Positions 1-64,000 of a stretch of DNA of 64,000 nt are shown one piece after another. Position numbers and translations under genes: made by a program. Under the pieces are notes generated by a model, which was given only the letters and a program-made list of their open reading frames with translations, was not told where the DNA came from and ran no database searches. The number at the start of each line of letters is the position of its first letter. The stretch's first letter is position 1. This DNA comes from Dehalococcoidia bacterium (GTDB lineage Bacteria; Chloroflexota; Dehalococcoidia; UBA2979). Where the stretch lies: contig OZ244720.1 in NCBI GenBank assembly GCA_965219085.1, positions 1,952,001 through 2,016,000 on the forward strand, given 5' to 3'.

Positions 1-908
1 GAGACCTCCCTTTGCCAGTTGGGGCTGGCAAGCAGGACCCCGTCCTCCCCCGCCAGCGCGTTCGCGAGGTTGAGCGAGGGGAAGCCCGGGTCCGTCTCGA
101 CGAAGAAGGCGTTGGTCGTGAAGTTCTGCTCCTCGATGCGGCTGCTGTCGATGCCCTGTTTGGAGAAGAAGGCGTCGATGCTGTCCCCGCTCCAGGAGGG
201 CTCGAACACCACCACCACGCCGCCGGGCAGCGTCATCAACTCGCCGCTGGACTCGGAGACGAAGACCGGCAGCGTCTTGCCCTGCGCGTCCCGGGAGCCG
301 CTGCGAACGACTGTGCCGTCGGAATCCACGACAAGGTCCGTCTGCAGCAGCACGCGCCTGGTGCGGTCACCGTCCTGCCAGGTGTAGACCGCTCCCTCGG
401 CCTGGGCCGAGGGCCTGGGGGAAAACGGCGGCTCTTCGGTGCCCCTGGGGCCTTGCGGTGACTCGTCGTCACCCGTGCCCTTGGGCCCCGGCGGCGGCGG
501 GTCGGGATCCGTATCTTTCCAGTCTCCACTCGCTGAATCGTCCTCCACCGCCCCTCTGGCGCCCGGGGCGAGCGAGCTCGCAGCCGCCGCAGCCCCCGCG
601 TTCGGGGTCGGGGAAGGGGACACTGCGGTTGGCTCGGAAGTCGGGACCGCTGTGGGCTCGGGATTCGAGACCGCCGTGGGCCCGGGAGCAGCGGGCCGCC
701 GCGGAGCCGGCGTGGGGCTGACCACCGGCGCAGCGGGGGTCCCGCCACGCCCTGCGCCGGTGGTTGGAGCGGCCGCTTCAGGCGACGTGATGGGCAGTGG
801 GTCCGCGGGAACGGGCGGGGACGAATCGCACCCGGCAAGGGCCACGGCGCCGACCGTCAGCCCCGCGAGCGCCGCCAGGAGAACCAGGTGGCTCTTCGTC
901 CAAGCCAC
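1..908 (-). CDS. Putative lipoprotein with Pro/Ala/Thr-rich linker, runs off the window start
   Basis: Manual translation from GTG 908: VAWTKSHLVLLAALAGLTVGAVALAGC (signal peptide + lipobox), low-complexity linker, then a globular part (..MTLPGGVVVVFEPSW..SPNWQREV). No stop before base 1. Confidence 0.7.
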   Translation of the reverse strand, partial: MAWTKSHLVLLAALAGLTVGAVALAGCDSSPPVPADPLPITSPEAAAPTTGAGRGGTPAAPVVSPTPAPRRPAAPGPTAVSNPEPTAVPTSEPTAVSPSPTPNAGAAAAASSLAPGARGAVEDDSASGDWKDTDPDPPPPGPKGTGDDESPQGPRGTEEPPFSPRPSAQAEGAVYTWQDGDRTRRVLLQTDLVVDSDGTVVRSGSRDAQGKTLPVFVSESSGELMTLPGGVVVVFEPSWSGDSIDAFFSKQGIDSSRIEEQNFTTNAFFVETDPGFPSLNLANALAGEDGVLLASPNWQREV

Positions 909-1599
909 TACCGGCTCTCACGGGGTCGGCAACGGTATGGAACCTGATGCCGATCTTGCTCACGTGTGTAGCCGGCGGGGTCGGCGACGGTGGTGAATCC
1001 CGGGGCACGTTTGCCAGTAGTGGCGTCCAGGACATCCTGACTGCGTTCGGTGGACTGCCCCATGTTCTTTACCGGGGACTGAACCACAACCATGTTGGCG
1101 TCATAGTCGCTATACATGTTCCATCCCCCCGTCCCTAAGAAGCGGCCGCTATTTCCCGCCTAACTAACCAGTCCTCCGCGCTGCCGCTGTGCTCGTCGTT
1201 GCTGCTTGTCGGAGCCAATTCGCTAGCGTTGCGATCGGCGGTCACTCTGCCGATGACAACGAAGCAGGTGGTGCTCGCTGCAAGCGTCGTTCCGCCCGCC
1301 GTCCCAAGTGCATGGATTGATCTGTCGAGTACCACATAGATACCTCCCATAGCGCGGGGTGGATTTAAGGCAGCGTATCACTTATCTATGAATATTCAGT
1401 GTCAAATAGGCCAATGCCGGTGGTAGTCTGGTGGCGATTCTCAGGAAGAACGTCTAGTCGGGCCTGATTGCAACCTGCTCGCAAGGATTCGCTCAGCCAT
1501 CCGTTTCGGCGCGCCGACCCGGTGAAAGGTCGTCGCCGTGCCTTGCGAGAGGGTCACGCCCACGAGCAGCGTCGCTCATGCCCGGCGAGCGGCGACGCG

Positions 1600-1741
1600 A
1601 TGCGACGTACGCCCTCATTGCCAACCCTGTCGTCAGCGGGAGCCGGTCAACTGACGCAGTCCGATGTCACGAACCTGACCGGGATCCTCGACCACGAGAT
1701 CGCCCGGAACACAATGAGGAGCTACCGGAGCCAGTGGAGCC
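1600..1741 (+). pseudogene. N-terminal fragment of a tyrosine recombinase (SAM-like domain)
   Basis: ..LDHEIARNTMRSYRSQW resembles the 'NTxRxYxxxW' start of Cre/XerD-like N-domains; similarity ends abruptly. Confidence 0.4.
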
Positions 1742-1750
1742 GCCCGCGGT

Positions 1751-2171
1751 TCACCGCTCGGCGCGCACTCGCCTGCGGTGTTCCGCCCGCACGAACTTGA
1801 TGAAGTTGTGGATCGACTCGATGTCCTGCGGCGGAAGGCCGGCCACCGCGTCGCGAAATGAGACCTCGGCTGCCTTGAGCAGTTCCGACTCGACGACAGA
1901 CTGCCCGAGTAAGTGCTCAGCGCTCGTCTCGCAGTGGAAGGCCAGATCGACAAGGCGCTCGTGCTGGGGCTTCATGCGCCCCGCCTCCTCCTCCTCCGCC
2001 TGCGAGCAGGCCGGGAACGTTGCGTCGATGTTGCAGATGTGGTCGAAGTTCGCTGTCACCGACTTGTCGCGGCTCATGTACACACGCGTCGAACTCGACG
2101 ACGAGCTCGAGTCGCCCGACCAGCCAGTGAACACCCAGTTGTCGGTGGTCGCCGTTGCGCTGATGCTCGCA
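1751..2171 (-). pseudogene. Chimeric relic: InlB B-repeat/Listeria-Bacteroides-type repeat fragment fused to the C-terminal half of an XRE-like regulator
   Basis: WVFTGWSGD..VYMSRDKSVTANF followed by KPQHERLVDLAFHCETSAEHLLG..IHNFIKFVR; no credible start codon. Confidence 0.4.
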
Positions 2172-2647
2172 TCGGCGCGGAGCGGCCCGAGCGGGCCAGC
2201 CGAGCGCGCCCCCGGCGCGAGGCGCAGCCGGCGACAGGCCCGCGTGACGCCCCTTCCCCGTCGCCCACGGCAGCCCGCGGCGCCGACCCCCGGCCACCTT
2301 GTGCACGCGCGCACCAGGTCGGGCGCAGTGGCGTGTGGCCCCTCGGCGCGGAGCGGCCCGAGTGGGTCCAGCCGAGCGCGCCCCCGGCGCGAGGCCCGCG
2401 TCACCGCCCGTCCCCGTCGCCCACGGCAGCCCGTGGCGCCGAGCCCCCGGCCACCTCGTGCACGTGTGCACCAGGTCGGACGCAGCGGCGTGTGGCCCCT
2501 CGGCGCGGAGCGGCCCGAGCGGGTCCAGCCGAGCGCGCCCCCGGCGCGAGGCCCGCGTCACCGCCCGTCCCCGTCGCCCACGGCAACTCGTGGCGCCGAC
2601 CCTCGGGCCACCTCGTGCACGCGTGCACCAGGTCGCGCGCAGCGGCA
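2172..2647. repeat. Three tandem ~157-171 bp GC-rich repeats
   Basis: Unit beginning tcggcgcggagcggcccgag starts at 2172, 2343 and 2500. Confidence 0.9.
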
Positions 2648-2756
2648 CGGATTCGGTCGCGGTTACGGGAGCAGCGGGCTACGCGGTGGAAGCGATCCCG
2701 TGACGTGGCCCGGGGCCAGGAGAGCAGGGCGAGCCGGGGTGGAGCGTGAAGGAGCA

Positions 2757-4127
2757 AGGGTCACGTCCCTGCAAGTGGTGTAACAGTGCACCATCCTGAT
2801 CATTTGCTAGCTGGCGGTCTGCAGTAGCACCTCCTCGCCTGAGGCGACCTCGGCCACGGCCGCCGGCAGCGGCTGCAGCATCGTCATGTAGCGCCGCCCC
2901 TCCGCCCACTCGTCGTGCTGCTCGGCGAGCACGGCGCCGACCAGCCGCACGACGGCGGCACGGTTGGGGAAGATGCCGACCACGTTGGTGCGCCGCCGGA
3001 TCTCCTTGTTGAGGCGTTCCAGCGGGTTGTTCGACCAGACCTGCCGCCAGTGGACGACCGGGAAGGCCGTAAACGCCAGGATCTCCGGCCCGGCGTCGGC
3101 GAGCAGCGCCGCGGCCTCGGGGAAGCGCTCGGCGAGCTGCTCCACCACGCGGGCGTGTTGGGCCTGCACCTCGGCCGCCGAGGACTGCTCGTAGATCGTC
3201 CGCACCGTCGTCGCCACCAGCTTCTCGGCGCTCTTCGGCACCCGGGTCAGCAGGTTGCGCATGAAGTGCGTGCGGCAGCGCTGCCAGGAGGCGCCGGCGA
3301 AGACCGTCGCGATCGCCTCCCTGAGGCCCTGGTGCGCGTCCGAGGTGACGAGCTCGACGCCGGACAGGCCGCGCGCCACGAGCCCGCGCAGGAAGCTCAG
3401 CCAGAACGCCCCGTCCTCGGAGGTGCCGACGTCGATGCCCAGCAGCTCGCGCTTGCCGGAGGCGTTGACGGCGGTGGCGACGACCACGGCCACCTGCACG
3501 ACGCGGCCCTCCTCGCGCACGAGCTGGGTGAGCGCGTCGAGCCAGAGGTAGCGGTAGGGGCCCGAGTCGAGGGGCCGCTCGAGGAAGCTCGAGACGACCT
3601 CGTCGAGTTCAGCGCAGATGCGCGAGACCTGGCTCTTGGAGATGCCGTCGCAGCCGAGCGAGCGCACGAGGTCGTCGACGCGACGGGTCGAGACGCCCTC
3701 GACGTAGGCCTGCGTGACCACGGAGACCAGGGCGCGCTCCGAGCGCCGCCGCGGCTCGATCAGCGAGGGGAAGTAGCTGCCCTCGCGCAGCTTCGGGATG
3801 CCCAGTTCGATCGTGCCCACACGCGTGTCCCAGCGCCGCGGCCGGTAGCCGTTGCGCCGGGTCAGGCGCGTCTCGCTGCGCTCGCCGTGGGCGGCGCCGA
3901 TCTGCTCGGAGACCTCGGCGTCCATCACCGCCTGGGCGAGCACCGCGACCGCCTCGCGCAGAAAGTCGAGGTCCGCTCCGTCCGCCTGCTTGCGCAGCAG
4001 TTCCAACAAGTCCACGCTCTCCTTGACCACAGTCGTCCTCCTCCACGTGACTCTTCTTCTTGTGAAGGATGGCGCTGTGGTCTCCTACGTCTACCTCCTG
4101 TGACACCACTTCCTGGGACGCTACTCC
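2757..4127 (-). mobile_element. IS256-family insertion sequence
   Basis: Imperfect TIRs (cgtccctgcaagtggtgtaaca / reverse complement cgtcccaggaagtggtgtcaca) around a Mutator-type transposase; no TSD seen, ends approximate. Confidence 0.85.
2807..4030 (-). CDS. IS256-family transposase
   Basis: RNGYRPRRWDTRVG, YLWLDA, VTSDAHQGL, WQRCRTHF, SNNPLERLNKEIRRRT motifs. Confidence 0.95.
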   Translation of the reverse strand: MVKESVDLLELLRKQADGADLDFLREAVAVLAQAVMDAEVSEQIGAAHGERSETRLTRRNGYRPRRWDTRVGTIELGIPKLREGSYFPSLIEPRRRSERALVSVVTQAYVEGVSTRRVDDLVRSLGCDGISKSQVSRICAELDEVVSSFLERPLDSGPYRYLWLDALTQLVREEGRVVQVAVVVATAVNASGKRELLGIDVGTSEDGAFWLSFLRGLVARGLSGVELVTSDAHQGLREAIATVFAGASWQRCRTHFMRNLLTRVPKSAEKLVATTVRTIYEQSSAAEVQAQHARVVEQLAERFPEAAALLADAGPEILAFTAFPVVHWRQVWSNNPLERLNKEIRRRTNVVGIFPNRAAVVRLVGAVLAEQHDEWAEGRRYMTMLQPLPAAVAEVASGEEVLLQTAS

Positions 4128-4665
4128 CGGCCGATCGGAGGTTGGCGGCGACGAGGACCCGTTCGCGCGCTTCGAGAGCGGGTTGTGATGCCGTGTGACA
4201 CCGGGTGGTTGCGCCGCCCCGCAGGATGTGGTTGTCGTGACATCAGGGACGTGCTGCATCGCCAGAAAACGAGCGCCTCGTTTACAGGGTGCGCGCTGGC
4301 CGCCAGAAAAGATGTACGGGAGTCCGGCCGCGCTCTGGAGGAGCAGTCGGAGTCTACGAGTGGCAGTTGCGCTTCGGCGAGCCTCGAAATGATCGGCTCT
4401 GTGGCCGGGGCCGGTCGCAGAACGAGAGGGCCGCGCCCGCGACGAGCCCGCGTGTGTCACAGGCGCGGTCACCCCGGGTGGGATCGTCGGAGCGCGAACC
4501 AAGCCCTCGGAGGCGGCTGATGATGGTTTTCGCGCTCGCCGACACCCCGGCCTGGCTTCGCGCCGCCATTGACGCTCTTCGCGGCCGCAGGGTGGTGGAT
4601 GCCCCGCAGTCGCGGTCTACGACCAGCCAGCGGGGCAGCGCCGACGGTTCGAGGTGGCCACTCCG

Positions 4666-5040
4666 ATGATCGAGGGTACCGTCAACGCGGGACTCGAGCC
4701 CGTGATCAGGCTGCGGCTCCTCGGTCCGTCCGGCCAGACTCGAGAAGTGGACGCTATCGTCGCCACGGGCTACGAGGGATTCCTGACCCTGCCGCCTGGC
4801 ATCGTGGCGGAACTTGGGTTGGAGTCCTCTGGTCATGCTCAGGTGGTCCTTCCCGACGGCAGGGAGATGACGTTTGAGAGCTACGCCGTCACCGTGCTGT
4901 GGGACGGTCGGCCGCTGGACATCGGCGCCGAGATCTCACCAATCGGGCCAGCGGTGGGCCGGTCGATGCTCGCTGGCCACCACGTGCTCATCGAGGCCGA
5001 GCGAGGAGGCGGGCGGGTCGTCATCGAAGCCATGGCGTAG
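4666..5040 (+). CDS. Clan AA (retropepsin-like) aspartic protease homolog, catalytic Asp replaced
   Basis: MIEGTVN..EVDAIVATGYEGFLTLP..LPDG..VLWDG..VGRSML matches the family pattern; DTG reads ATG. Confidence 0.75.
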   Translation: MIEGTVNAGLEPVIRLRLLGPSGQTREVDAIVATGYEGFLTLPPGIVAELGLESSGHAQVVLPDGREMTFESYAVTVLWDGRPLDIGAEISPIGPAVGRSMLAGHHVLIEAERGGGRVVIEAMA

Positions 5041-5815
5041 CGCGAACGCGTGCCGCGCGACATCGCCGGAACGCTTTTGTACTGAAGGGTCCCGGTGGGA
5101 TCGCGAGCCACGTCTGTGAACGGGGGCAACCTCTGGGGCTCCACCTCCGCCGGCGGGCGGCCGCGATCAGTTCTTGGCCGCTTGACGAGTCGCCGGTGGG
5201 ACCCGACGCCGATAGCGAGACCCGCCACGCGGCGGGTCTCGCTATCGGGTTAGCCACGTGCACCCAGCGTCGGCACCGCTGTGCTGCTAGCTTGAGGTGG
5301 CACGCATCGTGCGCCCAGAACGTCGAGCTACGATCCCGAACGGCTATGAGATCACGAACCGTGTCCGATCCGTTCGTCGATTCCGCTTCGCGGAGCGACC
5401 GCGGCCCTTTGGCCGCGCGCAAGCGATGGTGAAGCGAAGGCGAGGCTCGTGACCGCGGACACCGACGTCTCTCTCCTCATCCACAGGCCGTTGGGCGTCG
5501 CCACGCCGGACAGTCGACTGTCGGCGCTCAGTGTTGCCTGGGAGAGCCGGGCCGGGGTGGAACCTCAGACGTGGGGAACCACCCGGCCAGGCCTTCGGAC
5601 TACTGTCGTTGTTCCCTGTCGCTGTGGATTCGCGAGCAGGGCAAGATCCCGTCCTGATCCTCGCTCCGAGCCGACTTGGCCGGAATTGTTCGGCGCTGCG
5701 CGAGGCAGAGACGCCTCGTGGGCGGCCCGGCGCGCGATCGTCCGCTGGCGTGGGAATGACAACCCGTTCTGGCCCCACCTTGATCCTCTGAACTGGCCCC
5801 ACCCCCGGGATGTGA

Positions 5816-6597
5816 TCAGCTGGTCGGTGCACCTCCCTTCGAGGCGGTGGTGACCCGCAGGCGATAGGACTCGCTGCCGGTCTCGATGATGTGGGCGCGG
5901 AACGTGAGCCGGTCGACGACCGCGGCGGCGAGGCGGGGGTCGGCGAAGGTCTGCCCCCACTCCGAGAACGGGGCGTTGGAGGCGACCGCCACGGATGCCC
6001 GCTCCTCACGCTCGGTGAGGACCTGGAAGAGCAGTTCGGCTCCGCGCGGGTCGAGGTGGACGTAGCCGAACTCGTCGAGGCAGAGCAGGTCGAGCCGGCC
6101 GTAGCGGGCGACCACGCGTGAGAGCGTGCGCTCGTCGGCGGCTTCGGCCAGTTCGTTCACGAGCGCGGCCGCCGTCGTGTAGCGCACCCGCAGCCCGCGC
6201 TGGCAGGCGGCCATGCCGAGCCCGATCAGCAGGTGCGACTTGCCGGTGCCGCTGTCTCCGAGCAGCACGACGGGCTGGCCCGAGGCGATCCACTCGCCGC
6301 GCTCCAGCGTGGCGAGCATGGTCGGGTCGACCGTGGGGGCCGCCGCCAGGTCGAAGTCGGCGAGGTGCTTGAGCCGGGGAAACGGGCCTCGTGGATGCGG
6401 TGTTCACGGCGGCGCGCATCGCGGTCGTCGAGTTCGGATTGGAGCACCTCGGCGAGGTAGGCGAGATGGGTGAGCCGGTCGCGCAGCGCGGCCTCGGCGA
6501 GCGCGGCGGCCTGCTGGCGCACGGTGGGGAGGTGCAGCGCGCGGCTGGTCGCCTCGACCTGAAGCGCCGCCGCCTGCTCGGTCACGGGCGTGCTCAT
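5816..6597 (-). CDS. istB: IS21 helper ATPase IstB (frameshift near 6375)
   Basis: GDSGTGKSH Walker A, LLCLDEFGY Walker B, SNAPFSEW..AVVDRL; N-terminus in a different frame. Confidence 0.9.
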
Positions 6598-8123
6598 CGC
6601 GTGCTCGCGGCGCGCAGCGCGTCGTAGCCGGCCAGGCTCGGCGCCGGGCGGTCGAAGCGCCGCAGCGCCGGCCGCTCCACGACGGCGGTCTCGCGGCGGC
6701 CGTCGGCGACGCGGCGCGCCTCGATGGCCACCAGCGCCGGGTCCACCGCGCCCAGCCGCTCCACCGCATCGAGCGCTGCGTGCACCGAGGCGAAGGGCAG
6801 GTGGCGATGCAAGAGCAGCACCTCGATGAGCGCCCGCGTCCCGGCGCCGTCACCGAGCTTGCGGCGGGCGCGCTGCCAGAAGCGTTGGTGCGCGGTGGTG
6901 AAGCTCCCCGAGGCGCGCGCCTGCTCGAGCGCCACCGCGCCGGGCAGCGCGCCGGGCTTGCGGGACAGCACCTCGAGGAAGTGGTCGAGCACGAGGATCT
7001 CGGCCCCCTTGTGGGCGCTGCGCTCGTGGCGGGCGACCACACGGCCCCCGAGGAGGGCGGTCACGGTCCCGCCGCCCAGGCGGACGTCCACCGTGCGGCC
7101 CGCGAACGCCGCGGGCACCGAGTAGCGCGAGCCACGCACGGAGATGCGCGCCTTGCGGTCGGCCTTCGCCTGCAGCGCGACCGTGGGGTCGAAGGGTTCG
7201 GCGGGGAGGGGCCGCAGCGAGGGCCGCTCGGCCTCCGCCATCCGGCCGACGGTGGCGAGCCGGCCGGCGATGTGGCGGGCGTCGTCTGAGCGGTCGGCCG
7301 CCTCCAGCAACGCGTTCAGCTCGGCCAGGCTCTCGACGCGCGGGACCGGCACGAGGTGGCGCCGGCGGAAGCGCCCGACCTCGCCCTCCACGCCGCCCTT
7401 TTCGTGCGCGCCCGCGATGCCGGGCTCGCAGAAGAACGCGTCGAAGCCGTAGTGCGAGCGCAACGCGACGAAGCGGTCGGTCTCGATACGGTCGCGCCCC
7501 AGGAGCACGCGCGTCACGGCCGAGCTCAAATTGTCGTAGCGAATGCGCCGCGGCACCCCGCCGAGGCGATCGAGGGCGAGCGTGTGGCCCTCGAGGAACG
7601 CCTCCTGGCCCTCGCCCGGGAAGCACACGTGGACCGCCCGCCCCGAGTGCGAGAGCCGCAGCACGAACATCGACAGCTCGGTCTGCACGCCGTCCAGCCA
7701 GACGCTGACTCCGCCGAAGTCGACCTCCGCCTCCTCGCCCGGCGGGTGCAACTGGGGGATCGTCACGACTGAGCGACCGGACTCCAGCTCGCGGCGCACG
7801 CGGCCGGCGTAGGCGCGCACCGTCGCCTCGGCCACCGTCGCGCCGTACTCATCGACGAGGCGCTCCCAGACCCGCCGCGCCGTGTGCCGCTGCTTGCGCG
7901 GCGCGCTCAGGTCGGCAGTCAGCCACTCCCGGATGATCTCCACGTACGGACCGAGCTTCGGCGCCGCTCGAGACGCCTGCTTGCGTTGCGGCGGCAGCGC
8001 CGACTGCAGCGCCTGCCGTACCGTGCGCCGGTGCACGTGGTGGCGGCGCGCCAGCTCGCGTATGGGCAGCCCCTCCTCTCGCCATGCCCGTCGGATATCC
8101 TCGAACAACTCCACCCTCGACAC
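6594..8123 (-). CDS. istA: IS21 transposase IstA
   Basis: N-terminal HTH, AEVDFG, IRYDNL, HEKGGVEGEVG. Confidence 0.95.
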   Translation of the reverse strand: MSRVELFEDIRRAWREEGLPIRELARRHHVHRRTVRQALQSALPPQRKQASRAAPKLGPYVEIIREWLTADLSAPRKQRHTARRVWERLVDEYGATVAEATVRAYAGRVRRELESGRSVVTIPQLHPPGEEAEVDFGGVSVWLDGVQTELSMFVLRLSHSGRAVHVCFPGEGQEAFLEGHTLALDRLGGVPRRIRYDNLSSAVTRVLLGRDRIETDRFVALRSHYGFDAFFCEPGIAGAHEKGGVEGEVGRFRRRHLVPVPRVESLAELNALLEAADRSDDARHIAGRLATVGRMAEAERPSLRPLPAEPFDPTVALQAKADRKARISVRGSRYSVPAAFAGRTVDVRLGGGTVTALLGGRVVARHERSAHKGAEILVLDHFLEVLSRKPGALPGAVALEQARASGSFTTAHQRFWQRARRKLGDGAGTRALIEVLLLHRHLPFASVHAALDAVERLGAVDPALVAIEARRVADGRRETAVVERPALRRFDRPAPSLAGYDALRAASTR

Positions 8124-9163
8124 ACTCCTCTTCTTTCGCTCGGGGAGGTCTCAGTTGCCCGAGCGTAGCTGCTGGATGGGTCGGGGGTGGGGCCAGTTCA
8201 GAGGATCAAAACGGCTCCAGATGGGGCCAAATCAGAGTAGCGTTCCCACTGGCGTACAGGCCGGCTGAGCGACCGCCCGAGTGCAGTCTGTGTGCGACCC
8301 AGCGTCTCCCCGGAAACCCTTGCAGGAAAAGGGTTTCCGCGCTGGGAGTCACGCGAGGCTCCGCCACGCGACGGCGTAGGCACCCCACTCCGGGCGCACC
8401 AGGACCGGAACCCTGTAGAGGTATGGAGTTGCCTGGGATGGAGCCTCCTCGATCTCCCCGTCCACTCCGCGCGAGCACCGTAGCGCGAAGCGCGATGGAA
8501 CAGCTTCGCTCACGACCATCACATAGACACGAACACCGATTCGGAAAGAGAAGACGGCGAGAAACGGGCAGGCGGTGATCTCGCACGAGGACACTGTCAT
8601 GCCCATGTTCACGCGGTGGGAGCAAGCTCTTCTTCCCGGCCCGCGTAGCCAGGGCTGACAACGCCCTTGCGCAATCGTTCCGGCCCATCTCACTCACGTG
8701 GCAACGTGATCCGGGGACCGCGGCCTCGGGTCGGATCGAGCCCCGATAAGTTCGGCTATTCGGCGCTCCGCCGCCCTCACAGCCGGTACTTGCAGCAAGT
8801 CGTCCAGCAACCCGGCTGCTACCAGGGCCGCGTGAGTGAGCGCCGACGCCGTTTGGGTGTGCCCGGGTGGGGCGGGTCGGTCGGGCTCAGTTCCGCCGCG
8901 ACGGCACGAGACGCAAGGGATCGGCGATGGCCGTCTCGCCCTCTGGGCTCGCGAGGCCAGTTCGAATGCCGTGGAGGCCTCGATGAGTCACGGCGCCTCG
9001 AACGCCCGACTGCGCTCGCCCCGTCACCGAGGACACGCGGGTCGATGACGGCCGAGAGCACGGCACCGTGTTTCTGGCCGCAGGCGCGGAAAACGCGCCG
9101 TGCCTGAGGCTGCGCGAAGCGCGCCACTGTCATCGTATAGTCAGCAGAAGGACGGAACGGACG

Positions 9164-9490
9164 ATGACGACCGCGACAGCCTATGGACCGATCGTGACCA
9201 GGATGGTCGAGCTCATTGCGGACGAGTTCGAACCCGAGCGGATTGTGTTGTTCGGATCCCGCGCACGCGGGGACGCGCGGCCCGACAGCGACGTCGACCT
9301 GCTGGTCGTCATGCCCGATGGAACCGATCAGACGCGCGCGACCACTGCGATGCACGCCCTGCTCCACACCATGCCGCTCCCGAAGGACATCGTCGTCTCC
9401 ACTCCGTCCGTGATCGCGCACCGCGGGCACATCAGGGGCAACGTCCTGTACGAAGGGTTGCGCGAAGGCGTTGTGCTTCATGAGCGGTGA
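9164..9490 (+). CDS. Minimal nucleotidyltransferase (MNT) antitoxin
   Basis: IVLFGSRARGDARPDSDVDLLVV motif. Confidence 0.9.
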   Translation: MTTATAYGPIVTRMVELIADEFEPERIVLFGSRARGDARPDSDVDLLVVMPDGTDQTRATTAMHALLHTMPLPKDIVVSTPSVIAHRGHIRGNVLYEGLREGVVLHER

Positions 9491-9893
9491 GGACCGCTCG
9501 GCGGAAGCTCTCCGCTGGCTGGAGTTCGCGCGTCGAGACCTCCGAATTGTAGCTGCGCTGCGCGCCGATCCGACGCTCTTCACCGCGGCATGCGTGCATG
9601 CACAGCAGGGCGCGGAGAAGTCGCTGAAGGCCGTGCTCGTGCTCCACGACTTGCCGGTGCCGTTCACGCACGACCTCGCGTACCTGCGCCGCCTAGTTGG
9701 AGACCACCTCCCGCCCGGACCCTCGCAGGATGACCTGGACCGCCTCAACCGCTGGGGCGCTGCGGCCCGCTACCCCGGGGACGCCACGGATGCGACGTCC
9801 GACGACATCGCGATCGCCGAGCGCGCCGCAGCCGCCGTCTTCGACCACGTCGCTACGGAGCTCGCGCGCGGCGGCTTGGTGTCAGACGGCTAA
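9480..9893 (+). CDS. HEPN-domain protein (MNT-HEPN TA partner)
   Basis: WLEFARRDL..HAQQGAEKSLKA..FTHDL..RYPG; overlaps the MNT stop. Confidence 0.9.
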   Translation: MSGEDRSAEALRWLEFARRDLRIVAALRADPTLFTAACVHAQQGAEKSLKAVLVLHDLPVPFTHDLAYLRRLVGDHLPPGPSQDDLDRLNRWGAAARYPGDATDATSDDIAIAERAAAAVFDHVATELARGGLVSDG

Positions 9894-10205
9894 CGCCTCT
9901 TATCACCGAGTCGAGGCAACAGGTGCCGACCCCCTGAGTGAGAGCCCAGGCGGTCGGGGTGTCTGACGAGCGCGCCGCCGCCGGGAGCTGGGTCGCCGAT
10001 CCTGCGGCTGTGGAGTGAGGAGCGCGCCGCCGCTCCGCCCTTACTGGTACTTGTGGAGCGAGGTCGTCGCCGGCGGCCTCTCGTGTGCCGTCGACAAAGG
10101 CGACTGCCCTGTCACAGTCGCCGCAGTGGGGCGACCCCTATGGCCCGGCGTATGATCGCGGTCTCATGCGACGGTCGGCCTCCCTCGTCCGACAGGAACA
10201 CGCCC

Positions 10206-12664
10206 GTGGATGTCCATGCGACCCCGAGCCCGAGTTGCCCCACCCGCACCCTCGACGATGCACCCGCCGACAAGGACGATCTCGGATCGCACGAGCCCAT
10301 CGCCGCCGCCATTCACGAGTTGGTGATGGGCGAACCAGGTGGCCGCACGATCGGACTCGAGGGTCGCTGGGGCTCTGGGAAGTCCACGGTCGTCCGGCTG
10401 CTCGACGAGCGCATGCGTGGCCCCGACGCGCACGTTGTCGTCTTCGATGTTTGGGCGCACGAGGGCGATCCCTTGCGCCGCTCCTTTCTCGAGACGCTCA
10501 TCGACAGCCTGTGCGAGAAGCGGTGGATCGACTGCGAGGCGTGGCGCGCACGGCGCGAGAGCCTTGCCGTGCGGCGTCGCGTCGAGCACACGCGGCCAAG
10601 GATCACGAGGCCGGGCGTGGTCGCCAGCGCGGCGACGGCCCTCGTAGCGATCCTCGTGCCCACGGGTGTCGCGCTGCTCAGCGCCGGGCTGGCGGTGGGC
10701 GCATCCGGCATCTGGATCCCGGGTGCAGCGATCCTGTCGGTGCTCGTGCTCGCTGCGATTTTTCTCGCGGGACTGCTCCTGCTGCGCTGGCCGGACGCCA
10801 CCGGCGAATCCTGGCTCGTGCCGTTCTCGGTGCGGTCGGTTACCGAGTCCGACCGCGAGACGATCGAGACGCCGAACCCAACGTCGGTCGAATTCGAGCA
10901 GGTGTTTCGGGAGTTCATGGGCGACGCGCTCGGCGGCTGCCCCGAGAGGCGGCTCGCCCTCGTCGTCGACAACCTCGACCGCGTGGCGCCGGAGGATGCG
11001 CGCTCGGTCTGGGCGACGCTGCAGACGTTCCTGCACCACCCGCACGACCCGCGCGCGAGCTGGCTGCGCTCGCTCTGGGTCGTGCTGCCGTTTGATCGCG
11101 TCGGCATCAACCGCCTCTGGGACGGCTCGGGTGAGGCCGCAGACTCCTTCCTCGACAAGAGCATCCAGGTGCATTTCGAGGTGCCGTTGCCGCTGCTCAC
11201 CGACTGGCGCGAGTACCTCGCGTCGCTCCTGCACGACGCGCTCCCGGAGCACACCGCGCACGGCTACACGGTCTACCGCCTCTTCCAGTCCCGGCCGTCG
11301 CTCGGGAGAGGGCACCAAGTCCTCGCGAGTTGAAACTTTACGTCAACCGCATCGGCGCGCTACACCGGCGCTGGCAGCATGAGCTGTCGTTCGGGAGCCT
11401 CGCGTACTACGCAAGCCTCGGCAAGGTAGCTGATGACGTGGCTCAGGACTTGCGTAGGGATGGGTTCCCCACGCCTGACGTGACTCCGCTGCTCGACGCC
11501 CGCATCGAGGGGCATCTCGCCGCCCTCGCCTTCAACACTGCTCCAGAACGTGCGCTGCAGCTGCTGCACGGGCCCCGGATCGATAATGCTCTGATGCGTG
11601 AAGAGGCGGACGGGCTTCTCGATCTCGCCAGTCGGCCGGGATTCTGGGAGGCGCTCATGGGGTCGGCGTTCGCACGGGTGCCCTCGTCGGCGCCGCCCTC
11701 GCTGCTGCTCGCCGCCAGCCGCCTCGCGGAGATCCCGGAAAAGATCCGTCCCGCTGCCGAGTGGGGCGAGGTCACGGAGTTACTCGCCCGGGCCGGGCGC
11801 GAGGCAGACGGGTGGCCCACGCTGACTCCCGTGTCGGCCTCGCGCCTCTCGGACCTCCTCTCCCTCGTCGGCCAGCCCGCTGCGGAGGAGATCGCGGCGA
11901 GGGCCACAGCTGCGCCGCTCGCGGCGGGCAACGGTGCGGAATGGGCCGCGGGAGCGCACGCGCTCTTGAGCCGGTTCGAGTGGCTGACCGTGCGGGCATC
12001 TGGCGACCCGGAGGCGATCTGCGATGCCCTCGCCGCCTTCTCTCGGATCGCGGGCTGGGATCAATTCGTCGCGAGGCTCGCCGTAGAGCCGGACGACCGC
12101 GCCGCGCTCGACGCGACGCTCGTCGGACGGGTCGCTCAGGCGCCGGGGGAGGCCTTGCCCGCTCTCGATGTGCTCCGTCGTGCGGATACTAGCATCAAGT
12201 TGAAACCGTTTGCGCTGGTTGCTGCGAACTGGCTGCGTGACTCGCGGGGGAGGCCGCCCGAAACAAGCACGGGCGAGGCCAGGGGCCTGCTTGGAATCCT
12301 GCGCGCGGCTGTCGGTGGCTCACCGGAGGAGCGCAGGGACCTGGTCGGCAGGGGAGTGGCGTTCGAGTGCGCCAGCATCGCGAGTGCTCAGGGAGACGCC
12401 GCGGGCGCTCGGGGACTGGCTCTACGAGGTGCTGCGGTGGTCGACGCCAGAGGAGCGTGCGGCGTTCGCCCAGACGAATGAAGCGCGGCATGGGATGGAG
12501 CTACTCGCTGGCATGCTGGCGTAGCCATCGAGCGAGCTCGTCGGCCCGCTCGTGCAAGCGATCAGGCGCCTTCCCAACTTCGACTTCATCTCCGTGATCC
12601 GCGAACAGACCGGGGGCAAGCGCCTGGCGGCCGCCCTCACCGACGAACTCGAGATGACCTCCTA
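10206..12664 (+). pseudogene. KAP-family P-loop NTPase with two TM helices, broken into several ORFs
   Basis: IGLEGRWGSGKS Walker A, FDVWAHEGD, TM pair, LVVDNLDR Walker B, FLDK; frameshifts near 11320 and 12400, in-frame TAG at 12522. Confidence 0.8.
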
Positions 12665-13177
12665 GAGCAGGTTGCTGTCAGCTTTGCGAAGGGTAGCGAT
12701 CAACTCCTCGAGGCGGTCGAATCGCTGATCCATCGTCGCGAACACCCCTGCGATCGCGGCTGCTTGAGCGGATGCCGCGTCACCATATGCCTTGATGAAC
12801 TCATCCCTGTCGAAGGTGGCCGCCGCAGCAATCGTCGGATTCCGCTCGCGCGTCGTGCCGCACAGATCGAGCACGTGAGCGACCCCGTACCAGTCATGTA
12901 CCTCGTAGGCCTCGAAGCGGTCAGCCATACGCCAGTACGACGTGAACCGCTTCAGGGCCTCGAACAACTCGGGCCGAGCCAGTGGCCCCTCGGGCTTGAT
13001 GTGCAAGGGGTAGTCGGCGTACTTCGTCGAGTCTGGCGCATACAGCACGGCGGTGTTCTGCCGCAGGCGCTGAGGGTAGAGGTACGCGTAGCTGTTGTCC
13101 TTCGGATCGCTGCCGTAGCATCCGGGCGTGCCTCGCAGAGCCGCGTACACTGTCTGATGTGTCCACCGCTCGCTCAC
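12662..13177 (-). CDS. Hypothetical protein
   Basis: 171-codon ORF from GTG with protein-like composition and a coiled C-terminus; family not recognised. Confidence 0.55.
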   Translation of the reverse strand: MSERWTHQTVYAALRGTPGCYGSDPKDNSYAYLYPQRLRQNTAVLYAPDSTKYADYPLHIKPEGPLARPELFEALKRFTSYWRMADRFEAYEVHDWYGVAHVLDLCGTTRERNPTIAAAATFDRDEFIKAYGDAASAQAAAIAGVFATMDQRFDRLEELIATLRKADSNLL

Positions 13178-13428
13178 GATGCGTCCCCTGGAGATACGAG
13201 CCGTCCTTCCGTCGCGGGGCACACGCAGGCCACAGAGCCTCGTCTACGTCGGTGGATGACCGACCCCCTTTGCCTCGCGATCATGGCTTCGTTCGCAGCC
13301 TCGCTTGCCGAACATCGTACCAGCAGGAACAGGCACCGCTCCATGAACCGGCTCGTCGCTGGTGCGCAACTTGGGCGGCCCCTGGCGCTTCCCGAGGGGG
13401 TCCCCGGCGTCGCATGGCGGGTCCCCGT

Positions 13429-15858
13429 TCACTCCACGCTCAGGCTTCTCGCCTCTTCCGCATACAGTTCGGCTCCGTGCTCACCAAACAGCACGGCCGC
13501 GCGATGAGCTATCGCTCTGGCGGCACGGCCCTTTCGTTCTGCATGCGCCAGGCGAGCCAGACCGAGCAGGCAGCGCCCCTCCTCGACCGGGAGACCCTCG
13601 CGGCCGGCCCAGTCGCGGCCCGCGACGTAGTGGCGCTCCGCCTCAGCCGGCATGCCGAGCCGCTCGGCGAGTGCGCCGCGGATGACGTCCGAGCCTCGTC
13701 CGCCGAAGCGCGCCCAGGGTCTGGCCTCCAGCTCCTCATACAGTTCCCGGCAGGCCACCTCGGTACCGAGCGATGCCACGGCGGTGTCGATCTCGGAGAG
13801 CGTTGAGGATCCGAAGTCGCCGCCGCGACGGAGCCCGGGCTGTGCATCGAACGCGCGATACCACTCGATGATCTCCTGCCTCGCCTCGTGGAGGCGGCCC
13901 GCGTTGCAAAGGACGCGAGCACGTGCCCCGTGGATGTAGGCGAGGTAGGCGGGGATGGTTCCGGCCGACTCGGGATCAGGCATCAGCCTCACGGCGCGAT
14001 CGAACTCCGCACGGAGCTCGGCGCGCGTCATCTCGTGCGGGTGACTCACCACGTCCGGTCTGGATCCGAGCTCGTCGATGATAGCGTCGAGACGCTCCCA
14101 ATCGCAGCGGGCGAAGACGATGTTCCCCACGCGAGATAGCAGCCTTGGGGTGTAGAACGCGAGCCGGTGCGTTCGTGCGAACTCGTAGCCGGTGAGAAAG
14201 GTCCGCTCTGCGAGGGAGATCTCCCCGCCCCACATCTCCACGGACCCTGCTTCCAGCAGCATGCGTGACGCGGTTACGATCCGACCGACGGCCGCAAGCG
14301 CGGTGTGCGCGCGCCTCCTGCGTGCGCCGATCTCGACCACCTCGCCGGCCTGGTAGAGATCCCAGCTCATGTGTGTGGCAGCCAGGAGTGCAAGCACGTT
14401 GTCGACGCCGTGTTCGTCCGCGAGCCACAGCGCCTCCGCGGCTCGCGTCCTGCCACGTTCCCCGTGTTCCCACTCCGAGAACCAGGCGAGGAGGCGCGCG
14501 CGGAGCACGGGATCGCCGTCGCCGAGTGCGGTCAGGGCCTGCTCGGCCACCGCGCTGGTTCGCTGGTAGGGGGCGTTCATCTCTGTGAGCTCGAGGGCGC
14601 CGCGAGCCATCTGGACGCCGGAGCCTCGCTCGGCACCGAGGTCGAAAGCGCGACGGAGCTCGCGCCAGGCGGGGCGCCAGTCGGCGGCGTTGCGCAGGCA
14701 GACACCCCGAGCGAGCCGGAGCTCGAACTCATCGAGGATCTGCGGCCGGGACTCCGCCTCCCAGGCGATCAGGCATGCGCCGTAGTGCGAGGCCGGCTCT
14801 TTCCACAGCGAGCGGGCCTCGGCGCGACGAGCCAGCCTGAGCTCGGTTTCGACGCGCTCCGCATTGCCCTGCCCCGAGATCGTTCCCGCGCGCGGCGGCC
14901 GCGGCTCGGTCGACCGACTCTCGCCGCGCTGGCCCAGATCGAGATCGAGTACGAGTCGCGTGAAGGCGTGGGCGCGAGGCTCGGAGGCGCGACTCGGGGG
15001 GCGTGCAGCGATCAGTGGAAGCTCCGCCACCTGGACGCCGCGCGCGTACTCCATCTTCCGCCCTCCGTCGCTCTCGGCGACGGCGGGCGGCAGCACACTC
15101 CAGCCAAAGCCAAGCGATACGAGTTGCCGCAGCACCTCCGGGTTGTTGCTTTCGATCGAGACGCGCGGGCTGATGCCGAGTCGGGCGAGACCCTCGTCGA
15201 TGATCCGCCTCGTCCGCGACCCGGCCGGGTAGAGGATCCATTCTGCCTCGTCGAGCTCCTGCCACGGGCCTGGAGGCGCGTAGATGTGCAGGGGGTCGCG
15301 GCGTATCTCGGTCGGCGCTAGCTCCTCCTCCACCGGTCCGATCACGAAGGCGAGATCGAGCTCGAAGGCGCGGAGCCGGCGCAGCAGCACCGAGCTGCTC
15401 TCGACCGCCAGCGTCAGTTGCACGCCGGGGTGAGCGCGCCGGTAGGCGCGTACGGCCTCGGGTAGCACGTGGAGGGCCGCGGCGTCGACGGCGCCCACGA
15501 CCAGGCGGCCGCGCGTGCCGCTGAGTCCGCCGCGCAGGCGCTCGTCGAGGTCGGCGGCTTCGGCGAGCACACGCTCGGCAAAACGCAGCACCTCGCGCCC
15601 GTCCTGGCTGAGCGCGCGCCCGCGGCCCGCACCGTCGAAGAGGGTCACGCCGAGCCGGCGCTCGAGCTGACGGAGGGAGTGCGAGAGCGCGGACTGGGTC
15701 ATCTCGAGCTGCTCTGCTGCGCGTGTGAGGCTGCCGTGCCGGTCCACCTCCCGGAGGTAGAGCAGCTGTTGCAGGTCGAGGGAGGACGGGCGTGGCCGCG
15801 ACGACTCCTCTGGGTGCGTCACCGGGTCTCGTGTATGAGCGTCTCTCATGGCCAGCAT
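13429..15858 (-). CDS. LysR-family regulator fused to a ~480-aa TPR-like helical region
   Basis: LDLQQLLYLREVDRHGSLTRAAEQLEMTQSALSHSLRQLE HTH + substrate-binding domain, continuing in frame into helical repeats. Confidence 0.75.
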   Translation of the reverse strand: MLAMRDAHTRDPVTHPEESSRPRPSSLDLQQLLYLREVDRHGSLTRAAEQLEMTQSALSHSLRQLERRLGVTLFDGAGRGRALSQDGREVLRFAERVLAEAADLDERLRGGLSGTRGRLVVGAVDAAALHVLPEAVRAYRRAHPGVQLTLAVESSSVLLRRLRAFELDLAFVIGPVEEELAPTEIRRDPLHIYAPPGPWQELDEAEWILYPAGSRTRRIIDEGLARLGISPRVSIESNNPEVLRQLVSLGFGWSVLPPAVAESDGGRKMEYARGVQVAELPLIAARPPSRASEPRAHAFTRLVLDLDLGQRGESRSTEPRPPRAGTISGQGNAERVETELRLARRAEARSLWKEPASHYGACLIAWEAESRPQILDEFELRLARGVCLRNAADWRPAWRELRRAFDLGAERGSGVQMARGALELTEMNAPYQRTSAVAEQALTALGDGDPVLRARLLAWFSEWEHGERGRTRAAEALWLADEHGVDNVLALLAATHMSWDLYQAGEVVEIGARRRRAHTALAAVGRIVTASRMLLEAGSVEMWGGEISLAERTFLTGYEFARTHRLAFYTPRLLSRVGNIVFARCDWERLDAIIDELGSRPDVVSHPHEMTRAELRAEFDRAVRLMPDPESAGTIPAYLAYIHGARARVLCNAGRLHEARQEIIEWYRAFDAQPGLRRGGDFGSSTLSEIDTAVASLGTEVACRELYEELEARPWARFGGRGSDVIRGALAERLGMPAEAERHYVAGRDWAGREGLPVEEGRCLLGLARLAHAERKGRAARAIAHRAAVLFGEHGAELYAEEARSLSVE

Positions 15859-15928
15859 GAGGATTATTAGATTGTGTATCGCTCCAACGTCACTCTAGGG
15901 TGATTGCCAGGCCGGTGACCAGCGTTGG

Positions 15929-16753
15929 GTGGATATCGTGTCCGTGTTGGCCCGAGGAGTGGCGCCACCGACCAGGCACGCTCGCGTCTTCCTGATCGCA
16001 CTGGTCTCACAGTCGCTCGTGATGCAGAGTCGCTCGGCGTTCGTCTCCACGTTCTTCAACCGCGTCCCGCGCTTCGCGGTGCTCGCGTGGATTGCCGCGC
16101 AGAGTGACGACTCGACCGTCGTGGCAACCGTCTCGGTCGGCATCGTGCTGCTCGTGATCTGGACTGCGGCGGTCTTCCGTGTCGGTTTCGCGCTGCGCAC
16201 CGAAGCCGTGCTCGGCACGCTCGACCTGAACATGCTGTCGCGCTCGCCGCTGGCCCTGATCACCCTCGGGAAGGCCGCGGCCGTCACGCTCTCGTTCGTT
16301 CCGAACGCCGTCGTCGCGTTGCTCGTCGTGCTGGCTGTGACCGGGGAACCGGTCGCCGTCGCGATGCTCCCCGCGTTCGTCGTGGCGATGACGCTCGCGC
16401 TCGCGGCGCTGCTCTCCGTCGCGTTCATCTTCGTGCCGACGACGTTCATGGTCGGGAGCCGTGCGGGCTCGTTCAATGCGATCACGCCGTTCGGCGCGGT
16501 GCTGTCGGGGTTTGTCTATCCGCTCGACGTGCTGCCCGGCTGGCTCGAGCTCGCAGCGCGTGCGCTCCCGACTTCCTGGGCGATGGAGACGGTGCGCTGG
16601 GCGATCTTCGGCGGCCACTCCGCTGCCGACTTCGCAACTCACTGGGCGGTTGCCGCGGCGCTGACGGCGCTCTACGTCGCAGCAGCGGTGTGGCTCTTTG
16701 GTGTCGCCGAGACCCGGATCCGCCGCACGGGCAGCGTCGAGGGGGGTTTCTAG
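15929..16753 (+). CDS. ABC-2 type exporter permease
   Basis: Multi-TM; LSGFVYPLDVLPGWL..LPTSWA motif. Confidence 0.85.
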   Translation: MDIVSVLARGVAPPTRHARVFLIALVSQSLVMQSRSAFVSTFFNRVPRFAVLAWIAAQSDDSTVVATVSVGIVLLVIWTAAVFRVGFALRTEAVLGTLDLNMLSRSPLALITLGKAAAVTLSFVPNAVVALLVVLAVTGEPVAVAMLPAFVVAMTLALAALLSVAFIFVPTTFMVGSRAGSFNAITPFGAVLSGFVYPLDVLPGWLELAARALPTSWAMETVRWAIFGGHSAADFATHWAVAAALTALYVAAAVWLFGVAETRIRRTGSVEGGF

Positions 16754-16755
16754 AG

Positions 16756-17536
16756 ATGCGCTCCCTCGCCCTGCAATCGCGCTTTGCCTATGTGGCGCTT
16801 CTACTGGCTCCACCCGTGGGGCTACGTCTCGAACGTCTTTATCGCGCCGCTCTTCCAACTCCTCGTCTTCGCGCTCGTCGCTACGTATGCGACCGGCGAG
16901 GCATCGGCGCAGCGATTCATGGTCGGGATGGTTGCGTACGCCGTGGCCGTGATCGTGCCCTCGGGCATCGTCCAATCGTTTGCCTACGACCGAGAGCTCG
17001 GCACGCTCTCCTTCCTCTTCGCCACCCGTGTCTCGCGACTGGGCGCCCTCGTCAGTCGTGGCACGCTGCACTTCCCGAACGGGGTCATCAGCGGCCTGGC
17101 GACGATTGCGCTGGCGGCGCTGTTCGTCGACCTCGATGTCTCGCGGCTCGAGTGGGGAGCGGCCATCGTTGCGCTGGTGGTGATGTCGCTCGCGTGCACG
17201 ACCTTGTCCCTGCTGGTGGGGTGCTGGGCGGCCATGATGCAAGACTGGTTCATCCCCAACGCCACGGCGCAGGCGCTGCTGGTGGCGTTCACGGGCATCC
17301 TCGTGCCGACAGGCGATCTGCCGCCCATCGCATCGGAGGTCGGGACCCTGCTGCCGCTCACCCACGGGGTCGAGGCGCTGCGGCAGGCGTTCGCCGGCGC
17401 CTCCGTCGCGGACGGCGCGGGCCAACTCGCGCGCGAAGGTCTCGTCGCGCTGGGCTACGGCATTGCCGGCTACGTTGCGTTTCGCCTCATGGAGCGGCAC
17501 GCGCGACGCTCCGGCGCCTTCGAACTGGGAATCTAA
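16756..17536 (+). CDS. ABC-2 type exporter permease (frameshift near 5' end)
   Basis: DRELGTL, FTGILVPTGDLP..LPLTHG; the ATG 16756 frame shifts into the main ORF. Confidence 0.8.
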
Positions 17537-17537
17537 C

Positions 17538-18524
17538 GTGAGCAGCACCGCGATGCCCGAGACCGCGATCGAATGCTGGGACCTCGGGCGCCGTTACGAG
17601 TCGCGCGGGCTGCTCGGGCGGCGCAGCGAGACGGTCGCGCTCGACGGGCTCACGCTCGAGATCCCGCGCGGCGTGGTCTTCCGGCTCCTCGGACCCAACG
17701 GCGCCGGCAAGACAACCACGGTGCGTATCCTCTCGACGCTGCTGCTGCCCAGTTCGGGCTCCGCGCGCGTCCTGGGCCACGACGTGGAGCGCGAGGCGGG
17801 CGAGGTGCGGAAGCACATCGGGCTCGCCCTCGGTGGGGAGCGCGGCCTCTACGGCCGTCTCTCCGGCCGCGACAACCTGCGCTACTTCGGTGCGCTCCAG
17901 CACCTGGCCCGTCGTGACGCCGGGCGTCGCATCGAAGAAGTGTTGGCACTGGTGGGGCTGACGGAGGCGGGCGGCACGCTCGTCGAACGCTACTCGCGCG
18001 GGATGCGACAGCGGCTGCAGATCGGCCGCGCACTGCTTGCCGAGCCCGAGGTGATCTTCCTCGACGAGCCGACGATCGGGCTGGACCCGCAGGGCGCGCA
18101 CGAATTCCGCACACTCGTACTGGAGCTCGCCGCGGCGGGGGCGACCGTGCTGCTCACCTCGCACTACATGCTGGAGGTCGACCAGCTCTGCGACACGATC
18201 TGCGTGATCAGCGACGGTCGCGAGGTGGCGCGCGGCAGCCCCGCGGCGATCAAGCGCCGCTTCGGCCGCTCGTCGGTGATCGACGTGCTCCTCGGTGAGC
18301 TGCGGGACGGGCTGGCCGAGGAGCTGGAGCGGCTTCCGGCCGTGCAGCGCGCCGAGGTCACGAGTGATGGCGGCACCCACCGCGCGACGGTCCACCACGC
18401 CCCGGAGACGAACGTCGGCGCCGAGGTGACGCGCATCATCGGCTCAGCGCACGTGCTGCACATGACCACGCGCGAGCCCACGCTCGAGGAGGCGTACCTC
18501 GAACTCATCAGCCGCGAGAGTTGA
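17538..18524 (+). CDS. ABC exporter ATP-binding subunit (DrrA-like)
   Basis: GPNGAGKTT, YSRGMRQR, FLDEPTIGLD. Confidence 0.95.
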   Translation: MSSTAMPETAIECWDLGRRYESRGLLGRRSETVALDGLTLEIPRGVVFRLLGPNGAGKTTTVRILSTLLLPSSGSARVLGHDVEREAGEVRKHIGLALGGERGLYGRLSGRDNLRYFGALQHLARRDAGRRIEEVLALVGLTEAGGTLVERYSRGMRQRLQIGRALLAEPEVIFLDEPTIGLDPQGAHEFRTLVLELAAAGATVLLTSHYMLEVDQLCDTICVISDGREVARGSPAAIKRRFGRSSVIDVLLGELRDGLAEELERLPAVQRAEVTSDGGTHRATVHHAPETNVGAEVTRIIGSAHVLHMTTREPTLEEAYLELISRES

Positions 18525-19495
18525 GCAGGGTGGCGCTGTCCCGGGACTCCGCTCCGGACAGGCTCGCTCAGCACGATGACCGTCGTCGCGCTCCCGGTGC
18601 TCGCGCCCACTCGCGGTCGGTCGCCGCCAGGCGGCCGCGTGCCGAGCCGCCGAACCACGTCTCGGCGCTAGATTCCCAGTTCGACTAGACTGTAGACAGG
18701 CGGGTCCTGAAGCTGGTCAACATCGTTGACGAGCACACGCGCGAGGCGCTGGCGATGGTGGCCGTGCAGGCGCATCGGCGCCGACGCCACCGCCTCAACG
18801 CTCGAGCGGATCGTGGCCTGGCGCGGGACGGCGCCTAGCAGGGTGCTGAAAAAGGCGCGGCCATCTGGCAGGATGGGGCTGGCGGCGGGGGCATAGCCTG
18901 GGAGGCAGCCCCGTGCGAGGTGACGCCGAGCGCCAGACCAACATGTTGCTGGCGGTGACGCCGGACTCGTTTGTCCCGGCCGAGCACCCGATCCGCCGCA
19001 TCAAGCCGATCGTCGACGCAGCGCTGGCCCGGCTCTCGCCGCTGTTCGACACGATGTACGCCAGGGGCGGCCGGCCCTCGATCCCGCCCGAGCACCTGCT
19101 CAAGGCGAGCCTGCTGATCGCGCTCTACTCGATCCGCAGCGAGCGCCAGTTCTGCGAGCGGCTGCGCTACGACCTGCTGTTCAAGTGGTTCTTGGACCTC
19201 AACATCTCAGACGAACCGTTCGATGCCTCGAGCTTCTCGAAGAACCGCGAGCGCCTGCTCGCAGCGGACGCCGCGCATGCCTTCTTCGCCGAGGTGGTGG
19301 CCGAGGCAAAGCGCCGCCGGCTGCTCTCCGCCGAGCACTGCACGGTGGACGGGACGCTGCTCGAGGCCTGGGCCTCACTCAAGAGATGGCATGAGGGCCG
19401 GTCTCTTCCTCAAGGGGGATACTCGCCCCCGAAACAGCGGCCTCGATGGGCCAGAACGGCTCTTTGCGGAGCTTTGACGAGGTAGGAGACCGGCC

Positions 19496-20584
19496 GTGCA
19501 GCAGGATACCGCAACGACGTGGAGCATTGAGGGCAAGGAAGGGTCAGGGGTCACCATCGGCCTCGACGTGGGCGACCGCTACACCCACGTCCACGCCCTC
19601 GGCGCCGGCGGGGAGGTGGTACGTGAGAGGCGCGTCCGCACCACGACGGCAGCGCTGGGCATGGTGCTGACCGGCCTCCCCCCATCGCGGGTCGTGATCG
19701 AGGCGGGGCCGCGCTCGCCGTGGCTGAGCCGCCTCATGGCGGACCTCGGCCACGAGGTGGTCGTCGCCAACCCGCGCCAGGTCGCGCTGATCGCCCGCAG
19801 CCAGCGCAAGACCGACCGGCTCGACGCCGAGTGGCTGGCGCGGCTGGGGCGCTTCGACCCCCAGTTGCTCGCCCCGATCCGCCACCGCAGCGAGGCGAGC
19901 CAGCACGACCTCGCCGTGGTGCGCGCCCGCGACGCGCTGGTGCGCTCGCGGACGCTGCTCATCAACCACGTGCGCGGGGCCGTCAAGGCCTGCGGAGCCG
20001 CGTTGCCGTCGTGCACGGCCGAGGCGTTCCACCGCAAGACGGCGGACCACATCCCCGACGGGCTGCGCCCGGCGCTGCTGCCGCTGGTGGAGGCGATCGG
20101 CGAGCTGACCGCGCGCATCGCGGCGGCCGGCCGCGAGATCGAGGCGTTGTGCGAGGCTCACTCCGAGACCGCGGCGCTGCGCCAGGTCACGGGCGTCGGG
20201 CCGATCACCGCGCTCACGTTCGTGCTGACGATCGAGGATCCTGGGCGCTTCCCGAAGAACCGCGAGGTCGGCGCCTACCTCGGGCTCGTGCCGAGGCAGC
20301 GCGACTCGGGCGAGCGCACGCCGCAACTCGGCATCGGCAAGAGCGGCGATCCGCACCTGCGGCGGCTGCTGGTGCAGGCCGCGCACTACATCCTCGGCCC
20401 CTTCGGGCCCGACACCGACCTCCGCCGCTGGGGTGAGCGCTACACCGCTACGGGGGCCGGTAACGCGAAGAAGCGCGCCGTCGTGGGCGTCGCGAGGCGG
20501 CTGGCGGTGCTGCTGCTCGCGCTGTGGAAGACCGGCGAGGTCTACGAGCCGTTGCGCGACGCCGCGGCGCAGGAGGCCGCGTAG
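19496..20584 (+). CDS. IS110-family DEDD recombinase/transposase
   Basis: IGLDVG, VVIEAG, KTDRLDA, GVGPITA, LGLVPRQRDSG. Confidence 0.95.
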   Translation: MQQDTATTWSIEGKEGSGVTIGLDVGDRYTHVHALGAGGEVVRERRVRTTTAALGMVLTGLPPSRVVIEAGPRSPWLSRLMADLGHEVVVANPRQVALIARSQRKTDRLDAEWLARLGRFDPQLLAPIRHRSEASQHDLAVVRARDALVRSRTLLINHVRGAVKACGAALPSCTAEAFHRKTADHIPDGLRPALLPLVEAIGELTARIAAAGREIEALCEAHSETAALRQVTGVGPITALTFVLTIEDPGRFPKNREVGAYLGLVPRQRDSGERTPQLGIGKSGDPHLRRLLVQAAHYILGPFGPDTDLRRWGERYTATGAGNAKKRAVVGVARRLAVLLLALWKTGEVYEPLRDAAAQEAA

Positions 20585-20908
20585 CAAGGCGCGGCGCCGA
20601 AGCAACCGACCAGGAGAGCGAGACTGAGACGGACCTGGGAGGAGGCCCAGCAAACCAACCACTGCACGTGATGCCGGGCAACGGGCGACTGCGAGGCGGT
20701 AGCGGTCCAACAAGGACGTTCAAGAGTTGGCAGCGCCCCCTGGAAGCAGGATGTGCCTTCATGCACCGGGCCCGATACGTGGCCCATCAAAGAGTGCGGA
20801 TAGAAGCTCGGCACAGGCTCCGTCAGGGGACATCACGAGCGGATCGGCCCCGATGTCGAGGAGCGCCACGCCCCGAGGAGGAAGCCGCCACGTCGGCCTT
20901 GCAGAAAG
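20585..20908 (+). ncRNA. Predicted bridge/seek RNA of the IS1111-type element
   Basis: Short segments match both sides of the actual target site and both sides of the circle junction (see findings); transcript limits unknown. Confidence 0.7.
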
Positions 20909-21819
20909 GTCGGGTAAGGGGCTGGCGCGGTACGAGCCGTAGGCAGTGGCGCTTATCCCGCCGGTTTCCCGCCGGTGCTCACTTCCACGTGCCGTAGCCA
21001 ACGCCCGTTTCCAGCCCCTCCCCTTCGAACCGTGCATGCGGTTCTCCCGCACACGGCTCACCGACGTCCTTCACCGGATGGCATTCGGCCCCGCCCGCCA
21101 CGCACGCTCCACAACGTCCCTGCGGTGGACTTTGTCGTAGAGCGCGTGAAAACGTCGCTCGGCTCGGCCTTGGCCGCCCGGTAGAGCGTGTGCTGTAGTT
21201 CTCGGACCTTTTGCTCGGCGGTTCTAGCCACGACGGGCACTCGCCAATCCTTCCCCAAGCTACACGCGCAGACGAAGTAGCGGCCCTTCCCTCACCGGCG
21301 GTTCTGTTGTCCGCTCGGCTCAATCGGTACTATGGCCGCCTCCGACTCCCTCCCGGCCGGCTACCCACTTCCCGGTTCGTCACCGGTTATAGGGCACCTC
21401 GCTCCGGCACCAATCCGCAGGCGCCGGACCGGGGAGGGCCTCCCCAGTTCCCGCCGTCACCTTCCACACGTTCCGCGCCCTCTACGCCGGGAGGTTCTTC
21501 GGGGTTGCGCCTCCAGGCTCTTCACCCCTTCCATGGCCTTCGCCCTGACGGCCGGGGCTCGGCTCCTCCTTGTTCCCACCATGCGGTGGGTATGTTCACG
21601 ACGCGGCAGACTTCGCTTCATGCTGCGGACCGCGTGGTCGCTCCCCCTCAAGGGCTTTCGACATCGGGCTCCGGCCCGGCCCGTTTCCAGACCCGACCGC
21701 CGATCTGCTACCGGGCCCCCTGGCAGTTACCCGGACCGGACTTTCACCGGTAGGCGACGACGAGCATGTCTCCGGACTGATCAGATCATTCTGCACCGTC
21801 CTTCGACTTCAGGGCGCAC
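20909..21819 (-). mobile_element. Group II intron (911 nt) with internally deleted RT ORF
   Basis: 5' GTGCG; ggtgaaagtcc domain I motif; domain V gagccgtgtgcgggagaaccgcatgcacggttcg; domain VI ending ..cccttacccgAC. Confidence 0.92.
21071..21240 (-). pseudogene. Vestigial group II intron-encoded protein
   Basis: KVRELQHTLYRAAKAEP / RRFHALYDKVHRRDVVERAW (RT N-terminal region, one frameshift) joined directly to ..PNAIR* just before domain V; no YADD. Confidence 0.8.
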
Positions 21820-22999
21820 ACCGTCCCTCATAGAAGCTACCGCCCGCGCGACGAGCAGGAGCCACCCCCGGGCGGACGCAACCCGGATGTCGACTTCCGC
21901 GGGCGGCGGCGCAGCCGCGATACGCATAGCTCCGGCACCGACCCGCAGGCGCGGCTGTACACAAAGGGAGCGGGGCAGACGGCGAAACTCAGCTACATGG
22001 GCCATCTGCTGACCGAGAACCGTCACGGTCTGGTGCTGGACGTGGAGTTGACCGAGGCGAACGGGTACGCCGAGCGCGAGGCGGCGGTCACGATGCTGGA
22101 GCGCAGCGTGAGCGGCTGCGGGACGCTGGGCGCCGACCGCGGCTACGACACGCGCGACTTCGTGGCGGAACTGCGCGCGCGCGGCGTGACGCCGCACGTG
22201 GCGCAAAACGACCGCGGCCGCCGCAGCGCCGTGGACGGGCGCACCACGCGGCATCGCGGCTACAGGCAGAGTCAGAAGCGACGCAAGATCGTGGAGCAGG
22301 TCTTCGGCTGGATGAAGACCGTGGGCGGCGGGCGCAAGCTGCGTTTCGTGGGCCGCGAGCGCAACCGCGGCTGGCTGGAGCTCACCGCCGCCGCCTACAA
22401 CCTCGTGCGCATGGCCAGGCTCGAACTCGCCCCTGCGTAGGCGCAGTGCGCCCTCCGGCCGGTCCGGGAGCCCTCAGAGGCCCCCGGGGGCAGGTCAGGA
22501 GGCCACCATCACGAACCCGGAGGCGGCCTCAAGCCGCCTCTCGCCACTCCGAGACCCCGGAAGGGCGCTTCTTCAGCACCCTGCTAGGTACATCCGTTGC
22601 GACAACGGGCCAGAGCTCGCGGCGAACCCGCTACGCGACCTGGTGCCGGTTCTCCAGCACTGGCAGCAACTACACCGAGCCCGGTGCGCCGTGGGAGAAC
22701 CCGTATGTCGAATCGTTCAACGGCCCGCTGCGCGACGAGTTCCTGGCTGTCAAGCACTTCGACAGCCTGCTCGATGCGCAGGTACTGATCGAGGGCTGGC
22801 GGATCGAGTACGGCACGAGTCGCCCGCATCGTAGCCTGGGCTGGCTCACCCCGGCGGCCTACGTCGAGCGCTGGGAGGCTCCGCAACATGCTCGACTCTC
22901 ATAAGTGGTGGTCTCGCGAGGAGGGTCCGGTCATCGGCATGCGAAGAGGTGGATCGGGGCCACAAGGAAGTCGTGTGGAACTCGCCGTCGGACCCGAAC

Positions 23000-24406
23000 T
23001 TACCGAGTGGAACGTTCGAGGTTCGGCGTGAGATCCACCGCTGTAGCCGTGAGCGCCGAGTACTCGCACCCATCACTACAGGGAGTGGTTCTCTGCACCT
23101 CCATGGTGCCAGGATAGCCATCGTAGGTCTGCGGGCCGATGCCGCCGATGCGAGGAGAGCCCGTCACGAGCCCGACAAGTTGGAGCACCTCGTGGGCGGC
23201 GACGCTCATGCTGAATGGGAAGACGTTCCGGCCCGAGAGCGCGGCCTTCTCCTCGTCGCTGAGTCCTTCGATGTAGTCAGGGTCGTCGAGTTTCCCTTCA
23301 CGATCGAGGGCGACATCGCTGCGTCGCAATTGGCCGAGGCAGACCATGCAAGCGCGGCCCGGACCGACAGTGTGGATCCGCCAGGCGACGTGCTGCGGGA
23401 TCCCATCGGACTTCACCCGTGCCATGATCCCGCCATCGATGATGGGGATGAGGTGGCTGTAGGCGAGAGCGTTGAGCAGGTGCCGCGGCCACGGCCGGTC
23501 GACGCAGGAGATGAGGACGTCGCAGTCGAGTGCGGCCGCCAGTCCTGCTGGCGAAAGCAAGCTCTGTGGGAACGGGCGCAGCTCGAGTTCGGTGGCGGTC
23601 GAACTCAGAACGGCGTTGCGCGCCGCCAATTGGACCTTGAGGAGACCCGCTTCGACATCGGCCCCTGTGGCACCGACCGTTCGATCGAGGTTCCGAAGTT
23701 CGAGCTTGTCGAAATCGATGTACGTCAGGCGCCGCACACCCATGCGGGCCAGCGCCTCGGCGACGAGGCTCCCCACGCTTCCGAGCCCGACGATGCCGAC
23801 GCGCGTGCGTACGAGTTGCTGCTGTGCAACCTCGCCCCACACGCTCACCGTCGCGACTTGACTGGCGGTCACGGTCGCACGGGCCTCATCAGGGTGGTAC
23901 GAGGTGGAGAGTTCTGAGCCCACTACGCGGACCGACCGGGCCCCCCGGCGCTCGAAAGTGCGTGGCGCCCGGCGGATCCAGAACCGGCCGCTCCATGCCC
24001 CATCCAGCGCCCGTGTGAGCCCGACGAGCGGCAAGCCCGTGCGGCCGAACACGGCACCTGCAATCCGGTCGCGCTCGGCTACCACATCGTCGTGGCTCAT
24101 CCCCTGCCAGCCGGCGTGAGGGTGCCCGTGCAGGAAGGCGACACCGCAGCCCTCGGGGATGTCGGACAGCACTCGCCGCAGGTACTGAGAATGGAACGAC
24201 ACGTTGCCGTGGAGGACTCGGTCCCCAGCTTCGGGGAAGACCAGTTCTGTAATGACGGCCGTGTGGCGGTGCTGCCCGACACTCGGCTTCCAGTATGCGA
24301 AGGCCAGGTCTTCCTGGCGCGCATCCTCGTGGAGGTGCCCCCTGAGCACCTGGTCGTGGTCGGCCGTCATCGCCACCGAGAGATCGAGCGCGGTGGCGTC
24401 GATCAT
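23000..24406 (-). CDS. JAB/JAMM peptidase - ThiF/E1-like adenylyltransferase fusion
   Basis: N-terminal QEDLAFA..LHGHP..MSHDD (JAMM); C-terminal GIVGLGSVGS, DFDKLELRNLDR, SCVD..R, CMVC..CSDGC. Confidence 0.9.
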   Translation of the reverse strand: MIDATALDLSVAMTADHDQVLRGHLHEDARQEDLAFAYWKPSVGQHRHTAVITELVFPEAGDRVLHGNVSFHSQYLRRVLSDIPEGCGVAFLHGHPHAGWQGMSHDDVVAERDRIAGAVFGRTGLPLVGLTRALDGAWSGRFWIRRAPRTFERRGARSVRVVGSELSTSYHPDEARATVTASQVATVSVWGEVAQQQLVRTRVGIVGLGSVGSLVAEALARMGVRRLTYIDFDKLELRNLDRTVGATGADVEAGLLKVQLAARNAVLSSTATELELRPFPQSLLSPAGLAAALDCDVLISCVDRPWPRHLLNALAYSHLIPIIDGGIMARVKSDGIPQHVAWRIHTVGPGRACMVCLGQLRRSDVALDREGKLDDPDYIEGLSDEEKAALSGRNVFPFSMSVAAHEVLQLVGLVTGSPRIGGIGPQTYDGYPGTMEVQRTTPCSDGCEYSALTATAVDLTPNLERSTR

Positions 24407-24777
24407 GCCACTGGCCACCGGTCGTCGCAGAGGACAGTGAGAATGTGTGCCCAGAGGCCGCGCGGCGTCGGGCGGTGGTCGTAGCGCCGGCTCCAGTACA
24501 GTCAGTCGGGGCCGATCCCGCTCTCCATGGTCTTCAGCGGCTCGCTCCCGTCCATGGGGACTAGGTGAGGGCGGGTGTGGATGGCCGGCGGCACCACGTA
24601 GGGGGCCGCGTCGACACGCTGGATGGCGACATCGCAGCGCCGACCGCGCAAGGCACCGCTCGGCAGTTCGAAGTCGCGAACCACCGAGTAGTTGTTCCCG
24701 TCGTCGCCGCTGAGAACCTCAGCGGTGAGACCGAGGCCCCGGACGTATTCCTCGAAGTCGTCGGCGGTCATCGTCAC
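24403..24777 (-). CDS. Prokaryotic E2-like protein, with in-frame TGA at 24504-24502
   Basis: DFELPSG..DVAI..PYVVPPAIH..GPD*LYWSRRYD..LWAHILTVL; start and stop overlap the Ubl and E1 genes. Confidence 0.65.
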
Positions 24778-25058
24778 GAGACGGGTGTCGCGCCCTTGAA
24801 CGTGGCCGTGAACTCCTCGCCGGACTCGACGGGGACGGGCTTGTCTGCGGACTCGAAGTGGTGCTGATCGGAGTCGCGGGTGAGTTCGTACTCCTCGACG
24901 GGGGTGAAGCCGGCGCTCGCGAGGATCTCACCCACCGTCAGGGTGAACGGCTCGCGATCGGGGGGCTTCTGGTAGGCGTGCGTGACCTCCTCGCCGTTCA
25001 CGAAGTACTTGATGACTTCCTCCCCGGCACCCGGCCGGGCCACAACTTCCTGCGTCAC
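24774..25058 (-). CDS. Ubiquitin-like (multi-ubiquitin family) beta-grasp protein
   Basis: RBS gaggag + GTG; KYFVNGE..LTVGEILASAG..YELTR..VPVESGEEF..KGATPVS. Confidence 0.75.
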   Translation of the reverse strand: MTQEVVARPGAGEEVIKYFVNGEEVTHAYQKPPDREPFTLTVGEILASAGFTPVEEYELTRDSDQHHFESADKPVPVESGEEFTATFKGATPVS

Positions 25059-25146
25059 GGGTATGCTCCTCGTGAACTGCTCTACCGCGCGCCAGAGATG
25101 TAGCGTGCTGCCGTAGGTGACAAGCGTTGATCGAACCTGATACTTT

Positions 25147-25163
25147 GTCAACTGTGGGTTGAC
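25147..25163. promoter_or_regulatory. Palindrome GTCAAC-N5-GTTGAC: back-to-back -35-like boxes / candidate operator
   Basis: Lies in the 159-bp gap between the divergent Ubl operon and the XRE regulator. Confidence 0.5.
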
Positions 25164-25217
25164 CACGAGGCGTCAGGCCTCGCAGTTGGCAAGAGGGCAA
25201 CATCGGGAGGTGCCGCG

Positions 25218-26375
25218 ATGCTGGGCGAACGGCTACGCCAGGCAAGACTGGCGGCAGGGCTATCGCTGGAGGGCCTCGCCGAACGGCTGGAGCGACCGCT
25301 TACCAAGCAGGCGCTGTCGAAGTACGAACGCGGCCTGTCGCAGCCGCCCCCGAGCCGAATCGCAGACCTCGCAGCGGCGCTCAACGTGCGGACATCGTCG
25401 CTGCTCGCGGAAGCTGATGTCGAGATCAAGTGGGTCGCCTACCGGAAGCTCCAGCGGCTGAGCAAGTCCCGACAAACGCAGGTCACGGCCGTCGCGACGC
25501 AACGACTCGAGAGCGAGGTCAGGCTCCGAGAGCTGTTCCATCTCGCCGACCGCCACGACCTGCCGGGCCCGATTGAGGTCCGCCACATCCACGACTGCGA
25601 CGCCGCGGCAGCGCACTTACGGATGCTCTGGAACCTCGGGGACCGCCCCGTCGATAGCCTTATCGAACAGATCGAGGAGCACGGGTGTGCGGTCGTGACC
25701 TGGCCGGAGGAGTGGGGCTTCGACGGGCTCTCGGGGTGGGCGAACCAGACGCCTGTGCTCGTGCTCAACGAGGCAGCGCCACCGGATCGCTTCCGCTTCA
25801 ACGCGGCGCATGAGATAGGCCATCTCGTCATGAAGAGCACAGGCGATGCGAAGATCGATGAGGCGTTCGCACACCGCTTCGCAGCTTCCTTTCTCGTGCC
25901 GGCCGAGGCGGCTCGCCGTGAACTTGGTCAGCGGCGCCGGGGACTCGACATGGACGAACTGGGCCTCCTCAAGCAGCGGTGGGGCCTGAGCATGCAGGCT
26001 TGGATTCGCCGCGCGCACGACCTCGAGATCATCAGCGCTCAGCTGTACCGTCGACTGAACATGCGGTTCCGTCGGGAGGGATGGCACCGCAAGGAACCGG
26101 TCGAGTACGCGGGAACTGAGTCGCCAACACTGCTTAGGCGACTCGTGCTGCGCGCGCTGACCGAGCGGATGATCACATCCGAGGAGGCAGATCGCTTCTA
26201 CCCGGGCTCCTCAAGGGATGCCCCGCAGGGGCCGTCCGGTCGTTCCTCGCTGCGAGACCTCGCCAAGCGGCCGATTGAGGAACGCCACCAAGCGATTCGC
26301 GCAGCTCGGATCACAGTCGACGCCGATGAGACCGAGGCGTGGGACGAGACTGTGGGCGACGGTCTCGAGGAGTGA
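25218..26375 (+). CDS. XRE HTH - ImmA/IrrE metallopeptidase fusion with acidic antitoxin-like C-tail
   Basis: LGERLRQARLAAGLSLEGLA..ALSKYERG; RFRFNAAHEIGH; tail EAWDETVGDGLEE. Confidence 0.9.
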   Translation: MLGERLRQARLAAGLSLEGLAERLERPLTKQALSKYERGLSQPPPSRIADLAAALNVRTSSLLAEADVEIKWVAYRKLQRLSKSRQTQVTAVATQRLESEVRLRELFHLADRHDLPGPIEVRHIHDCDAAAAHLRMLWNLGDRPVDSLIEQIEEHGCAVVTWPEEWGFDGLSGWANQTPVLVLNEAAPPDRFRFNAAHEIGHLVMKSTGDAKIDEAFAHRFAASFLVPAEAARRELGQRRRGLDMDELGLLKQRWGLSMQAWIRRAHDLEIISAQLYRRLNMRFRREGWHRKEPVEYAGTESPTLLRRLVLRALTERMITSEEADRFYPGSSRDAPQGPSGRSSLRDLAKRPIEERHQAIRAARITVDADETEAWDETVGDGLEE

Positions 26376-26746
26376 GCGGATCGGAGTCGGCAACCGTGCC
26401 GCCGACGCGCGGCGAGGTCTGGCTGGTCCGCCTGCCGCGTGCGGTGGGTGCTGAGCTTCAACGGGTGCGTCCAGCGGTGATCGTGAACTCCCCTGCGTTT
26501 GATGCGGTGCCGGTCCGCATCGTCGTGCCGCTCACGACGTGGCTCGCCGAGTTCACCGGGAGCAGCAACAAACTCCTGATCGAGGCGAGCGAACGAAGTG
26601 GCTTGGACGCGGACTCTGCAGCCGACTTCCTGCAGGTCCGCAGCGTGTCGGTGGAGCGACTCGTGCAACGGCTTGGGGGGCTGGATGCGGATCTCGTCGA
26701 GGAGATCGTCGCCGGCATCGCGATCGCCCTCGACTACCAGCCGTGA
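26372..26746 (+). CDS. PemK/MazF-family toxin
   Basis: RGEVWLVRL..GAELQRVRPAVIV..IVVPLTT..QVRSVSVERL; GTGA overlap with the upstream gene. Confidence 0.92.
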   Translation: MSGSESATVPPTRGEVWLVRLPRAVGAELQRVRPAVIVNSPAFDAVPVRIVVPLTTWLAEFTGSSNKLLIEASERSGLDADSAADFLQVRSVSVERLVQRLGGLDADLVEEIVAGIAIALDYQP

Positions 26747-26822
26747 ACAGGCCAGCAAGGTCAGACGTCAGCTCACCGTTCCCACCGCAGAACACCGTCT
26801 GGCCCAGGCTCACCTCAGGCTC

Positions 26823-27800
26823 TTACGTCGCGGCAGTTGCGCCGTCACGACCAGCGGCACACGCTCGATTTGGTCGGTTCTGAACAGTGATACCCATGTT
26901 CGTGCAATGGTGAGAAAAATCCTCACCAAATCTACCTATTTCGTGCGGGATCATGCCCTCAAGCGCGCCTGACGCTCCGTCGTCGGTTTTCTCGATCGTG
27001 ACGGAGATCTGCATCGCCTCGGCGACATTCTTGAGCCGACCCGCCTCGATTTCCTCCTCGACGCGCTCCCGGAGCGCCTCGCACGTGGCGGCGAACTCGT
27101 CGGGGTTCGCGGGAGTGCGGGGCGCCGAACCAGAGCCGTTCAGTCGAGCGATGGTTACCTCGGCCGGCGAGCGGCGGGTGCGAATGACCTCGAGTTCCTT
27201 CTGCAGGTACGCCTCATCGATCTCGCCCATCTGGAAGAGCTTGAGCACCCGCTGTCGCTGATTGTCGAGCGACGCGAGGAGTTGCTGAGCCGCGGTCAGG
27301 TCGTCATCGCGCGCGTCGTCTGACGACGCATGCTCAAGCTCTGCCAGCACGACCTCCGGCGATGCAAGAACCGTTGTGAGCTCGCGCGCCACCGCGCGCT
27401 CGGGGTCACCCGCGCGGACGTAGCGCGTCGGACAGCGGTCGTGACGCGGACCGGCGTAGGCCCGGCGGCAGAGGTAGTAGCGGTACTTGCCCATCGATGT
27501 CTGGCCAACCATCGCCCCGTTGCAGCGGGCGCAGCGCATGAAGCTGCCAAGCGGGTAGTCGTTCTTGCGCTGCGCCTGGCGTCGCCGCTCGGGGTCCAGG
27601 AGCCGCGTCTGCGCCGCGTTGAACAGCTCCTCGGAGATGACCGCCGGCGTCGCGTCGGGTACCTCGATCCACTCGGACTCGTCCCTCAGTTCGACGATAC
27701 GGCGGCGCTTCCCCGCTGACGGGGTCTCGCCGGTGCCGGGTCTTCGTGCGCTTGAAGATGGTGCGCCGGGCGTCCCCCGGGTTGCGCAGCATGTTCAGCA
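26823..27800 (-). pseudogene. Large serine recombinase, C-terminal part only (recombinase domain end, Zn ribbon, coiled coil)
   Basis: MLRNP.., PAVISEELFNAAQ, MRCARCNGAM..YRYYLC..C, coiled coil; catalytic domain absent. Confidence 0.8.
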
Positions 27801-27987
27801 CGGATGCGTCGAGGCGGGCGAGCGCGGCCTCGACCGTGGCGACATCCGCGGCGACGTCGCCCGAGAGCCCGAACTCGCGGCCCGCGAGCGGGTCCGGCAG
27901 GTATGCGTCGTAGTTGCAGGGCTGCCGGTCGCGGTAGGTTTGCCCGGTCGGGCTCCCGCGCCACTGGCGGCGGTCGTAACCGGCCAT
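27801..27987 (-). pseudogene. Fic-family protein N-terminal fragment
   Basis: YDAYLPDPL..DVATVEAALARLD resembles Fic N-termini; fused to the recombinase remnant. Confidence 0.55.
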
Positions 27988-28183
27988 CTTCACCCTCCCC
28001 TGCGGCGTAACCTCCTACATGTGACGATGTTGTTGGCGGTTCGGGTAGTGCGGGCGACCTCCGCCGGGTACCCGCAGTGCGAGGTCGAGCGCCCGCCAGG
28101 CGCGGTGCGGGAGTTGGACTGCTCGCCCCTGAGGGATGACGCGGCGTATTGGCAACATCTGCCAAACCTGCGAGCGCAGCAAC

Positions 28184-28423
28184 ATGAGCACGATGACCGT
28201 ATCGCTCCCCGAGGCCCTCAAGTCCTTCGTGGACCAGCAGGTCAGCGCCCGCGGCTACAGCTCGTCAAGCGAGTACGTCCGCGAGTTGATCCGCAAGGAC
28301 CAGGATCGCCAGCGCCTGCGCGGTCTGCTCCTCGAAGGCGCGTCGTCGTCGCCGGCGGTCACCGCCGGTGCGGACTACTTCGGACGGCTTCGCGATCGCG
28401 TCCGTGAAGCCCGACAGCGGTGA
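28184..28423 (+). CDS. ParD-like (RHH) antitoxin
   Basis: MSTMTVSLPEALKSFVDQQV..GYSSSSEYVRELIRKDQ. Confidence 0.9.
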   Translation: MSTMTVSLPEALKSFVDQQVSARGYSSSSEYVRELIRKDQDRQRLRGLLLEGASSSPAVTAGADYFGRLRDRVREARQR

Positions 28424-28545
28424 GCGAGAACCAATCGTCCTTCGCGAGCGGGCGGGGCGGGATGTCGACGAGGCCGTCAATAACTGTCTGGCCGAGGCGC
28501 CAGCGGCGGTTGCGGTGGCCTTCATCGACGCCTCAGAACGAGAGC
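28420..28545 (+). pseudogene. ParE/RelE toxin N-terminal remnant
   Basis: PIVLRERAGRDVDEAV..AVAFIDA, truncated just before the IS256. Confidence 0.65.
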
Positions 28546-28563
28546 TCCAGATACAACCTGGCG

Positions 28564-29989
28564 GGAGATATCGTCAAGAGTTGTGGATCGCTGATCGGAG
28601 AGATCAGGCGGCGTACCTCCCGTGAGTTGCTTCGTTGCTCCCGTCCGGGCTGACCGGTCGCTCGTGTAGCACCCCGCCGGCGAAGACGCCGCCGGCCCGG
28701 ACGACGGCGACGAGCTGGGGTGCGTTCACCCGCCGCCAGCGCTGTTGCGCCGCGTCGAGCAGCTTGTAGGCCATCGCCAGCCCCGCTGACCGCGAGCCCG
28801 CGCCCTTCGTGACACGCTGGCGCAGCCGCACCGTGGCGAAGGTGGACTCGATCGGGTTCGTCGTGCGCAGGTGCACGTGGTGCTCGGCGGGGAAGTCGCG
28901 GAACGCCAGCAGCCGTTCGAGGTCGTCTGTGACCTTCGCCGTCGCCTTCGGCCACTGCGCGAACTGCTCGCCGAAGGCGCGCGCCGCAGCGAGCGCCTCG
29001 GCGCGCGTCGCCGCGCCAGACACCGCGTGCAGCTTCCGCTTCGCCTCCCCCTGCACGCGTTCGGGCAGCGCCGCCAGTACGTTCTGGGTCTTGTGCACCC
29101 AGCAGCGCTGCTCGCGCGTGCGGGGGAAGACCTCCCTGAGCGCCGCCCAGAAGCCGAGCGCCCCCTCCGCCGATGGCCAGCTCGGGGTCGCGCATGCCGC
29201 GCTCGCGCAGCTCCCGCAGCAGGTCGAGCCAGGACTGCGTGTCCTCGCGGTAGCCGTCCTGCACGGCCACGAGTTCCGTGCGGCCGTCGGGCCGTACGCC
29301 CACCAGCACCAGGCAGCAGAGCCGGTCCTCCTCGAGGCGCACGTTGAAGTGCACGCCGTCCGACCAGAGGTAGACGTAGTCGACCGCGGCGAGGCTGCAC
29401 CGCCGCCAGCACTCGTGCTCCGCCTGCCACGCCTCGCTGAGCCTGCTCACGGTCGAGGCGGAGAGGCCCGCCTCCGAGCCGAAGCAGGCCGACAGCGCCG
29501 GCACGAAGTCGCCCGTCGAGAGCCCGCGCAGGTAGAGCAGCGGCAGCACCTCGGTCACCTTCGGCGAGCGCCGCATGTAGGGCGGCAGGAGCGCCGAGAT
29601 GTAGCGCTCCCCGTCGCGGCGGTCATCGATGCGCGGCGCCTGCACGGCGATGCGGCCCGCGGCGGTCGTGATCTCTCTCGCGCGGGCGTGGCCGTTGCCC
29701 ACGACGAGCCGCCGCCCTTCCTCATCGACGGCGGCGGCGTAACGCTCGAGGTAGGCCTGGCGCTCGGCCTCCAGCGCCACCGCGAGCATCTCCAGGGCGG
29801 CCAGGCGGCAGAGCTCGTCCAGGCCGACCTGCGGCCCGGGTCTCCCTTCGCGCTCGCCTCCCTCATGCACTACCCTCAACATCCGGCGTACTCCTCCCGG
29901 CCGGCTTCCTCCGGCCACCTGCTACTGGACTCAGGGAGGGTACGCCTCCTCTCGCTCCTGGCTCATCCACAACTTTCGGGTATACCTCC
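28564..29989 (-). mobile_element. Second IS256-family element; transposase 28604-29882 with frameshift near 29165
   Basis: TIRs ending ..agttgtggat / atccacaact..; GNGHAR, YLWSDGV, HKTQNV, RTTNPIESTF. Confidence 0.9.
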
Positions 29990-30087
29990 TGACATGCGGC
30001 TGATGGTGGTGCGTGTGTCAACGAACTTGCAATCCGGGACACTAGATGACCGTCGGCGGCCGGTACTTCCCGAAGAGGCCTCGCTCC

Positions 30088-31386
30088 CTACTCGCAGACC
30101 CCCGCGATGGCATCCTCGAGGATCGCCGCTGCCTCGTCGATCTGGTCCTCGGTCGTGCTCGCCGGCGGCACGAAGCGCAGGACCGAACCCTCCCGTCTGA
30201 GGCTGAAGATCAGACCATCCTCCAGGCAACGCTCTGCAATGGCTCGCCCCTCTGAGGTCGCCGGCTCCTTCGTCCCGCGATCGCGGACAAGCTCCACCCC
30301 CAGCAGCAACCCCCGTCCGCGCACATCGCCGATCATCTCGAAGCGCTCCGCCAGCGCCCGCAGCTTTGACTTCAGGCGGCCGCCAAGCCGCCTCGCGACG
30401 TTTGTCAGGCCGTCCCCTTCCAACACATCCAGGGTCGCCCGTCCGGCCGCGCAGGCAAGCGGATCGTTCGAGTGCGAGTGGGTGACGATGAACTCGTCCG
30501 CGACGACGCGCTCCTCGATCTCCGCCGACGTGCTGACCGACGAAAGGCAGACGCCGCCGCCGAAGTGCTTTGCCAGCGTGAGGATGTCCGGTACGACCCC
30601 TTCCTGCTCAAACGCGAAGGTGTCGCCCGTCTTGCCCAGACCCGTCTGTTCCTCGTCGAGGATCAGCAGCATGTCGCGCTCGCGGCAACGCGCCTTGAGC
30701 TCGGGCAGCCAGCCCCGTGGCGGCTCGATGACCCCGCCGGCGGAGAAGATCGGCTCGGTCAGCACGGCCGCCGGCCGTGACGTGGTCTGGGCGTCGATTA
30801 ACTCGAACGACGCGTCCAGGCAGGCGAGGCCGCATGAATCGGGCTCGAGACCGATCGGACAGCGGTAGCAGTACGGCGCAAGCATCGCCATCAGGCCCGG
30901 CTGCGGAGGGCCGTATCCCCGATGCCACCCGGCGAAGGTGAGCGCGCGCGTCGTGTCCGACATCCCGTGGAAGGACACATGCGGACTGGCCACTTCGAAC
31001 CCGCCCGTGTACTTCCGCGCGATAGCGATCGCCGCCTCGTTGGCTTCCGCTCCCGACTGCAGGAACAGGCTCTTGCGCAGGGAATCCGGGAGTAGCCGCG
31101 CCAGCCGTTCGGCCAGCCGTATCTCCTGGTCGTTGTAGTAGCTGCTGTGCGCGTGGATCAGCCGGCTGCACGCCTCGGTCACGGCGTCGACGATCGCGGG
31201 ATGGTTGTGCCCCAGCCAGGCGCACATCTGCCCGGAGTTGAAGTCCAGGTAGCGCTTGCCGTTGACATCCTCGACCTCGGAGCCTGATCCGCGTACGAAG
31301 ATCGGCCCCGAACCCGAGGCGTCCATCCGCCCGCCGAAGCTGAACCGCCGTGCGGCCTCAAGGAGGCTCTGCTCTGAGTCGTTCAT
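30088..31386 (-). CDS. Class III PLP aminotransferase (2,2-dialkylglycine decarboxylase-like)
   Basis: YLDFNSGQM..LGH, SGAEANE, SFHG, ILDEEQTGLGKTG, TLAKHFGGG. Confidence 0.85.
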   Translation of the reverse strand: MNDSEQSLLEAARRFSFGGRMDASGSGPIFVRGSGSEVEDVNGKRYLDFNSGQMCAWLGHNHPAIVDAVTEACSRLIHAHSSYYNDQEIRLAERLARLLPDSLRKSLFLQSGAEANEAAIAIARKYTGGFEVASPHVSFHGMSDTTRALTFAGWHRGYGPPQPGLMAMLAPYCYRCPIGLEPDSCGLACLDASFELIDAQTTSRPAAVLTEPIFSAGGVIEPPRGWLPELKARCRERDMLLILDEEQTGLGKTGDTFAFEQEGVVPDILTLAKHFGGGVCLSSVSTSAEIEERVVADEFIVTHSHSNDPLACAAGRATLDVLEGDGLTNVARRLGGRLKSKLRALAERFEMIGDVRGRGLLLGVELVRDRGTKEPATSEGRAIAERCLEDGLIFSLRREGSVLRFVPPASTTEDQIDEAAAILEDAIAGVCE

Positions 31387-31504
31387 GTCCGCCCTCCTCC
31401 TGGTGTGGGGTACGACCGGGTGGTCGCTGCGCGACACCGGTCGTCGTTCGGTTCCGCCGTCATGCCTGACCCCCTTCGCTATCGCGCTGGGGCCAGCGTA
31501 CTAG

Positions 31505-31654
31505 CAGGGTGCTAAAAACCCCCGAAGGCGCGGAAACGGAGCGCTTGGAGCGCTGCGGAGCTACAAGAACCCCTTGAGAACAAAGGGTTTCGCGTGAGCC
31601 GCAATCAGCCGATTCAGGGCCGAGACCGCTCGGGAAGACTTTTTCAGCAGCCTG
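31505..31654. mobile_element. 150-bp MITE related to the IS5 element, CTAG TSD
   Basis: ctag|cagggtgctaaaaa ... tttttcagcagcctg|ctag; ends match the TIRs at 18839/22583. Confidence 0.85.
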
Positions 31655-31734
31655 CTAGAAGGCGCTAGAGGTCTCGACCGCCTCGCCGCCGGCAGGGTTC
31701 ACCCGCCTGACTCCCCGACGTCGCGCTTCCGTCG

Positions 31735-31905
31735 CTCAAGGTGGTCGAACCGGACATCGATCCCGACGATCCGTGGTCCGACGACGTGCTCGATCGCGAG
31801 GAGATCGCGGACCGCCTGACTAGCATCTCGTGAGGGCAGGAAGCGCCGTTCGTCATCAGCGTGGATGGCCGCTGGGGCACAGGGAAGACGTTCCTGCAGT
31901 GGTGA
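31735..31905 (+). pseudogene. KAP NTPase N-terminal fragment
   Basis: DPWSDDVLDREEIADRL..*..FVISVDGRWGTGKTFL. Confidence 0.7.
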
Positions 31906-31948
31906 GAAAGCCCCCTGGCGGGCGGAGTTCGTGGCGAGGGGGATGCCC

Positions 31949-33358
31949 CTACTTCTTCAGGGGAAGGCTCACAGTCACGGTTACGCCCTGCCCAGGCCCG
32001 CCACTTGTTGCGGTGGTTGTCCCCCCGTGCGCTTCGACTATTGCTCGCGTGATGGCCAGGCCCAGACCCGTGCCGCCGCTCCTGCGACTGCGGGACTCGT
32101 CAGTACGGTAGAAGCGGTCGAAGACGTGGGGCAGGTCCGCGGCATGGATGCCGATCCCGTCATCGACGATCGAGATGGCCAGCGCCTCGTCGCCTTCCAA
32201 CCCCGCCCTCAGCGCGATGTTGCCGCCGGCGTCGGTGTAGTGAAGCGCGTTGCTCAGGACGTTTCCCAACGCCCGGCTCATGTGCGCCCGGTCGAGGTCC
32301 ATGTCCGGGAGGTCAGCGGATACGTGCAGCGACAAGTCAACCTGTCGATTCCGGGCTTGTGGCTGCCAGCGACCCACCTCCGCGGCGAGGAACTCGTGCA
32401 TCGAAGTGGCTTCGAGCGTGAGCCTCAACTCGCCATAGTCGGTCTCCGCCAGGGAGTTCAGATCAATGACGAGGCCGCGTAGCCTGTCGACTTCCTGGAT
32501 GATCTGCTCGGACGCACGCTCAGGCGTCTGAAGTCCATCGCGTAGCCCCGTTGCCTCCAGCTGGATGACGCTCAGTGGCGTGTTCAGCTCATGGGAGACA
32601 TCGCTAATCAGCCGTCTACGCAGGTCGCGCTGAGTCGTCAGTGTGGCCGCCATCCTGTTGAAGGCAGCACTCATCCGCCCCAACTCATCCGAGGATGTGA
32701 CCGGGAGCGGGGTCAGGTCCCCCTCCGCAATCGCCTGGGTGGCCTCCGTCAACGCCGTGACGGGCGCCGTGATGCGCCTCGACAACCAGGCGGCCAGCAG
32801 CACGGCAACGCCAATGGTGAGGACCCCGCCAATGAGCGTGATGAACAGAAGCGCGTTGAGGAATCCATGCGACTCGGTCGACAGGAACTCACTATTCACA
32901 TCCACGTAGACGTGGCCCACGGGCTGATTCGTGGTCAGGTCGAACACCGTTTCGCGATGCCCGTCCAGATCGGGTGCGGCTGTTCCGGGTAACAGTTCGG
33001 ATAGGTTGTCCGTCACCACACGCCCATCGATGCCGGTGACGACGACCCGCACCGGATCCTCGTGGAAGAGCTCGAAGGATTCCCCCTCACCTTCTTCGTG
33101 CCGCTCCCCCTCCGGTGCTCCATCGTAGATGTATCCGGCCTCGGACAGCGGTCTGTGCACGGTCTCCCAGCCGCCGGCAGTGGTGTACTCGAGGCTCAGC
33201 CTCCTGGCCAGGTGGCTCGCCTCGTCATCGCCGATCTCGCTCACGAACGCACTCAGGCGGGACTGCGTGGTCCAATAGCCGACTGCAACGCTGACCGAGA
33301 CGGTCAGGGCGATGGCAAGGACGATCGCACCCATGATCCGCCAGCGCAGCGACATCAC
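31949..33358 (-). CDS. HAMP sensor histidine kinase (BaeS-like)
   Basis: Two TMs, HAMP, DVSHELNTPL, NALHY, DDGIGI, GTGLGL. Confidence 0.95.
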   Translation of the reverse strand: MMSLRWRIMGAIVLAIALTVSVSVAVGYWTTQSRLSAFVSEIGDDEASHLARRLSLEYTTAGGWETVHRPLSEAGYIYDGAPEGERHEEGEGESFELFHEDPVRVVVTGIDGRVVTDNLSELLPGTAAPDLDGHRETVFDLTTNQPVGHVYVDVNSEFLSTESHGFLNALLFITLIGGVLTIGVAVLLAAWLSRRITAPVTALTEATQAIAEGDLTPLPVTSSDELGRMSAAFNRMAATLTTQRDLRRRLISDVSHELNTPLSVIQLEATGLRDGLQTPERASEQIIQEVDRLRGLVIDLNSLAETDYGELRLTLEATSMHEFLAAEVGRWQPQARNRQVDLSLHVSADLPDMDLDRAHMSRALGNVLSNALHYTDAGGNIALRAGLEGDEALAISIVDDGIGIHAADLPHVFDRFYRTDESRSRRSGGTGLGLAITRAIVEAHGGTTTATSGGPGQGVTVTVSLPLKK

Positions 33359-34032
33359 TCGTCCTCGACCACGAACTTGTAGCCCGCACCGTAGACGGTC
33401 TGAATGGGCTGGCTGCCATGGCGGCCGATCTGCTTGCGCAGTCGAGCGACCTGGCTGTCGATGGCGCGGTCGAACCCGTGGAATCGGCGGTTGGAGGTCA
33501 GCGAGATGAGCTGATCACGGCTGAGCACCTGGTTGGGGTGACGCATGAACGTTGAGAGCAGCGCGATCTGCGCTTGGCTCAACGTCACGGGTTCGTCATT
33601 GACCGTCACGCTCCGCGTGGTCTCGTTCAGCGTGATGTGGTCGCACGTGAGGACCTGCTGCACCCTGCCCTTGACGCGACGAAGCACGGCGTTCGCGCGC
33701 GCAACGACCTCCTCCGGATCGAAGGGCTTGACGATGTAGTCGTCGGCGCCGCTATCCAGCCCGATGACGCGCTCGGCGTGGCCATCTCTGGCCGTCAGCA
33801 TGATGATTGGAACGTCCGACTCGCGGCGCAGGATCCTGCATAGCTCCACGCCGTCGAGACCAGGAAGCATGAGATCGAGGACTATCAGGTCGGGAGCGAG
33901 CTGACGTGCCAGGGCCAGACCGGACTCGCCGTCATGGGTAACGTCGGCGGAGAACCCGGCGCGCTCGAGGTACACCTTCACCCAGTTCGCGATCCTCGGA
34001 TCGTCTTCGACGATCAATACGGTGCCGCTCAC
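33355..34032 (-). CDS. OmpR-family response regulator
   Basis: LIVEDD, LDLMLP, GADDYIVKPF, winged helix TVYGAGY. Confidence 0.95.
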   Translation of the reverse strand: MSGTVLIVEDDPRIANWVKVYLERAGFSADVTHDGESGLALARQLAPDLIVLDLMLPGLDGVELCRILRRESDVPIIMLTARDGHAERVIGLDSGADDYIVKPFDPEEVVARANAVLRRVKGRVQQVLTCDHITLNETTRSVTVNDEPVTLSQAQIALLSTFMRHPNQVLSRDQLISLTSNRRFHGFDRAIDSQVARLRKQIGRHGSQPIQTVYGAGYKFVVEDE

Positions 34033-34163
34033 AGCGAGTCCTCCGCGGGGCCATCCTCGACGCGATGCCTCATGGAGCCACCGCGGATTCCTGCCGGATG
34101 CGCCCACGGTCGGATGATCTCACGTGCAGTCTCGACGTCGCCCTCGGGTGAGTCCGATCGGCT

Positions 34164-35294
34164 CTAGTCGCCACCCGAGCGCTCGCCGCCACTACCGTGT
34201 TCGCCGCCAGACTCCCCGTCGCTCCCATGCTCGCCGCCCGACTCGCCGCCCTCACCTCCCCCGCCGACCTCGGCATGTGCCGTCCATCCAGTGAAGGATG
34301 CCGACGTCGCAGGCAGGTTGATCGAGACCACCTCGCCCGGAGCCATGTCCGTCGGAGTCGTCGGACCGAGTTCCGTTCCGTTCGAGAGGTGGACTTCGAC
34401 CCTGACCCGGTTCAGGACGCCGTTGGTCGTGTTCTCGACCGTGCCCTTGAAGGAGTTGCTCGGAGCGTCGTACTTCAGGATCAGTCGGGCGCCGCTGCGG
34501 ACCTCGTCGTGGGTTTCATCGAGTGCCAGGGCATCGGCGCCGCTGTCTTCTTCCTCATCAGAGCCGTGTTCATCGCCGCCTTCGGTACCTTCTTCGCCAC
34601 CGGCGCCACCTTCTTCGCCACCGGCGCCGCCACCCTCTTCGCCACCGGCGCCGTGTTCACCGCTGCCTTCGGTACCTTCTTCTCCCGCGTGGGCCGCTGG
34701 GCCGGGACCGTCGCAGTCGAACACCTCCATGTGAACGACGTAGCTATCGAAGGAGACTCCCGCAAGCTTCGGTTCGCTCGCGACTGTCAGGCTTGACCTT
34801 ACGTCCTGTCCCGGGCTCAGGTGTCCCAGCTTGTCGGGGCCGAGCTCTCCCACGGTCTTCGTTCCCGACTTCAGGTGAGGTTCTGCCTGTACGTAGCACA
34901 GGGTGCTTGCGAGCGTGTTCCGCACCGTTCCGTGGACGGACCGGGTTGCTGCGTCGTACCGCATGGAGACGGCCAACCCGCCGAGGACACCGCTCCACGC
35001 CTGTCCGAGGGGCGTGATCGGGCTCGACATGGCGGCTTCTCGGCTCTCTTCATCGCCCTCGGAACCAGAGCCGTGTTCACCGTTGCCTCCGCTCCCTTCT
35101 CCACCGCCGTGCTCATCTCCAGGGTCGCCACCCCCTCGCTCGGAGCTGGCCTGGCTTGCGGTGGAGCGGTCGGAATCCCCGCTGTCCCCGGGTCCGGCGC
35201 CGGCGGTACAGCCGCTGATGATCACCGCAGCGAGCATAGCCGCCAGGACCGGCCCGGCCAGGTGCTTGTTCGTCAGCGGATTCCTCCAGCTCAT
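34164..35294 (-). CDS. Lipoprotein with Gly/Glu/His-rich repeats and two related beta-rich domains
   Basis: Lipobox IISGC; GEHG repeats; duplicated YDA..GTVxNT..ELGP domain. Confidence 0.75.
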   Translation of the reverse strand: MSWRNPLTNKHLAGPVLAAMLAAVIISGCTAGAGPGDSGDSDRSTASQASSERGGGDPGDEHGGGEGSGGNGEHGSGSEGDEESREAAMSSPITPLGQAWSGVLGGLAVSMRYDAATRSVHGTVRNTLASTLCYVQAEPHLKSGTKTVGELGPDKLGHLSPGQDVRSSLTVASEPKLAGVSFDSYVVHMEVFDCDGPGPAAHAGEEGTEGSGEHGAGGEEGGGAGGEEGGAGGEEGTEGGDEHGSDEEEDSGADALALDETHDEVRSGARLILKYDAPSNSFKGTVENTTNGVLNRVRVEVHLSNGTELGPTTPTDMAPGEVVSINLPATSASFTGWTAHAEVGGGGEGGESGGEHGSDGESGGEHGSGGERSGGD

Positions 35295-35516
35295 CTCGTT
35301 TCGCCTCTTTCGTGAGGTATCCCGATTCCTACTCACGATAGCGATGAAATGTCGCGGGAATATGTCTTCGCAGCCGGTGAGCACACGCCTGGCCGTGCTC
35401 CAGGGCCACCGGAGTCGAAAAGCAGGACGCTATGGGCCAGCGCGCGCCGGGCCCAGTCACCTCGCCCACCGCAGCGCGCCATTACCTATGATGGCCGCGC
35501 CGTCGAGGGGGTGGCG

Positions 35517-36320
35517 ATGCCCGAGTTCGAGACGATTCGCTTCGAGGTCGAGGGGCCGCGCGCGACGATCACGCTCAACCGCCCGGAGCGCATCAACGCC
35601 TTCAACGGCGCCATGGAGCGCGAGATGCGCGACGCCTGGACGATCGTGCGCGACAGCGACGCGATCCGCGTCGTGGTGCTGACCGGCGCAGGCGATCGCG
35701 GCTTCTGCTCCGGCGTCGACCGCCGCGCCGAGGACGGCGAGCGCCTCTCCCAGCAGTTGGCGACGAACCTGTGGAACCGCGAGGATGCCGGCGCGTTCCT
35801 CGGGCCGAAGAGCAACCGCGTCTACAAGCCGGTCATCAGCGCCGTCCACGGCATCGCCTGCGGCGGCGCGTTCTACATGCTCGGCGAGTCCGACATCATC
35901 GTCGCCTCCGAGGACGCCACCTTCTTCGACCCCCACACGACGTACGGTCTGACCGCGGTCTTCGAACCAATCCTCGCGCGGCAGTGGCTCCCCTACGGCG
36001 AGGTGATGCGCATGGTGCTGCTCGGCAACGACGAGCGGATCAGCGCACGGCGCGCGCTCGAACTCGGGTTCGTGACCGATGTCGTGACCCGCGAGCAGTT
36101 GCTGCCGGCCGCCTACGGACTCGCCGAGCGCATCGCCGCGAAGCCACCGGCCGCCGTGCAGGGCAGCATCTACGCGCTCTGGCAGAGCCTCTCGCTGCCG
36201 CTCGGCGCCGCGATCCAGCAAGGCATGCCACTCACCGACATCGGCAACGCGGCGGTGCGTCCCGAGGAGGTCACGGCCACCTTCGGGGCGGGCGCGGACC
36301 GTACGTTCCGCGTGCGCTGA
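35517..36320 (+). CDS. Enoyl-CoA hydratase/isomerase family protein
   Basis: ITLNRPERINA, GFCSGVD, KPVISAVHGIACGG. Confidence 0.9.
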   Translation: MPEFETIRFEVEGPRATITLNRPERINAFNGAMEREMRDAWTIVRDSDAIRVVVLTGAGDRGFCSGVDRRAEDGERLSQQLATNLWNREDAGAFLGPKSNRVYKPVISAVHGIACGGAFYMLGESDIIVASEDATFFDPHTTYGLTAVFEPILARQWLPYGEVMRMVLLGNDERISARRALELGFVTDVVTREQLLPAAYGLAERIAAKPPAAVQGSIYALWQSLSLPLGAAIQQGMPLTDIGNAAVRPEEVTATFGAGADRTFRVR

Positions 36321-36435
36321 GGACAGCGTGATTCGGCAGGCCGGCGGCGACGGCTCGCTGCGTCGCCGCACATCGATGTGAGTTCGCGGCTGTCGCGAAG
36401 GGCGGACACCGTCCGCGGGTACGCAGGGGGACGCG

Positions 36436-36807
36436 GTGGTCACGATCGGCGACATGTTCCACGTCATCCACATCTACGACGAGCTCCAGCCGCTCGACGA
36501 CTGGTACGACAGGATCTTCGCGCCCAGGCGCTCGATGCTGGGCAACTACAGCGCGACCGAGAAGCGCGACGCCTCGCTCTGCTACATCAGCGACTTCTGC
36601 ATGGAGACGATGGCCCCGGCGCACCGGGTCGCGGGCGCGGGGGACATGCCGGTCGGCCGGTTCCACCGGCGCTTCGGCAACCACCTGCACTCGATCGCGT
36701 GGTTCGTCAGCGACGGCATGCCCGAGCTCTTCGGGCGGTTGCAGGACGCCGGCGTGCGGCTCTTCACCGACGGGGGCGGCGCCGCGACCGACATCTCGGT
36801 GCCCTGA
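36436..36807 (+). pseudogene. VOC/glyoxalase-family protein, probably truncated
   Basis: MFHVIH..ETMAP..GRFHRRFGNHLHSIAW; ends abruptly. Confidence 0.55.
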
Positions 36808-36888
36808 TCACCGGTCCTGCCGCGCGAGCACAGCTCCCGAAGACACCGCGAGGGAGCTCCCGATGATCGCCCAGGCCAGGGCTGTCCG

Positions 36889-37660
36889 ATGACCCACGAG
36901 ATCGCCCTGGTCGTGATCGCGGTCTTCCTCGCCTCGGTCGTCGAGGCAGTGGAGGCGCTGACCATCGTGCTGGCGGTCGCTCACCACCGGCTGGCGGACC
37001 GCGCTGCTCGGGGCGGGCCTGGCCGTGCTCGCGCTCGTGCTCGTCGTGTTCGCGCTGGGGCCGGCGCTCGTGCGCGTGATCCCGATCGACAGCCCGCAGG
37101 TGACGATCGGCGTGCTGCTGCTCATCTTCGGGCTGCAGTGGCTCCGCAAGGCGATCCTGCGGGCGTCCGGCATGCGGGCTCAGCACGACGAGGCGGCGAT
37201 CTTCGAGGAGGAGGTCGCGCTCCTCAGCAGCGCCGCCGCAACGCCTTCCCGGCGCGACATCGACTGGACCGGCTTGGTCGTGTCGTTCAAGGGCGTCTTC
37301 CTCGAAGGACTCGAGGTGGCGTTCATCGTGCTGACGTTCGCCGCCAACCGGGAGCACACGCTGGGCTGGAGCGCCCTCGGCTCCGTGCTCGCGTTCGTGC
37401 TCGTGGCGACGATCGGCGTCGCGGTGCACCGGCCGCTCACGCGCGTACCCGAGAACACGATCAAGTTCACGGTCGGGCTGATGCTCGTGGCCTTCGGCAC
37501 GTTCTGGGGCGGCGAGGGCATCGGCATCGAATGGACGCTCGGCGACTGGACGATCCTGCTGCTCACGGGCCTCTACACGCTGGTCGCGTGGTTGATGGTC
37601 ATCACCCTCACGCGCGGCGGCTCCGCCGTCGCCGCACGCTCCGTCGAGGCGGCATCGTGA
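36889..37660 (+). CDS. Integral membrane protein with duplicated ExxE motifs (Ftr1/COG4280-like), frameshift near 36985
   Basis: VVEAVEALTIVLAV and FLEGLEVAFIV; VPENTIKFTVG. Confidence 0.75.
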
Positions 37661-38046
37661 GCGGCGCCGCGAAGTACGCCGTGGCGTTCGCCCGGTTCTG
37701 GTACGACTTCATCGTCGGTGACTCGGTCGTGCTGGCGATCGGCGGGGCGGGGGCGATCGGAATCGGGGCGTTGCTCGCGCACAACAACGCGGCCGCCATC
37801 GCCGAGCCCTTGCTCCCGGCCGTGGTCATCGCCACGCTCGCGATCAGCCTGCGCGGTCTTCGCCGCCAGGACGCCTCTGTCCGGGGAACCGAGCGCCGGC
37901 CGAGCGCCGCCATCGACGAGTCCGAGTCCCCCTACGAGGTTGCTGAAGTAACGTCCTCGGAGGCAGGAGCGGCGCAGGGTGGCGTGAAGCCGCGCCCGGG
38001 TCGACGGAGACTGTCGTGGCGGCCGAGCCTCCACGTACCGTGGTGA
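37657..38046 (+). CDS. Small membrane protein
   Basis: GTGA overlap; RFWYDFIVGD plus two hydrophobic helices; the true 3' end may be earlier. Confidence 0.5.
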   Translation: MSGAAKYAVAFARFWYDFIVGDSVVLAIGGAGAIGIGALLAHNNAAAIAEPLLPAVVIATLAISLRGLRRQDASVRGTERRPSAAIDESESPYEVAEVTSSEAGAAQGGVKPRPGRRRLSWRPSLHVPW

Positions 38047-38053
38047 GAACTCC

Positions 38054-40504
38054 CTACTCGAGCACCATGGGCGTCTCCGAGTCGACGACGCCCTGCTCGC
38101 GCAGTTCGGCGATCTCCGCCTCGGAGCACCCGATCTCGGCCAGAATCGAGTCGGTGTCCTGCCCGGCGTAGGTGCCGCCGCCGAAGCGGTCGGGCGCGGC
38201 GGAGAAGCGCACGGTCGGGCCCCAGCGCTGCGCGCGGCCGAAGACGGGGTGCTCGGCCTCGACGACGAGACCGCTGGCGCGCATCTGCTCGTCGCTGCGG
38301 TAGAACTCGCCCGGCGTGTCCGCGCTCGCCTCCACGCACCCTACCCCGCGCGGCACCAGCAACTGCTCCCATTCGAGGACCTTGCGGGTCGCGAACAGCT
38401 CCGCGAGCGCCCCGGAGAGGGCAGCGTCGTGTTCGCGGCGTCCGGCCGCGCTGGCGAAGCGCTCGTCGCCGCCGAGGTCGGACCGCTCGGTCGCCGCGCA
38501 GAGCTCGGCCCACGCCGCGTCGTCGCGCACGGCGAGGAACACCCAGCCGTCGGACGCGCGGTACAACCGATAACAGGCGTCGGTGCCGTACAACTCGGCG
38601 TCGAGGGTGGGTCGATCGGGCTTCCCCGCGTAGCTCACGAAGTCGTCGAAGTTCGCGTAGGCGTTGGCCCCGAGCATACTCAGGAACGCCTGCTGACCGC
38701 GTCCCGTTCGGCGTCTGGCTTGCAGACCGAGCAGTACCGACGACGCGACCGCCATCGAGGTGTTCGGGTCGGGATTCGCCTCGTTTGCCCGGTAGAACTG
38801 GCGCGCGGCCTCACGGAGTCCGTCGAGCGAGTCGGTGTCCGGTGGCCAGTCTCGACCCGCCTGCATGAGCGCGCCACCATCGACGGCGCCGGGGATGGGG
38901 TGCGCTGCGGGCCGCCGCGCTGCCGGTCCAAGCGGGCCGTAGCCGTTCACGGAGAGGTGCACGATGCCCGGCTGCAGCTCGCGCGCCCGCTCAAACCCGA
39001 TGCCAAGGCGCTCGGGCACGCCGGGGCGGTAGTTGTGCACCACCGCGTCACTGCGTTCGATCAGCCGCGCGACGATCTCCTGACCGCGCGGGTTCTTGAG
39101 GTCGATGCAGATGCTCTCCTTGCCCGCCGTGGTCTTCGAGGAAACCAGGTACATGCCGAGGCCCACGCCCATCGTGCGCATCGGGTCGCCGCCGTTCGTC
39201 GGCTCGATCTTGATGACGCGGGCGCCCATGTCCGCGAGCAGCGCGGTGCCGAGCGGCGCGGCGATGATCGTCGCGAACTCGAGGATCGTGATGCCGGCCA
39301 GCGGATGCTGTGCCTCGCTGTGCGCGCCGTTCACGCTCGGCGGAGCCGCGGGCGCCTCTGCGAGCACCTGATCGGTGTGCTGGCCGGGCTCGGCGACGAC
39401 GCCTGTCGGCTCGGCCGGCGTTTCGAGCAGCCGCACGACGGGGCCGAGTTGGCGGACGGAGCCGAGTGTTGGATGGTCGAGATCGACGACCTCGCCGTTC
39501 GCGACCATGTCGGGGTTGGACAGCGCCTCCTGCGCGGTCCCCACCCAGTCCGCGGCGACGTTGCCGTTGTCGTGGAAGCGCTGCATCCACTCGGCCGCCG
39601 GCCGCTCGCGGGCGCGCTCCAGCATGAGGTTGCGCACCTCTTCCGTCGCCTCCGGGTCGAGGCCGCGGGGGGCGGCGGAGTAGCGCGGATTGGCGTGCAC
39701 CTCATCGGTCAGTTCGAGCGCCACGATCGAAGCGTGGAAGAGGTGCTCGAGCAGGTTTGCGAACTGAATCCAGCGCCCGTCCGACGCCATGATCGGCTGG
39801 TAGCCGAGCGTCGGCATGGAGGTCGCCGTGAGCGCACCGAACGGGTCGCCCTCGAACTGATCGGGATAGCGCTCGATGAGCTGCGAGCGCACCAGCGTGG
39901 CGAGGTCGTACGGGAACATGCCCTGCAGCAGGCTTGTCTCCACCAGCTGCCCTCGCCCGGTGCGGTCGCGCGCGAGCACGGCGGCGAGGATCCCGCTGAG
40001 CGCGGACTGGGCGGCGGCGTGTGTCTCAGCGCGGACGGCCGGGAACGCCGGTCCCTCGCGGTCCTGGATGCCGGTGAACTGCTGCATGCGGCCGGACTTC
40101 GCGGCAACGAGCGCAGCATCAGCGGGGTAGTCGGCGTACGGTCCGCGCGGGCCCCAGGCGGTAACCCAGCAGTAGATGAGCGCCGGGTTGATGGCCTCCA
40201 GCGTCGCGTAGTCGATCCCCAGCCGCGCAACCTCGGCCGGGCTGTGCGAGACCACGACGGCGTCCACCCCGCCCAGGAGTGCGAAGAGGCGCTGGCGGTC
40301 CTCGGTGCGCTCCAGGTCCAGCGTCACGCTGCGCTTGCCGCGCAGCCACATGGGGGCCGCCGCATCGGTGCGGTGCGGGTCGCCCCCGGGGGGCTCGATC
40401 TTGATGACGTCGGCGCCGTAGTCGGCGAGCACCATCGTCGCGAGTCCGCCGGCGGGCCCGGAGGAAAGGTCGAGGATTCGCAGGTCGTCGCATGGGCCGG
40501 GCAT
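38054..40504 (-). CDS. Family III (CaiB/BaiF) CoA-transferase, tandem double domain
   Basis: LRILDLS..LADYGADVIKIEP and ITILEF..LADMGARVIKIEP..HNYRPG. Confidence 0.92.
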   Translation of the reverse strand: MPGPCDDLRILDLSSGPAGGLATMVLADYGADVIKIEPPGGDPHRTDAAAPMWLRGKRSVTLDLERTEDRQRLFALLGGVDAVVVSHSPAEVARLGIDYATLEAINPALIYCWVTAWGPRGPYADYPADAALVAAKSGRMQQFTGIQDREGPAFPAVRAETHAAAQSALSGILAAVLARDRTGRGQLVETSLLQGMFPYDLATLVRSQLIERYPDQFEGDPFGALTATSMPTLGYQPIMASDGRWIQFANLLEHLFHASIVALELTDEVHANPRYSAAPRGLDPEATEEVRNLMLERARERPAAEWMQRFHDNGNVAADWVGTAQEALSNPDMVANGEVVDLDHPTLGSVRQLGPVVRLLETPAEPTGVVAEPGQHTDQVLAEAPAAPPSVNGAHSEAQHPLAGITILEFATIIAAPLGTALLADMGARVIKIEPTNGGDPMRTMGVGLGMYLVSSKTTAGKESICIDLKNPRGQEIVARLIERSDAVVHNYRPGVPERLGIGFERARELQPGIVHLSVNGYGPLGPAARRPAAHPIPGAVDGGALMQAGRDWPPDTDSLDGLREAARQFYRANEANPDPNTSMAVASSVLLGLQARRRTGRGQQAFLSMLGANAYANFDDFVSYAGKPDRPTLDAELYGTDACYRLYRASDGWVFLAVRDDAAWAELCAATERSDLGGDERFASAAGRREHDAALSGALAELFATRKVLEWEQLLVPRGVGCVEASADTPGEFYRSDEQMRASGLVVEAEHPVFGRAQRWGPTVRFSAAPDRFGGGTYAGQDTDSILAEIGCSEAEIAELREQGVVDSETPMVLE

Positions 40505-40660
40505 GAGGTGTCCTTCCGCGCACGCTGCATCATAAGCGAGTGTGGTATAGCTTAATCCGCACTGGAGATGGAATTACGCTCCGGTACTGGCCTATGGCAA
40601 TAGAACCGCTCGACCAGCGATCGGCGCCCAGAGGCCACGAGAGGCACGGGGGACCACACC

Positions 40661-42454
40661 ATGGATGACCTGCTTTCCATTAGCGCTTTCAGCCGCAGGC
40701 GGCTCCTGCAGACGGGATTCCTGGCCGGTACCGGGCTGGCCATCGCAGCCCTCGTCGGGTGCGGCGGCGATGACGACGACGACGACGACGATGACACGAC
40801 GACAGCCGTCACGACCGAGGTGGAGGAAGACGAGGATCAGGCGGCCGCGCCAGCGACGACCGCCGCGCCGGACGAATCGGGCGAGCGCTTCACCACGGTG
40901 ATCCCGTGGCCGGACAAGACCCCGGTCAAGGGCGGCGCCCTCACCCTCTCCGAGGGCCAGCAGATCGGCTCGTTCGACCCGACGAAGTCGGGCGCCATCG
41001 GCAACCTCAGGCACACCGGCACGGCGATGGAGACGCTGCTCGGCTGGCGCCTCACCCACGACCAGGCCGAGCTCAACCAGCGCGACATCAACCGCGATAT
41101 CGAGGGCAACCTCGCCGAGTCCTGGGAACTGCAGCCCGACGGGCTGACCTACACGTTCTCGATCCGCCCGGGCGTGAAGTGGCACAACAAGCCGCCGGTC
41201 GACGGCCGGGCCTTCGTCGCCCAGGACGTGCGCTTCGCGTACGAGCGCTACGCCGAGACCGGCGTGTGGCAGCAGCTGTTCGCCTTCGTCGACGCGTGGG
41301 ACACGCCGGACGACCACTCGCTCACGCTGCGCATGCGGCGGCCGTCGCCGGACATCGTCGTGCCGTTCGGCGAGCAGAACCTCGCGATCTACCCGCGCGA
41401 GGTCGTCGACGACGGATCGATCGACACGGTGCTTGTCGGCACCGGCCCGCTGATCCAGGACGAGTACTCGCAGTCCGAGTTCGCGCGCTACTCGCCGAAC
41501 CCGGACCACTGGGGGCCCGGGACGTACCTCGACGGCTACGAGGTGCTCGTCACGCCGGACGCGGCGACGCGGCTCAGCCAGTTCCGCGCGGGACAGGCGG
41601 CGGTCGGACGGGCCGGCTCGCTGGCCCAGCTCGAGGACGTGCGCGGTACGAACCCGGGAGTGCAAGTCGGGCAGAGCGCGTGGACGAAGTCGATCTTCGG
41701 GATGGTGTTCAACCAGAAGGAAGAGAAGTGGCAGGACGTGCGCGTCCGCCAGGCCCTGCACCTCGGCATCGACCGCGACGAGATCAACGTGCTGCTCTAC
41801 GACGGGATCTCCGACACGCTGCCGATCATCCCGTGGAACCACGTCTTCGATGAGAAGCCGAGCGCCGACCGCGGCGAGCTCGGACCGTGGTGGCGCTACG
41901 ACCCCGACGAGGCGATGAAGCTCCTCCAGGCTGCCGGCGCCGAGGGCCTGGAGATCGACTTCCTGATCTTCCGCGGCTACGTGCGCGACCAGAACGACGT
42001 GTGGGTGGACCAGCTGCGGCGCATCGGGGTCAACCTCAACCCGCGTGATGCGGATTACGTCGAGTTCAACTCGCAGCTCGCGGGTGTGTCCTACCCCGAC
42101 GCCATCGGAGCCTGGGACATCCACGGCACGCAGGCGGACAACTACTTCCGCGACCAGCTCCTGTCGACGTCGCCGGGGAACTGGCACAACATCAACGACC
42201 CGCAACTCGACGAATGGGCCGAGCAGCAAAGCGTCGAGCTCGATCCCGACGCGCGCCGCGAGATCCTTCGCCTCATCTGGGACAAGGTCCTGGCGGATGT
42301 GCACCGCGTCGAGCACACGAACTTCCTGAGCTTCGTCCTGTACCAGCCGTGGCTGCACGGCATGCAGTGGCGCGTCGGAAGCGACGGCCTCGGCGGAAGC
42401 GTGTTCGGCTACAACAACTCGCGGTTCATCTCGTCGGTCTGGATCGAGAAGTAG
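40661..42454 (+). CDS. Peptide/nickel ABC substrate-binding lipoprotein (Tat)
   Basis: SRRRLL Tat motif, LVGC lipobox, LAESWE..DGLTYTF..GVKWH. Confidence 0.9.
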   Translation: MDDLLSISAFSRRRLLQTGFLAGTGLAIAALVGCGGDDDDDDDDDTTTAVTTEVEEDEDQAAAPATTAAPDESGERFTTVIPWPDKTPVKGGALTLSEGQQIGSFDPTKSGAIGNLRHTGTAMETLLGWRLTHDQAELNQRDINRDIEGNLAESWELQPDGLTYTFSIRPGVKWHNKPPVDGRAFVAQDVRFAYERYAETGVWQQLFAFVDAWDTPDDHSLTLRMRRPSPDIVVPFGEQNLAIYPREVVDDGSIDTVLVGTGPLIQDEYSQSEFARYSPNPDHWGPGTYLDGYEVLVTPDAATRLSQFRAGQAAVGRAGSLAQLEDVRGTNPGVQVGQSAWTKSIFGMVFNQKEEKWQDVRVRQALHLGIDRDEINVLLYDGISDTLPIIPWNHVFDEKPSADRGELGPWWRYDPDEAMKLLQAAGAEGLEIDFLIFRGYVRDQNDVWVDQLRRIGVNLNPRDADYVEFNSQLAGVSYPDAIGAWDIHGTQADNYFRDQLLSTSPGNWHNINDPQLDEWAEQQSVELDPDARREILRLIWDKVLADVHRVEHTNFLSFVLYQPWLHGMQWRVGSDGLGGSVFGYNNSRFISSVWIEK

Positions 42455-42569
42455 CGGTCCAGGGGGGAACCACACACGGCGGGGCTGGGGAGCGCGCAAG
42501 CGCTGCCCTCAGCCCCGGCGCGCCCTGTGAGGCGCCGGGCGGCACAATGAGGATCCGGAGCGGCGGATC

Positions 42570-43520
42570 GTGACGACGTACATCATCAAGCGGCTGCTGC
42601 TCTCGATTCCCACACTGCTGCTGGTCTCGTTCGTGATCTTCTCGCTGCTGCGCATCGTGCCGGGGGATGTCGTGATCGCCCGGATCGCCGAGAGTGGGTA
42701 CTTCTCCCAGGAAGACCTCGACGAGATGCGCGCGGAGCTGGGCCTCGATCGACCCTTCGCCCAGCAATACGTGACCTGGCTCCTGGACGCGGCCAGCGGG
42801 GATCTCGGGCGGTCGCTGTGGAGCGATGAGCCCGTGCTGCCGGGCATCATCAAACGGCTGCGCGTCTCCGCACAGCTTGCGCTGTTCGGAATGGCGATGG
42901 CAGTGGTCTTATCCGTCCCGCTCGGCGTCATATCGGCGATCAGCCGGGATTCACCCACCGACTACGGAGCGCGGCTCTTCGCGATCCTCGGGCTCTCGCT
43001 GCCCGACTTCTGGATCGCGACGATCCTGATGCTCGTGCTGGTGCTCTACGTCGGTTGGTTACCACAGTTCGGCTACTTCTCGCCGTTCACGGACCCCTGG
43101 AAGAACTTCCAGGCGATGGTCTTCCCGACGCTCATCATCGGCTACCGGCTGTCTGCGATCAGCGCGCGCATGATGCGCTCCACCATGCTCGAGGTGCTGC
43201 GGAACGACTACGTACGCACCGCGCGCGCGAAGGGGCTCGCCGAGCGATCCGTGCTCTACCGCCACGCGCTCCCCAACGCCGTGCTGCCGGTGATCACGAT
43301 CATGGGGGCTCAGCTCACGCAATTGCTCGGCGGGCTCGTGGTGATTGAGTCGATCTTCTCCCTACCCGGCGTCGGCCGCCTGACGTTCGACGCGGTGACG
43401 CTGCGCGACTACACCGTCGTGCAGGGCACCGTGATGATGTTCGCGATCGCCTTCGTCCTTGCGAATCTCGTTGTCGACCTGTCGTACGCCTTGATCGACC
43501 CACGGATCAGGTACCAGTAG
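42570..43520 (+). CDS. DppB/OppB-like permease
   Basis: YIIKRLL..PGD, DYVRTARAKGL. Confidence 0.92.
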   Translation: MTTYIIKRLLLSIPTLLLVSFVIFSLLRIVPGDVVIARIAESGYFSQEDLDEMRAELGLDRPFAQQYVTWLLDAASGDLGRSLWSDEPVLPGIIKRLRVSAQLALFGMAMAVVLSVPLGVISAISRDSPTDYGARLFAILGLSLPDFWIATILMLVLVLYVGWLPQFGYFSPFTDPWKNFQAMVFPTLIIGYRLSAISARMMRSTMLEVLRNDYVRTARAKGLAERSVLYRHALPNAVLPVITIMGAQLTQLLGGLVVIESIFSLPGVGRLTFDAVTLRDYTVVQGTVMMFAIAFVLANLVVDLSYALIDPRIRYQ

Positions 43521-43554
43521 GCGTGGCGACACTCAGCCGCGCCGGCGGGAGCGT

Positions 43555-44472
43555 ATGAGCACTGCACAGCCAGGCGGGTCGGACGCGGTAACGGAGCTGC
43601 AGGCGGCCGGCTTGAGCCTGGAATCGCGTGCTCCCGCCGTAGACATCAGCTTGCGGATCCTGCGCTCCCCCGTGGGTTCCTCGTCGTCGGTTGTGATCGC
43701 CATGCTCGCGCTCTCGGCGATCTTCGCGCCGCTGATCGCGCCGTACGACCCGATTGCAATCTCGCTCGACAGCTTCCAGAGTCCAAGCCTCACGCACCCC
43801 ATGGGCACGGATAACCTCGGACGTGATGTGTTCTCGAGGGTCCTGTACGGCTCGCGCATCTCGCTCTACGTTGCGGCGCTGGCGGCCACCTCCGGAACGC
43901 TCGTGGGTTGCTGCCTGGGCCTGCTCAGCGGGTTCTTCGGCGGGTGGTTTGACCTGGTCGCACAGCGCGTCGTCGACGCGATGCTGGCGTTCCCCGCGCT
44001 CGTACTGGCGATGGCGCTCGTGGCCGTCCTCGGTCCGAGCACGACGAACGGCCTGCTGGCGATCTCAATCGTCATCATCCCCGGCAACTCGCGGGTTATC
44101 CGCAGCGCTGTGCTCTCCGTCAAGGAGAGCACCTACGTGGAGGCGGCCTACTCGATCGGCGCTTCGCCGCTGCGGGTGATGCTCCGTCACATCCTGCCGC
44201 AGGTGTTCGCACCAATCCTCATCCTGGTCTCGACGGTGCTCGGCGCGGCCATCCTGATCGAGACCGCGCTGAGCTTCCTCGGGCTCGGCACGCAGCCGCC
44301 CGATCCATCCTGGGGCCAGATGCTGAGCGGGTCCGGACGCGAGTACATGGAGCAGGCCCCGTGGCTCGCGATCTTCCCCGGCCTCGCCATCAGCGTCACC
44401 GTCCTGGCGTTCAACATGCTCGGCGACGTGGTCCGGGATGTGCTCGACCCGAGGCTGCGCGGTTCGCAGTAG
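43555..44472 (+). CDS. DppC/OppC-like permease
   Basis: HPMGTDNLGRD, LSFLGLG..PSWG. Confidence 0.92.
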   Translation: MSTAQPGGSDAVTELQAAGLSLESRAPAVDISLRILRSPVGSSSSVVIAMLALSAIFAPLIAPYDPIAISLDSFQSPSLTHPMGTDNLGRDVFSRVLYGSRISLYVAALAATSGTLVGCCLGLLSGFFGGWFDLVAQRVVDAMLAFPALVLAMALVAVLGPSTTNGLLAISIVIIPGNSRVIRSAVLSVKESTYVEAAYSIGASPLRVMLRHILPQVFAPILILVSTVLGAAILIETALSFLGLGTQPPDPSWGQMLSGSGREYMEQAPWLAIFPGLAISVTVLAFNMLGDVVRDVLDPRLRGSQ

Positions 44473-44504
44473 CGACATGCCCCCGACGCGGTTTCGGCGC
44501 CGCC

Positions 44505-44615
44505 GTGTCCCGGGGGCGACCGAGGCCACCTACGAGGTGCAGGCCGCGGACGTGGGCTACAGGCCGGTGGCGAGGGTCTCGTACACGGACGACGATGGCT
44601 TCCGCGACAACCTGG
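44505..44615 (+). pseudogene. Fragment of an Ig-like surface-protein repeat
   Basis: PGATEATYEVQAADVG..RVSYTDDDG pattern. Confidence 0.4.
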
Positions 44616-44709
44616 GAGAGACGCGAGCGGGCGACACCTCGGCCTCCGGTGAGAAATGTCGCCCGCACACCTTGCAGAATCTATGCGGAATCACCCTCAA
44701 CGCTCGCGA

Positions 44710-46005
44710 TCAGACGGCCTCGGTCTGACCCGGAAGACCGAGGTCCGCCCCGCCGCCCACGATGCGACGAAGCGCAAGACGCCAGGCTACAAGGGCGAGG
44801 ACGAGGATGACGGCACCCTCCAGGATGGCGACGGCACGGAGGCCGACCAGATCGGCGAGGGCGCCCGCGAAGATGGCGCCCACCGGGAAGAGTCCGAATA
44901 TCGTGAAGGCGAGGCCCATCACGCGGCCTCGCATCTCGTCGGGGACGCGTATCAGCAGAAAGGTATCGTAGGCCACGAAGAGCGCGCTCTGAGCTGCGCC
45001 CGCAACACCGAGCGCGGCTGCCGTCAGCAGGATCCACTGGGAGAAGCCGTAGATGATTGCGGCTGCGCCGGTTCCGACGATGCCGAGGAACATGAGGTAG
45101 CCGATCTGCCTCGGCCGTCCCACCGCCGCGACGGCCATCGCCCCAATCACGCCGCCGGCGCCGAGCGACGCGCTGAGGAACCCAAACATCGCGGCGCCAC
45201 CGCCAAGTTCCTCCTCGACGAACAGCGCAAGCAGGAGTATGTACGACGCGCCGAGTACGAACGGCGTGACGACCACGGCGGTGAGCCTCAGCAGGTGGGG
45301 GTCGGCTCTCAGGTAGTCGATCGCCTGTCGCAAGTCGGCGGTCACGGAGCGGGAGTCAGCGCGCTCGATCGAACCGAACGAAGCCGCGACGCCGATCAGC
45401 AATATCATGGCGGCCGCCAGATGCGCGCCGGATGTGGCGAAGTAGGCGACGCCGACGCCCACCCCGCCGACGAGCAACCCGCCGATGGCCGGGCCGACCA
45501 CGCTCGGCACGCTGTGACTGGCAGTGTTCAGCGACGTGGCGTTCATGAAGTGCTCCTGAGGCACCAGGCGGCCCGTCATGGCCTGGCTCGCCGGGAAGCG
45601 CACTGCACCCAGCAGGCCGCTAATGAGCGAGGCGACGAGCACATGCCAGACAGCCACGAGGTCGGCGACAACCAGGACGCCGAGCGTCACAGCCACGAGC
45701 ACGGCCATCAGGTTGTCGATCAGCAGCAGATTGCGTCGATTGAACCGGTCGGCAATGAGGCCCATCGGGATCGACCCCAGTGCGAAGGTGACCGCCCACG
45801 CTGCCTCGACCGCACCCAGGACCAGAGCGGAGTCGGTGAGTTGGACGACCAGCCAGGCGCGAGCAGTGAACTGCACCATCAGGCCCATCGACACGATGAA
45901 GTTGCTCGCCCAGAAGTAGCGGAACTGCCGGAACTTCAGCGAGCGCAGGGCGCGGTGGACGACACCTCCGCGCTCAACGATGGGCAGCTCGGTGGGGTCA
46001 TTCAC
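44710..46005 (-). CDS. MFS transporter
   Basis: About 12 TMs; GLIADRFNRR, PDEMRGRV. Confidence 0.9.
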   Translation of the reverse strand: MNDPTELPIVERGGVVHRALRSLKFRQFRYFWASNFIVSMGLMVQFTARAWLVVQLTDSALVLGAVEAAWAVTFALGSIPMGLIADRFNRRNLLLIDNLMAVLVAVTLGVLVVADLVAVWHVLVASLISGLLGAVRFPASQAMTGRLVPQEHFMNATSLNTASHSVPSVVGPAIGGLLVGGVGVGVAYFATSGAHLAAAMILLIGVAASFGSIERADSRSVTADLRQAIDYLRADPHLLRLTAVVVTPFVLGASYILLLALFVEEELGGGAAMFGFLSASLGAGGVIGAMAVAAVGRPRQIGYLMFLGIVGTGAAAIIYGFSQWILLTAAALGVAGAAQSALFVAYDTFLLIRVPDEMRGRVMGLAFTIFGLFPVGAIFAGALADLVGLRAVAILEGAVILVLALVAWRLALRRIVGGGADLGLPGQTEAV

Positions 46006-46105
46006 GATGGCTGCCCGGCGGCGGCCATGAAGAGCTTACGCACGCGTCCGGGGTCTTCCTCGCCGAGTCGATCCGGGACGCGGTCACAGCTTCGAGCAAC
46101 CACGG

Positions 46106-46426
46106 CTAACCGACGACGCCCGCCCCGCGCAGCCGCTCGATCCCCGCATCATCTCGCTCGAGGTCTCTCAGCACCTCGGTCGTGTGCTCGCCAGGCGCAG
46201 GAGCGGCCAGGCGAACGTTGCCCGGCGTCCCGGAGTACTTCGGGCCGATGCCTACCTGGTGCACGGCGCCGACCTTCGGGTCGTCGACTTCAATCAGCAT
46301 CTGGCGCGCGATCGCATGCTCGTTCTTGAACACCTCGTCAAGGGCGTGTCGACCCGGCGCGTACCCGGACAGGTCGAGGACTCTGACTCCGGCCGGCGGA
46401 CCGGTCGCGACAGTGGGATTCGTCAT
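46106..46426 (-). pseudogene. CoA-transferase III relic with large internal deletion
   Basis: GVRVLDLSGYAPG joined directly to C-terminal ..APAPGEHTTEVL. Confidence 0.75.
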
Positions 46427-46810
46427 GCGATACATCCTCCCCGGATCACGCGGGCTGCGCGAGCGGGATCATGGTAACGCGAAGGCGTGACCGGCTTCCC
46501 GGCGTTCTTCGTGGTTGACGGCGGACTGAGCCGGCCCTCAGCCAGCGCGGGAGCCCTGCCGCGAGCGACGTGAGCGACGCGGGGATGCCGGCGGGCTCAT
46601 GCGTCGCGTGGCTCGCCTGGCCGGTGGAGGCAACGTTCGGCAGGTGAGTATCCGATCCATGCGCCGGCCTTGAGTCCCGGCATGGTCGATGTCATCGTGT
46701 GAAGCGACGCCACGATGCATCAGCTACTGCATCGTGAATGTAGCTTGCACTAATGTCTGTGCGTAGGTTCTACTGGTGTCCAGGTGCAGTGCTAACGCGG
46801 CAACGCGTAT

Positions 46811-47908
46811 GTGCGCGGCGACTTCCGGAGGGTAGCAGTGGCGTTACCTGGATTTGGTGCGGACCTACCGCGCAGAGCGAGTCCGCGCGCATCCGGCCGT
46901 GCGTGCCTCGCGCTGGTCGTCGCGGTGGCGGTGGCGGCCGTGGCGGTGCTGGCTGCGAGCTGCGGGGACGACGAGGAGCAGCGGCTCACGATCTACTCGG
47001 GCCGCAGCCCGGAGCTGGTCGGGCCACTGCTGGAGCGCTTCACCGAGGAGACGGGCATCAACGTCGGCGTCCGCTACGGCGGCACCGCACAACTCGCGGC
47101 CCTGCTCATCGAAGAGGGCGACCAGAGCCCGGCGGACATCTTCATCGCCCAGGACGCGGGCGCGCTCGGCGCCGTGCAGGCGGCCGGCCTCTTCACCACC
47201 ATCGACGACGATATCCTCGAACGCGTCGCGCCGGCGTACCGCTCACGAGAGGGCGTCTGGGTCGGGCTCTCCGGGCGTGCGCGCGCGATCGTCTACAACA
47301 CCGACGCGCTCGACCCTTCCGAGCTCCCCGACTCGATCCTCGAGTTCACCGACCCCAAGTGGCGCGGCCGGGTGGCGTGGGCGCCGACCAACGGCTCGTT
47401 CCAGGCCTGGGTCACCGCGCTGCGCGTCAGCGAGGGCGAAGACGGCGCGCGCGCGTGGCTCGAGGGGATGCTCGCGAACGACTCGCCCGAGTTCCCGAAC
47501 AACGTCTCGATCGTCGCGGCGGTGGGTCGCGGTGAGGTCGACGCCGGCCTCGTCAACCACTACTACCTGAACCGCTTCCTCGCGGAGCAGGGCGAGGACT
47601 TCCCCGCCCGCAACCACCACACGGGCCCCGGCGACATCGGGACGCTGGTCAACGTCGCGGGCGCGGGCGTGCTCCGCAGTTCGGAGGCGACCGACGAGGC
47701 GCGCCGGTTCATCGAGTTCATGCTGAGCGAGGAGGCCCAGCGCTACTACGCCGAAACGAACGCCGAGCACCCACTCGTGGCCGGGGTGGCCGGTGCTCCC
47801 GGGCTGCGATCGATCGCCGATCTGCAGCCGCCCGCGATCGACCTGAGCGACCTCTCGGATCTCGAGGGCACGCTCCGGCTGCTGCGCTCTACCGGCGTGC
47901 TGCCGTAG
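46811..47908 (+). CDS. Fe(III) ABC substrate-binding lipoprotein (FbpA/FutA-like)
   Basis: LTIYSGR, SPADIF, GRARAIVYN, LVNHYY; start uncertain. Confidence 0.88.
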   Translation: MRGDFRRVAVALPGFGADLPRRASPRASGRACLALVVAVAVAAVAVLAASCGDDEEQRLTIYSGRSPELVGPLLERFTEETGINVGVRYGGTAQLAALLIEEGDQSPADIFIAQDAGALGAVQAAGLFTTIDDDILERVAPAYRSREGVWVGLSGRARAIVYNTDALDPSELPDSILEFTDPKWRGRVAWAPTNGSFQAWVTALRVSEGEDGARAWLEGMLANDSPEFPNNVSIVAAVGRGEVDAGLVNHYYLNRFLAEQGEDFPARNHHTGPGDIGTLVNVAGAGVLRSSEATDEARRFIEFMLSEEAQRYYAETNAEHPLVAGVAGAPGLRSIADLQPPAIDLSDLSDLEGTLRLLRSTGVLP

Positions 47909-48067
47909 GCCAACTCCGGGTGTCCTGGCTGCACGGTCGCGCGTGGGGGCGCTCCCGTCTGGAGGCGCCGCGGCGCGAGCGGGCTGCGGTGAGATGACGA
48001 GTTCCAGTTGGCCCATCTATATGCTGGTCGCGCGCACGCGATGCTGGCCCCGGCCAGAGAGGACCGC

Positions 48068-49024
48068 ATGACGCTCGACTTTGCGACTGCCCGGCTGCTG
48101 ATGCAGATGGCGGAAGCCGGCGGCACGCCGCTGCACGAGAGCACGCCCGCGGAGGCGCGCGCGCTCGGGCGCGCGCTCATGGAGCTCAACGGCCCGGCGC
48201 CACCGATGCTTCGCGTCGACGAGCACAGCCTCGCCAGGCCGGACGGCACGGTCCCGATCCGCGTGTTGGCGCCGCTGGAGCAGCCGGCCGGCGTGATCGT
48301 CTACTACCACGGTGGCGGCTGGGTCATCGGTTCGATCGACGAGTCAGACACCGTGGCGCGCAAGCTCGCCGAGCGCACGTCGTGCACGGTGGTGCTCGTC
48401 GGCTACCGGCTCGCGCCCGAGCACCGCTACCCAGTGGCGGTCGACGACTCGTACGCGGCGCTGGAGTGGGTCGGCGAGCACGTCGATGAGCTGGCAAGGC
48501 CGGGCGCTCCACTGTTTGTCGCTGGTGACAGCGCCGGCGGCAACCTCGCGGCCGTGATGGCGCTGCGAGCGCGCGATCGCCGAGGCCCGCCGATCGCGGC
48601 GCAGATCCTGATCTACCCGGTCACCGACGCCGACTTCGAGCGTCCGTCGTACACCGATCCCGGGAACCAGCTACTGCTGACGCGCGAGGCCATGGCCTGG
48701 TTCTGGGATCACTACGTCCCGGACGCCGCGCGACGCGTCGAGCCCGACGCCTCGCCGCTGCGCGCCGCCGACCTCGCCGGGCTGCCACCGGCGGTCGTGC
48801 TGACCGCCGAGCACGACGTGCTGCGCGACGAGGGCGAAGCCTACGCCGAGCGGCTCGAGGCGGCCGGAGTGCCGGTCAACCTCCAGCGCCACGAGGGTCA
48901 GACACACGGCTTCTTCACGCTGCTGATGCTACCGGGCAGCGAGCGCGGCTTTCAGCAGGTGGTAAAGGCCGTGCGCGCGACGATCGCCGAGCGTGCGAGG
49001 GAGGCCGCGAACGCGACGCCGTAA
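48068..49024 (+). CDS. HSL-family alpha/beta hydrolase (esterase/lactonase)
   Basis: HGGGW, GDSAGG, D-x-L-R-D-E-G, HGF. Confidence 0.93.
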   Translation: MTLDFATARLLMQMAEAGGTPLHESTPAEARALGRALMELNGPAPPMLRVDEHSLARPDGTVPIRVLAPLEQPAGVIVYYHGGGWVIGSIDESDTVARKLAERTSCTVVLVGYRLAPEHRYPVAVDDSYAALEWVGEHVDELARPGAPLFVAGDSAGGNLAAVMALRARDRRGPPIAAQILIYPVTDADFERPSYTDPGNQLLLTREAMAWFWDHYVPDAARRVEPDASPLRAADLAGLPPAVVLTAEHDVLRDEGEAYAERLEAAGVPVNLQRHEGQTHGFFTLLMLPGSERGFQQVVKAVRATIAERAREAANATP

Positions 49025-49100
49025 CCCACGCTTCGCGCGCGAGGCGATAGAGTGTGGCGGGCGCGGCCTCGCGGGCGCCGCTCGACGCGGGAGGATTGAG

Positions 49101-50738
49101 ATGACGACCAACACCAGCCAGTCAGAACTCGACGCCGTCGTGGTGGGGGCGGGATTCTCCGGCATGTACATGCTCTACCGGCTGCGCGAAGTGCTCGGCC
49201 TGTCCGCGCGCGTGTTCGAGGCGGGGGACAACGTCGGCGGTACCTGGTACTGGAACCGCTACCCCGGCGCGCGCTGCGACTCCGAGTCGTACGTCTACTG
49301 CTTCTCGTTCGACAAGGACCTCGCCCAGGAGTGGAACTGGAGCGGCAAGTACCCCGAGCAGCCCGAGATCCTGCGCTACCTCAACCACGTCGCCGATCGG
49401 TTCGGCCTCCGCCCCGATATCCAGTTCGAGACGCGCGTCACCGCCGCGCACTTCCGCGAGGACCTCAACCGCTGGGAGATCGAGACCGACCAGGGCGACC
49501 GCGTGCTCGCGCGCTACTTCATCACCGGGATCGGCTGCCTCTCGGCGGGCCAGATCCCCGACATCGAGGGGCTCGATGGCTTCGAGGGCGACTGGTACCA
49601 CACCGGCGCGTGGCCCCACGAAGGCGTCGACCTCGCGGGCAAGCGCGTAGGGGTGGTCGGCACTGGTTCGAGTGGTGTTCAGTCGATCCCGGTGATCGCG
49701 AAGCAGGCAGGGCACGTGACTGTCTTCCAGCGCACGCCGCAGTACATGATCCCGGCCCGCCACGGCACGGTCACGCCCGAGTTCCTCGATGACATCAAGG
49801 GCCGCTACGACCAGATCTTCGAGAAGATCAAATGGTCGGGCGGTGGCGGCCCCTACGACGTCGTCGACCGCTCGGCCCTCGATGTCGGGGACGAGGAGCG
49901 GCGCGCGATCTACGAGGCGGCGTGGGAACAGGGCGGGCACCGCTTCCTCAGCGCCACCTTCCACGACATCGCCGCCGACCGGCGGGCCAACGACACGGCC
50001 TCCGAGTTCATCCGCTCGAAGATCCGCGAAATCGTCCGCGACCCCGAGACCGCCGAGAAGCTGGTCCCGCGCGACCACCCGTTCGCGTCGAAGCGCGCGC
50101 TGATCGACACCGACTACTACGACACCTACAACCGTGACAACGTCGACCTGGTCGACATTCGCCACGACCCGATCGAGGAGATCACGCCGCGCGGCATCCG
50201 CACCCAGGATGGCGAGTACGAGCTCGACATCATCGTCTTCGCCACCGGCTACGACGCGATGACCGGCGCGTTCAACCGCATCGACATCCGCGGCCGCGGC
50301 GGCGAGCTGCTCCGGGAGAAATGGGCGGAGGGCCCGAAGACCTACTTGGGGCTGTCCTCGGCGGGCTTCCCCAACATGTTCATGATCACCGGCCCCGGCA
50401 GCCCCTCGGTGCTGAGCAACATGCCCGTCTCGATCGAGCAGCACGTCGAGTGGATCTCGGACTTCGTCGACCACATGCTCGAGCACGGTGTCGAGATCGC
50501 CGAGGCGGACGCCGATGCCGAGGCGGACTGGGTCGACCACGTCAACGACGCGGCGAGCAAGACGCTCTACCCGCTGGCGGACTCGTGGTACCTGGGCGCC
50601 AACATCCCCGGCAAGCCGCGCGTGTTCATGCCCTACACGGGCGGGGTCGGCAACTACCGCAAGAAGTGCGACGAGGTCGCCGAGGCCGGCTACGAGGGTT
50701 ACGTGCTCCACAGCGAGGCGCCCCTCGGCGTCCGCTGA
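49101..50738 (+). CDS. Type I Baeyer-Villiger monooxygenase
   Basis: GAGFSG, GGTWYWNRYPGARCD, fingerprint FEGDWYHTGAWP, GTGSSG. Confidence 0.95.
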   Translation: MTTNTSQSELDAVVVGAGFSGMYMLYRLREVLGLSARVFEAGDNVGGTWYWNRYPGARCDSESYVYCFSFDKDLAQEWNWSGKYPEQPEILRYLNHVADRFGLRPDIQFETRVTAAHFREDLNRWEIETDQGDRVLARYFITGIGCLSAGQIPDIEGLDGFEGDWYHTGAWPHEGVDLAGKRVGVVGTGSSGVQSIPVIAKQAGHVTVFQRTPQYMIPARHGTVTPEFLDDIKGRYDQIFEKIKWSGGGGPYDVVDRSALDVGDEERRAIYEAAWEQGGHRFLSATFHDIAADRRANDTASEFIRSKIREIVRDPETAEKLVPRDHPFASKRALIDTDYYDTYNRDNVDLVDIRHDPIEEITPRGIRTQDGEYELDIIVFATGYDAMTGAFNRIDIRGRGGELLREKWAEGPKTYLGLSSAGFPNMFMITGPGSPSVLSNMPVSIEQHVEWISDFVDHMLEHGVEIAEADADAEADWVDHVNDAASKTLYPLADSWYLGANIPGKPRVFMPYTGGVGNYRKKCDEVAEAGYEGYVLHSEAPLGVR

Positions 50739-51085
50739 GCCGCCGGGCGCGCTCGCCTGAAGGGGATGCGGGACTCGATATCGAGGGTCCGAAGGCGTTC
50801 CCCGAGCATCGCCGCCCGGACGTCATCGACGCGTAGCCTCCTGCGCGAGAGTCGGCACGACGACGGCACAGCCTGTTACCGCAGCGAAAGATTTGCGAAA
50901 CGCGAACGTCACGCCCCTGACACCCGTCGGTACCCCACGCGTTCAAGCTAGCGCCTGCTTGCCCCGCCTGAGCACAGGCGGGTGCACGGCGCGATAACTG
51001 CCGGGGAAACCGAGGCCTCCTCGGCCTTCTTGTAGGTGGCGCAACGCGCCCCGCCCGCAACGCGGAACCGGAGGAGAGACCCTTG

Positions 51086-53140
51086 ATGTTGACCTGGCCC
51101 CACCTGGCGGACCTGCGATTGGTGGCGATGCTCGTCGCCGCCGTCGCGCTCTTCGCGGTCGCATGCGGCGGCGACGACGACGACACCACGCCGGCTCCGA
51201 TCAGGTGATCGTGCTGGTGAAAGACAACTCCACCGGCAACGACCAGATCATCGCCACCGCGGACATCCAGTCGATCGAGGATCTCGGCGGCACGACGATC
51301 GGCGTTGAGGTCGGCGTTGTCGACCACTTCCTCCTGCTGCTCGGCCTCGAGTCCGTCGGGCTCACCGCCGCCGACGTCAACATCGTCAACCTCGAGACCG
51401 GCGCGGGGGTGCCGCATTCGCGTCGGGCCAGCTCGACGCGGTCGGCGTCTTCGCACCGTTTACGGTGCAGGCGCTGATCCGCGAGGGTTCGCACACGCTC
51501 TTCACGTCCGCCCTGTTCCCCGGCGCGATTCCCGACCAACTCGTGCTCTCGCGCGAGATCGTCGACTCGCGACCGGAGGACGTGCAGAAGATCATCGAGG
51601 CCTGGTTCAAGACCCTCGAATGCATCGAGGCGAATCCGGCGGACGCGGTCGCCATCATGGCCAGGCGCGCGGGCGTCACGGCCGAGGAATACGCAGAGTA
51701 CGACTGACCTGACCCCTTGAAACGGGACCACCGTTGATGAGAGTCCTTTGGCCCATGAAAGTGGGTGGAGGAGGACATCACGGTGAAACGACGCAGGCAC
51801 ACGCCTGAGCAGATCGTGCGCAAGCTGCGCGAGGTGGAGCGGCTGCTCGGCGAAGGGCAGACGATCGCCGAGGCGGCGAAGCGGGTCGAGGTCTCGGAGC
51901 AGACCTACCACCGCTGGCGCAACCAGTACGGCGGGATGAAGGCCGACGACGCCAAACGGCTGCGCGAGCTGGAGCGCGAGAACGTCCGGCTGAAGCGGAT
52001 CGTCGCCGACAAGGAACTCGAGATCGACGCGCTCAAGGAGATCGCCCGGGGAAACTGGTAAGCCCGTCGCGCCGGCGCGAGGCAGTCTGCATGTTGCAGG
52101 ACCGCCTCGAGTTGTCGGAACGGCGGGCATGCCGGGTCACCGGCCAGCACCGCTCCACACAGCGCCGCCTCCCGGTGCGCGGCCGCGGCGACGACGCGCT
52201 GCGCGCGGAACTCCACGCCTTCTCGCGTGGCCACCCCCGCTGGGGGTACCGCCGGGCCTGGGCGACCTTACGCGAGGAGGGCTGGGGCGTGAATCGCAAG
52301 CGGGTGCAACGGCTCTGGCGTGAGGAAGGGCTGCGCGTCCCGGTGAAACGGCGCAAGCGTCAGCGCCTGGGGGACTCGGCGGTGCCCGCCGCCAGGCTGC
52401 GCGCTGAGCGGCCGAACCACGTCTGGGCGCTGGACTTCCAGTTCGACCAGACCGCGGACGGGCGGGTCCTGAAGCTGCTCAACATCGTCGACGAGCACAC
52501 ACGGGAGGCGCTGGCGATCGTGGCCGCCAGGCGCATCAACGCCGACGCCACGGCCTCAACGCTCGACGGGATCGTCGCCCGGCGCGGGACGGCGCCTGGG
52601 TACATCCGTTGCGACAATGGGCCCGAGCTCACGGCCAACGCGCTGCGCGACTGGTGCCGGTTCAGCGGTACGGGCAGCAGCTACATCGAGCCCGGTGCGC
52701 CGTGGGAGAACCCGTACGTCGAGTCGTTCAACGGCCGGTTGCGCGACGAGTTCCTGGCGGTCGAGCAGTTCGACAGCCTGCTCGAGGCGCAGGTGCTGCT
52801 CGAGGACTGGCGGATCGAGTACAACACGAAGCGCCCGCATAGCAGCCTGGGCTGGCTCGCCCCGGCTGCCTACGCCGAGCGCTGGGAGACTCAGCTACAC
52901 GCTGGACTCTCATAAGCGGTGGACTCGCGAAGGGGGTCCGGTCACGACGCCGGCGCCACGATCTTCACGGCTGCGCAGAACCTCACGGCGTTCGAGGCCG
53001 GCGACGACTTCACGAGCCTGCAGTTCGTGGCCGACCAGATCGTCCCGTTCCTGATCGATGCCGAGTTCATCGAGGCGGAGCCGGATCTGTCGGGGCTCTT
53101 CGATCCGTCGTTCGTCGAGACCTACGTGTCGGCGAACTAA
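51086..53140 (+). pseudogene. NitT/TauT-type ABC substrate-binding lipoprotein, internally deleted, frameshifted and interrupted by IS3
   Basis: Lipobox AVAC; DNSTGNDQII, GVEVGVVDHFLL; ..EEYAEYD | AGATIF.. rejoins across the IS. Confidence 0.8.
51705..52944 (+). mobile_element. IS3-family element, 4-bp TSD cgac; orfA 51783-52061, orfB to 52915
   Basis: TG..CA ends; cgac at 51701-51704 and 52945-52948; WALDF, DNGPE, ESFNGRLRDE; GGGGAAAC at the orfA/orfB junction. Confidence 0.95.
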
Positions 53141-53164
53141 CGGGTCTCGCAGGAAGTGGCTAAA

Positions 53165-54791
53165 CCCGAATACACCGATCGAGGCTTGAGGGGGCGGGAT
53201 GCCGGTATGCCGGAGAGTTCGGCAGGTGTGTCGGTGTTCGCCGGGCGGTGCCGGAGCGAGCAGGCGCAGCTCGGGGGCGCTGAGGGCGCGGGCGCAAGGC
53301 GTGCGCGGGCATGCTGGCGCGAGCCTCGGAGGGGGGCCGGCGCTGTGAGCGGTCGTCAGGCCGGGAGCGGTAACGCCCGTAGTCGCGCGAGCGCGGCTGC
53401 CAGCTGCCCGGCCCAGGGCCAGCGCCTGGGGAGGTGCAGGGTCCAGCGCCGGGCCGAGTGGGTGAGCCGTCCGGCGAGGGCGAAATAGCGCCGCCTGAGC
53501 GTCCTGGTGGTGACGATTCCCTCGCCGAGCCCGAGCCGTGCCGTCCAGCGGGCGAGGTTGTGCGCGATCACCTGCACCGCGAGCCATGCCGCGTTCGCGG
53601 CGAAGCGGCCCGAGGGGAGATGGTTGAGCCCGACGCCGTACTTGAGATCGCGGATCGCGTTCTCGATCTCGGCGTGGCGACGATGGTCGGTCTCGAGCTC
53701 CATCATCTCCCCCGAGCGGTCGGTGATGAAGGCGTGGTAGCTGTACGTCGCGAAGAGCGCCAGCTGTGAGCCGGGCGCCGGCTTCACGCGCCGCACGATG
53801 AGCCGCACCGCGCTGGCGTCCCTCGTGTGCCGGAACGGGGTGTAGGTCGTCTCGGCGACATCGGCGCCGCCCGGCAGCCAGTACGGGATCGGCGTCCAGT
53901 CCTCTTGCGGTATCGCCTCGATCAGCCTACGCACGCTCGGCTGCTGGCGGATCGTGACCGAGAAGCGGACATCCTGCTTGCGGCAGACGGCGACGACCGC
54001 GTGGTTGTAGAAGCCGCTGTCGGCGCGCACCGTGAGCTGCCCGCTCGCCCCGGCGTCGCGGACCCGCGCCACCGTCTCACGCAGGAAGTGTGCGGCGCCG
54101 CGGGCGGTGTTGGCGCGGCCCTCGCGCAGCCGCGCCATCAGCACGTCACCCGTCCCGGCCGCAACGGCGAGCAGCGGGTGGTAGCCGCGCGCGCCCGTGT
54201 AGCCGTGGTGCCGGGCGCCCTCCTTCGCCAAGCCGTAGGTCTCGCAGATCGTCGAGTCGAGGTCGATCGTGAACGGCGCGTCGCCGGGTCCCGCCCCGGC
54301 CGCCCAGCCGCGAGCGAGCAACTCGCGGCTGACGCGGTCGAGCTGGCGGACGTGGCCCCAGCGGAAGCTGCGCAGGAACGTGCCCAGGGTGGACGGCGCC
54401 TTGACCGTGCAAGCCAGCACGCTCGCCGTCCCGCCGGCGCGCAACGCATCGGCGTCGTCGATGCAGTCACCGCCCGCGAGCGCCGAGGCGATGAGGGTCA
54501 GCAGCTTGTCGCCGGCGTTCGCCCGGCCCGGCGCGTCACCGAGGTCGACGCAGCTGTCGGCGAGCTCTTGCAGACCGAGATGCTGGGCGAGCGTGGCCGG
54601 GAGCAGCAGGCCCGCGTGGTCCACGAGGCGGTCGTCATCGAAGGCGATGTCTATCCGGTCGGGGTCGCTCGTTGGTAGCATCGAATGGGTGCTCCCTGTG
54701 GCTGTGACGTGATTCGGCAAAACCCATTGTCCCAGCTACAGCGGAGCACCCAACCGCAGCCCCTAGCGCGCTCTTCTTCGGTGGATCAGGG
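53165..54791 (-). mobile_element. IS1380-family element, 5-bp TSD ctaaa; transposase 53356-54681
   Basis: TIRs cccgaatacaccga / tcggtggatcaggg; IDLDST, VRADSGF, EIENAIRDLK. Confidence 0.92.
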
Positions 54792-54906
54792 CTAAAGCAG
54801 GCAAGGGGGCGGCCATGCGCGACAGCACCGGCGCGCCCCAGGCGGAGTTGCCGCCCGTCGCCTGTGGACCACGCCGCCACGGGCCGGCACGCCCGGCGGC
54901 CGGCTC

Positions 54907-55695
54907 ATGGTCGGCCGCCGGCCGAGCTGGTTCTGGCGCATCCGCGAGGACATCTCGCCCACGCTCCGGATCGCGCTCGCATCGGCCTCGGTGACGGCGC
55001 CGCTGGCGGTCTGGATCATCCTCGTCGCGAACCACGCGGTGAACCCGATCTTCCTGCCGAATCCGCTCGACGTGCTGGGCTCGCTGCGAGACCTGTTTAC
55101 CGAGGGGCTGCCGCTCTCGGACGCTCGAGCCAGCCTCCAGCGCGTCGCGATCGGCTTCGGGATCTCGCTGCCACTCGGCCTCGCGATGGGGACGTTCAAG
55201 AGCATGGAGGCGCTGTTCGAGCCGGTGATCGGCCTGTTGCGCTACATGCCCGCGCCGGCATTCGTGCCGCTGCTCATCATCTGGTTCGGCTTCGCCGAGA
55301 CGCCGAAGGTCGCGCTGATCCTCATCGGCACGATGTTCTTCAACACCCTGATGATCGCGAACGTCGTCTGGCAGGTACCGACCGATCTGATCCGGGTGGC
55401 GCTGACGCTGGGCGCGAGCAACGTGGCGGTCTTCACGAAGGTGATCTTCCCGCACAGCGTGCCCGGTGCGATCGATGCGGCGCGTGTGAACCTCGCCGCG
55501 GCGTGGAACCTGATCGTCGTGGCCGAGCTCTTCGCCGCCGACGAAGGCCTCGGTTACCGCATCGTCCGCTCCCAGAAGTTCCTGCACATCGACACCATCT
55601 TCGCGGTGCTGATCGTGATCGGGATTCTCGGCCTCACCAGCGATCTGCTGCTTCGCACCGCGCGCAACCGCCTCGCGCCGTGGTCACAGGAGTAG
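54907..55695 (+). CDS. NitT/TauT ABC permease
   Basis: SLQRVAIGF, LRYMPAPAFVPL, WNLIVVAE; start uncertain. Confidence 0.9.
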   Translation: MVGRRPSWFWRIREDISPTLRIALASASVTAPLAVWIILVANHAVNPIFLPNPLDVLGSLRDLFTEGLPLSDARASLQRVAIGFGISLPLGLAMGTFKSMEALFEPVIGLLRYMPAPAFVPLLIIWFGFAETPKVALILIGTMFFNTLMIANVVWQVPTDLIRVALTLGASNVAVFTKVIFPHSVPGAIDAARVNLAAAWNLIVVAELFAADEGLGYRIVRSQKFLHIDTIFAVLIVIGILGLTSDLLLRTARNRLAPWSQE

Positions 55696-55701
55696 ACGGC
55701 C

Positions 55702-56484
55702 ATGGTCGCTCGGCACACAGCGTTGCAGACCCGAGGGCTCACCAAGCCGTTCCCCGGCCGCGGCGGCGAATCGACCGTCGCGCTCGAGGACATCGACCTC
55801 CACGTGGAACGGGGCGAGTTCGTATGCCTCGACGGCGCCTCCGGCTGCGGCAAGTCCACGCTGCTGAATATCATCGCCGGTCTGATTGAGCCCTCCGAGG
55901 GCGAGGCGCTGCTCGATGGCCTGCCGATTGGCGGACCCAGCCCGAACCGCGGGCTGGTCTCGCAGGGCTACTCGCTGCTTCCCTGGCGGACCGTCGCCAA
56001 GAACGTCGCGTTCGGCCTCGAGCTCTCGGGCTGGAGCAAGGCGGAGCGAGCGGAGCGCGTCGACTACCTCCTTGGGGTCATGCAACTCACGAAATGGGCC
56101 GACTCCCGGCCCAGCGCGCTCTCGGGCGGGATGCGGCAGCGTGTCGCCATCGCGCGTTCGCTCGCCCCCCAACCCGAGGTGCTGCTGCTGGACGAGCCGT
56201 TCGGCGCGCTGGACGCGCACACGCGGATGCTGATGCAGGAGTTCCTGCCGGACATCTGGCGCGAGACCGGCACCACCGTGCTGATGGTCACGCACGATGT
56301 CGAAGAGGCATTGTTCCTCGCGCAGCGGATCTACGTGCTGTCCTCGCACCCCGGTCGCGTGAAGCGCGAGATCGTGCTGCCCTTCGGCGATAACCGTTCG
56401 CAGCAGTTGCGACGGCAAGAGGACTTCCTGGACCTGCGCGACGAGGTGCATGCGTTGCTCTTCGCCGAGGTCTCCGAGGTCTAG
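55702..56484 (+). CDS. NitT/TauT ABC ATP-binding subunit
   Basis: GASGCGKST, LSGGMRQR, LLLDEPFGALD. Confidence 0.93.
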   Translation: MVARHTALQTRGLTKPFPGRGGESTVALEDIDLHVERGEFVCLDGASGCGKSTLLNIIAGLIEPSEGEALLDGLPIGGPSPNRGLVSQGYSLLPWRTVAKNVAFGLELSGWSKAERAERVDYLLGVMQLTKWADSRPSALSGGMRQRVAIARSLAPQPEVLLLDEPFGALDAHTRMLMQEFLPDIWRETGTTVLMVTHDVEEALFLAQRIYVLSSHPGRVKREIVLPFGDNRSQQLRRQEDFLDLRDEVHALLFAEVSEV

Positions 56485-56566
56485 GCGTCATGCCCGGTAT
56501 CGAACCCCGCTGAAAGGACCCTCGTGACCCAGCCGCCGTTCCCACTCGCACGAATACCGCGGTGAA

Positions 56567-57679
56567 GTGCCGCTCCACGACCATTACGGCCCCGAGGCGC
56601 GCTACGCTGCCGAGGCCGAGGCGCTGATTCCGCAGACCGCCTGCGAGCGCGAGATCGCGTGCGGCCTCGAGCTCGGCCCGCAGGGCGCCGGCTCGATCGT
56701 CGATCGGTCGATCCCGACGTTCAGCCGCGGCGAGCTGCCCCACTTCGCGGGTATCAACACCTTCCTCAAGGCCCCCTACCGCGAGGATGTGCGCGAGTGC
56801 CGCGCGTACGACGTATCGATCCTCGGCGCCCCGTACGACGGCGGCGCCACGTACCGCCCGGGCACGCGTTTCGGCCCCCAGGGTATCCGCAAGATCTCCG
56901 CGCTCTACGGTCCGTACTCGTTCGAACTCGGCGTCGACCTGCGCGAGTCGATCACGATCTGCGACGTCGGCGACATCTTCACCATCCCGGCGAACATCGA
57001 GAAGACGTTCGACCAGATCAGCAAGGCCGTCGGTCACGTCTACGCGAGCGGCTCCTTCCCGATCGTGCCCGGCGGCGATCACTCGATCGGCTACCCGACG
57101 GTGCGCGCCGTCGCGGAGCACCTCGACGGCGGCAACCTCGGGATCATCCACTTCGACCGCCACGTTGACACGCAGGAGACCGACCTCGACGAGCGGATGC
57201 ACACCACACCCTGGTTCCAGGCGACGGACATCCCGAACGTGCCGGCGAAGAACCTCGTCCAGATCGGCATCGGCGGCTGGCAGGCGCCGCGCCCCGGCGT
57301 GAAGGTCGGCCGCGAGCGCGGCACGACGATCATGACCGTCACCGACTGCGTCGAGATGGGCATCGAGGACGCCGCCGCGCGCGCCCTTGAGGTGGCATGG
57401 GACGGCGCCGACGCCGTCTGGCTCTCCTTCGATGTCGACTGCCTGGACGCGGCCTTCGTGCCCGGCACGGGCTGGCCCGAGCCGGGAGGCTTCCTGCCTC
57501 GCGAGGTGCTGAAGTTCATCCAGCTGATCTCGGAGCGCCCGCTCGCCGGGATGGAGGTTGTGGAGTGCTCGCCCCCCTACGACACCGCCGAGATCACCGC
57601 ACTGATCGCCACGCGCGTGATCTGCGACACGCTGGGCCGCCAGGTGCGCGCGGGGCACCTGCCGCGGCGGGGGGCGTAG
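56567..57679 (+). CDS. gdmH: Guanidine hydrolase (GdmH-like, ureohydrolase superfamily)
   Basis: [62 protein letters not shown] match my recollection of Synechocystis Sll1077/GdmH. Confidence 0.8.
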
Positions 57680-57683
57680 CGCC

Positions 57684-57984
57684 ATGCGACTGACACCTCG
57701 CGAGCAGGATGCGCTGATGATCTACGTCGCCGCCGACCTCGCCCGGAAGCGGCGCGCGCGGCCTGCGCCTCAACTACCCCGAGTCCGTGGCGCTGATCAG
57801 CGAGGCCATGATGGAGGCCGCACGCGACGGCACGGCGGTCACCGAGGCCGCCGTGCGGGGCGCCCAGGTGCTCGGCATCGAGGACGTGATGGAAGGCATC
57901 CCCGAGATGGTCACCCTCGTACAGGTGGAGGCGACGTTCCCGGACGGAACGAAGCTCGTCTCCTGCCACGATCCGATCCGCTGA
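57684..57984 (+). CDS. ureA: Urease gamma subunit (frameshift near 57760)
   Basis: [25 protein letters not shown]. Confidence 0.9.
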
Positions 57985-58364
57985 TGGCGGACCACGCACG
58001 CTACCTCGTCGAGGACGGCGACCTCGAGATCAACGCCGGACGCCCGACGGTCACGCTGGCGGTCGCGAACTCCGGCGACCGCCCGATCCAGGTGGGATCG
58101 CACGCGCACTTCTTCGAGGTGAACCGCGCACTCCGCCTCGACCGCGCCGCCGCATTCGGGATGCGACTCGACATTCCCGCCGGCACGGCGGTTCGGTTCG
58201 AGCCGGGTCAGCAGCAGACCGTCACGCTCGTCGCCTTCGGCGGCGCACGACGGGCGCACGGCATGAACGCGCTTGTCGAAGGCTCCACCGACAGCGCCGA
58301 CGTGCGCGCCGCCGCGCTCGCCCGCCTCGAGGAGCGCGGATTCAGCTCGGAGGCCCCGCGATGA
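57984..58364 (+). CDS. ureB: Urease beta subunit
   Basis: [34 protein letters not shown]. Confidence 0.95.
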
Positions 58365-60075
58365 GCCGCATCTCCCGCGAGCGCTACGCCGCGCTCTACG
58401 GCCCCACGACCGGCGACCGCTTCCGCCCCGCCGACACGCAGCTGATCTGGCGCGTCGAGCATGACCACGCCGTACTCGGCGAGGAGGCCGTGTTCGGCGG
58501 GGGCAAGACGATCCGCGATGGCATGGCGCAGGCGCCACGCATGACCGCCGCGGGCGGCAGTCCCGACCTCGTGATCACGAGTGCGCTGATCCTCGATCCC
58601 GTGCTCGGCGTGATCAAGGGCGACATCGTCGTCAAGGATGGGCGGATCGCGGCCATCGGCAAGGCCGGAAAACCCCGACATCATGGACGGCGTCGACCCC
58701 GCGCTCGTGATCGGGCCGGGTACCGAGGTCATCGCCGGCGAGCACATGATCGCGACGCCCGGCGGCGTCGACAGCCACATCCACATGATCGCGCCGCAGC
58801 AGGCGTGGGCCGCCCTCTCGAACGGCATCACGACGATGCTCGGCGGCGCCGCCGGCCCCGCCGACGGCACGCGCGCCACCACCACCACGCCCGGCCCGTG
58901 GAACATCGCGCGCATGCTCGAGGCCGCCGAGACCATGCCCGTGAACTGGGGCCTCTTCGCGAAGGCGAACGCCTCGGACGTGGCGGCGATCGCCGAGCAG
59001 GTCGCGGCCTGCGCGCTCAAGGTCCACGAGGACTGGGGCTCGTCCCCCGCCGTGATCGACGCCGCGCTCCGCGCCGCGGATGAGTACGACGTGCAGCTGG
59101 CGATCCACACCGACACCCTCAACGAGAGGGGCTTCGTCGAGGACACCATCGCCGCGATCGCGGGCCGCACGATCCACACGTTCCACACCGAGGGCGCGGG
59201 CGGCGGTCACGCTCCGGACATCCTCCGCCTCGCCGGCGAGCCGAACGTGCTCCCTTTGAGCACCAACCCGACTCGCCCCTACACGGTGAACACGCTGGCC
59301 GAGCACATGGACATGCTCATGGTCTGCCATCACCTCAACCCGCAGGTCCCCGAGGACGTCGCCTTCGCCGACAGCCGCATCCGCCCCGAGACGATGGCCG
59401 CCGAGGATGTCGTCCACGACGTGGGCGTACTGAGCATGTACTCGTCGGACTCGCAGGCGATGGGCCGCGCCGGCGAGAACTTCACGCGCCTGATCCAGAC
59501 CGCCGACAAGATGAAGCAGGTGCGCGGCCCGCTGCCCGAGGACGCCGCGGGCGACGACAACGCCCGCGTCCTCCGCTACATCGCCAAGCTCACCATCAAC
59601 CCCGCCCGCACCCACGGCATCGCGCACGAGGTTGGCAGCCTCGAGACCGGCAAGCTCGCCGACATCGTGCTGTGGCCGACGCAGTTCTTCGGTGCGAAGC
59701 CCGCGCTCGTCGTCAAGGGCGGCATGATCGCGTGGTTCGTGATGGGCGAGCCGAACGCCTCGATCCCGACGGTCGAGCCGGTCATCTACCGCCCGATGTT
59801 CGGCGCACACCCCTCCGTGATCCCGGCGACCAGCGTCACCTTCCTCAGCTAGGCCACGCTGGATCGCGGCGTGGCCGGGGCGCTCGGCCTGCGGTGTCGC
59901 ATCGCCGTCAGCAGGAACAATCGTGCGCTCACCAAGGCCGACATGCTCCGCAATGACGCCCTCCGGGCGATCGATGTCGATCCCGAGACCTACGAGGTGC
60001 GCGACGATGGCGAGGTCGTCACCTCGCCCCCCGCAGAGACCCTCGCGCTGTCCCAGCGCTACTTCCCTGGTCTAG
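58361..60075 (+). pseudogene. ureC: Urease alpha subunit (frameshift near 58670, in-frame TAG at 59850)
   Basis: [53 protein letters not shown]. Confidence 0.92.
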
Positions 60076-60077
60076 CG

Positions 60078-60781
60078 ATGCCCGCCTCGACCCGCTCGCT
60101 GATCGCGCTGCTCCAACTCGCGGATTCCTCGTTCCCGATGGGCGCGTTCGCCCACTCCTACGGGCTGGAGCAGCTCGTCCGCGACGGCATGGTGCGGGAC
60201 GCCGCATCGCTCGAGGCCTTCGTCGACTCGATCGTCTCGCTCCAGCTCGCGCCCGCCGAGGCCCGCGCCGCCGCCTCGGCGTGCCACGCCGCCGCGCTGG
60301 GCGGCCTCGAGACTGGTGCTCGCGATCGACCACTGCCTCCACGTCACGCGCGCCCCTCGTGAGCTGCGCGACGCGGCGGTCGCCGCCGGCCGCCGGCTGC
60401 TCGAGGAGGTCGCCGCGCACGCCGCCGGCCGCCGCGGCCTTGTGCCCGCGTTCCGCGACGCCGTGCTCGAAGACCGCGCGCCCGGCGCCCACGCCGTCGC
60501 GCTCGGCGTGGCGGGCGCGGCCTTCGGCGTGCCGCCCGAGGACGTTGCCGCCGCCCCGCTCTTCAGCACGGCGAACGCGCTCGTGCAGGCGGCGATGCGC
60601 CTGCTCCCGATCTCGCACCGCGACGCGCAGTCCGTGCTGCACCGCGTTCGCGACGCGATCGCCGACGCCGCGCGCGCGGCCGCCGCGGACGGAACCGCTC
60701 GCGTTCACATCGTTCCACCCACTCCGGGAGATCGCGTCGATGCGCCACGCGAGCGCACCGGTCCGCTTCTTCGCGTCGTAA
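60078..60781 (+). pseudogene. ureF: Urease accessory UreF (two frameshifts)
   Basis: LLQLADSSFPMGAFAHSYGLE..H..RFFAS. Confidence 0.85.
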
Positions 60782-60837
60782 CGCAAGCAATCGGGGCACG
60801 CAGCCGAGGCATGCAGCCGAGGCATCGAGGTCAGACC

Positions 60838-61467
60838 ATGAGCCAGCCCATCACCATCGGCGTCGGCGGCCCCGTCGGCTCCGGCACGTCGCTGCTCGTC
60901 GAGCGCATCGTCCCGCCGATGATCGAACGTGGCTTCTCGCCGGGCGTCGTGGCCAACGACGTCGTCACCGAGGAGGACGCACTGATCATCCGCCGCGGCC
61001 TCGATGGCATCCTCGACCCGGCGCGCATCGTCGGCGTCGCGACCGGCGCCTGTCCGCATCAGGCGGTGCGCGAGGACCCATCGCTCAATCTCGCCGCGAT
61101 CGAGCGTCTCGCGGAGGAGCACCCGGACATCGACCTCGTGTTCATCGAGAGCGGCGGCGACAACCTCACGCTGACCTTCAGCGCGCTGCTGGCGCGGCTC
61201 TCGATCTACGTGATGGATGTCGCCGGCGGCGACAAGACCCCTCGCAAGCGGGGGGCGGGCATGATCCAGTCGGACCTGCTGGTCATCAACAAGACCGATC
61301 TCGCGCCATACGTCGGGGTCGACGTCATGGAGCGCGACGCCGCGACGTACCGCAGCGGCCCGCTGCTGTTCACCGACTGCCGCCACGGCAGCGGTCTCGT
61401 CGAGGTCGCCGACTGGCTTGCCACTTCGATCAGCGCGCTCGCCGCTCCGGCTGCCGCCCCGGCGTGA
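60838..61467 (+). CDS. ureG: Urease accessory GTPase UreG (P-loop Lys absent)
   Basis: GVGGPVGSGTS, TGACPH, IESGGDNL, INKTDLA. Confidence 0.92.
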   Translation: MSQPITIGVGGPVGSGTSLLVERIVPPMIERGFSPGVVANDVVTEEDALIIRRGLDGILDPARIVGVATGACPHQAVREDPSLNLAAIERLAEEHPDIDLVFIESGGDNLTLTFSALLARLSIYVMDVAGGDKTPRKRGAGMIQSDLLVINKTDLAPYVGVDVMERDAATYRSGPLLFTDCRHGSGLVEVADWLATSISALAAPAAAPA

Positions 61468-61477
61468 CGCGCGCCTG

Positions 61478-62271
61478 ATGCCCGTCCGCAGCCGGCTGGT
61501 CGCGCGCTTCGCTCCGTCGCCGGGTGGAGCGCCCCGCGCGGTGCGCGCCGACGTTGCGGCGACCACCCCGCTCGAGCTGCGCGGCCCCTTCCCCGCCTCG
61601 ATCCCCGGTACGCCCCGCGCTACCTCTTGCTCAACGTCACCGCCGGCATCCTCGACGGCGACGACTACGCGATCGAGGTCTGCGCGGCGCCGGGCACGCG
61701 AGTCGGCGTGGAGCCCACATTCGCCGCGAAGGTGTTCCGCTCACGCGGCGGCGGCGCGGCCTTGCGCACGCGCATCGAGGTCATGCCGGGCGCGGAGCTC
61801 CGCTACGACTCGGGCCTGCTGATCCCGCATGCGGGAGCGGTCCTCCGTCAGCAAACCGAGATCGTGCTGCACGAATCGGCGCGGGCAAGCTGGAGCGAGT
61901 CGCTGTCGTTCGGCCGCCTCTCGCACGACGAGCGGTTCCAGTTCAAGCGGATCGAGAACGAGCTGCGAGTCGTCGATCCCGCGGGGCGTGTGCGCTACGA
62001 GCGCCGCTCCGACCTCGTCCCGCAACGCGACCGTGCCGCCCTCGAATCAGCCGTCGGCTGCTTCGGCGCGGTCGGCTCGATGGTCCTGCTGGGCAGGCAG
62101 CCCGGCGAGGAGCCCGAACTCCCCGATCTCTCCGCGCTGCCCGGCGTCTACGCCGGTGCGACGACACTTCCCGACGACCTCGGCACGATCGTCCACGTGC
62201 TCGCTGAGTGGCCCGAGCAGATCGAGGCGGTATTCAGCCTCGCGCGAGCGGCGCGGTGCGCGCAGGTATGA
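61478..62271 (+). pseudogene. ureD: Urease accessory UreD (frameshift near 61600)
   Basis: LLNVTAGILDGD, KVFR, LIPHAGA, FGRLSHDERF; operon position. Confidence 0.8.
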
Positions 62272-62622
62272 GCGTCGCTGCCCCTCGAGGACCGGGTAGT
62301 GACTCCATCAGGAGACGGCGCTGCGGCCGCGGGCCGAGACTCACAACTCGGACACTGGTATCCGGCCCTCTGGAACCCTTCTGGACCCGGCCGCCATCCA
62401 ACACCGCCCTGCATGGGGTAGATGTCCCGCGGCAGCAGGTCTCCAGGCAGAGGATGACACCGGCGCGATTATCTCCCCGCCGCGCTTGCTTCCAGTTGCT
62501 ACTGATCCAGGCGGGCGGATGCTGTTCAGCGCTGGATGAGTTGCTGAGCCGATCGGCCACGCCCCAGGCGATTTCGCTACCGAGGCTCGCGGTTCCGCCT
62601 TGGGCCGTGCGAGGATCGCCGT

Positions 62623-63453
62623 ATGCCACTCGTCGGAGGCAAGGAGCTGCTCGATCGCGCCGAGCGCGGCGGCTACGCCGTAGCCGGGTTCAACGTCTCC
62701 AACATCGAGCTCGCCCTCGGCGTCATTGACGCCGCCGAGGCGCGGCGCGCGCCGATCCTGCTCCAGTTCAACCCCTCCAACATCGAGCACTTTGGGGGGA
62801 TCGAGGTCGCCGCGGCAACGGCCCGTGCCCTCGCCCGGCGCGCCGAGGCACCGATCGCGGTCCACCTCGACCACGGCCCCGACATCACGCTGCTGCGCGC
62901 GGCGGGCCACGCCGGCTTTACCTCGCTCATGTTCGACGGGTCGACCACGCCCATCGACCGCAATATCACCGACACGCGCGCTGCGGGCGCGCTCGCCATC
63001 GAGTACGGCGTGGCGCTCGAAGCCGAGCTCGGCCACGTCGGCGGCCGCGAACCCGGTGTCGTCAGCTCCGAGTCGATCCTGACCGACCCGACCGCGGCCC
63101 GCCGCTTCGTCGACGAGACACAGGTCGACTCGCTCGCGATCTCGGTCGGCACCGCGCACGGGCTCGCCGGCATCGTCGACGTGGCGCTCGTGCGCGAGCT
63201 GCGCGCGGCGACGCGCGGGTTGCCGCTCGTGCTGCACGGCGGCTCCGGCGTCGCGCCCAACGCGCTGCGCGACTGCGTGCGAGCAGGGGTGCGCAAGCTC
63301 AACGTCAGCACCGAGATCCATGCGGCCTTCGCACAGGCAGTCGCGGGCGCCGGCGGCTCCGACCCACGCCCGGCGCTGCGCGCCGCCCGCAATGCAGTGG
63401 CCGCCGCCGCGTCGCTCCGCATCGACGCGCTCGGCTCGGCGCTGCGCGGCTGA
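62623..63453 (+). CDS. Class II fructose/tagatose-bisphosphate aldolase
   Basis: GYAVAGFN, VHLDHG, SLMFDGS, EAELG, GTAHG, LVLHGGSG. Confidence 0.93.
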   Translation: MPLVGGKELLDRAERGGYAVAGFNVSNIELALGVIDAAEARRAPILLQFNPSNIEHFGGIEVAAATARALARRAEAPIAVHLDHGPDITLLRAAGHAGFTSLMFDGSTTPIDRNITDTRAAGALAIEYGVALEAELGHVGGREPGVVSSESILTDPTAARRFVDETQVDSLAISVGTAHGLAGIVDVALVRELRAATRGLPLVLHGGSGVAPNALRDCVRAGVRKLNVSTEIHAAFAQAVAGAGGSDPRPALRAARNAVAAAASLRIDALGSALRG

Positions 63454-63514
63454 GGCTTGCCCGTCGCCGCTGCCGCGGGTTTCGGCGCCGGGGTGCGCGG
63501 CTATACTCGACGGG

Positions 63515-64000
63515 ATGGCCAGCTCGTACCGACCCCAGCGCGGCTTTGCCGACGCATCGGAACGCGATCGCGCCGCCGGGGTCCCCCCGGCGGCCCGACG
63601 CCTCGTTCCGCCCATCTACGACCTCTCCCATGTCGGGCTCGAGGACGTCGACCCCTGGATCCCGCGCCCCGAAGACCGCGCGGCCGGCCGCCCATCGGTC
63701 GCTGCCGCGATCTGGCCGTGGGGACTGCGCGGGCTCGCCGACACCCTCGAGGTGGTCGCGCTCGCGCTGCTCATGTTCATCCTCGTGCGCGGAGTCGCGC
63801 AGAACTTCGTTGTCGACGGCGGCTCGATGGAGCCCACGTTCAGCAGCGGCCAGATGCTGATCGTCAACAAGCTGGCCTACTCCGAGTTCGACCTTGCCTG
63901 GCTGCCGGCCGTCGGCTCCGACGATTGGCGTCCCTTCGGCGCGCTCGAGATCGGTGACGTGATCGTCTTCGAGTTCCCCGCACGGCCAGGACCGCGACTT
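63515..64000 (+). CDS. lepB: Signal peptidase I, runs off the window end
   Basis: Manual translation: TM then QNFVVDGGSMEPT..LIVNKLAY..GDVIVF. Confidence 0.88.
   Translation, partial: MASSYRPQRGFADASERDRAAGVPPAARRLVPPIYDLSHVGLEDVDPWIPRPEDRAAGRPSVAAAIWPWGLRGLADTLEVVALALLMFILVRGVAQNFVVDGGSMEPTFSSGQMLIVNKLAYSEFDLAWLPAVGSDDWRPFGALEIGDVIVFEFPARPGPRL

Follow-up and report, generated by a model that had tools for sequence, protein, structure and literature searches.

A candidate RNA-guided insertion sequence of the IS1111 type within an IS5-family transposase gene of a Dehalococcoidia bacterium

The window (the whole stretch of DNA that was analysed, 64,000 nucleotides from a Dehalococcoidia bacterium) holds an IS5-family transposase gene in two parts, a 5' part at 18913-19385 (Pfam DUF772, E = 4e-22) and a 3' part at 21837-22440 (Pfam DDE_Tnp_1, E = 2.7e-16), which are joined in eight other copies in the same genome; the sequence and the list of open reading frames (ORFs) place an insert of 2451 nt between them, at 19386-21836. 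All features given here lie on the plus strand unless we state otherwise. An earlier note on this DNA had proposed both junctions, and they read as it proposed: ctcaag-AG / ATGGC on the left (19378-19390) and CCTCATAGAAG / ctaccgcc on the right (21826-21844). The core dinucleotide AG stands at 19384-19385 and again, within the last 17 nt of the right end, at 21835-21836, and AG is found on both flanks of every copy of the element. The left end (19386-19495) starts with ATGGCATGAGG, which is common to the copies, and includes a sub-terminal inverted repeat (19391-19401) that agrees at 10 of 11 positions with the reverse complement of 21821-21831; the latter repeat and the core AG make part of the last 17 nt of the right end (21820-21836), a segment also seen in the other copies. 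An rve_3 fragment (22446-22904) lies directly 3' of the IS5 copy.

Between the ends lies a recombinase ORF of 362 aa (19496-20584), matched by Pfam DEDD_Tnp_IS110 (PF01548, E = 2.8e-19) and Transposase_20 (PF02371, E = 4.6e-20), the DEDD (RuvC-like) N-terminal and the C-terminal domain that mark the IS110 family. With the NCBIfam model NF033542 ('IS110 family RNA-guided transposase'), whose cut-off is 140 bits, it scores 240. The ORF is intact, as had been claimed, and three copies encode the identical 362-aa protein. Among solved structures its only relatives are the transposases of ISCro4 and IS621, and the match is confined to the C-terminal domain (E about 1e-6). The IS1111 group is described as having a longer non-coding region downstream of the transposase gene and a GL-P----S(T)G motif (PMC11187229), together with sub-terminal inverted repeats of 7-17 bp (PMC11208160). 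In the window 341 nt of non-coding DNA lie 3' of the ORF (excluding the intron described below), compared with 110 nt on its 5' side, the recombinase contains GLVPRQRDSG, the sub-terminal repeats are present and, in the candidate guide RNA, the match to the top strand comes first. Judged from these sequence features, the insert is an IS110-family insertion sequence of the IS1111 type; its length is 1540 nt, to which a group II intron adds 911 nt in this copy.

The genome holds five copies of the element that are approximately 100% identical and six that are 85-87% identical. Four of the five near-identical copies (L001, which is the copy in the window, and L003, L004 and L005) occupy the same IS5 site in the same orientation; insertion that is specific for site and orientation, has no terminal inverted repeats and leaves a short core at both junctions is a trait of the IS110 family. 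Eight further IS5 copies are uninterrupted and read ...gctcaagag/ctaccg..., six of them with the exact 16-mer. Contigs of two public sequencing runs (X1 and X21) likewise contain the empty site, joining 19383 to 21835 with a 2-nt ambiguity. The target reconstructed in the earlier note (ctcaag-AG-ctaccgcc) is thus borne out by the empty copies and the run contigs, and its placement within the coding sequence of an IS5 transposase stands as well, this being a site that has been used repeatedly. The further suggestion that one insertion sequence here preys on another is supported by the four occupied and eight empty sites. The fifth near-identical copy, L002 (G000:C1:1857515-1859965), has an IS5 left flank and a right flank (tgaccgctg...) that is not IS5, matching its guide at 5 of 7 positions; a deletion or an off-target exchange on the right side may account for this.

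The right end of the window copy is interrupted by a group II intron on the minus strand (20909-21819; 911 nt, beginning GTGCG), in which Rfam recognises domains I-IV at 21618-21753 (RF02003, E = 1e-20) and domains V/VI at 20909-21061 (RF00029, E = 1.8e-6). We describe it as ORF-less, as 911 nt is too short for an intron-encoded protein in domain IV of the 576-aa reverse-transcriptase kind seen at L027. The copies L003-L005 lack exactly 20909-21819 and read ...gcagaaag/accgtccctcatagaag, and a contig of run X1 joins 20908 to 21820 without the intron. Position 20908, at which the earlier note had ended its non-coding stretch, is therefore the intron border rather than the end of the element; the other part of that proposal, that the non-coding end itself encodes an RNA of the bridge/seek type, is borne out below, whereas the intron that cuts the right end had been given no weight. 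Two full intron copies exist in the genome, 100% identical and both at the same point inside copies of this insertion sequence (L001 and L002). Another genome has a copy that is 99.9% identical at the same point of a related insertion sequence with other guides (L026:5182-6062), and a partial relative (86% over 480 nt) lies elsewhere in the window's genome, at G000:C1:3165839. In one RNA library, contig depth is 20-110 over the intron and at most 4 over the recombinase ORF.

The intron bears on whether the window copy can move by itself. With the intron in place, the element's last 17 nt are cut off from the RNA gene and from TTGCAG (20898-20903), which resembles a -35 box; being on the opposite strand, the intron cannot be spliced from the element's own transcript. 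Other IS110 elements are known to form a hybrid promoter where the ends of the circle meet (PMC12288879), and from the sequence the -35 of such a putative junction promoter would here lie 911 nt away. The copy might accordingly be a relic unable to move alone, a reading that we regard as unlikely. Against it stand an intact ORF, an intact RNA region and two intact termini, as well as undamaged sister copies from which protein and RNA could come; in addition, L001 and L002 are 100% identical over element and intron at different places in a genome that contains no other full intron copy, which suggests that the composite of element and intron still moved, perhaps helped by intron-less copies.

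The reading that we prefer, of an element whose recombinase works with an RNA from its own non-coding stretch, starts from four motifs named in the earlier note, all of which lie 3' of the ORF where it had placed them: ggcggtagc (20695-20703), tcaagag (20720-20726), ccatc (20784-20788) and atagaag (20800-20806). The first is the reverse complement of the core G plus ctaccgcc and is the predicted right target guide; the second is the same sequence as tcaag plus the core AG and is the predicted left target guide. The window contains a single instance of the composite ggcggtagc-N10-25-tcaagag, and 100 shuffles gave none. The order of the guides (20695-20703 lying 5' of 20720-20726) is the same in all types of the element that we recovered, and it is the order reported for IS1111-type elements by Siddiquee et al., in which the top-strand match is 5' of the bottom-strand match (PMC11187229).

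A consensus fold (RNAalifold on 20 representatives, one chosen per sequence type) defines the core of the candidate bridge/seek RNA at 20673-20815, consisting of a target loop, a small hairpin (20739-20750) and a donor loop. The target loop is closed by a stem (5' strand 20683-20693, 3' strand 20730-20738), and within it both target guides are unpaired on either side of another small hairpin (20705-20717, helix 3), with the right half-site guide first, as the earlier note had read it, and both lie between conserved stems. All 20 representatives, the most distant of them at 52% protein identity, keep the same nine pairs in the target stem, and because these never vary, covariation neither supports nor contradicts them. 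On the donor side, a stem (20763-20767/20792-20797) encloses a hairpin (20768-20772/20781-20785), and there is a closing stem for which two alternative helices can be drawn, 20673-20676/20809-20812 or 20752-20757/20810-20815. Over the whole consensus 98% of cells pair, compared with 35-45% when the partners are slid; changes on both sides are found in five pairs, three of these in the 20768/20785 hairpin. The minimum free energy fold of 20585-20908 alone (324 nt) is no more stable than those of shuffled sequences (z = -0.08), and a search of Rfam at E values up to 1 matched the RNA to no family, only the intron scoring.

Expression signals in the public runs are sparse over this region. One RNA-library contig covers 20713-20819 at a depth of 2.7 with 8 differences, and because of these differences we assign it to a relative; over most of the element there is no coverage by RNA-library contigs, and libraries of this kind can contain DNA. 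Contigs that skip from 20585 to 20728 and from 20585 to 20736 most likely come from relatives with different guide regions.

Within the window's own genome, the diverged copies keep the stems GGGCGACTGCG ... GCAGCGCCC and carry other bases at both guide positions; the genome as a whole has four different guide pairs, each matching its own flanks. Type B has the guides GGCAGAG and the reverse complement of AG-TGGGTG, and its flanks are ggcagAG/tgggtg; the type C guide CCACCAG corresponds to the flank cccaccAG, and the type D guide CCGCATAG to ccgcatAG. In three diverged copies (L007, L008 and L010), the right end is followed first by sequence that partially repeats the element. For L008 the actual right flank (AG/cagctcg) was predicted from the RNA before it was read, and it agreed; for L007 (AG/tgggtg, as at its sister copy L006) and L010 (AG/cagcctg) the flank after the last repeat also agrees with the RNA.

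We extended the comparison to other genomes. A search for relatives gave 26 loci from records titled Dehalococcoidia, Tepidiformaceae and, in one case, Acidiferrum; an order-level search gave matches in 10 of 99 genomes, including that of the window (G000), from which 40 places were fetched; and a sample of 401 genomes across the phylum contained no relative at E = 1e-40 except in the window's own genome. The covariation set comprised 76 fetched loci with a target loop, from 10 genomes, which collapse into 44 distinct combinations of guide and site (a few loci had been fetched twice, namely L040/L087, L041/L084 and probably L085 and L086 with members of the L036-L039 group, and these are absorbed in the 44). 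The scaffold is retained down to 52% protein identity, with about 20 distinct guide pairs placed on it. On the left flank, at least 4 of the 5 bases before the core match the guide in 33 of 40 cognate combinations (24 of them perfectly), compared with 8 of 640 non-cognate combinations; on the right flank, at least 6 of 7 bases match in 25 of 40 cognate and 27 of 720 non-cognate combinations. The copies are kin and not independent trials, so that these counts overstate independence, yet the contrast remains large. A change of a single base can be followed on both sides, the RNA CACCCACTT occurring with the target tgggtg and the RNA CACCCGCTT with the target cgggtg. Across these 76 loci and 44 combinations, 20695-20703, 20720-20726 and 20800-20806 all change together with their DNA partners, which is the behaviour that the earlier note had asked of its guides; the sequences compared thus show the complementarity, a scaffold that is conserved and three guides that covary with their DNA partners.

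The third of these segments belongs to the donor loop. The motif atagaag (20800-20806) is identical to the last 7 nt of the right end, and is unpaired in the consensus fold, and its reading in the earlier note as the left donor guide is supported: the RNA motif that follows GAGTGCG equals the 7-mer of the right terminus in 13 of 13 distinct combinations, in two of which it is ATGGAAG in both places, this replacement of ATAGAAG having occurred in the RNA and the right terminus of one clade of approximately 69% identity in three genomes. The only two occurrences of ATAGAAG in the window are the one in the RNA region and the one at the right terminus, where 0.71 are expected; 16 of 100 shuffles contained at least two. 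The claim that both loops carry their two guides with the right guide first holds for the target loop, and its left donor guide is supported, but the assignment of ccatc (20784-20788) as the right donor guide does not. C20784 and C20785, the first two bases of ccatc, are paired in the hairpin at 20768-20785 (helix 6), whose pairing is preserved by changes on both sides in three of its five pairs; the bases after the hairpin vary (ATCAAA, ACCGA, ACAGAC, ATCGA, ACGGA, GCATAC, ACCAA), whereas the left end always starts ATGG; and CCATC occurs 167 times in the window where 145 are expected, making one copy per 324 nt a chance-level event. Of the four motifs, ccatc alone was found to be partly paired and not to covary, the outcome that the earlier note had named as counting against a guide.

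We find a better candidate for the right donor guide in gccttc (20755-20760), in the 5' part of the donor loop. Apart from a single U.T mismatch in this clade, it would pair with the core G and the ATGGC that begins the left end. Across the family the segment has the consensus CCAUC, which is complementary to the core G and ATGG, and the base before this motif follows position 5 of the left end (C with G, G with C, A with U, G with U); at L058, where left-end position 4 is A, the RNA has U. Among the 14 distinct combinations of end and RNA, there are 10 in which the candidate pairs at no fewer than 5 of its 6 positions, and it overlaps a possible alternative helix. On balance we consider it rather probable that 20755-20760, in preference to 20784-20788, is the right donor guide. 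Variants of the left end, in which AT is followed by an additional base (ATAGGC..., ATTGGC...) or the first A is replaced by C (CTGG...), are also seen among loci L009, L026 and L069-L073, L036-L039 and L042, and L052, L053 and L074.

The donor loop is also where a simpler account can be weighed, in which the target loop alone guides, the protein finds the ends by their sub-terminal repeats and by the target-matching flanks, and the donor motifs are conserved for other reasons. An 82-nt RNA with the target matches sufficed for ISEc11, for which the donor needed the target flanks (PMC11187229), and in the present family the ends are almost invariant, so that donor covariation rests on few events and the right donor guide is uncertain. 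This account must nevertheless accommodate a 7-nt RNA motif that equals the right terminus in every combination and changes with it in one clade over three genomes, and in many IS1111 elements the bases that bind the donor are predicted by Durrant et al. to lie in a multi-loop (PMC11208160); we consider this account distinctly improbable. That the matches arose by chance or as captured flanking DNA, with no guide role, is hardly credible, for although ccatc is indeed at chance level, the composite target-guide pattern is absent from the shuffles and about 20 guide pairs, each made of one direct copy and one reverse complement at fixed scaffold positions, fit their own flanks.

We consider it very probable that the window contains an IS1111-type element in which a DEDD recombinase acts with an RNA, transcribed from the non-coding stretch 3' of the ORF, that has both a target loop and a donor loop; that such an RNA is made, is bound by the protein and directs the reaction is inferred from experiments on ISEc11, ISPa11, ISKpn4 and IS621. 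In the proposed mechanism, the element would exit as a circle in which the right end (...CATAGA-AG) is joined to the left end (ATGGC...). In the target loop, 20695-20703 would pair with the top strand of the right half-site (G-CTACCGCC) and 20720-20726 with the bottom strand of the left half-site (TCAAG-AG); in the donor loop, 20800-20806 would pair with the bottom strand of the right terminus, while the beginning of the left end would be bound by a short segment on the 5' side of that loop, most likely 20755-20760. Recombination at the AG core common to donor and target would then yield insertion in one orientation into ctcaagAGctaccgcc, in the coding sequence of the IS5-family transposase.

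Guides and flanks match poorly in 7 of 40 combinations on the left and 15 of 40 on the right, including those of L002, L009, L034, L035, L066, L069 and L071. At L035 and L066 it is the right flanks that mismatch their own guides. Guidance in trans was considered for L009, which has type B guides and an IS5-like site, and was set aside because the copy is a mosaic (its first approximately 150 nt are like type D, and the rest is 99-100% identical to type B), and we attribute its mismatch to recombination after insertion; for L034 it finds no support, the type that owns its site having been found in none of three genomes (its own assembly and two others), and this copy, too, is a mosaic. The guides of L069 and L071 specify one site, but the two copies sit in that of another type, of which 16 copies were fetched from that genome. 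Both are 100% identical over 1532 nt to three correctly placed copies, and since these five copies are identical end to end, mosaic recombination is excluded; the simplest reading is guidance in trans by a co-resident RNA. From these copies, and from the further elements described below that hit this element or its IS5 target, comes a broader proposal, that these Dehalococcoidia genomes might contain a network in which RNA-guided elements target each other and guide RNAs act in trans between relatives; we put it forward tentatively, as somewhat less probable than its contrary.

Several copies are followed by tandem partial copies of the non-coding end, each ending with the right terminus (L007, L008, L010 [G000:C1:2849993-2850740], L044, L057 and L046), with five termini in L010 and three in L057. 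Every junction in these arrays is 3' of an AG in non-coding DNA, and in L044 it is 3' of the DNA encoding the left target guide; insertion into a sister copy followed by deletion is a possible origin.

Other mobile elements are associated with this insertion sequence and with its target. A type D copy of the same genome sits in an rve/rve_3 (IS3-like) transposase gene (L010:1001-1498), and a second guide type is therefore likewise directed at such a gene. A second IS110-family element, unrelated to the first (approximately 1497 nt with a 407-aa transposase, in the opposite orientation), is found at L020 (G000:C1:1801561-1803160) and in four more IS5 copies, in all five lying 130 bp downstream of the first target and always reading ...gtacacgaag/.../ggggtcgg; the same IS5 is therefore hit by two RNA-guided elements. 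At L021 (G000:C1:3090750-3092180), an IS256/Mutator-family element with a 407-aa transposase interrupts an IS5 copy that already contains the second IS110-family element. A third element, of 1.28 kb with a 362-aa IS110-family transposase on the minus strand, is present at L026, L035, L039 and L045 (for example, L035:3797-5080), inserted at GGATAG/AAGCTC within the DNA that encodes the left donor guide of this insertion sequence. Finally, L027, L029-L033, L035, L047 and L066 (for example, L027:475-2392) carry a minus-strand group II intron that contains an ORF for a 576-aa reverse transcriptase. It is inserted after the second base of the left end, with the original left flank (gcgaagcAG/AT) 1.9 kb upstream and matching the guide; two group II introns home to the element's two ends.

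The mechanism itself is already known from the seekRNA and bridge RNA systems, both described in 2024, and the element is a probable new case of it in Chloroflexota, a phylum for which our literature search found no paper on bridge/seek-RNA elements. The rules published in 2024 could here be read directly from raw sequence in such a phylum. The approximately 20 naturally reprogrammed guide pairs on one scaffold provide a data set for the guide rules of IS1111-type RNAs, whose donor loop is less well understood than that of IS621, and the AG-core recombinase is a candidate for addition to the set of available tools.

Among the closest known systems are the elements for which a seekRNA has been described (ISEc11, ISPa11, ISKpn4 and ISPst6; Siddiquee et al. 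2024, PMC11187229). Like them, the present element has a DEDD transposase with the GL-P----SG motif, an extended stretch of non-coding DNA downstream of that gene, sub-terminal repeats and a single predicted RNA that matches the target in two short segments, of which the top-strand one comes first, and it shows natural redirection among close relatives. It differs from them in its host (Chloroflexota; Dehalococcoidia, Tepidiformaceae), in its AG core, in its target within IS5 coding sequence, in the evidence presented here for a separate donor loop and in its slightly longer protein, 362 aa where 330-350 aa is stated for the IS1111 family (PMC11187229). The bridge RNA of IS621 (Durrant et al. 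2024, PMC11208160; structures 8wt6 and others) has, like the RNA proposed here, a target loop and a donor loop, each with left and right guides, and a shared core dinucleotide; here, unlike in IS621, the RNA is 3' and not 5' of the gene, the guide order is reversed and the donor bases may lie in a multi-loop, and the IS621 protein is only distantly alike (E = 9.7e-7, C-terminal domain only). IS4321 and IS5075, also of the IS1111 family, target the terminal repeats of Tn21-family transposons (cited in PMC11208160); they too have a preferred site in another mobile element, whereas the site used here lies within transposase coding sequence. Like ISPpu9 with its Ssr9 module, for which separate downstream RNA modules are reported both beside and apart from full elements (PMC12288879), the present family has additional modules, but these are tandem partial copies that end in the right terminus.

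Follow-up and report, generated by a model that had tools for sequence, protein, structure and literature searches.

An ORF-less group II intron inside the right subterminal repeat of an IS1111-type element: probable homing into the IS end and later carriage by the IS

Group II introns of bacteria are known to reside in other mobile DNA; derivatives without an ORF have also been described, though they are rare. The window analysed here, a stretch of 64,000 nt from a Dehalococcoidia bacterium (genome G000), raises the question of how an intron without an RT came to lie exactly in the inverted repeat of an insertion sequence (IS), and whether such introns select IS ends. The preliminary description, made from the letters of the window, had read the locus as a non-autonomous intron that is mobilised in trans, targets IS110 ends, and either hitch-hikes on the IS or disables its junction promoter. 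We consider it probable that the intron homed into the right repeat of an IS1111-type element, with an RT formerly acting in trans, and was carried by the IS afterwards.

We first asked what the inserted sequence is. The minus strand from 21819 to 20909 (window coordinates) is an ORF-less group II intron of 911 nt, recognised from Rfam, intron-free copies and its fold. With cmscan, RF02003 (group-II-D1D4-4) matched the domain I core at 21618-21753(-) with 95.1 bits and E = 8e-20 (cut-off 49 bits), and RF00029 (D5/D6) matched 20909-21061(-) with 44.8 bits (cut-off 40 bits), bearing out the reading as an RT-less group II intron. On the minus strand, the termini GTGCG (from 21819) and ...CCCGAC (to 20909) fit 5' GUGYG and 3' AY. 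The ribozyme ends are intact, as had been described, with boundaries set by intron-free IS copies. Domain V (21027..21059, minus strand), located by the RF00029 alignment and the fold, has an AGC triad and a 2-nt bulge, and its terminal loop of five bases reads GAGAA in the fold. It is followed by an extended domain VI (20909..21024, minus strand), whose fold has an MFE of -83.8 kcal/mol and a z-score of -5.07; the bulged branch-point A at 20915 lies 7 nt from the 3' splice site.

RNAalifold on 7 relatives gave 177 consensus pairs, 31 of them with compensatory changes, and this covariation, together with RF02003, backs the fold of domains I-III. The window intron keeps 172 of the 177 pairs, and its 10 private substitutions are the fewest in the seven-sequence alignment. 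Considered as a possible EBS3 or delta position, loop position 2 is G in all relatives, and the observed 3' exons begin with C or T. A failure to fold domains I-VI had been named as a reason to see the intron as simply dead; the RNA does fold. Judged from its sequence, this is a complete ribozyme of a IIB-like type that has an EBS1 and, probably, an EBS2.

The IEP, described earlier as cut to about 55 codons, indeed proved truncated. Alignment with the full-length G032 relative placed the ORF remnant in domain IV (21071..21231, minus strand), where an N-terminal part of about 45 codons (..RRFHALYDKV..ERAW) is fused to the final 8 codons with their original stop, leaving about 53 codons and a 1-nt frameshift. 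The internal deletion lies at a CGTGG microhomology (21089-21109). In the G032 relative, Pfam recognises RVT_1 (134 bits) and GIIM (42.6 bits) but nothing else. Since the RT ORF is internally deleted, the window intron is evidently non-autonomous, in agreement with the earlier reading.

Such damage raises the possibility that the intron is a decaying remnant with no activity left, ribozyme included. The deleted and frameshifted IEP would fit this, as would a further intron copy in G000 (C1:3165839-3166340) that has lost D5. The intron is also antisense to all neighbouring genes, so that splicing would be unnecessary. However, its helices are as well kept as those of IEP-bearing relatives, judging from the kept pairs and the few private changes, and the intron copies of three species are separated by 0-4 changes in 911 nt, which indicates recent spread. 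We consider a dead fossil quite improbable.

The host of the intron is an IS1111-type element. The element and its intron cargo occupy 19386..21834 (plus strand), as seen from filled versus empty sites and five near-identical copies. Six uninterrupted IS5-like copies in the genome read GCTCAAGAGCTACC across the insertion point, and these six empty sites (GCTCAAG[AG]CTACC) place the IS termini at 19386 and 21834, with an uncertainty of 2 nt owing to the AG core. The element splits an IS5/IS1182-like transposase gene, whose left part lies at 18913..19385 (plus strand; Pfam DUF772, 79 bits) and whose right part lies at 21835..22440 (plus strand; Pfam DDE_Tnp_1, 60.3 bits), the latter also supported by the empty sites. 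Within the element, an intact DEDD transposase of 362 aa is encoded at 19496..20584 (plus strand; PF01548, 69.9 bits; PF02371, 72.2 bits), and 324 nt of non-coding IS sequence lie downstream of it, versus 110 nt upstream. In the published description, IS1111 elements are marked by subterminal inverted repeats and a long non-coding region downstream of tnp (PMC11187229, in the sections cited).

The inverted repeat proposed in the preliminary description is borne out, with one correction concerning the IS ends. After rejoining of the sequence on both sides of the intron, the reconstituted right arm is ATGAGGGACGGTCT, equal to the left arm ATGAGGGCCGGTCT (19391..19404, plus strand) at 13 of 14 positions. 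The IS does not end at the repeat: given the ends at 19386 and 21834, the repeat is subterminal, lying 5 nt and 3 nt inside the IS ends. The outer 12 nt of the right arm and the IS terminus (21820..21834, plus strand) form the 5' exon on the minus strand, with IBS1 at 21820-21825 and IBS2 at 21829-21832. The intron thus lies 15-17 nt from the right end of the IS, between repeat positions 12 and 13.

The 3' non-coding region (20585..20908, plus strand) contains putative seekRNA/bridge-RNA-like guides, with target guides at 20696-20730 and donor guides at 20781-20807. In a DNA comparison of 6 IS variants, the guide segments varied with the flanking target and the donor segments were constant. 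Examples are GGTAGC/TTCAAGAG with the target CTCAAG-AG-CTACC, and CACCCACT/CGGCAGAG with the target ..GGCAG-AG-TGGGTG. The guide region had no Rfam match; a guide RNA is suggested by this DNA covariation. The DEDD transposase, the 13/14 subterminal repeats and the 3' non-coding region with covarying guides agree with the IS1111-type host named earlier, an assignment based on Pfam domains, subterminal repeats and non-coding layout. As also stated earlier, the intron lies opposite to the transposase strand, in the non-coding right end.

To see whether the insertion was exact, we looked at the other IS copies. BLAST of the genome found 5 copies of the host IS in G000 with 99.7-100% identity, all with an intact transposase ORF. 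Two of them hold the identical 911-nt intron, and three are intron-free. The latter read ...TTGCAGAAAG|ACCGTCCCTCAT, so the rejoined sequence predicted from the window was found exactly in 3/3 empty copies, and the search for further copies returned one more identical intron and three empty IS. The two intron-bearing copies, A and B, show 100% identity to each other and have 2 SNPs in common against the empty copies C, D and E. They are flanked by different copies of the IS5-like host, 94% identical over 553 nt. Because the two intron copies thus sit in sister IS copies within different IS5-like hosts, hitch-hiking is indicated, and the earlier claim that the intron would ride on the IS is supported by these comparisons. 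Copy B is without the right half of its IS5-like host, which points to a further rearrangement in its history.

We then asked whether the insertion site was chosen. The candidate EBS1 loop is as had been described: GCCGUC (21547..21552, minus strand) lies in the 9-nt loop of the hairpin 21542-21558, and GCCGTC pairs with GACGGT at 6/6 positions, one of them G-U. Across 10 combinations of intron and site, the register is constant and this loop covaries with positions -1 to -6 of the 5' exon. The cognate combinations (n=10) had a mean of 4.7/6 pairs, 4.5 of them contiguous, versus 2.3/6 pairs and 0.71 contiguous for the non-cognate combinations (n=86), and the 6/6 pairing with the window repeat is the top of the ten. 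A probable EBS2 (ACAUA; 21591..21595, minus strand) was read by eye; 4/5 positions pair here (UAUG), and the same columns, again by eye, pair 5/5 with exon positions -13 to -9 in G032, G111a-c and G111a2. The target sequence of the right arm is GAAAGACCGTCCCTCATAGAAG, and the left-arm version has C at -5. This mismatch between the arms is IBS1 position -5, which would make the left arm a poorer intron target.

Copies in other genomes bear on the same point. The copy in G123, a different species, differs from the window intron by 1 of 911 nt (99.89% identity) and occupies the same repeat position. Its host IS is a relative, 85% identical in the transposase part and 80% in the last 107 nt, with a different IS target; it sits in an IS21-like gene, and IBS1 pairs 6/6. 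On a contig of the metatranscriptome run X15, the intron 3' end is joined to what appears to be a third variant of the IS right end, known from 28 loose letters on one contig of an RNA library, with the 5' exon outside the view. In G015, an intron 99.56% identical lies in a glycosyltransferase (GT2-type) gene. Unrelated targets with no EBS1 match had been named as an argument against targeting; the G015 copy still pairs 5/6. The intron is thus found at four sites: in an IS of G000, where two sister copies carry it, in the IS of G123, in the IS variant of X15 and in the gene of G015. With the covariation of EBS1, the 6/6 match, the equal repeat position in G123 and the third right-end variant in X15, the proposal that the intron targets IS110/IS1111 ends is supported, as is its independent insertion in IS relatives of different species, both as read from sequence comparison.

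The same copies can be viewed as the outcome of a single chance insertion with no preference for IS ends, the others at IS ends having arisen by IS transposition, horizontal transfer or recombination of right ends. The sister relation of A and B is clear, no IEP for repeated homing is present, and occupied sites are few: within the genus we counted 48 empty 22-nt targets (<=1 mismatch) in 6 of 19 genomes, 12 of them in G000 and 8 in G015, versus 2 occupied junctions in 99 genomes of the family. What a single event would hardly explain is the G123 locus, where an intron nearly identical to ours adjoins IS sequence that has diverged to the values given above, next to an outer IS flank of 15-17 nt that is too short for homologous exchange. 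The G015 copy, lying outside any IS, must moreover have moved as an intron. We consider one chance insertion, with the rest passively derived, an unlikely history, at roughly the level we assign to a dead fossil; repeated homing into IS ends is the reading we continue with. Given the 48 empty targets versus 2 occupied junctions, this homing is not active now.

In the search for occupied junctions, two one-mismatch hits, in G019 and G071, were considered as left-repeat insertions and rejected as chance matches, with no Rfam intron and no intron sequence after GTGCG. Of the 24 sequencing runs listed, 20, from 8 studies, contain at least part of the stretch, and the run that contains most of it may stem from the source sample itself. 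RNA-library contigs cover the intron, although such cover is not proof of transcription. An intron-free joint, with the 911 nt skipped, was seen in X1, X6 and X10; its sides are 19-20 letters long, so it may stem from IS copies of other organisms. The uncovered parts of X15 (20600-20881), X6 (20600-20693) and X10 (20600-20646) are uninformative. A 26-mer around EBS1 had 0 hits in the metagenome contigs.

The preliminary description had proposed to search the genome for a full-length IEP donor; G000 has only one broken RT copy of another lineage, 40% identical. Five full-length copies of that other lineage are present in G015, where it was considered as a possible heterologous driver, and in G123 we found no RT of the cognate or the other lineage. 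The search for a cognate IEP donor was thus negative in G000, G015 and G123, in assemblies that are 93% complete for G000 and G015 (no figure for G123) and from which plasmids may be absent. With no such donor in these three genomes, mobilisation of the intron in trans is something that we only infer.

The intron had also been suggested to disable a junction promoter. A TTGCAG box, proposed as the -35 of a circle-junction promoter, does exist at 20899..20904 (plus strand). In contrast to the description of a box that is restored on removal of the intron, it is left unsplit, and the intron moves it 911 nt from the IS end. In the corresponding explanation, the intron restrains the IS: the displaced box would lower expression of transposase and guide RNA from circles, and the intron would be kept since it tames the IS, as proposed for RmInt1 in ISRm2011-2, a precedent described in the cited sections of PMC4238363. 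The motif TTGC(A/G)G occurs in all IS variants, by eye 17 nt upstream of a GAAGAT that would arise at the junction, and the cited parts of PMC11187229 describe junction promoters for IS1111-type elements. However, TTGCAG matches TTGACA at 3/6 positions and GAAGAT likewise matches the sigma-70 consensus at 3/6, and a promoter scan of 20560-23100 returned 0 sites, for the intron strand as for the junction. The intron-bearing IS seems to have transposed regardless, and the occupancy is far below what a host-level benefit would predict. The sequence hence hints only weakly at an effect of the intron on the junction promoter, and restraint of the IS as the explanation of the locus is very unlikely.

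Returning to homing with later carriage, the course of events may have been as follows. The homing site would be the inner edge of the right subterminal inverted repeat in a seekRNA/bridge-RNA-guided IS1111-type family. The intron RNA would read the repeat strand antisense to the transposase, by EBS1 (GCCGUC-GACGGU) and EBS2 (CAUA-UAUG), and reverse-splice 15-17 nt from the IS end, presumably leaving 12 of the 14 repeat bases at the terminus untouched, together with the donor core and the region of the guide RNA. An RT supplied in trans probably made these insertions and is now absent from the three intron-holding genomes. The intron-bearing IS would later have transposed between IS5-like copies with the intron as cargo. 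In G000 the intron now appears stranded, with transposition of the IS as its one remaining means of movement.

A broader version would make the RT-less lineage a dedicated parasite of IS1111-type transposons across species, with the right repeat as its homing site, the IS as its vehicle inside genomes and between them, an RT borrowed only transiently from relatives in the community, and the carrier throttled through the TTGCAG shift. We regard this version as speculative and rather doubtful.

The locus adds three things to what is known of such introns. We found no description in the literature of an intron homing site in the subterminal repeat of a seekRNA/bridge-RNA IS, which is what we propose here. 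The second is an ORF-less intron that seems recently mobile in three species, none of them with a cognate RT. The third is a natural experiment: an IS seems to have transposed while carrying 911 nt of cargo placed 15-17 nt from the right end. If so, this class of programmable recombinases would require very little sequence of the right end in cis. Further, the three-level nest (intron in IS1111-type element in IS5-like element) could serve to date and order mobile-element invasions.

Among the closest known systems is RmInt1 in ISRm2011-2 of Sinorhizobium meliloti (PMC4238363, in the sections cited), likewise a IIB-like bacterial intron with its homing site in an IS and travelling with the IS; as in RmInt1, the IEP of the window intron's relatives is without an endonuclease domain. 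As described there, RmInt1 has its own IEP and lies in sense orientation inside an IS630-type transposase ORF, where splicing is needed for the transposase, whereas the window intron has no RT and lies antisense in a subterminal repeat, a non-coding part of a guide-RNA IS with a DEDD transposase. The TeI3 introns of Thermosynechococcus elongatus resemble it in their internal D4 deletion, N- and C-terminal ORF remnants and frameshift; their driver IEPs, however, are reported in the same genome together with 17 ORF-less copies (PMC2882425, in the part consulted), while the window intron has no cognate IEP in 3 host genomes, at 1-2 copies each. C.te.I1 of Clostridium tetani is also an ORF-less bacterial intron in a genome without a related IEP, and the only one so named in the cited part of PMC4424553. 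It differs in its gene context with alternative splicing, whereas the window intron lies in mobile DNA, with signs of recent insertions at several sites. According to the same part of that source, nested introns of Methanosarcina acetivorans home into the ORFs of related introns. Sister lineages of the window intron in G111 likewise sit inside a related intron's IEP ORF, whereas the target of the window intron itself is an IS repeat, not another intron.

For the host, the closest known systems are ISEc11 and other seekRNA elements of the IS1111 family, which combine a DEDD transposase, subterminal inverted repeats and site-specific insertion with a 3' non-coding region for the guide RNA, and which accept cargo close to the right end (PMC11187229, in the sections cited). 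There, ISEc11 is reported to have stayed mobile with 745 bp of cargo inserted 46 bp inside the right end, and ISEc21 (IS110-type) to target the transposase gene of another IS. Compared with ISEc11, the window IS carries a natural cargo, a ribozyme retroelement placed only 15-17 nt from the end and inside the repeat.

The intron is a group II intron of 911 nt, lying on the minus strand of the window from 21819 to 20909. The cmscan matches to RF02003 (D1D4-4; 21618-21753, 95.1 bits) and RF00029 (D5/D6; 20909-21061, 44.8 bits), together with the termini (GTGCG at the start and ...CCCGAC at the end), bear out the preliminary description of a group II intron with its ribozyme ends. In the predicted fold, D5 is the usual bulged hairpin with an AGC triad, and D6 is long, its bulged A (20915) lying 7 nt from the 3' splice site (MFE z-score -5.07). 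A consensus fold was built on the first 630 nt of the intron and six relatives from other genomes, giving 177 pairs, 31 of them with compensatory changes. The window intron retains 172 of the 177 pairs, and its 10 private substitutions at otherwise invariant columns are fewer than in any of the relatives (11-19); the ribozyme therefore looks as intact as in relatives still encoding protein.

The gene surrounding the host element is an IS5/IS1182-like transposase gene (DUF772 and DDE_Tnp_1). Six uninterrupted copies of it read GCTCAAGAGCTACC and show the empty site, so the inserted element is 19386-21834, with an ambiguous 2-nt AG core. Its inverted repeat is subterminal and matches at 13/14 positions (19391-19404 against 20906-20908 plus 21820-21831). 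The DEDD transposase has 362 aa (PF01548 and PF02371), with 110 nt of non-coding sequence upstream and 324 nt downstream. In the downstream region, two short segments vary jointly with the flanking target across six IS variants, and two donor-like segments are constant. According to the available part of PMC11187229, the IS1111 family is marked by subterminal repeats and a seekRNA-encoding 3' non-coding region; the repeats and 3' region found here fit these marks and make the IS1111-type call sound, with the putative guide RNA represented by DNA segments only.

BLAST of G000, the genome in which the window spans C1:1952001-2016000, returned five copies of this IS at 99.7-100% identity (A, the window's, to E), all with an intact transposase ORF, and six more at 85-87%. 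The identical intron is present in A and B; C, D and E lack it and read ...TTGCAGAAAG/ACCGTCCCTCAT (slash, junction), an exact match to the sequence previously predicted by removing the intron and rejoining its flanks. The intron sits antisense to the transposase between repeat positions 12 and 13, approximately 100 nt downstream of the donor-guide segments and 15-17 nt from the IS right end.

The more diverged variants F, G, H, I and J (G000 C1:1936790, 1259824, 891788, 340400 and 2848479; 85-87% identical) have differing flanking targets and matching changes in the two 3' non-coding segments. Copy I has F-type guide segments, yet is located in an IS5-like target of the window's type. Tandem partial IS right ends lie downstream of copies G and J (C1:1261314-1261394 and 2850004-2850740), each repeat finishing with the same 22-nt terminal sequence, and at copy J five terminal motifs follow one another. 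Five other IS5-like copies carry a further insertion of approximately 1.5 kb at the site homologous to window 21966 (e.g., C1:1801610-1803107), which the window's copy lacks.

Relatives of the intron occupy differing sites in genomes G015, G022, G031, G032 and G111 and in a broken third copy in G000, and the proposed 9-nt EBS1 loop varies among them. Each loop pairs with the 5' exon of its own intron, and the register is constant, with exon position -1 opposite loop position 3. Across 10 distinct cognate loop/exon combinations, we counted on average 4.7 pairs of 6 and 4.5 contiguous pairs from -1, versus 2.3 and 0.71 across 86 non-cognate combinations, just 3.5% of which reached at least four contiguous pairs. 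The window intron and the IS repeat form 6/6 pairs, the top of the ten combinations, so the EBS1 loop assigned earlier holds. By eye, ACAUA (21595-21591) is the counterpart, in the alignment, of segments pairing with exon -13 to -9 in three relatives; it forms 4/5 pairs with the exon here and is probably EBS2. The lone mismatch between the repeat arms is IBS1 position -5, which fits use of the right arm only.

Copies A and B are 100% identical over IS and intron and share two SNPs (IS positions 1037 and 1498) relative to C, D and E. On the left, each is flanked by a different IS5-like copy; the two flanks are 94% identical over 553 nt and share no homology further out. These features point to one insertion within G000, after which the intron-bearing IS would have been copied to a second target. 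They also suggest that the IS moved together with its intron, in keeping with the hitch-hiking proposed beforehand. The right half of the IS5-like host is absent at copy B, indicating further rearrangement there.

An exact scan for the 26-mer around EBS1, with one genome per species, found two other records, in G015 and G123. The G123 intron is 99.89% identical (1 difference) and occupies the identical position in the repeat (...TTGCGGAAAG/intron/ACCGTCCCTCATAGAAG). Its host IS, located in an IS21-like element and carrying an additional 1.28-kb insertion, shares 85% identity with the window's IS in the transposase part and 80% in its final 107 nt. Homologous exchange is unlikely, because there are 15-17 nt of IS on the intron's outer side and the inner side is diverged; the simplest reading is an independent insertion. 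One contig of sequencing run X15 (library labelled RNA) joins the intron 3' end to a third right-end variant, a junction resting on 28 loose letters. The other record, G015, is a congeneric species whose intron copy (99.56% identical) is inserted at ...AGCGGC/C, antisense to a glycosyltransferase-type gene and within its 3' part. The proposed targeting of IS110/IS1111 ends is supported by the shared repeat position in G000 and G123; the G015 copy lies outside an IS and still forms 5/6 EBS1 pairs. The repeat thus behaves as a homing site that received the intron at least two times, probably three, besides one ectopic event in G015. The 1.28-kb insertion in G123 (L031 3152-4432) lies in the IS 3' non-coding region and contains an ORF of 362 aa, equal in length to the IS transposase; possibly a second IS110-type element has inserted into the first.

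The full-length relative in G032 is approximately 2,073 nt, and its protein matches RVT_1 (134 bits) and GIIM (42.6 bits), with no further Pfam domain. Compared with it, the window intron has lost an internal segment at a CGTGG microhomology, which fuses ...RRFHALYDKVHRRDVVERAW to the final eight codons and the original TGA, and a 1-nt frameshift lies further upstream in the ORF remnant. The remnant of the intron-encoded protein (IEP) spans approximately 53 codons (21231-21071), bearing out the approximately 55 estimated at first. Contigs of runs X6 and X15 continue past the deletion point into ...GQVRRNRGAA, so full-length relatives (~91% identical) are present in the same communities, although they may reside in other cells.

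No cognate IEP was found in G000, G015 or G123 (completeness 93% for the G000 and G015 assemblies, none stated for G123). The RT of G000 is one truncated, frameshifted copy of another lineage (C1:3112800-3114400), with an open frame of 497 aa for the RT, the maturase portion in a different frame and no D5; its insertion site looks like a transposase gene. Five full-length members of that lineage, which is 40% identical to the G032 IEP, occur in G015, and none were found in G123. In the portion of PMC4424553 available, ORF-less bacterial introns nearly always co-occur with a related IEP in the genome; the window intron departs from this pattern, and the missing RT donor is unusual. A search of 19 genomes of the genus for the 22-nt target (≤1 mismatch) returned 48 empty targets in six genomes (G000 12, G015 8, G004 3, G012 6, G017 6 and G013 13). 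Occupied junctions number just two among 99 genomes of the family, both in G000. Low occupancy and the lack of a cognate IEP argue against ongoing homing.

The insertion leaves the guide segments, the transposase and 12/14 terminal repeat bases untouched, and ISEc11, as described in the accessible part of PMC11187229, remained mobile when a 745-bp cargo was placed 46 bp from its right end. The intron might disable a putative junction promoter, as TTGCAG, conserved as TTGC(A/G)G, lies 17 nt upstream of a GAAGAT that forms across the junction. However, each hexamer matches the sigma-70 consensus at just 3/6 positions and a promoter scan of 20560-23100 found none, leaving this effect possible but unsupported.

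Elsewhere in the window, a 472-aa ORF (23000-24418, minus; by eye) on the intron's strand, 1.2 kb upstream, could be a source of transcripts that read through into the intron. At 22590-22904 (plus; by eye) lies a C-terminal integrase fragment of IS3 type. The Rfam match to 5_ureB_sRNA at 58647-58802 (minus) scores 52.3 bits (cut-off 40); the stretch is 70% GC, several of the pairs are non-canonical, and the match is probably spurious.

Taken together, the original observation is confirmed and its interpretation largely supported. ORF-less group II introns and introns resident in an IS are known kinds; no description of this homing site, the subterminal repeat of an IS1111-type element, was found in the literature searched. 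Greater significance would depend on evidence of intron expression, of trans-driven insertion into the repeat and of an effect on the IS.

Sister lineages likewise inhabit mobile DNA. In one lineage the homing site lies 7 nt into the terminal repeat of an IS256-like element (the third G000 copy, G031 and an X15 contig), and G000 has nine empty sites of this kind. The third G000 copy (L015, C1:3165839-3166340, outside the window) is 86% identical over positions 1-477, which are fused directly to the last 27 nt, removing D4-D5; GUCCCU, its EBS1 loop, fits the IS256-like repeat (..TTGCAGGGA/CGTGACC) 7 nt from the element's end. The G032 relative lies in sense orientation in an IS256-type transposase gene, and two G111 relatives (G111b and G111c), by motifs identified by eye, lie antisense in such genes. 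G111 (L021, L024 and L025) also has an ORF-less 862-nt intron nested, twintron-like, at a point where a related intron's IEP ORF encodes the RT domain (..CFESIP..). Its deletion breakpoint differs from that of the window intron, so the ORF was lost at least twice in the family. This residence in mobile DNA matches the retroelement habit of bacterial group II introns outlined in the available part of PMC4424553. As far as the accessible parts of these sources go, RmInt1 in ISRm2011-2 (PMC4238363) is likewise an intron in an IS, and the TeI3 introns (PMC2882425) are likewise ORF-less.

Follow-up and report, generated by a model that had tools for sequence, protein, structure and literature searches.

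Within the 64,000-nucleotide stretch of DNA that we analysed (the window), positions 25218-26746 probably encode a Rosmer-type type II toxin-antitoxin pair, in which the C-terminal tail of an XRE-M78 regulator would silence the neighbouring MazF, the helix-turn-helix (HTH) domain of the regulator would repress and its M78 peptidase may be the trigger. Most likely, one protein both controls genes and holds MazF in check. The pair is laid out as follows:

25218..26375, plus strand: regulator/antitoxin gene of 385 aa, made up of an XRE HTH, an M78 peptidase, a helical domain, a linker and a tail
25218..25409, plus strand: XRE-type helix-turn-helix domain, residues 1-64; Pfam HTH_3 at 6-59 (1.2e-11) and HTH_31
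25677..26015, plus strand: Peptidase_M78 (ImmA/IrrE) domain, residues 154-266; Pfam 6.5e-15
26193..26246, plus strand: variable linker, residues 326-343, of low conservation and varying length, which may be a hinge or cleavage region
26247..26372, plus strand: C-terminal tail, residues ~344-385, in which a helix leads into an acidic segment containing W375 (26340-26342); candidate MazF-neutralising module
26372..26746, plus strand: PemK/MazF-family toxin gene, starting at GTG 26372 (GTGA overlap) or GTG 26396; Pfam PemK_toxin 1.1e-19

A preliminary description of this DNA had read the regulator as an HTH domain and an HExxH peptidase followed by an extra tail, and this architecture was borne out. 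Pfam finds HTH_3/HTH_31/HTH_19 and Peptidase_M78 only, with neither an AbrB/SpoVT (PF04014) nor an RHH domain; the HExxH motif reads HEIGH (residues 198-202, coordinates 25809-25823); and the last ~45 residues form a unit of their own, the translated ORF ending ...AWDETVGDGLEE. In the regulator alignments (27 and 28 rows), H198 and E199 never vary and H202 hardly does, and HExxH with its neighbouring residues is unchanged in homologs as low as 28% identity. In the predicted model (overall pLDDT 86.6), residues 2-63 are helical and linker residues 336-343 fall below a pLDDT of 50. The nearest folds found by Foldseek are CapP (7t5t, the best match, E 2.6e-5) and IrrE (3dti), and the HTH resembles the N-terminal domain of CapH (7t5u; TM for the target, 0.83). 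A solved HTH protein of 393 aa (PDB 9vzy) also matches at 5e-4; a literature search on this entry returned nothing relevant. In PADLOC, 14 RmrA models match the regulator (best 4.7e-53, residues 4-323), with weaker matches to capP (1.5e-12) and capH (4.3e-9), and the NCBIfam spr1629 repressor/antitoxin model gives 99 bits, under its cut-off of 335.

Is the tail genuinely part of the regulator? At least 90 of the 120 homolog clusters among those listed are 374-408 aa long with a coverage of 92-100%, and positions 25970-26428 are identical in contigs from other sequencing runs. No indel inside 25218-26746 appears among the rows listed, the 131 further rows being substitutions (other letters). 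Because other-run contigs agree and homologs are full-length, we ruled out that the tail is a separate gene, merged by a sequencing error or a one-off deletion, or an assembly artefact. A short-protein search with residues 326-385 returned three matches (67, 126 and 176 aa), which were rejected as candidates for a free mazE since all are N-truncated pieces of the regulator family.

The junction with the toxin gene is tight, as the preliminary description had it: the regulator stop (TGA 26373-26375) overlaps the GTG at 26372-26374, which is in frame with the PemK_toxin ORF, and no space is left between the two genes for a separate mazE. The alternative start, GTG 26396, has a GGAG 8 nt upstream. 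In locus L003, the GTGA is the sole in-frame MazF start, and in L004-L007 MazF starts 1-30 nt past the regulator stop. The closest solved relative of the toxin is Mycobacterium tuberculosis MazF9 (5hjz, 1.9e-21). Among 16 homologs, R25 is nearly invariant and T47 invariant (numbering from 26396); these residues probably correspond to the catalytic Arg/Thr pair of solved MazFs. PADLOC gives zero matches to this MazF at E<=0.01, RmrT toxin models included. Genome-wide, the tail profile matches only twice, the regulator tail itself and an IS-flanked fragment; this search thus finds no other tail-type partner for MazF in the genome.

Searched as a 51-position profile, the tail matches 574 cluster representatives at E<=1e-3, 103 of them at E<=1e-10. 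Small proteins dominate: among the best 150 of the 574 matches, 58 are at most 80 aa long and 70 are 81-130 aa (128 of up to 130 aa), and 7 exceed 340 aa. Eight small members that we looked up carry the source name 'hypothetical protein' or none, and none of the eight is named as an antitoxin. No Pfam or NCBIfam model lies over the tail in ten tail-bearing proteins (eight of them of 63-154 aa), and in one small tail protein the N-terminus matches MazE_antitoxin/AbrB (4.2e-5, just under cut-off). The tail is thus a mobile domain that occurs free-standing, behind an AbrB/MazE domain, behind XRE alone or with XRE-M78, and in most cases a MazF gene follows directly. Against solved structures the tail profile has no meaningful relative (best E 0.04), and what the wider family conserves at its core is one aromatic residue together with acidic ones. 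We found no confirmation that the W-D-x4-D-G-L ending is typical of MazE, as the preliminary description had it. The tail is common and has no family model or antitoxin name in the members checked, so many 'orphan' MazF may have a partner. A search of viral contigs with the small-tail alignment gave 54 pattern matches, none of which was confirmed, and a phage-borne module is thus without support.

The tail and MazF travel together. A MazF match lies directly downstream of the regulator homolog in 15 of 80 genome-contig loci (L003-L016 and L019), which span six phylum-level groups (Chloroflexota, Planctomycetota, Marinimicrobia, Desulfatiglandales, Bacillota and Verrucomicrobiota). We inspected the C-termini at 23 of the 80 loci (L003-L025): those same 15 regulators have a 40-75-aa extension reaching up to the MazF start, and the remaining 8 have neither extension nor MazF. 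Within the phylum, a regulator homolog is present in 31 of 401 sampled genomes. Of 29 loci analysed there, 23 have MazF at -13 to +33 nt from the regulator end, every one with the extension; one of the other six has a tail at a contig end and five lack both tail and MazF. Two MazF-linked regulators (L161 and L167) have the extension, yet fall under the tail-profile threshold. Metagenome loci found via small proteins hold a tail in 62 of 64 cases, 55 of them with at least 200 nt downstream; MazF adjoins the tail gene in 43 of these 55 testable loci and is not adjacent in the other 12. The tail is fused in frame to XRE or M78 in 15 of the 64, and a separate XRE-M78 gene was found in none (0/64). 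Outside the close clade, MazF-linked regulators adjoin unrelated genes (AbiEii, HsdR, MFS).

We co-folded tail residues 326-385 with two copies of MazF and ran three controls; the preliminary description had proposed such a complex as a check. The tail-MazF dimer gave ipSAE values of 0.80, 0.79 and 0.79, whereas the best control gave 0.01. In the calibration, 58 of 80 solved complexes come up to this mark, as do 2 of 110 mismatched pairs; these counts hold only roughly because our own alignments were used. Contact agreement among the runs was at least 81% and the partner pLDDT was 70-71; the tail alone is modelled at low confidence (pLDDT 40-71). W375 is predicted to contact one MazF copy at P45 and Q80 and the second copy at residue 83, and R25 and T47 of both copies are among the predicted tail contacts. 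The tail helix 345-360 is predicted to lie on the C-terminal helix of MazF (103-110). Structures of MazE-MazF complexes have been solved, and part of the co-fold result may therefore stem from resemblance in the MazF groove. Profile matches, co-occurrence and co-folding, all in silico, agree with the earlier proposal that the tail is antitoxin-like and belongs with MazF; one polypeptide would thus unite an HTH with a toxin-binding module and a peptidase whose HExxH is intact.

The preliminary description had also placed a Ubl-E2-E1 operon divergent from the regulator, and we find it on the minus strand (24774-25166, 24502-24777 and 23000-24418), with a palindrome in between:

24774..25166, minus strand: Ubl-like gene (multiubiquitin type), which probably starts downstream of the listed GTG
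24403..24777, minus strand: E2-like gene, broken in frame by TGA 24502-24504; as listed, the ORF (24502-24777) has 91 aa, and 32 further codons are in frame
23000..24418, minus strand: E1-like protein of 472 aa, with ThiF at residues 186-336 (Pfam 2.6e-28) behind an N-terminal domain of ~180 aa
25147..25163, no strand: 17-bp palindrome GTCAAC-N5-GTTGAC, 55 nt ahead of the regulator ATG in the divergent promoter region

ThiF of the E1 is the sole Pfam match in this operon of the window, with none on the Ubl-like and E2-like genes; the E1-like protein also matches PADLOC 'E1-E2' at 1.7e-17. Counterparts of the Ubl-like gene in L003 and L007 match Multi_ubiq at 2.8e-6 and 4.1e-8, and the L006 match to this gene starts at residue 47. 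The E2-like gene resembles the Prok-E2_E protein of L007 only weakly (E 0.017), and the L007 counterpart of the E1 has a weak Prok-JAB match (2.7e-4, under cut-off). Taken together, Multi_ubiq, Prok-E2_E and weak Prok-JAB are detected in the L003 and L007 counterparts. The label 'Bub' for the facing operon follows the description given in the covered part of PMC11601596, not a sequence test.

Could the protein be a CapH-CapP-type regulator of the Ubl operon and nothing else, its tail an oligomerisation or regulatory element and MazF an unrelated neighbour or an antitoxin-free effector? CapH and CapP models do match it, it lies divergent from a Ubl-E2-E1 operon in the way that CapH and CapP accompany 31% of Bub ubiquitin-like operons (PMC11601596, passages covered), and the C-terminal domain of CapH mediates oligomerisation (10.1101/2022.04.27.489752, likewise). 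However, the tail tracks MazF and not the Ubl operon: distant MazF-linked regulators have unrelated neighbours and no E1, free-standing tail homologs lie directly upstream of MazF, tail-less regulators are without MazF, and the predicted co-fold is specific (0.79 vs 0.01). We consider this regulator-only explanation, already disfavoured, to be highly improbable.

How firmly is the Rosmer-type pair tied to the operon that it faces? A conserved Ubl-E2-E1 neighbourhood, a search for which had been proposed earlier, holds for the close clade, in which the operon is linked to the regulator at 6 of 8 Chloroflexota-clade loci, but does not extend further, as no E1 was found beside the distant MazF-linked regulators outside this clade, and in the window itself the E2-like gene has a premature TGA. 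The divergent geometry is seen in the window and in L003, L004, L006, L007 and L149; L005 and L147 retain the regulator-MazF pair without E1, and L005 also retains the palindrome. Both linkage restricted to close loci and pairs that persist without E1 fit the possibility that pair and operon are functionally independent, their adjacency reflecting island clustering and shared descent in one clade, a reading to which we give a little less than an even chance. Against it, regulators that are 65-87% identical face E1 proteins that are 69%, 44% or 31% identical to that of the window or undetectable, suggesting a cassette kept beside swapped Ubl systems, and the palindrome separates the two divergent genes. 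The siting beside Ubl operons, often with CapH/CapP, suggests that co-triggering of toxin and Ubl conjugation is testable.

Both arms of the palindrome are kept in 6 of 6 aligned close loci, with 1-2 changed letters in three, and the mean column identity across these 6 loci is 54%. The window holds one match against 0.05 expected, and the 3.3-Mb genome holds two sites, the second (G000:2605228) in uninformative ORFs. We propose that the HTH domain may use the 17-bp palindrome as its operator; the half-sites can also be read as back-to-back -35-like boxes.

How does the pair relate to known systems? The combination had been thought to lack a described precedent, which proved too strong: RosmerTA/RmrA and the COG2856-Xre proteins reported in 2009 with PIN or RelE are XRE plus Zn-peptidase antitoxins. 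RosmerTA consists of an RmrT toxin and an RmrA antitoxin (Millman 2022, 10.1101/2022.05.11.491447; Ernits 2023, PMC10440598; RipAB/spr1629-1630, 10.1101/2025.09.02.673660), and the covered passages present its antitoxins as XRE plus peptidase proteins, a 'hub' family pairing with many toxins (PMC10440598, 10.1101/2022.05.11.491447). Like them, the window has an XRE HTH plus ImmA-type Zn-peptidase antitoxin beside a toxin gene, the RmrA models matching residues 4-323. Unlike in RosmerTA, (i) the toxin is MazF/PemK with no PADLOC model match, the Rosmer partners named in those passages being PIN-like or unknown and not MazF; (ii) the RmrA match ends at residue 323, and the proposed neutralising part is an appended domain that also occurs free-standing; and (iii) the antitoxin gene comes first. 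The literature covered does not state how Rosmer-type antitoxins hold their toxins, and an AlphaFold attempt on one Rosmer-type pair failed (pDockQ 0.05, PMC10440598). For one toxin class, the tail subfamily offers a concrete answer: a short C-terminal domain would do the neutralising and could be exchanged between carriers (none, AbrB, XRE, XRE-M78).

As in MazEF, a MazF-fold RNase lies directly downstream of its antitoxin, with stop and start overlapping or close. In solved MazE tails, a flexible acidic C-terminal segment lies in the MazF dimer groove, and the co-fold predicts a comparable placement for the acidic, flexible end of the regulator with its aromatic residue. Unlike MazE, the antitoxin is XRE-HTH plus M78, not AbrB/SpoVT or RHH, and its tail has no sequence relative among solved structures and no Pfam or NCBIfam model in eight small members.

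CapH and CapP are an XRE repressor and an ssDNA-activated M78 peptidase, and CapH-CapP fusions have been noted (Lau 2022, 10.1101/2022.04.27.489752, passages covered). The likeness lies in an XRE plus M78 peptidase encoded divergently upstream of a defence operon, with the CapP fold as the best match; the differences lie in the extra tail, the probably co-transcribed toxin and the RmrA models, which score far higher than capH/capP. The words 'toxin', 'MazF' and 'antitoxin' each occur zero times in the covered portion of the CapH/CapP text (10.1101/2022.04.27.489752). COG2856-Xre fusions, which share operons with PIN or RelE toxins and for which a LexA-like protease/repressor logic was proposed (Makarova, Wolf and Koonin 2009, PMC2701414), are likewise fused Zn-protease and Xre proteins that have a type II toxin as operon partner. 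In the portion of that work covered, however, the tabulated partners of COG2856 are PIN (42) and RelE (15), those of MazF are AbrB, RHH, MazF/ccd and XF1863 and not COG2856, and no tail module is described (PMC2701414). Panacea offers a parallel in design: in the passages covered, the PanA core is a platform or sensor and small added C-terminal elements neutralise, such as Phd-C against Doc (Ernits 2023, PMC10440598). The proposed arrangement is again a conserved core with a small toxin-specific C-terminal element, but the core is XRE-M78 rather than DUF4065 and the appended element also differs. For the pairing of XRE-M78 with MazF, we found no description in the titles, abstract starts and passages searched.

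How might the pair work? Comparison and co-folding suggest that the tail (residues ~344-385) would wrap the MazF dimer and cover the groove in which it binds RNA and has its catalytic site, so that the RNase stays silent. From position and the CapH/CapP precedent, the XRE HTH would bind GTCAAC-N5-GTTGAC and repress its own operon and, in the close clade, probably also the facing Ubl-E2-E1 operon. The M78 peptidase may be the trigger, responding to DNA damage or a phage-derived ssDNA signal by analogy with CapP and IrrE, and could cut its own or a neighbouring copy in a flexible linker, at 64-120 or 326-343. Such cleavage would lift repression and expose or free the tail to decay, leaving MazF active.

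Classic type II antitoxins are removed by the host Lon and Clp proteases. The tail could similarly neutralise MazF with M78 having no part in toxin release, the module depending on host proteolysis or serving island stabilisation, and XRE-M78 would then be an independent CapH-CapP-like regulator fused with a small antitoxin. The tail occurs with several N-terminal partners or none and thus needs no peptidase, and an IS-rich locus fits an addiction role. Yet the invariance of HExxH and its surroundings in distant homologs argues for selection on the peptidase within the fused protein. The fusion is also stably kept in six phylum-level groups, and in RosmerTA the XRE plus peptidase proteins are themselves the antitoxins (PMC10440598 and 10.1101/2022.05.11.491447, passages covered). 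We regard a peptidase without part in toxin release as rather unlikely and retain the Rosmer-type pair with M78 as its possible trigger. A wider reading, which we think unlikely, makes XRE-M78 proteins general sensor/regulator platforms with toxin-specific tails, in which one linker cut by the built-in peptidase, on a DNA-damage or phage signal, would both free MazF and switch on the Ubl operon as a two-output immune switch.

IS elements surround the regulator-MazF locus, which is IS-rich. Together with the premature stop in the E2-like gene, these surroundings suggest that the module may be a leftover here. An alternative genetic code with TGA read as Trp was considered for the E2 stop and ruled out because the regulator itself ends at TGA. 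The L006 homolog of the E2-like gene has a Trp at the premature-TGA codon, and positions 24400-24816 are identical in contigs of runs X1, X2 and X4.

The regulator, a 385-aa protein with an XRE-type HTH and an M78 peptidase domain, and MazF form a real, conserved two-gene module. The preliminary description had given an XRE-M78 regulator with a tail, a MazF gene overlapping it at GTGA, no separate mazE and a divergent operon. This layout was confirmed because the ORFs, the Pfam domains, the GTGA overlap and three divergent minus-strand genes were found.

Features of the regulator-MazF locus (window positions unless residues are given)
25218-26375, + strand: regulator ORF, 385 aa, C-terminal end ...AWDETVGDGLEE
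Regulator residues 6-59, + strand: XRE-type HTH (Pfam)
Regulator residues 154-266, + strand: Peptidase_M78 (ImmA/IrrE) domain (Pfam)
Ending at 26746, + strand: PemK/MazF ORF (Pfam PemK_toxin, 1.1e-19)
25147-25163: 17-bp palindrome GTCAAC-N5-GTTGAC between the divergent genes, candidate operator
24774-25166, - strand: first divergent gene, 130-aa ORF, no Pfam match
24502-24777, - strand: second divergent gene, E2-like 91-aa ORF, no Pfam match
23000-24418, - strand: third divergent gene, 472-aa ThiF-domain protein (Pfam)

The HEIGH motif of the regulator (residues 198-202) is kept across aligned homologs, H202 being nearly invariant. The regulator TGA and an in-frame MazF GTG overlap as GTGA, and an alternative MazF start lies at GTG 26396, preceded 8 nt 5' by GGAG. 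GTGA is the sole available MazF start at one related locus (L003), and MazF starts 1-30 nt past the regulator stop in 4 other relatives. There is no room for a separate antitoxin gene between the two ORFs.

Is the tail (residues ~344-385) genuinely fused to the regulator, or was a separate gene merged by a sequencing error? Homolog lengths, a short-protein search and the contigs of other runs agree that the fusion is real. Of 120 listed homolog clusters, at least 90 have lengths of 374-408 aa (query coverage 92-100%, identity 49-100%), and a minority of 333-361 aa end before the tail. When residues 326-385 were searched among short proteins, the three matches were all N-terminally truncated calls of the regulator family and none was a free-standing gene. 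Run contigs from other studies are identical to the window over both the tail and the junction of stop and start, and no insertion or deletion is listed within either gene; 131 rows of other-letter differences lie beyond those displayed.

Counted as a pattern across mutually related loci (L148 and L004 being one place) and not as independent trials, MazF lies directly 3' of the regulator homolog in 15 of 80 genome loci (tblastn), from Chloroflexota, Planctomycetota, Marinimicrobia, Desulfatiglandales, Bacillota and Verrucomicrobiota. Where C-termini were inspected (23 loci, L003-L025), the same 15 carry a 40-75-aa extension up to the MazF start and the other 8 have neither; MazF is absent from the remaining 57 of the 80, covered by the MazF test only. 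An even sample of 401 genomes from the phylum held a homolog at E<=1e-40 in 31, and 29 loci were analysed. MazF lies -13 to +33 nt from the regulator end in 23 of these, all 23 with the extension; 21 pass the tail profiles, and L161 and L167 fall just under threshold. Five of the 29 have neither MazF nor extension, and in one the tail lies at the contig end. One family of this sample (L156-L160, L163, L165-L170) has a variant tail with a short ...EV.TSEH end instead of the aromatic-acidic one, and its MazF is clearly more divergent (E 1e-20 to 1e-27 vs 1e-41 to 1e-51 elsewhere). Because variant tails pair with more divergent MazF genes, the comparison points to joint change of tail and toxin.

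Elsewhere in the genome, a second tail-region copy (G000:C1:896194-896382, 45% identical) sits within a 176-aa frame between IS-like transposase ORFs; no HTH, peptidase part or MazF accompanies it, and it looks like the remnant of a paralogous regulator gene. Two more distant MazF-family frames (G000:C1:2924876-2925214, E 1e-13; 1358171-1358467, 1.5e-5) both lack a tail-type partner.

A 51-position profile built on 16 tails matched 574 proteins among 1.84 billion cluster representatives at E<=1e-3, 103 of them at E<=1e-10. Among the best 150 of the 574, 58 are at most 80 aa long, 70 are 81-130 aa, 11 are 131-200 aa, 4 are 201-340 aa and 7 exceed 340 aa, and in nearly all the module lies at the C-terminus or within ~25 residues of it. 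Current family libraries appear to lack a common antitoxin domain here: no Pfam or NCBIfam model covers the tail region in the 8 small members scanned (63-154 aa). Source names, looked up for eight members, are "hypothetical protein", missing or, for two fused ones, taken from a peptidase or HTH domain. One protein, P0133, has an N-terminal MazE_antitoxin/AbrB domain before the tail (4.2e-5, just below cut-off), the classical MazE layout. Other N-terminal partners of the module are an XRE HTH without peptidase (metagenome locus L139), an uncharacterised region of 250 aa (P0198) and a dUTPase domain (P0244); in P0198 and P0244, gene calling could have joined separate genes.

We fetched 64 metagenome loci with 12 small tail proteins; 62 contain the module, 55 with at least 200 nt downstream. 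A MazF-family frame starts -60 to +150 nt from the module end in 43 of these 55 and is absent from that range in 12. In-frame fusion to XRE/M78 sequence occurs in 15 of the 64 (at L139 apparently the XRE part only), and no locus pairs a free tail gene with a distinct XRE-M78 gene. The description of the tail as antitoxin-like was right in substance, because the tail is a domain of its own, mostly found directly upstream of MazF. The MazE-typical motif proposed for its end is unconfirmed, the tail profile having no sequence relative among solved structures.

The suggested prediction of a complex between tail and MazF dimer was run with residues 326-385 (28-row alignment) and two MazF copies (16-row alignment). 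It gave ipSAE of 0.80, 0.79 and 0.79, against 0.01 for the best of three controls, reaching a mark attained by 58 of 80 solved complexes and 2 of 110 mismatched pairs (own alignments were used here); because MazE-MazF complexes are already solved, this pass denotes likeness, not binding. At least 81% of contacts recur between runs, and partner pLDDT is 70-71. In the model, tail helix 345-360 rests against the C-terminal helix (residues 103-110) of one MazF copy, W375 sits between residue 83 of one copy and P45/Q80 of the second, and contacts include R25 and T47 of both. R25 is nearly invariant and T47 invariant in the MazF alignment; we take them to be the catalytic Arg and Thr of solved MazFs. 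Modelled as a monomer, the regulator reaches pLDDT 86.6 and is confident over residues 1-330; values drop under 50 at 336-343 and range from 40 to 71 in the tail, as expected for a segment predicted to fold on its partner.

Residues 4-323 resemble RmrA, the RosmerTA antitoxin, with hits to 14 of its PADLOC models (best 4.7e-53) that far outscore capP (1.5e-12) and capH (4.3e-9). The top NCBIfam model, under its cut-off, is "spr1629 family repressor/antitoxin"; spr1629 is RipB, antagonist of toxin RipA, placed in the Rosmer family (10.1101/2025.09.02.673660). The nearest folds are CapP (7t5t) and IrrE/PprI (3dti, 8sln), and for the HTH the CapH N-terminal domain, SinR and ImmR. Antitoxins of the XRE and Zn-peptidase type have been described with varied toxins (PMC10440598; Millman preprint, 10.1101/2022.05.11.491447), and a 2009 study pointed out COG2856-Xre fusions next to PIN and RelE toxins (PMC2701414). 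The preliminary description did not know the combination as a described system: given these matches and this literature, the antitoxin is of a described kind. The MazF partners listed in PMC2701414 include no COG2856 entry. The NetFlax, Bub and CapH/CapP papers may already list such pairs in their supplements. RmrA matches break off about 40-70 positions short of the model ends, a hint that C-termini may vary with the toxin. The best description of the module is a Rosmer-type toxin-antitoxin pair, sharing the XRE-peptidase antitoxin core of RosmerTA but with MazF as toxin and a modular MazE-like tail on the antitoxin. For XRE-peptidase antitoxins it offers a neutralisation mechanism that can be tested, together with a common, apparently overlooked antitoxin domain.

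How might the pair be controlled? Both palindrome arms are kept in 6 of 6 aligned close loci (1-2 letters changed in three), including L005, which has no Ubl operon. The palindrome has a single match in the window, where 0.05 are expected, and two in the whole genome, the other exact copy (G000:C1:2605228-2605244) lying among uninformative ORFs. It would suit autoregulation and possibly joint control of the Ubl operon, by analogy with CapH/CapP, which adjoin 31% of Bub operons (PMC11601596). We propose that the tail neutralises MazF, as comparison and co-folding support, and that the HTH, judging by position and family, would bind the palindrome and repress both promoters. By analogy with CapP, IrrE and ImmA, a DNA-damage or phage cue would lead the M78 domain to cut the regulator in a flexible linker, so that repression ends and MazF is freed. 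In the main rival explanation, MazF would be released through ordinary antitoxin turnover by host proteases and not by M78 cleavage.

The minus-strand genes begin 51 nt upstream of the regulator. Pfam finds Multi_ubiq in the L003 and L007 counterparts, Prok-E2_E in that of L007, ThiF in those of L003, L004 and L007, and a weak Prok-JAB in L007. The suggested search for conserved Ubl-E2-E1 neighbourhoods gave linkage among close loci only: of 8 distinct close loci, 6 have E1 and Ubl genes opposite the regulator (window, L003, L004/L148, L006, L007, L149), L005 and L147 lack them, and four E1 queries found no E1 at distant MazF-linked loci, whose upstream genes are unrelated (NlpC/P60-like, MFS, AbiEii, HsdR and genes of unknown function among them). 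Close regulators are 65-87% identical, and the facing E1s are 69%, 44% or 31% identical to that of the window, or undetectable. The regulator-MazF cassette seems to have persisted next to Ubl systems that differ, and on this comparison the module is a divergent neighbour of ubiquitin-like conjugation operons in one Chloroflexota clade. Opposite near-identical regulators, these operons are strongly dissimilar: the facing operon of L003 encodes a 377-aa ThiF protein and a DUF6527 protein, that of L007 Multi_ubiq, Prok-E2_E and JAB-ThiF, and the L006 E1 has several frame breaks.

The E2-like gene of the window contains an in-frame TGA (24502-24504, - strand) where the L006 homolog has Trp; the frame runs on for 32 codons, and three other runs have contigs identical at this place. 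This is probably a nonsense mutation, and therefore Ubl conjugation may be defective in this genome. The surroundings look like an IS-rich island, with transposase-like ORFs at 18900-22900 and 28533-29918, some apparently split by others (translations judged by eye). At 26823-27539 (- strand), 3' of MazF, lies a C-terminal piece of a serine recombinase (Zn_ribbon_recom, 1.1e-9) without the N-terminal catalytic part, and at 28136-28423 (+ strand) a small ParD/RHH-type antitoxin ORF (3e-4).
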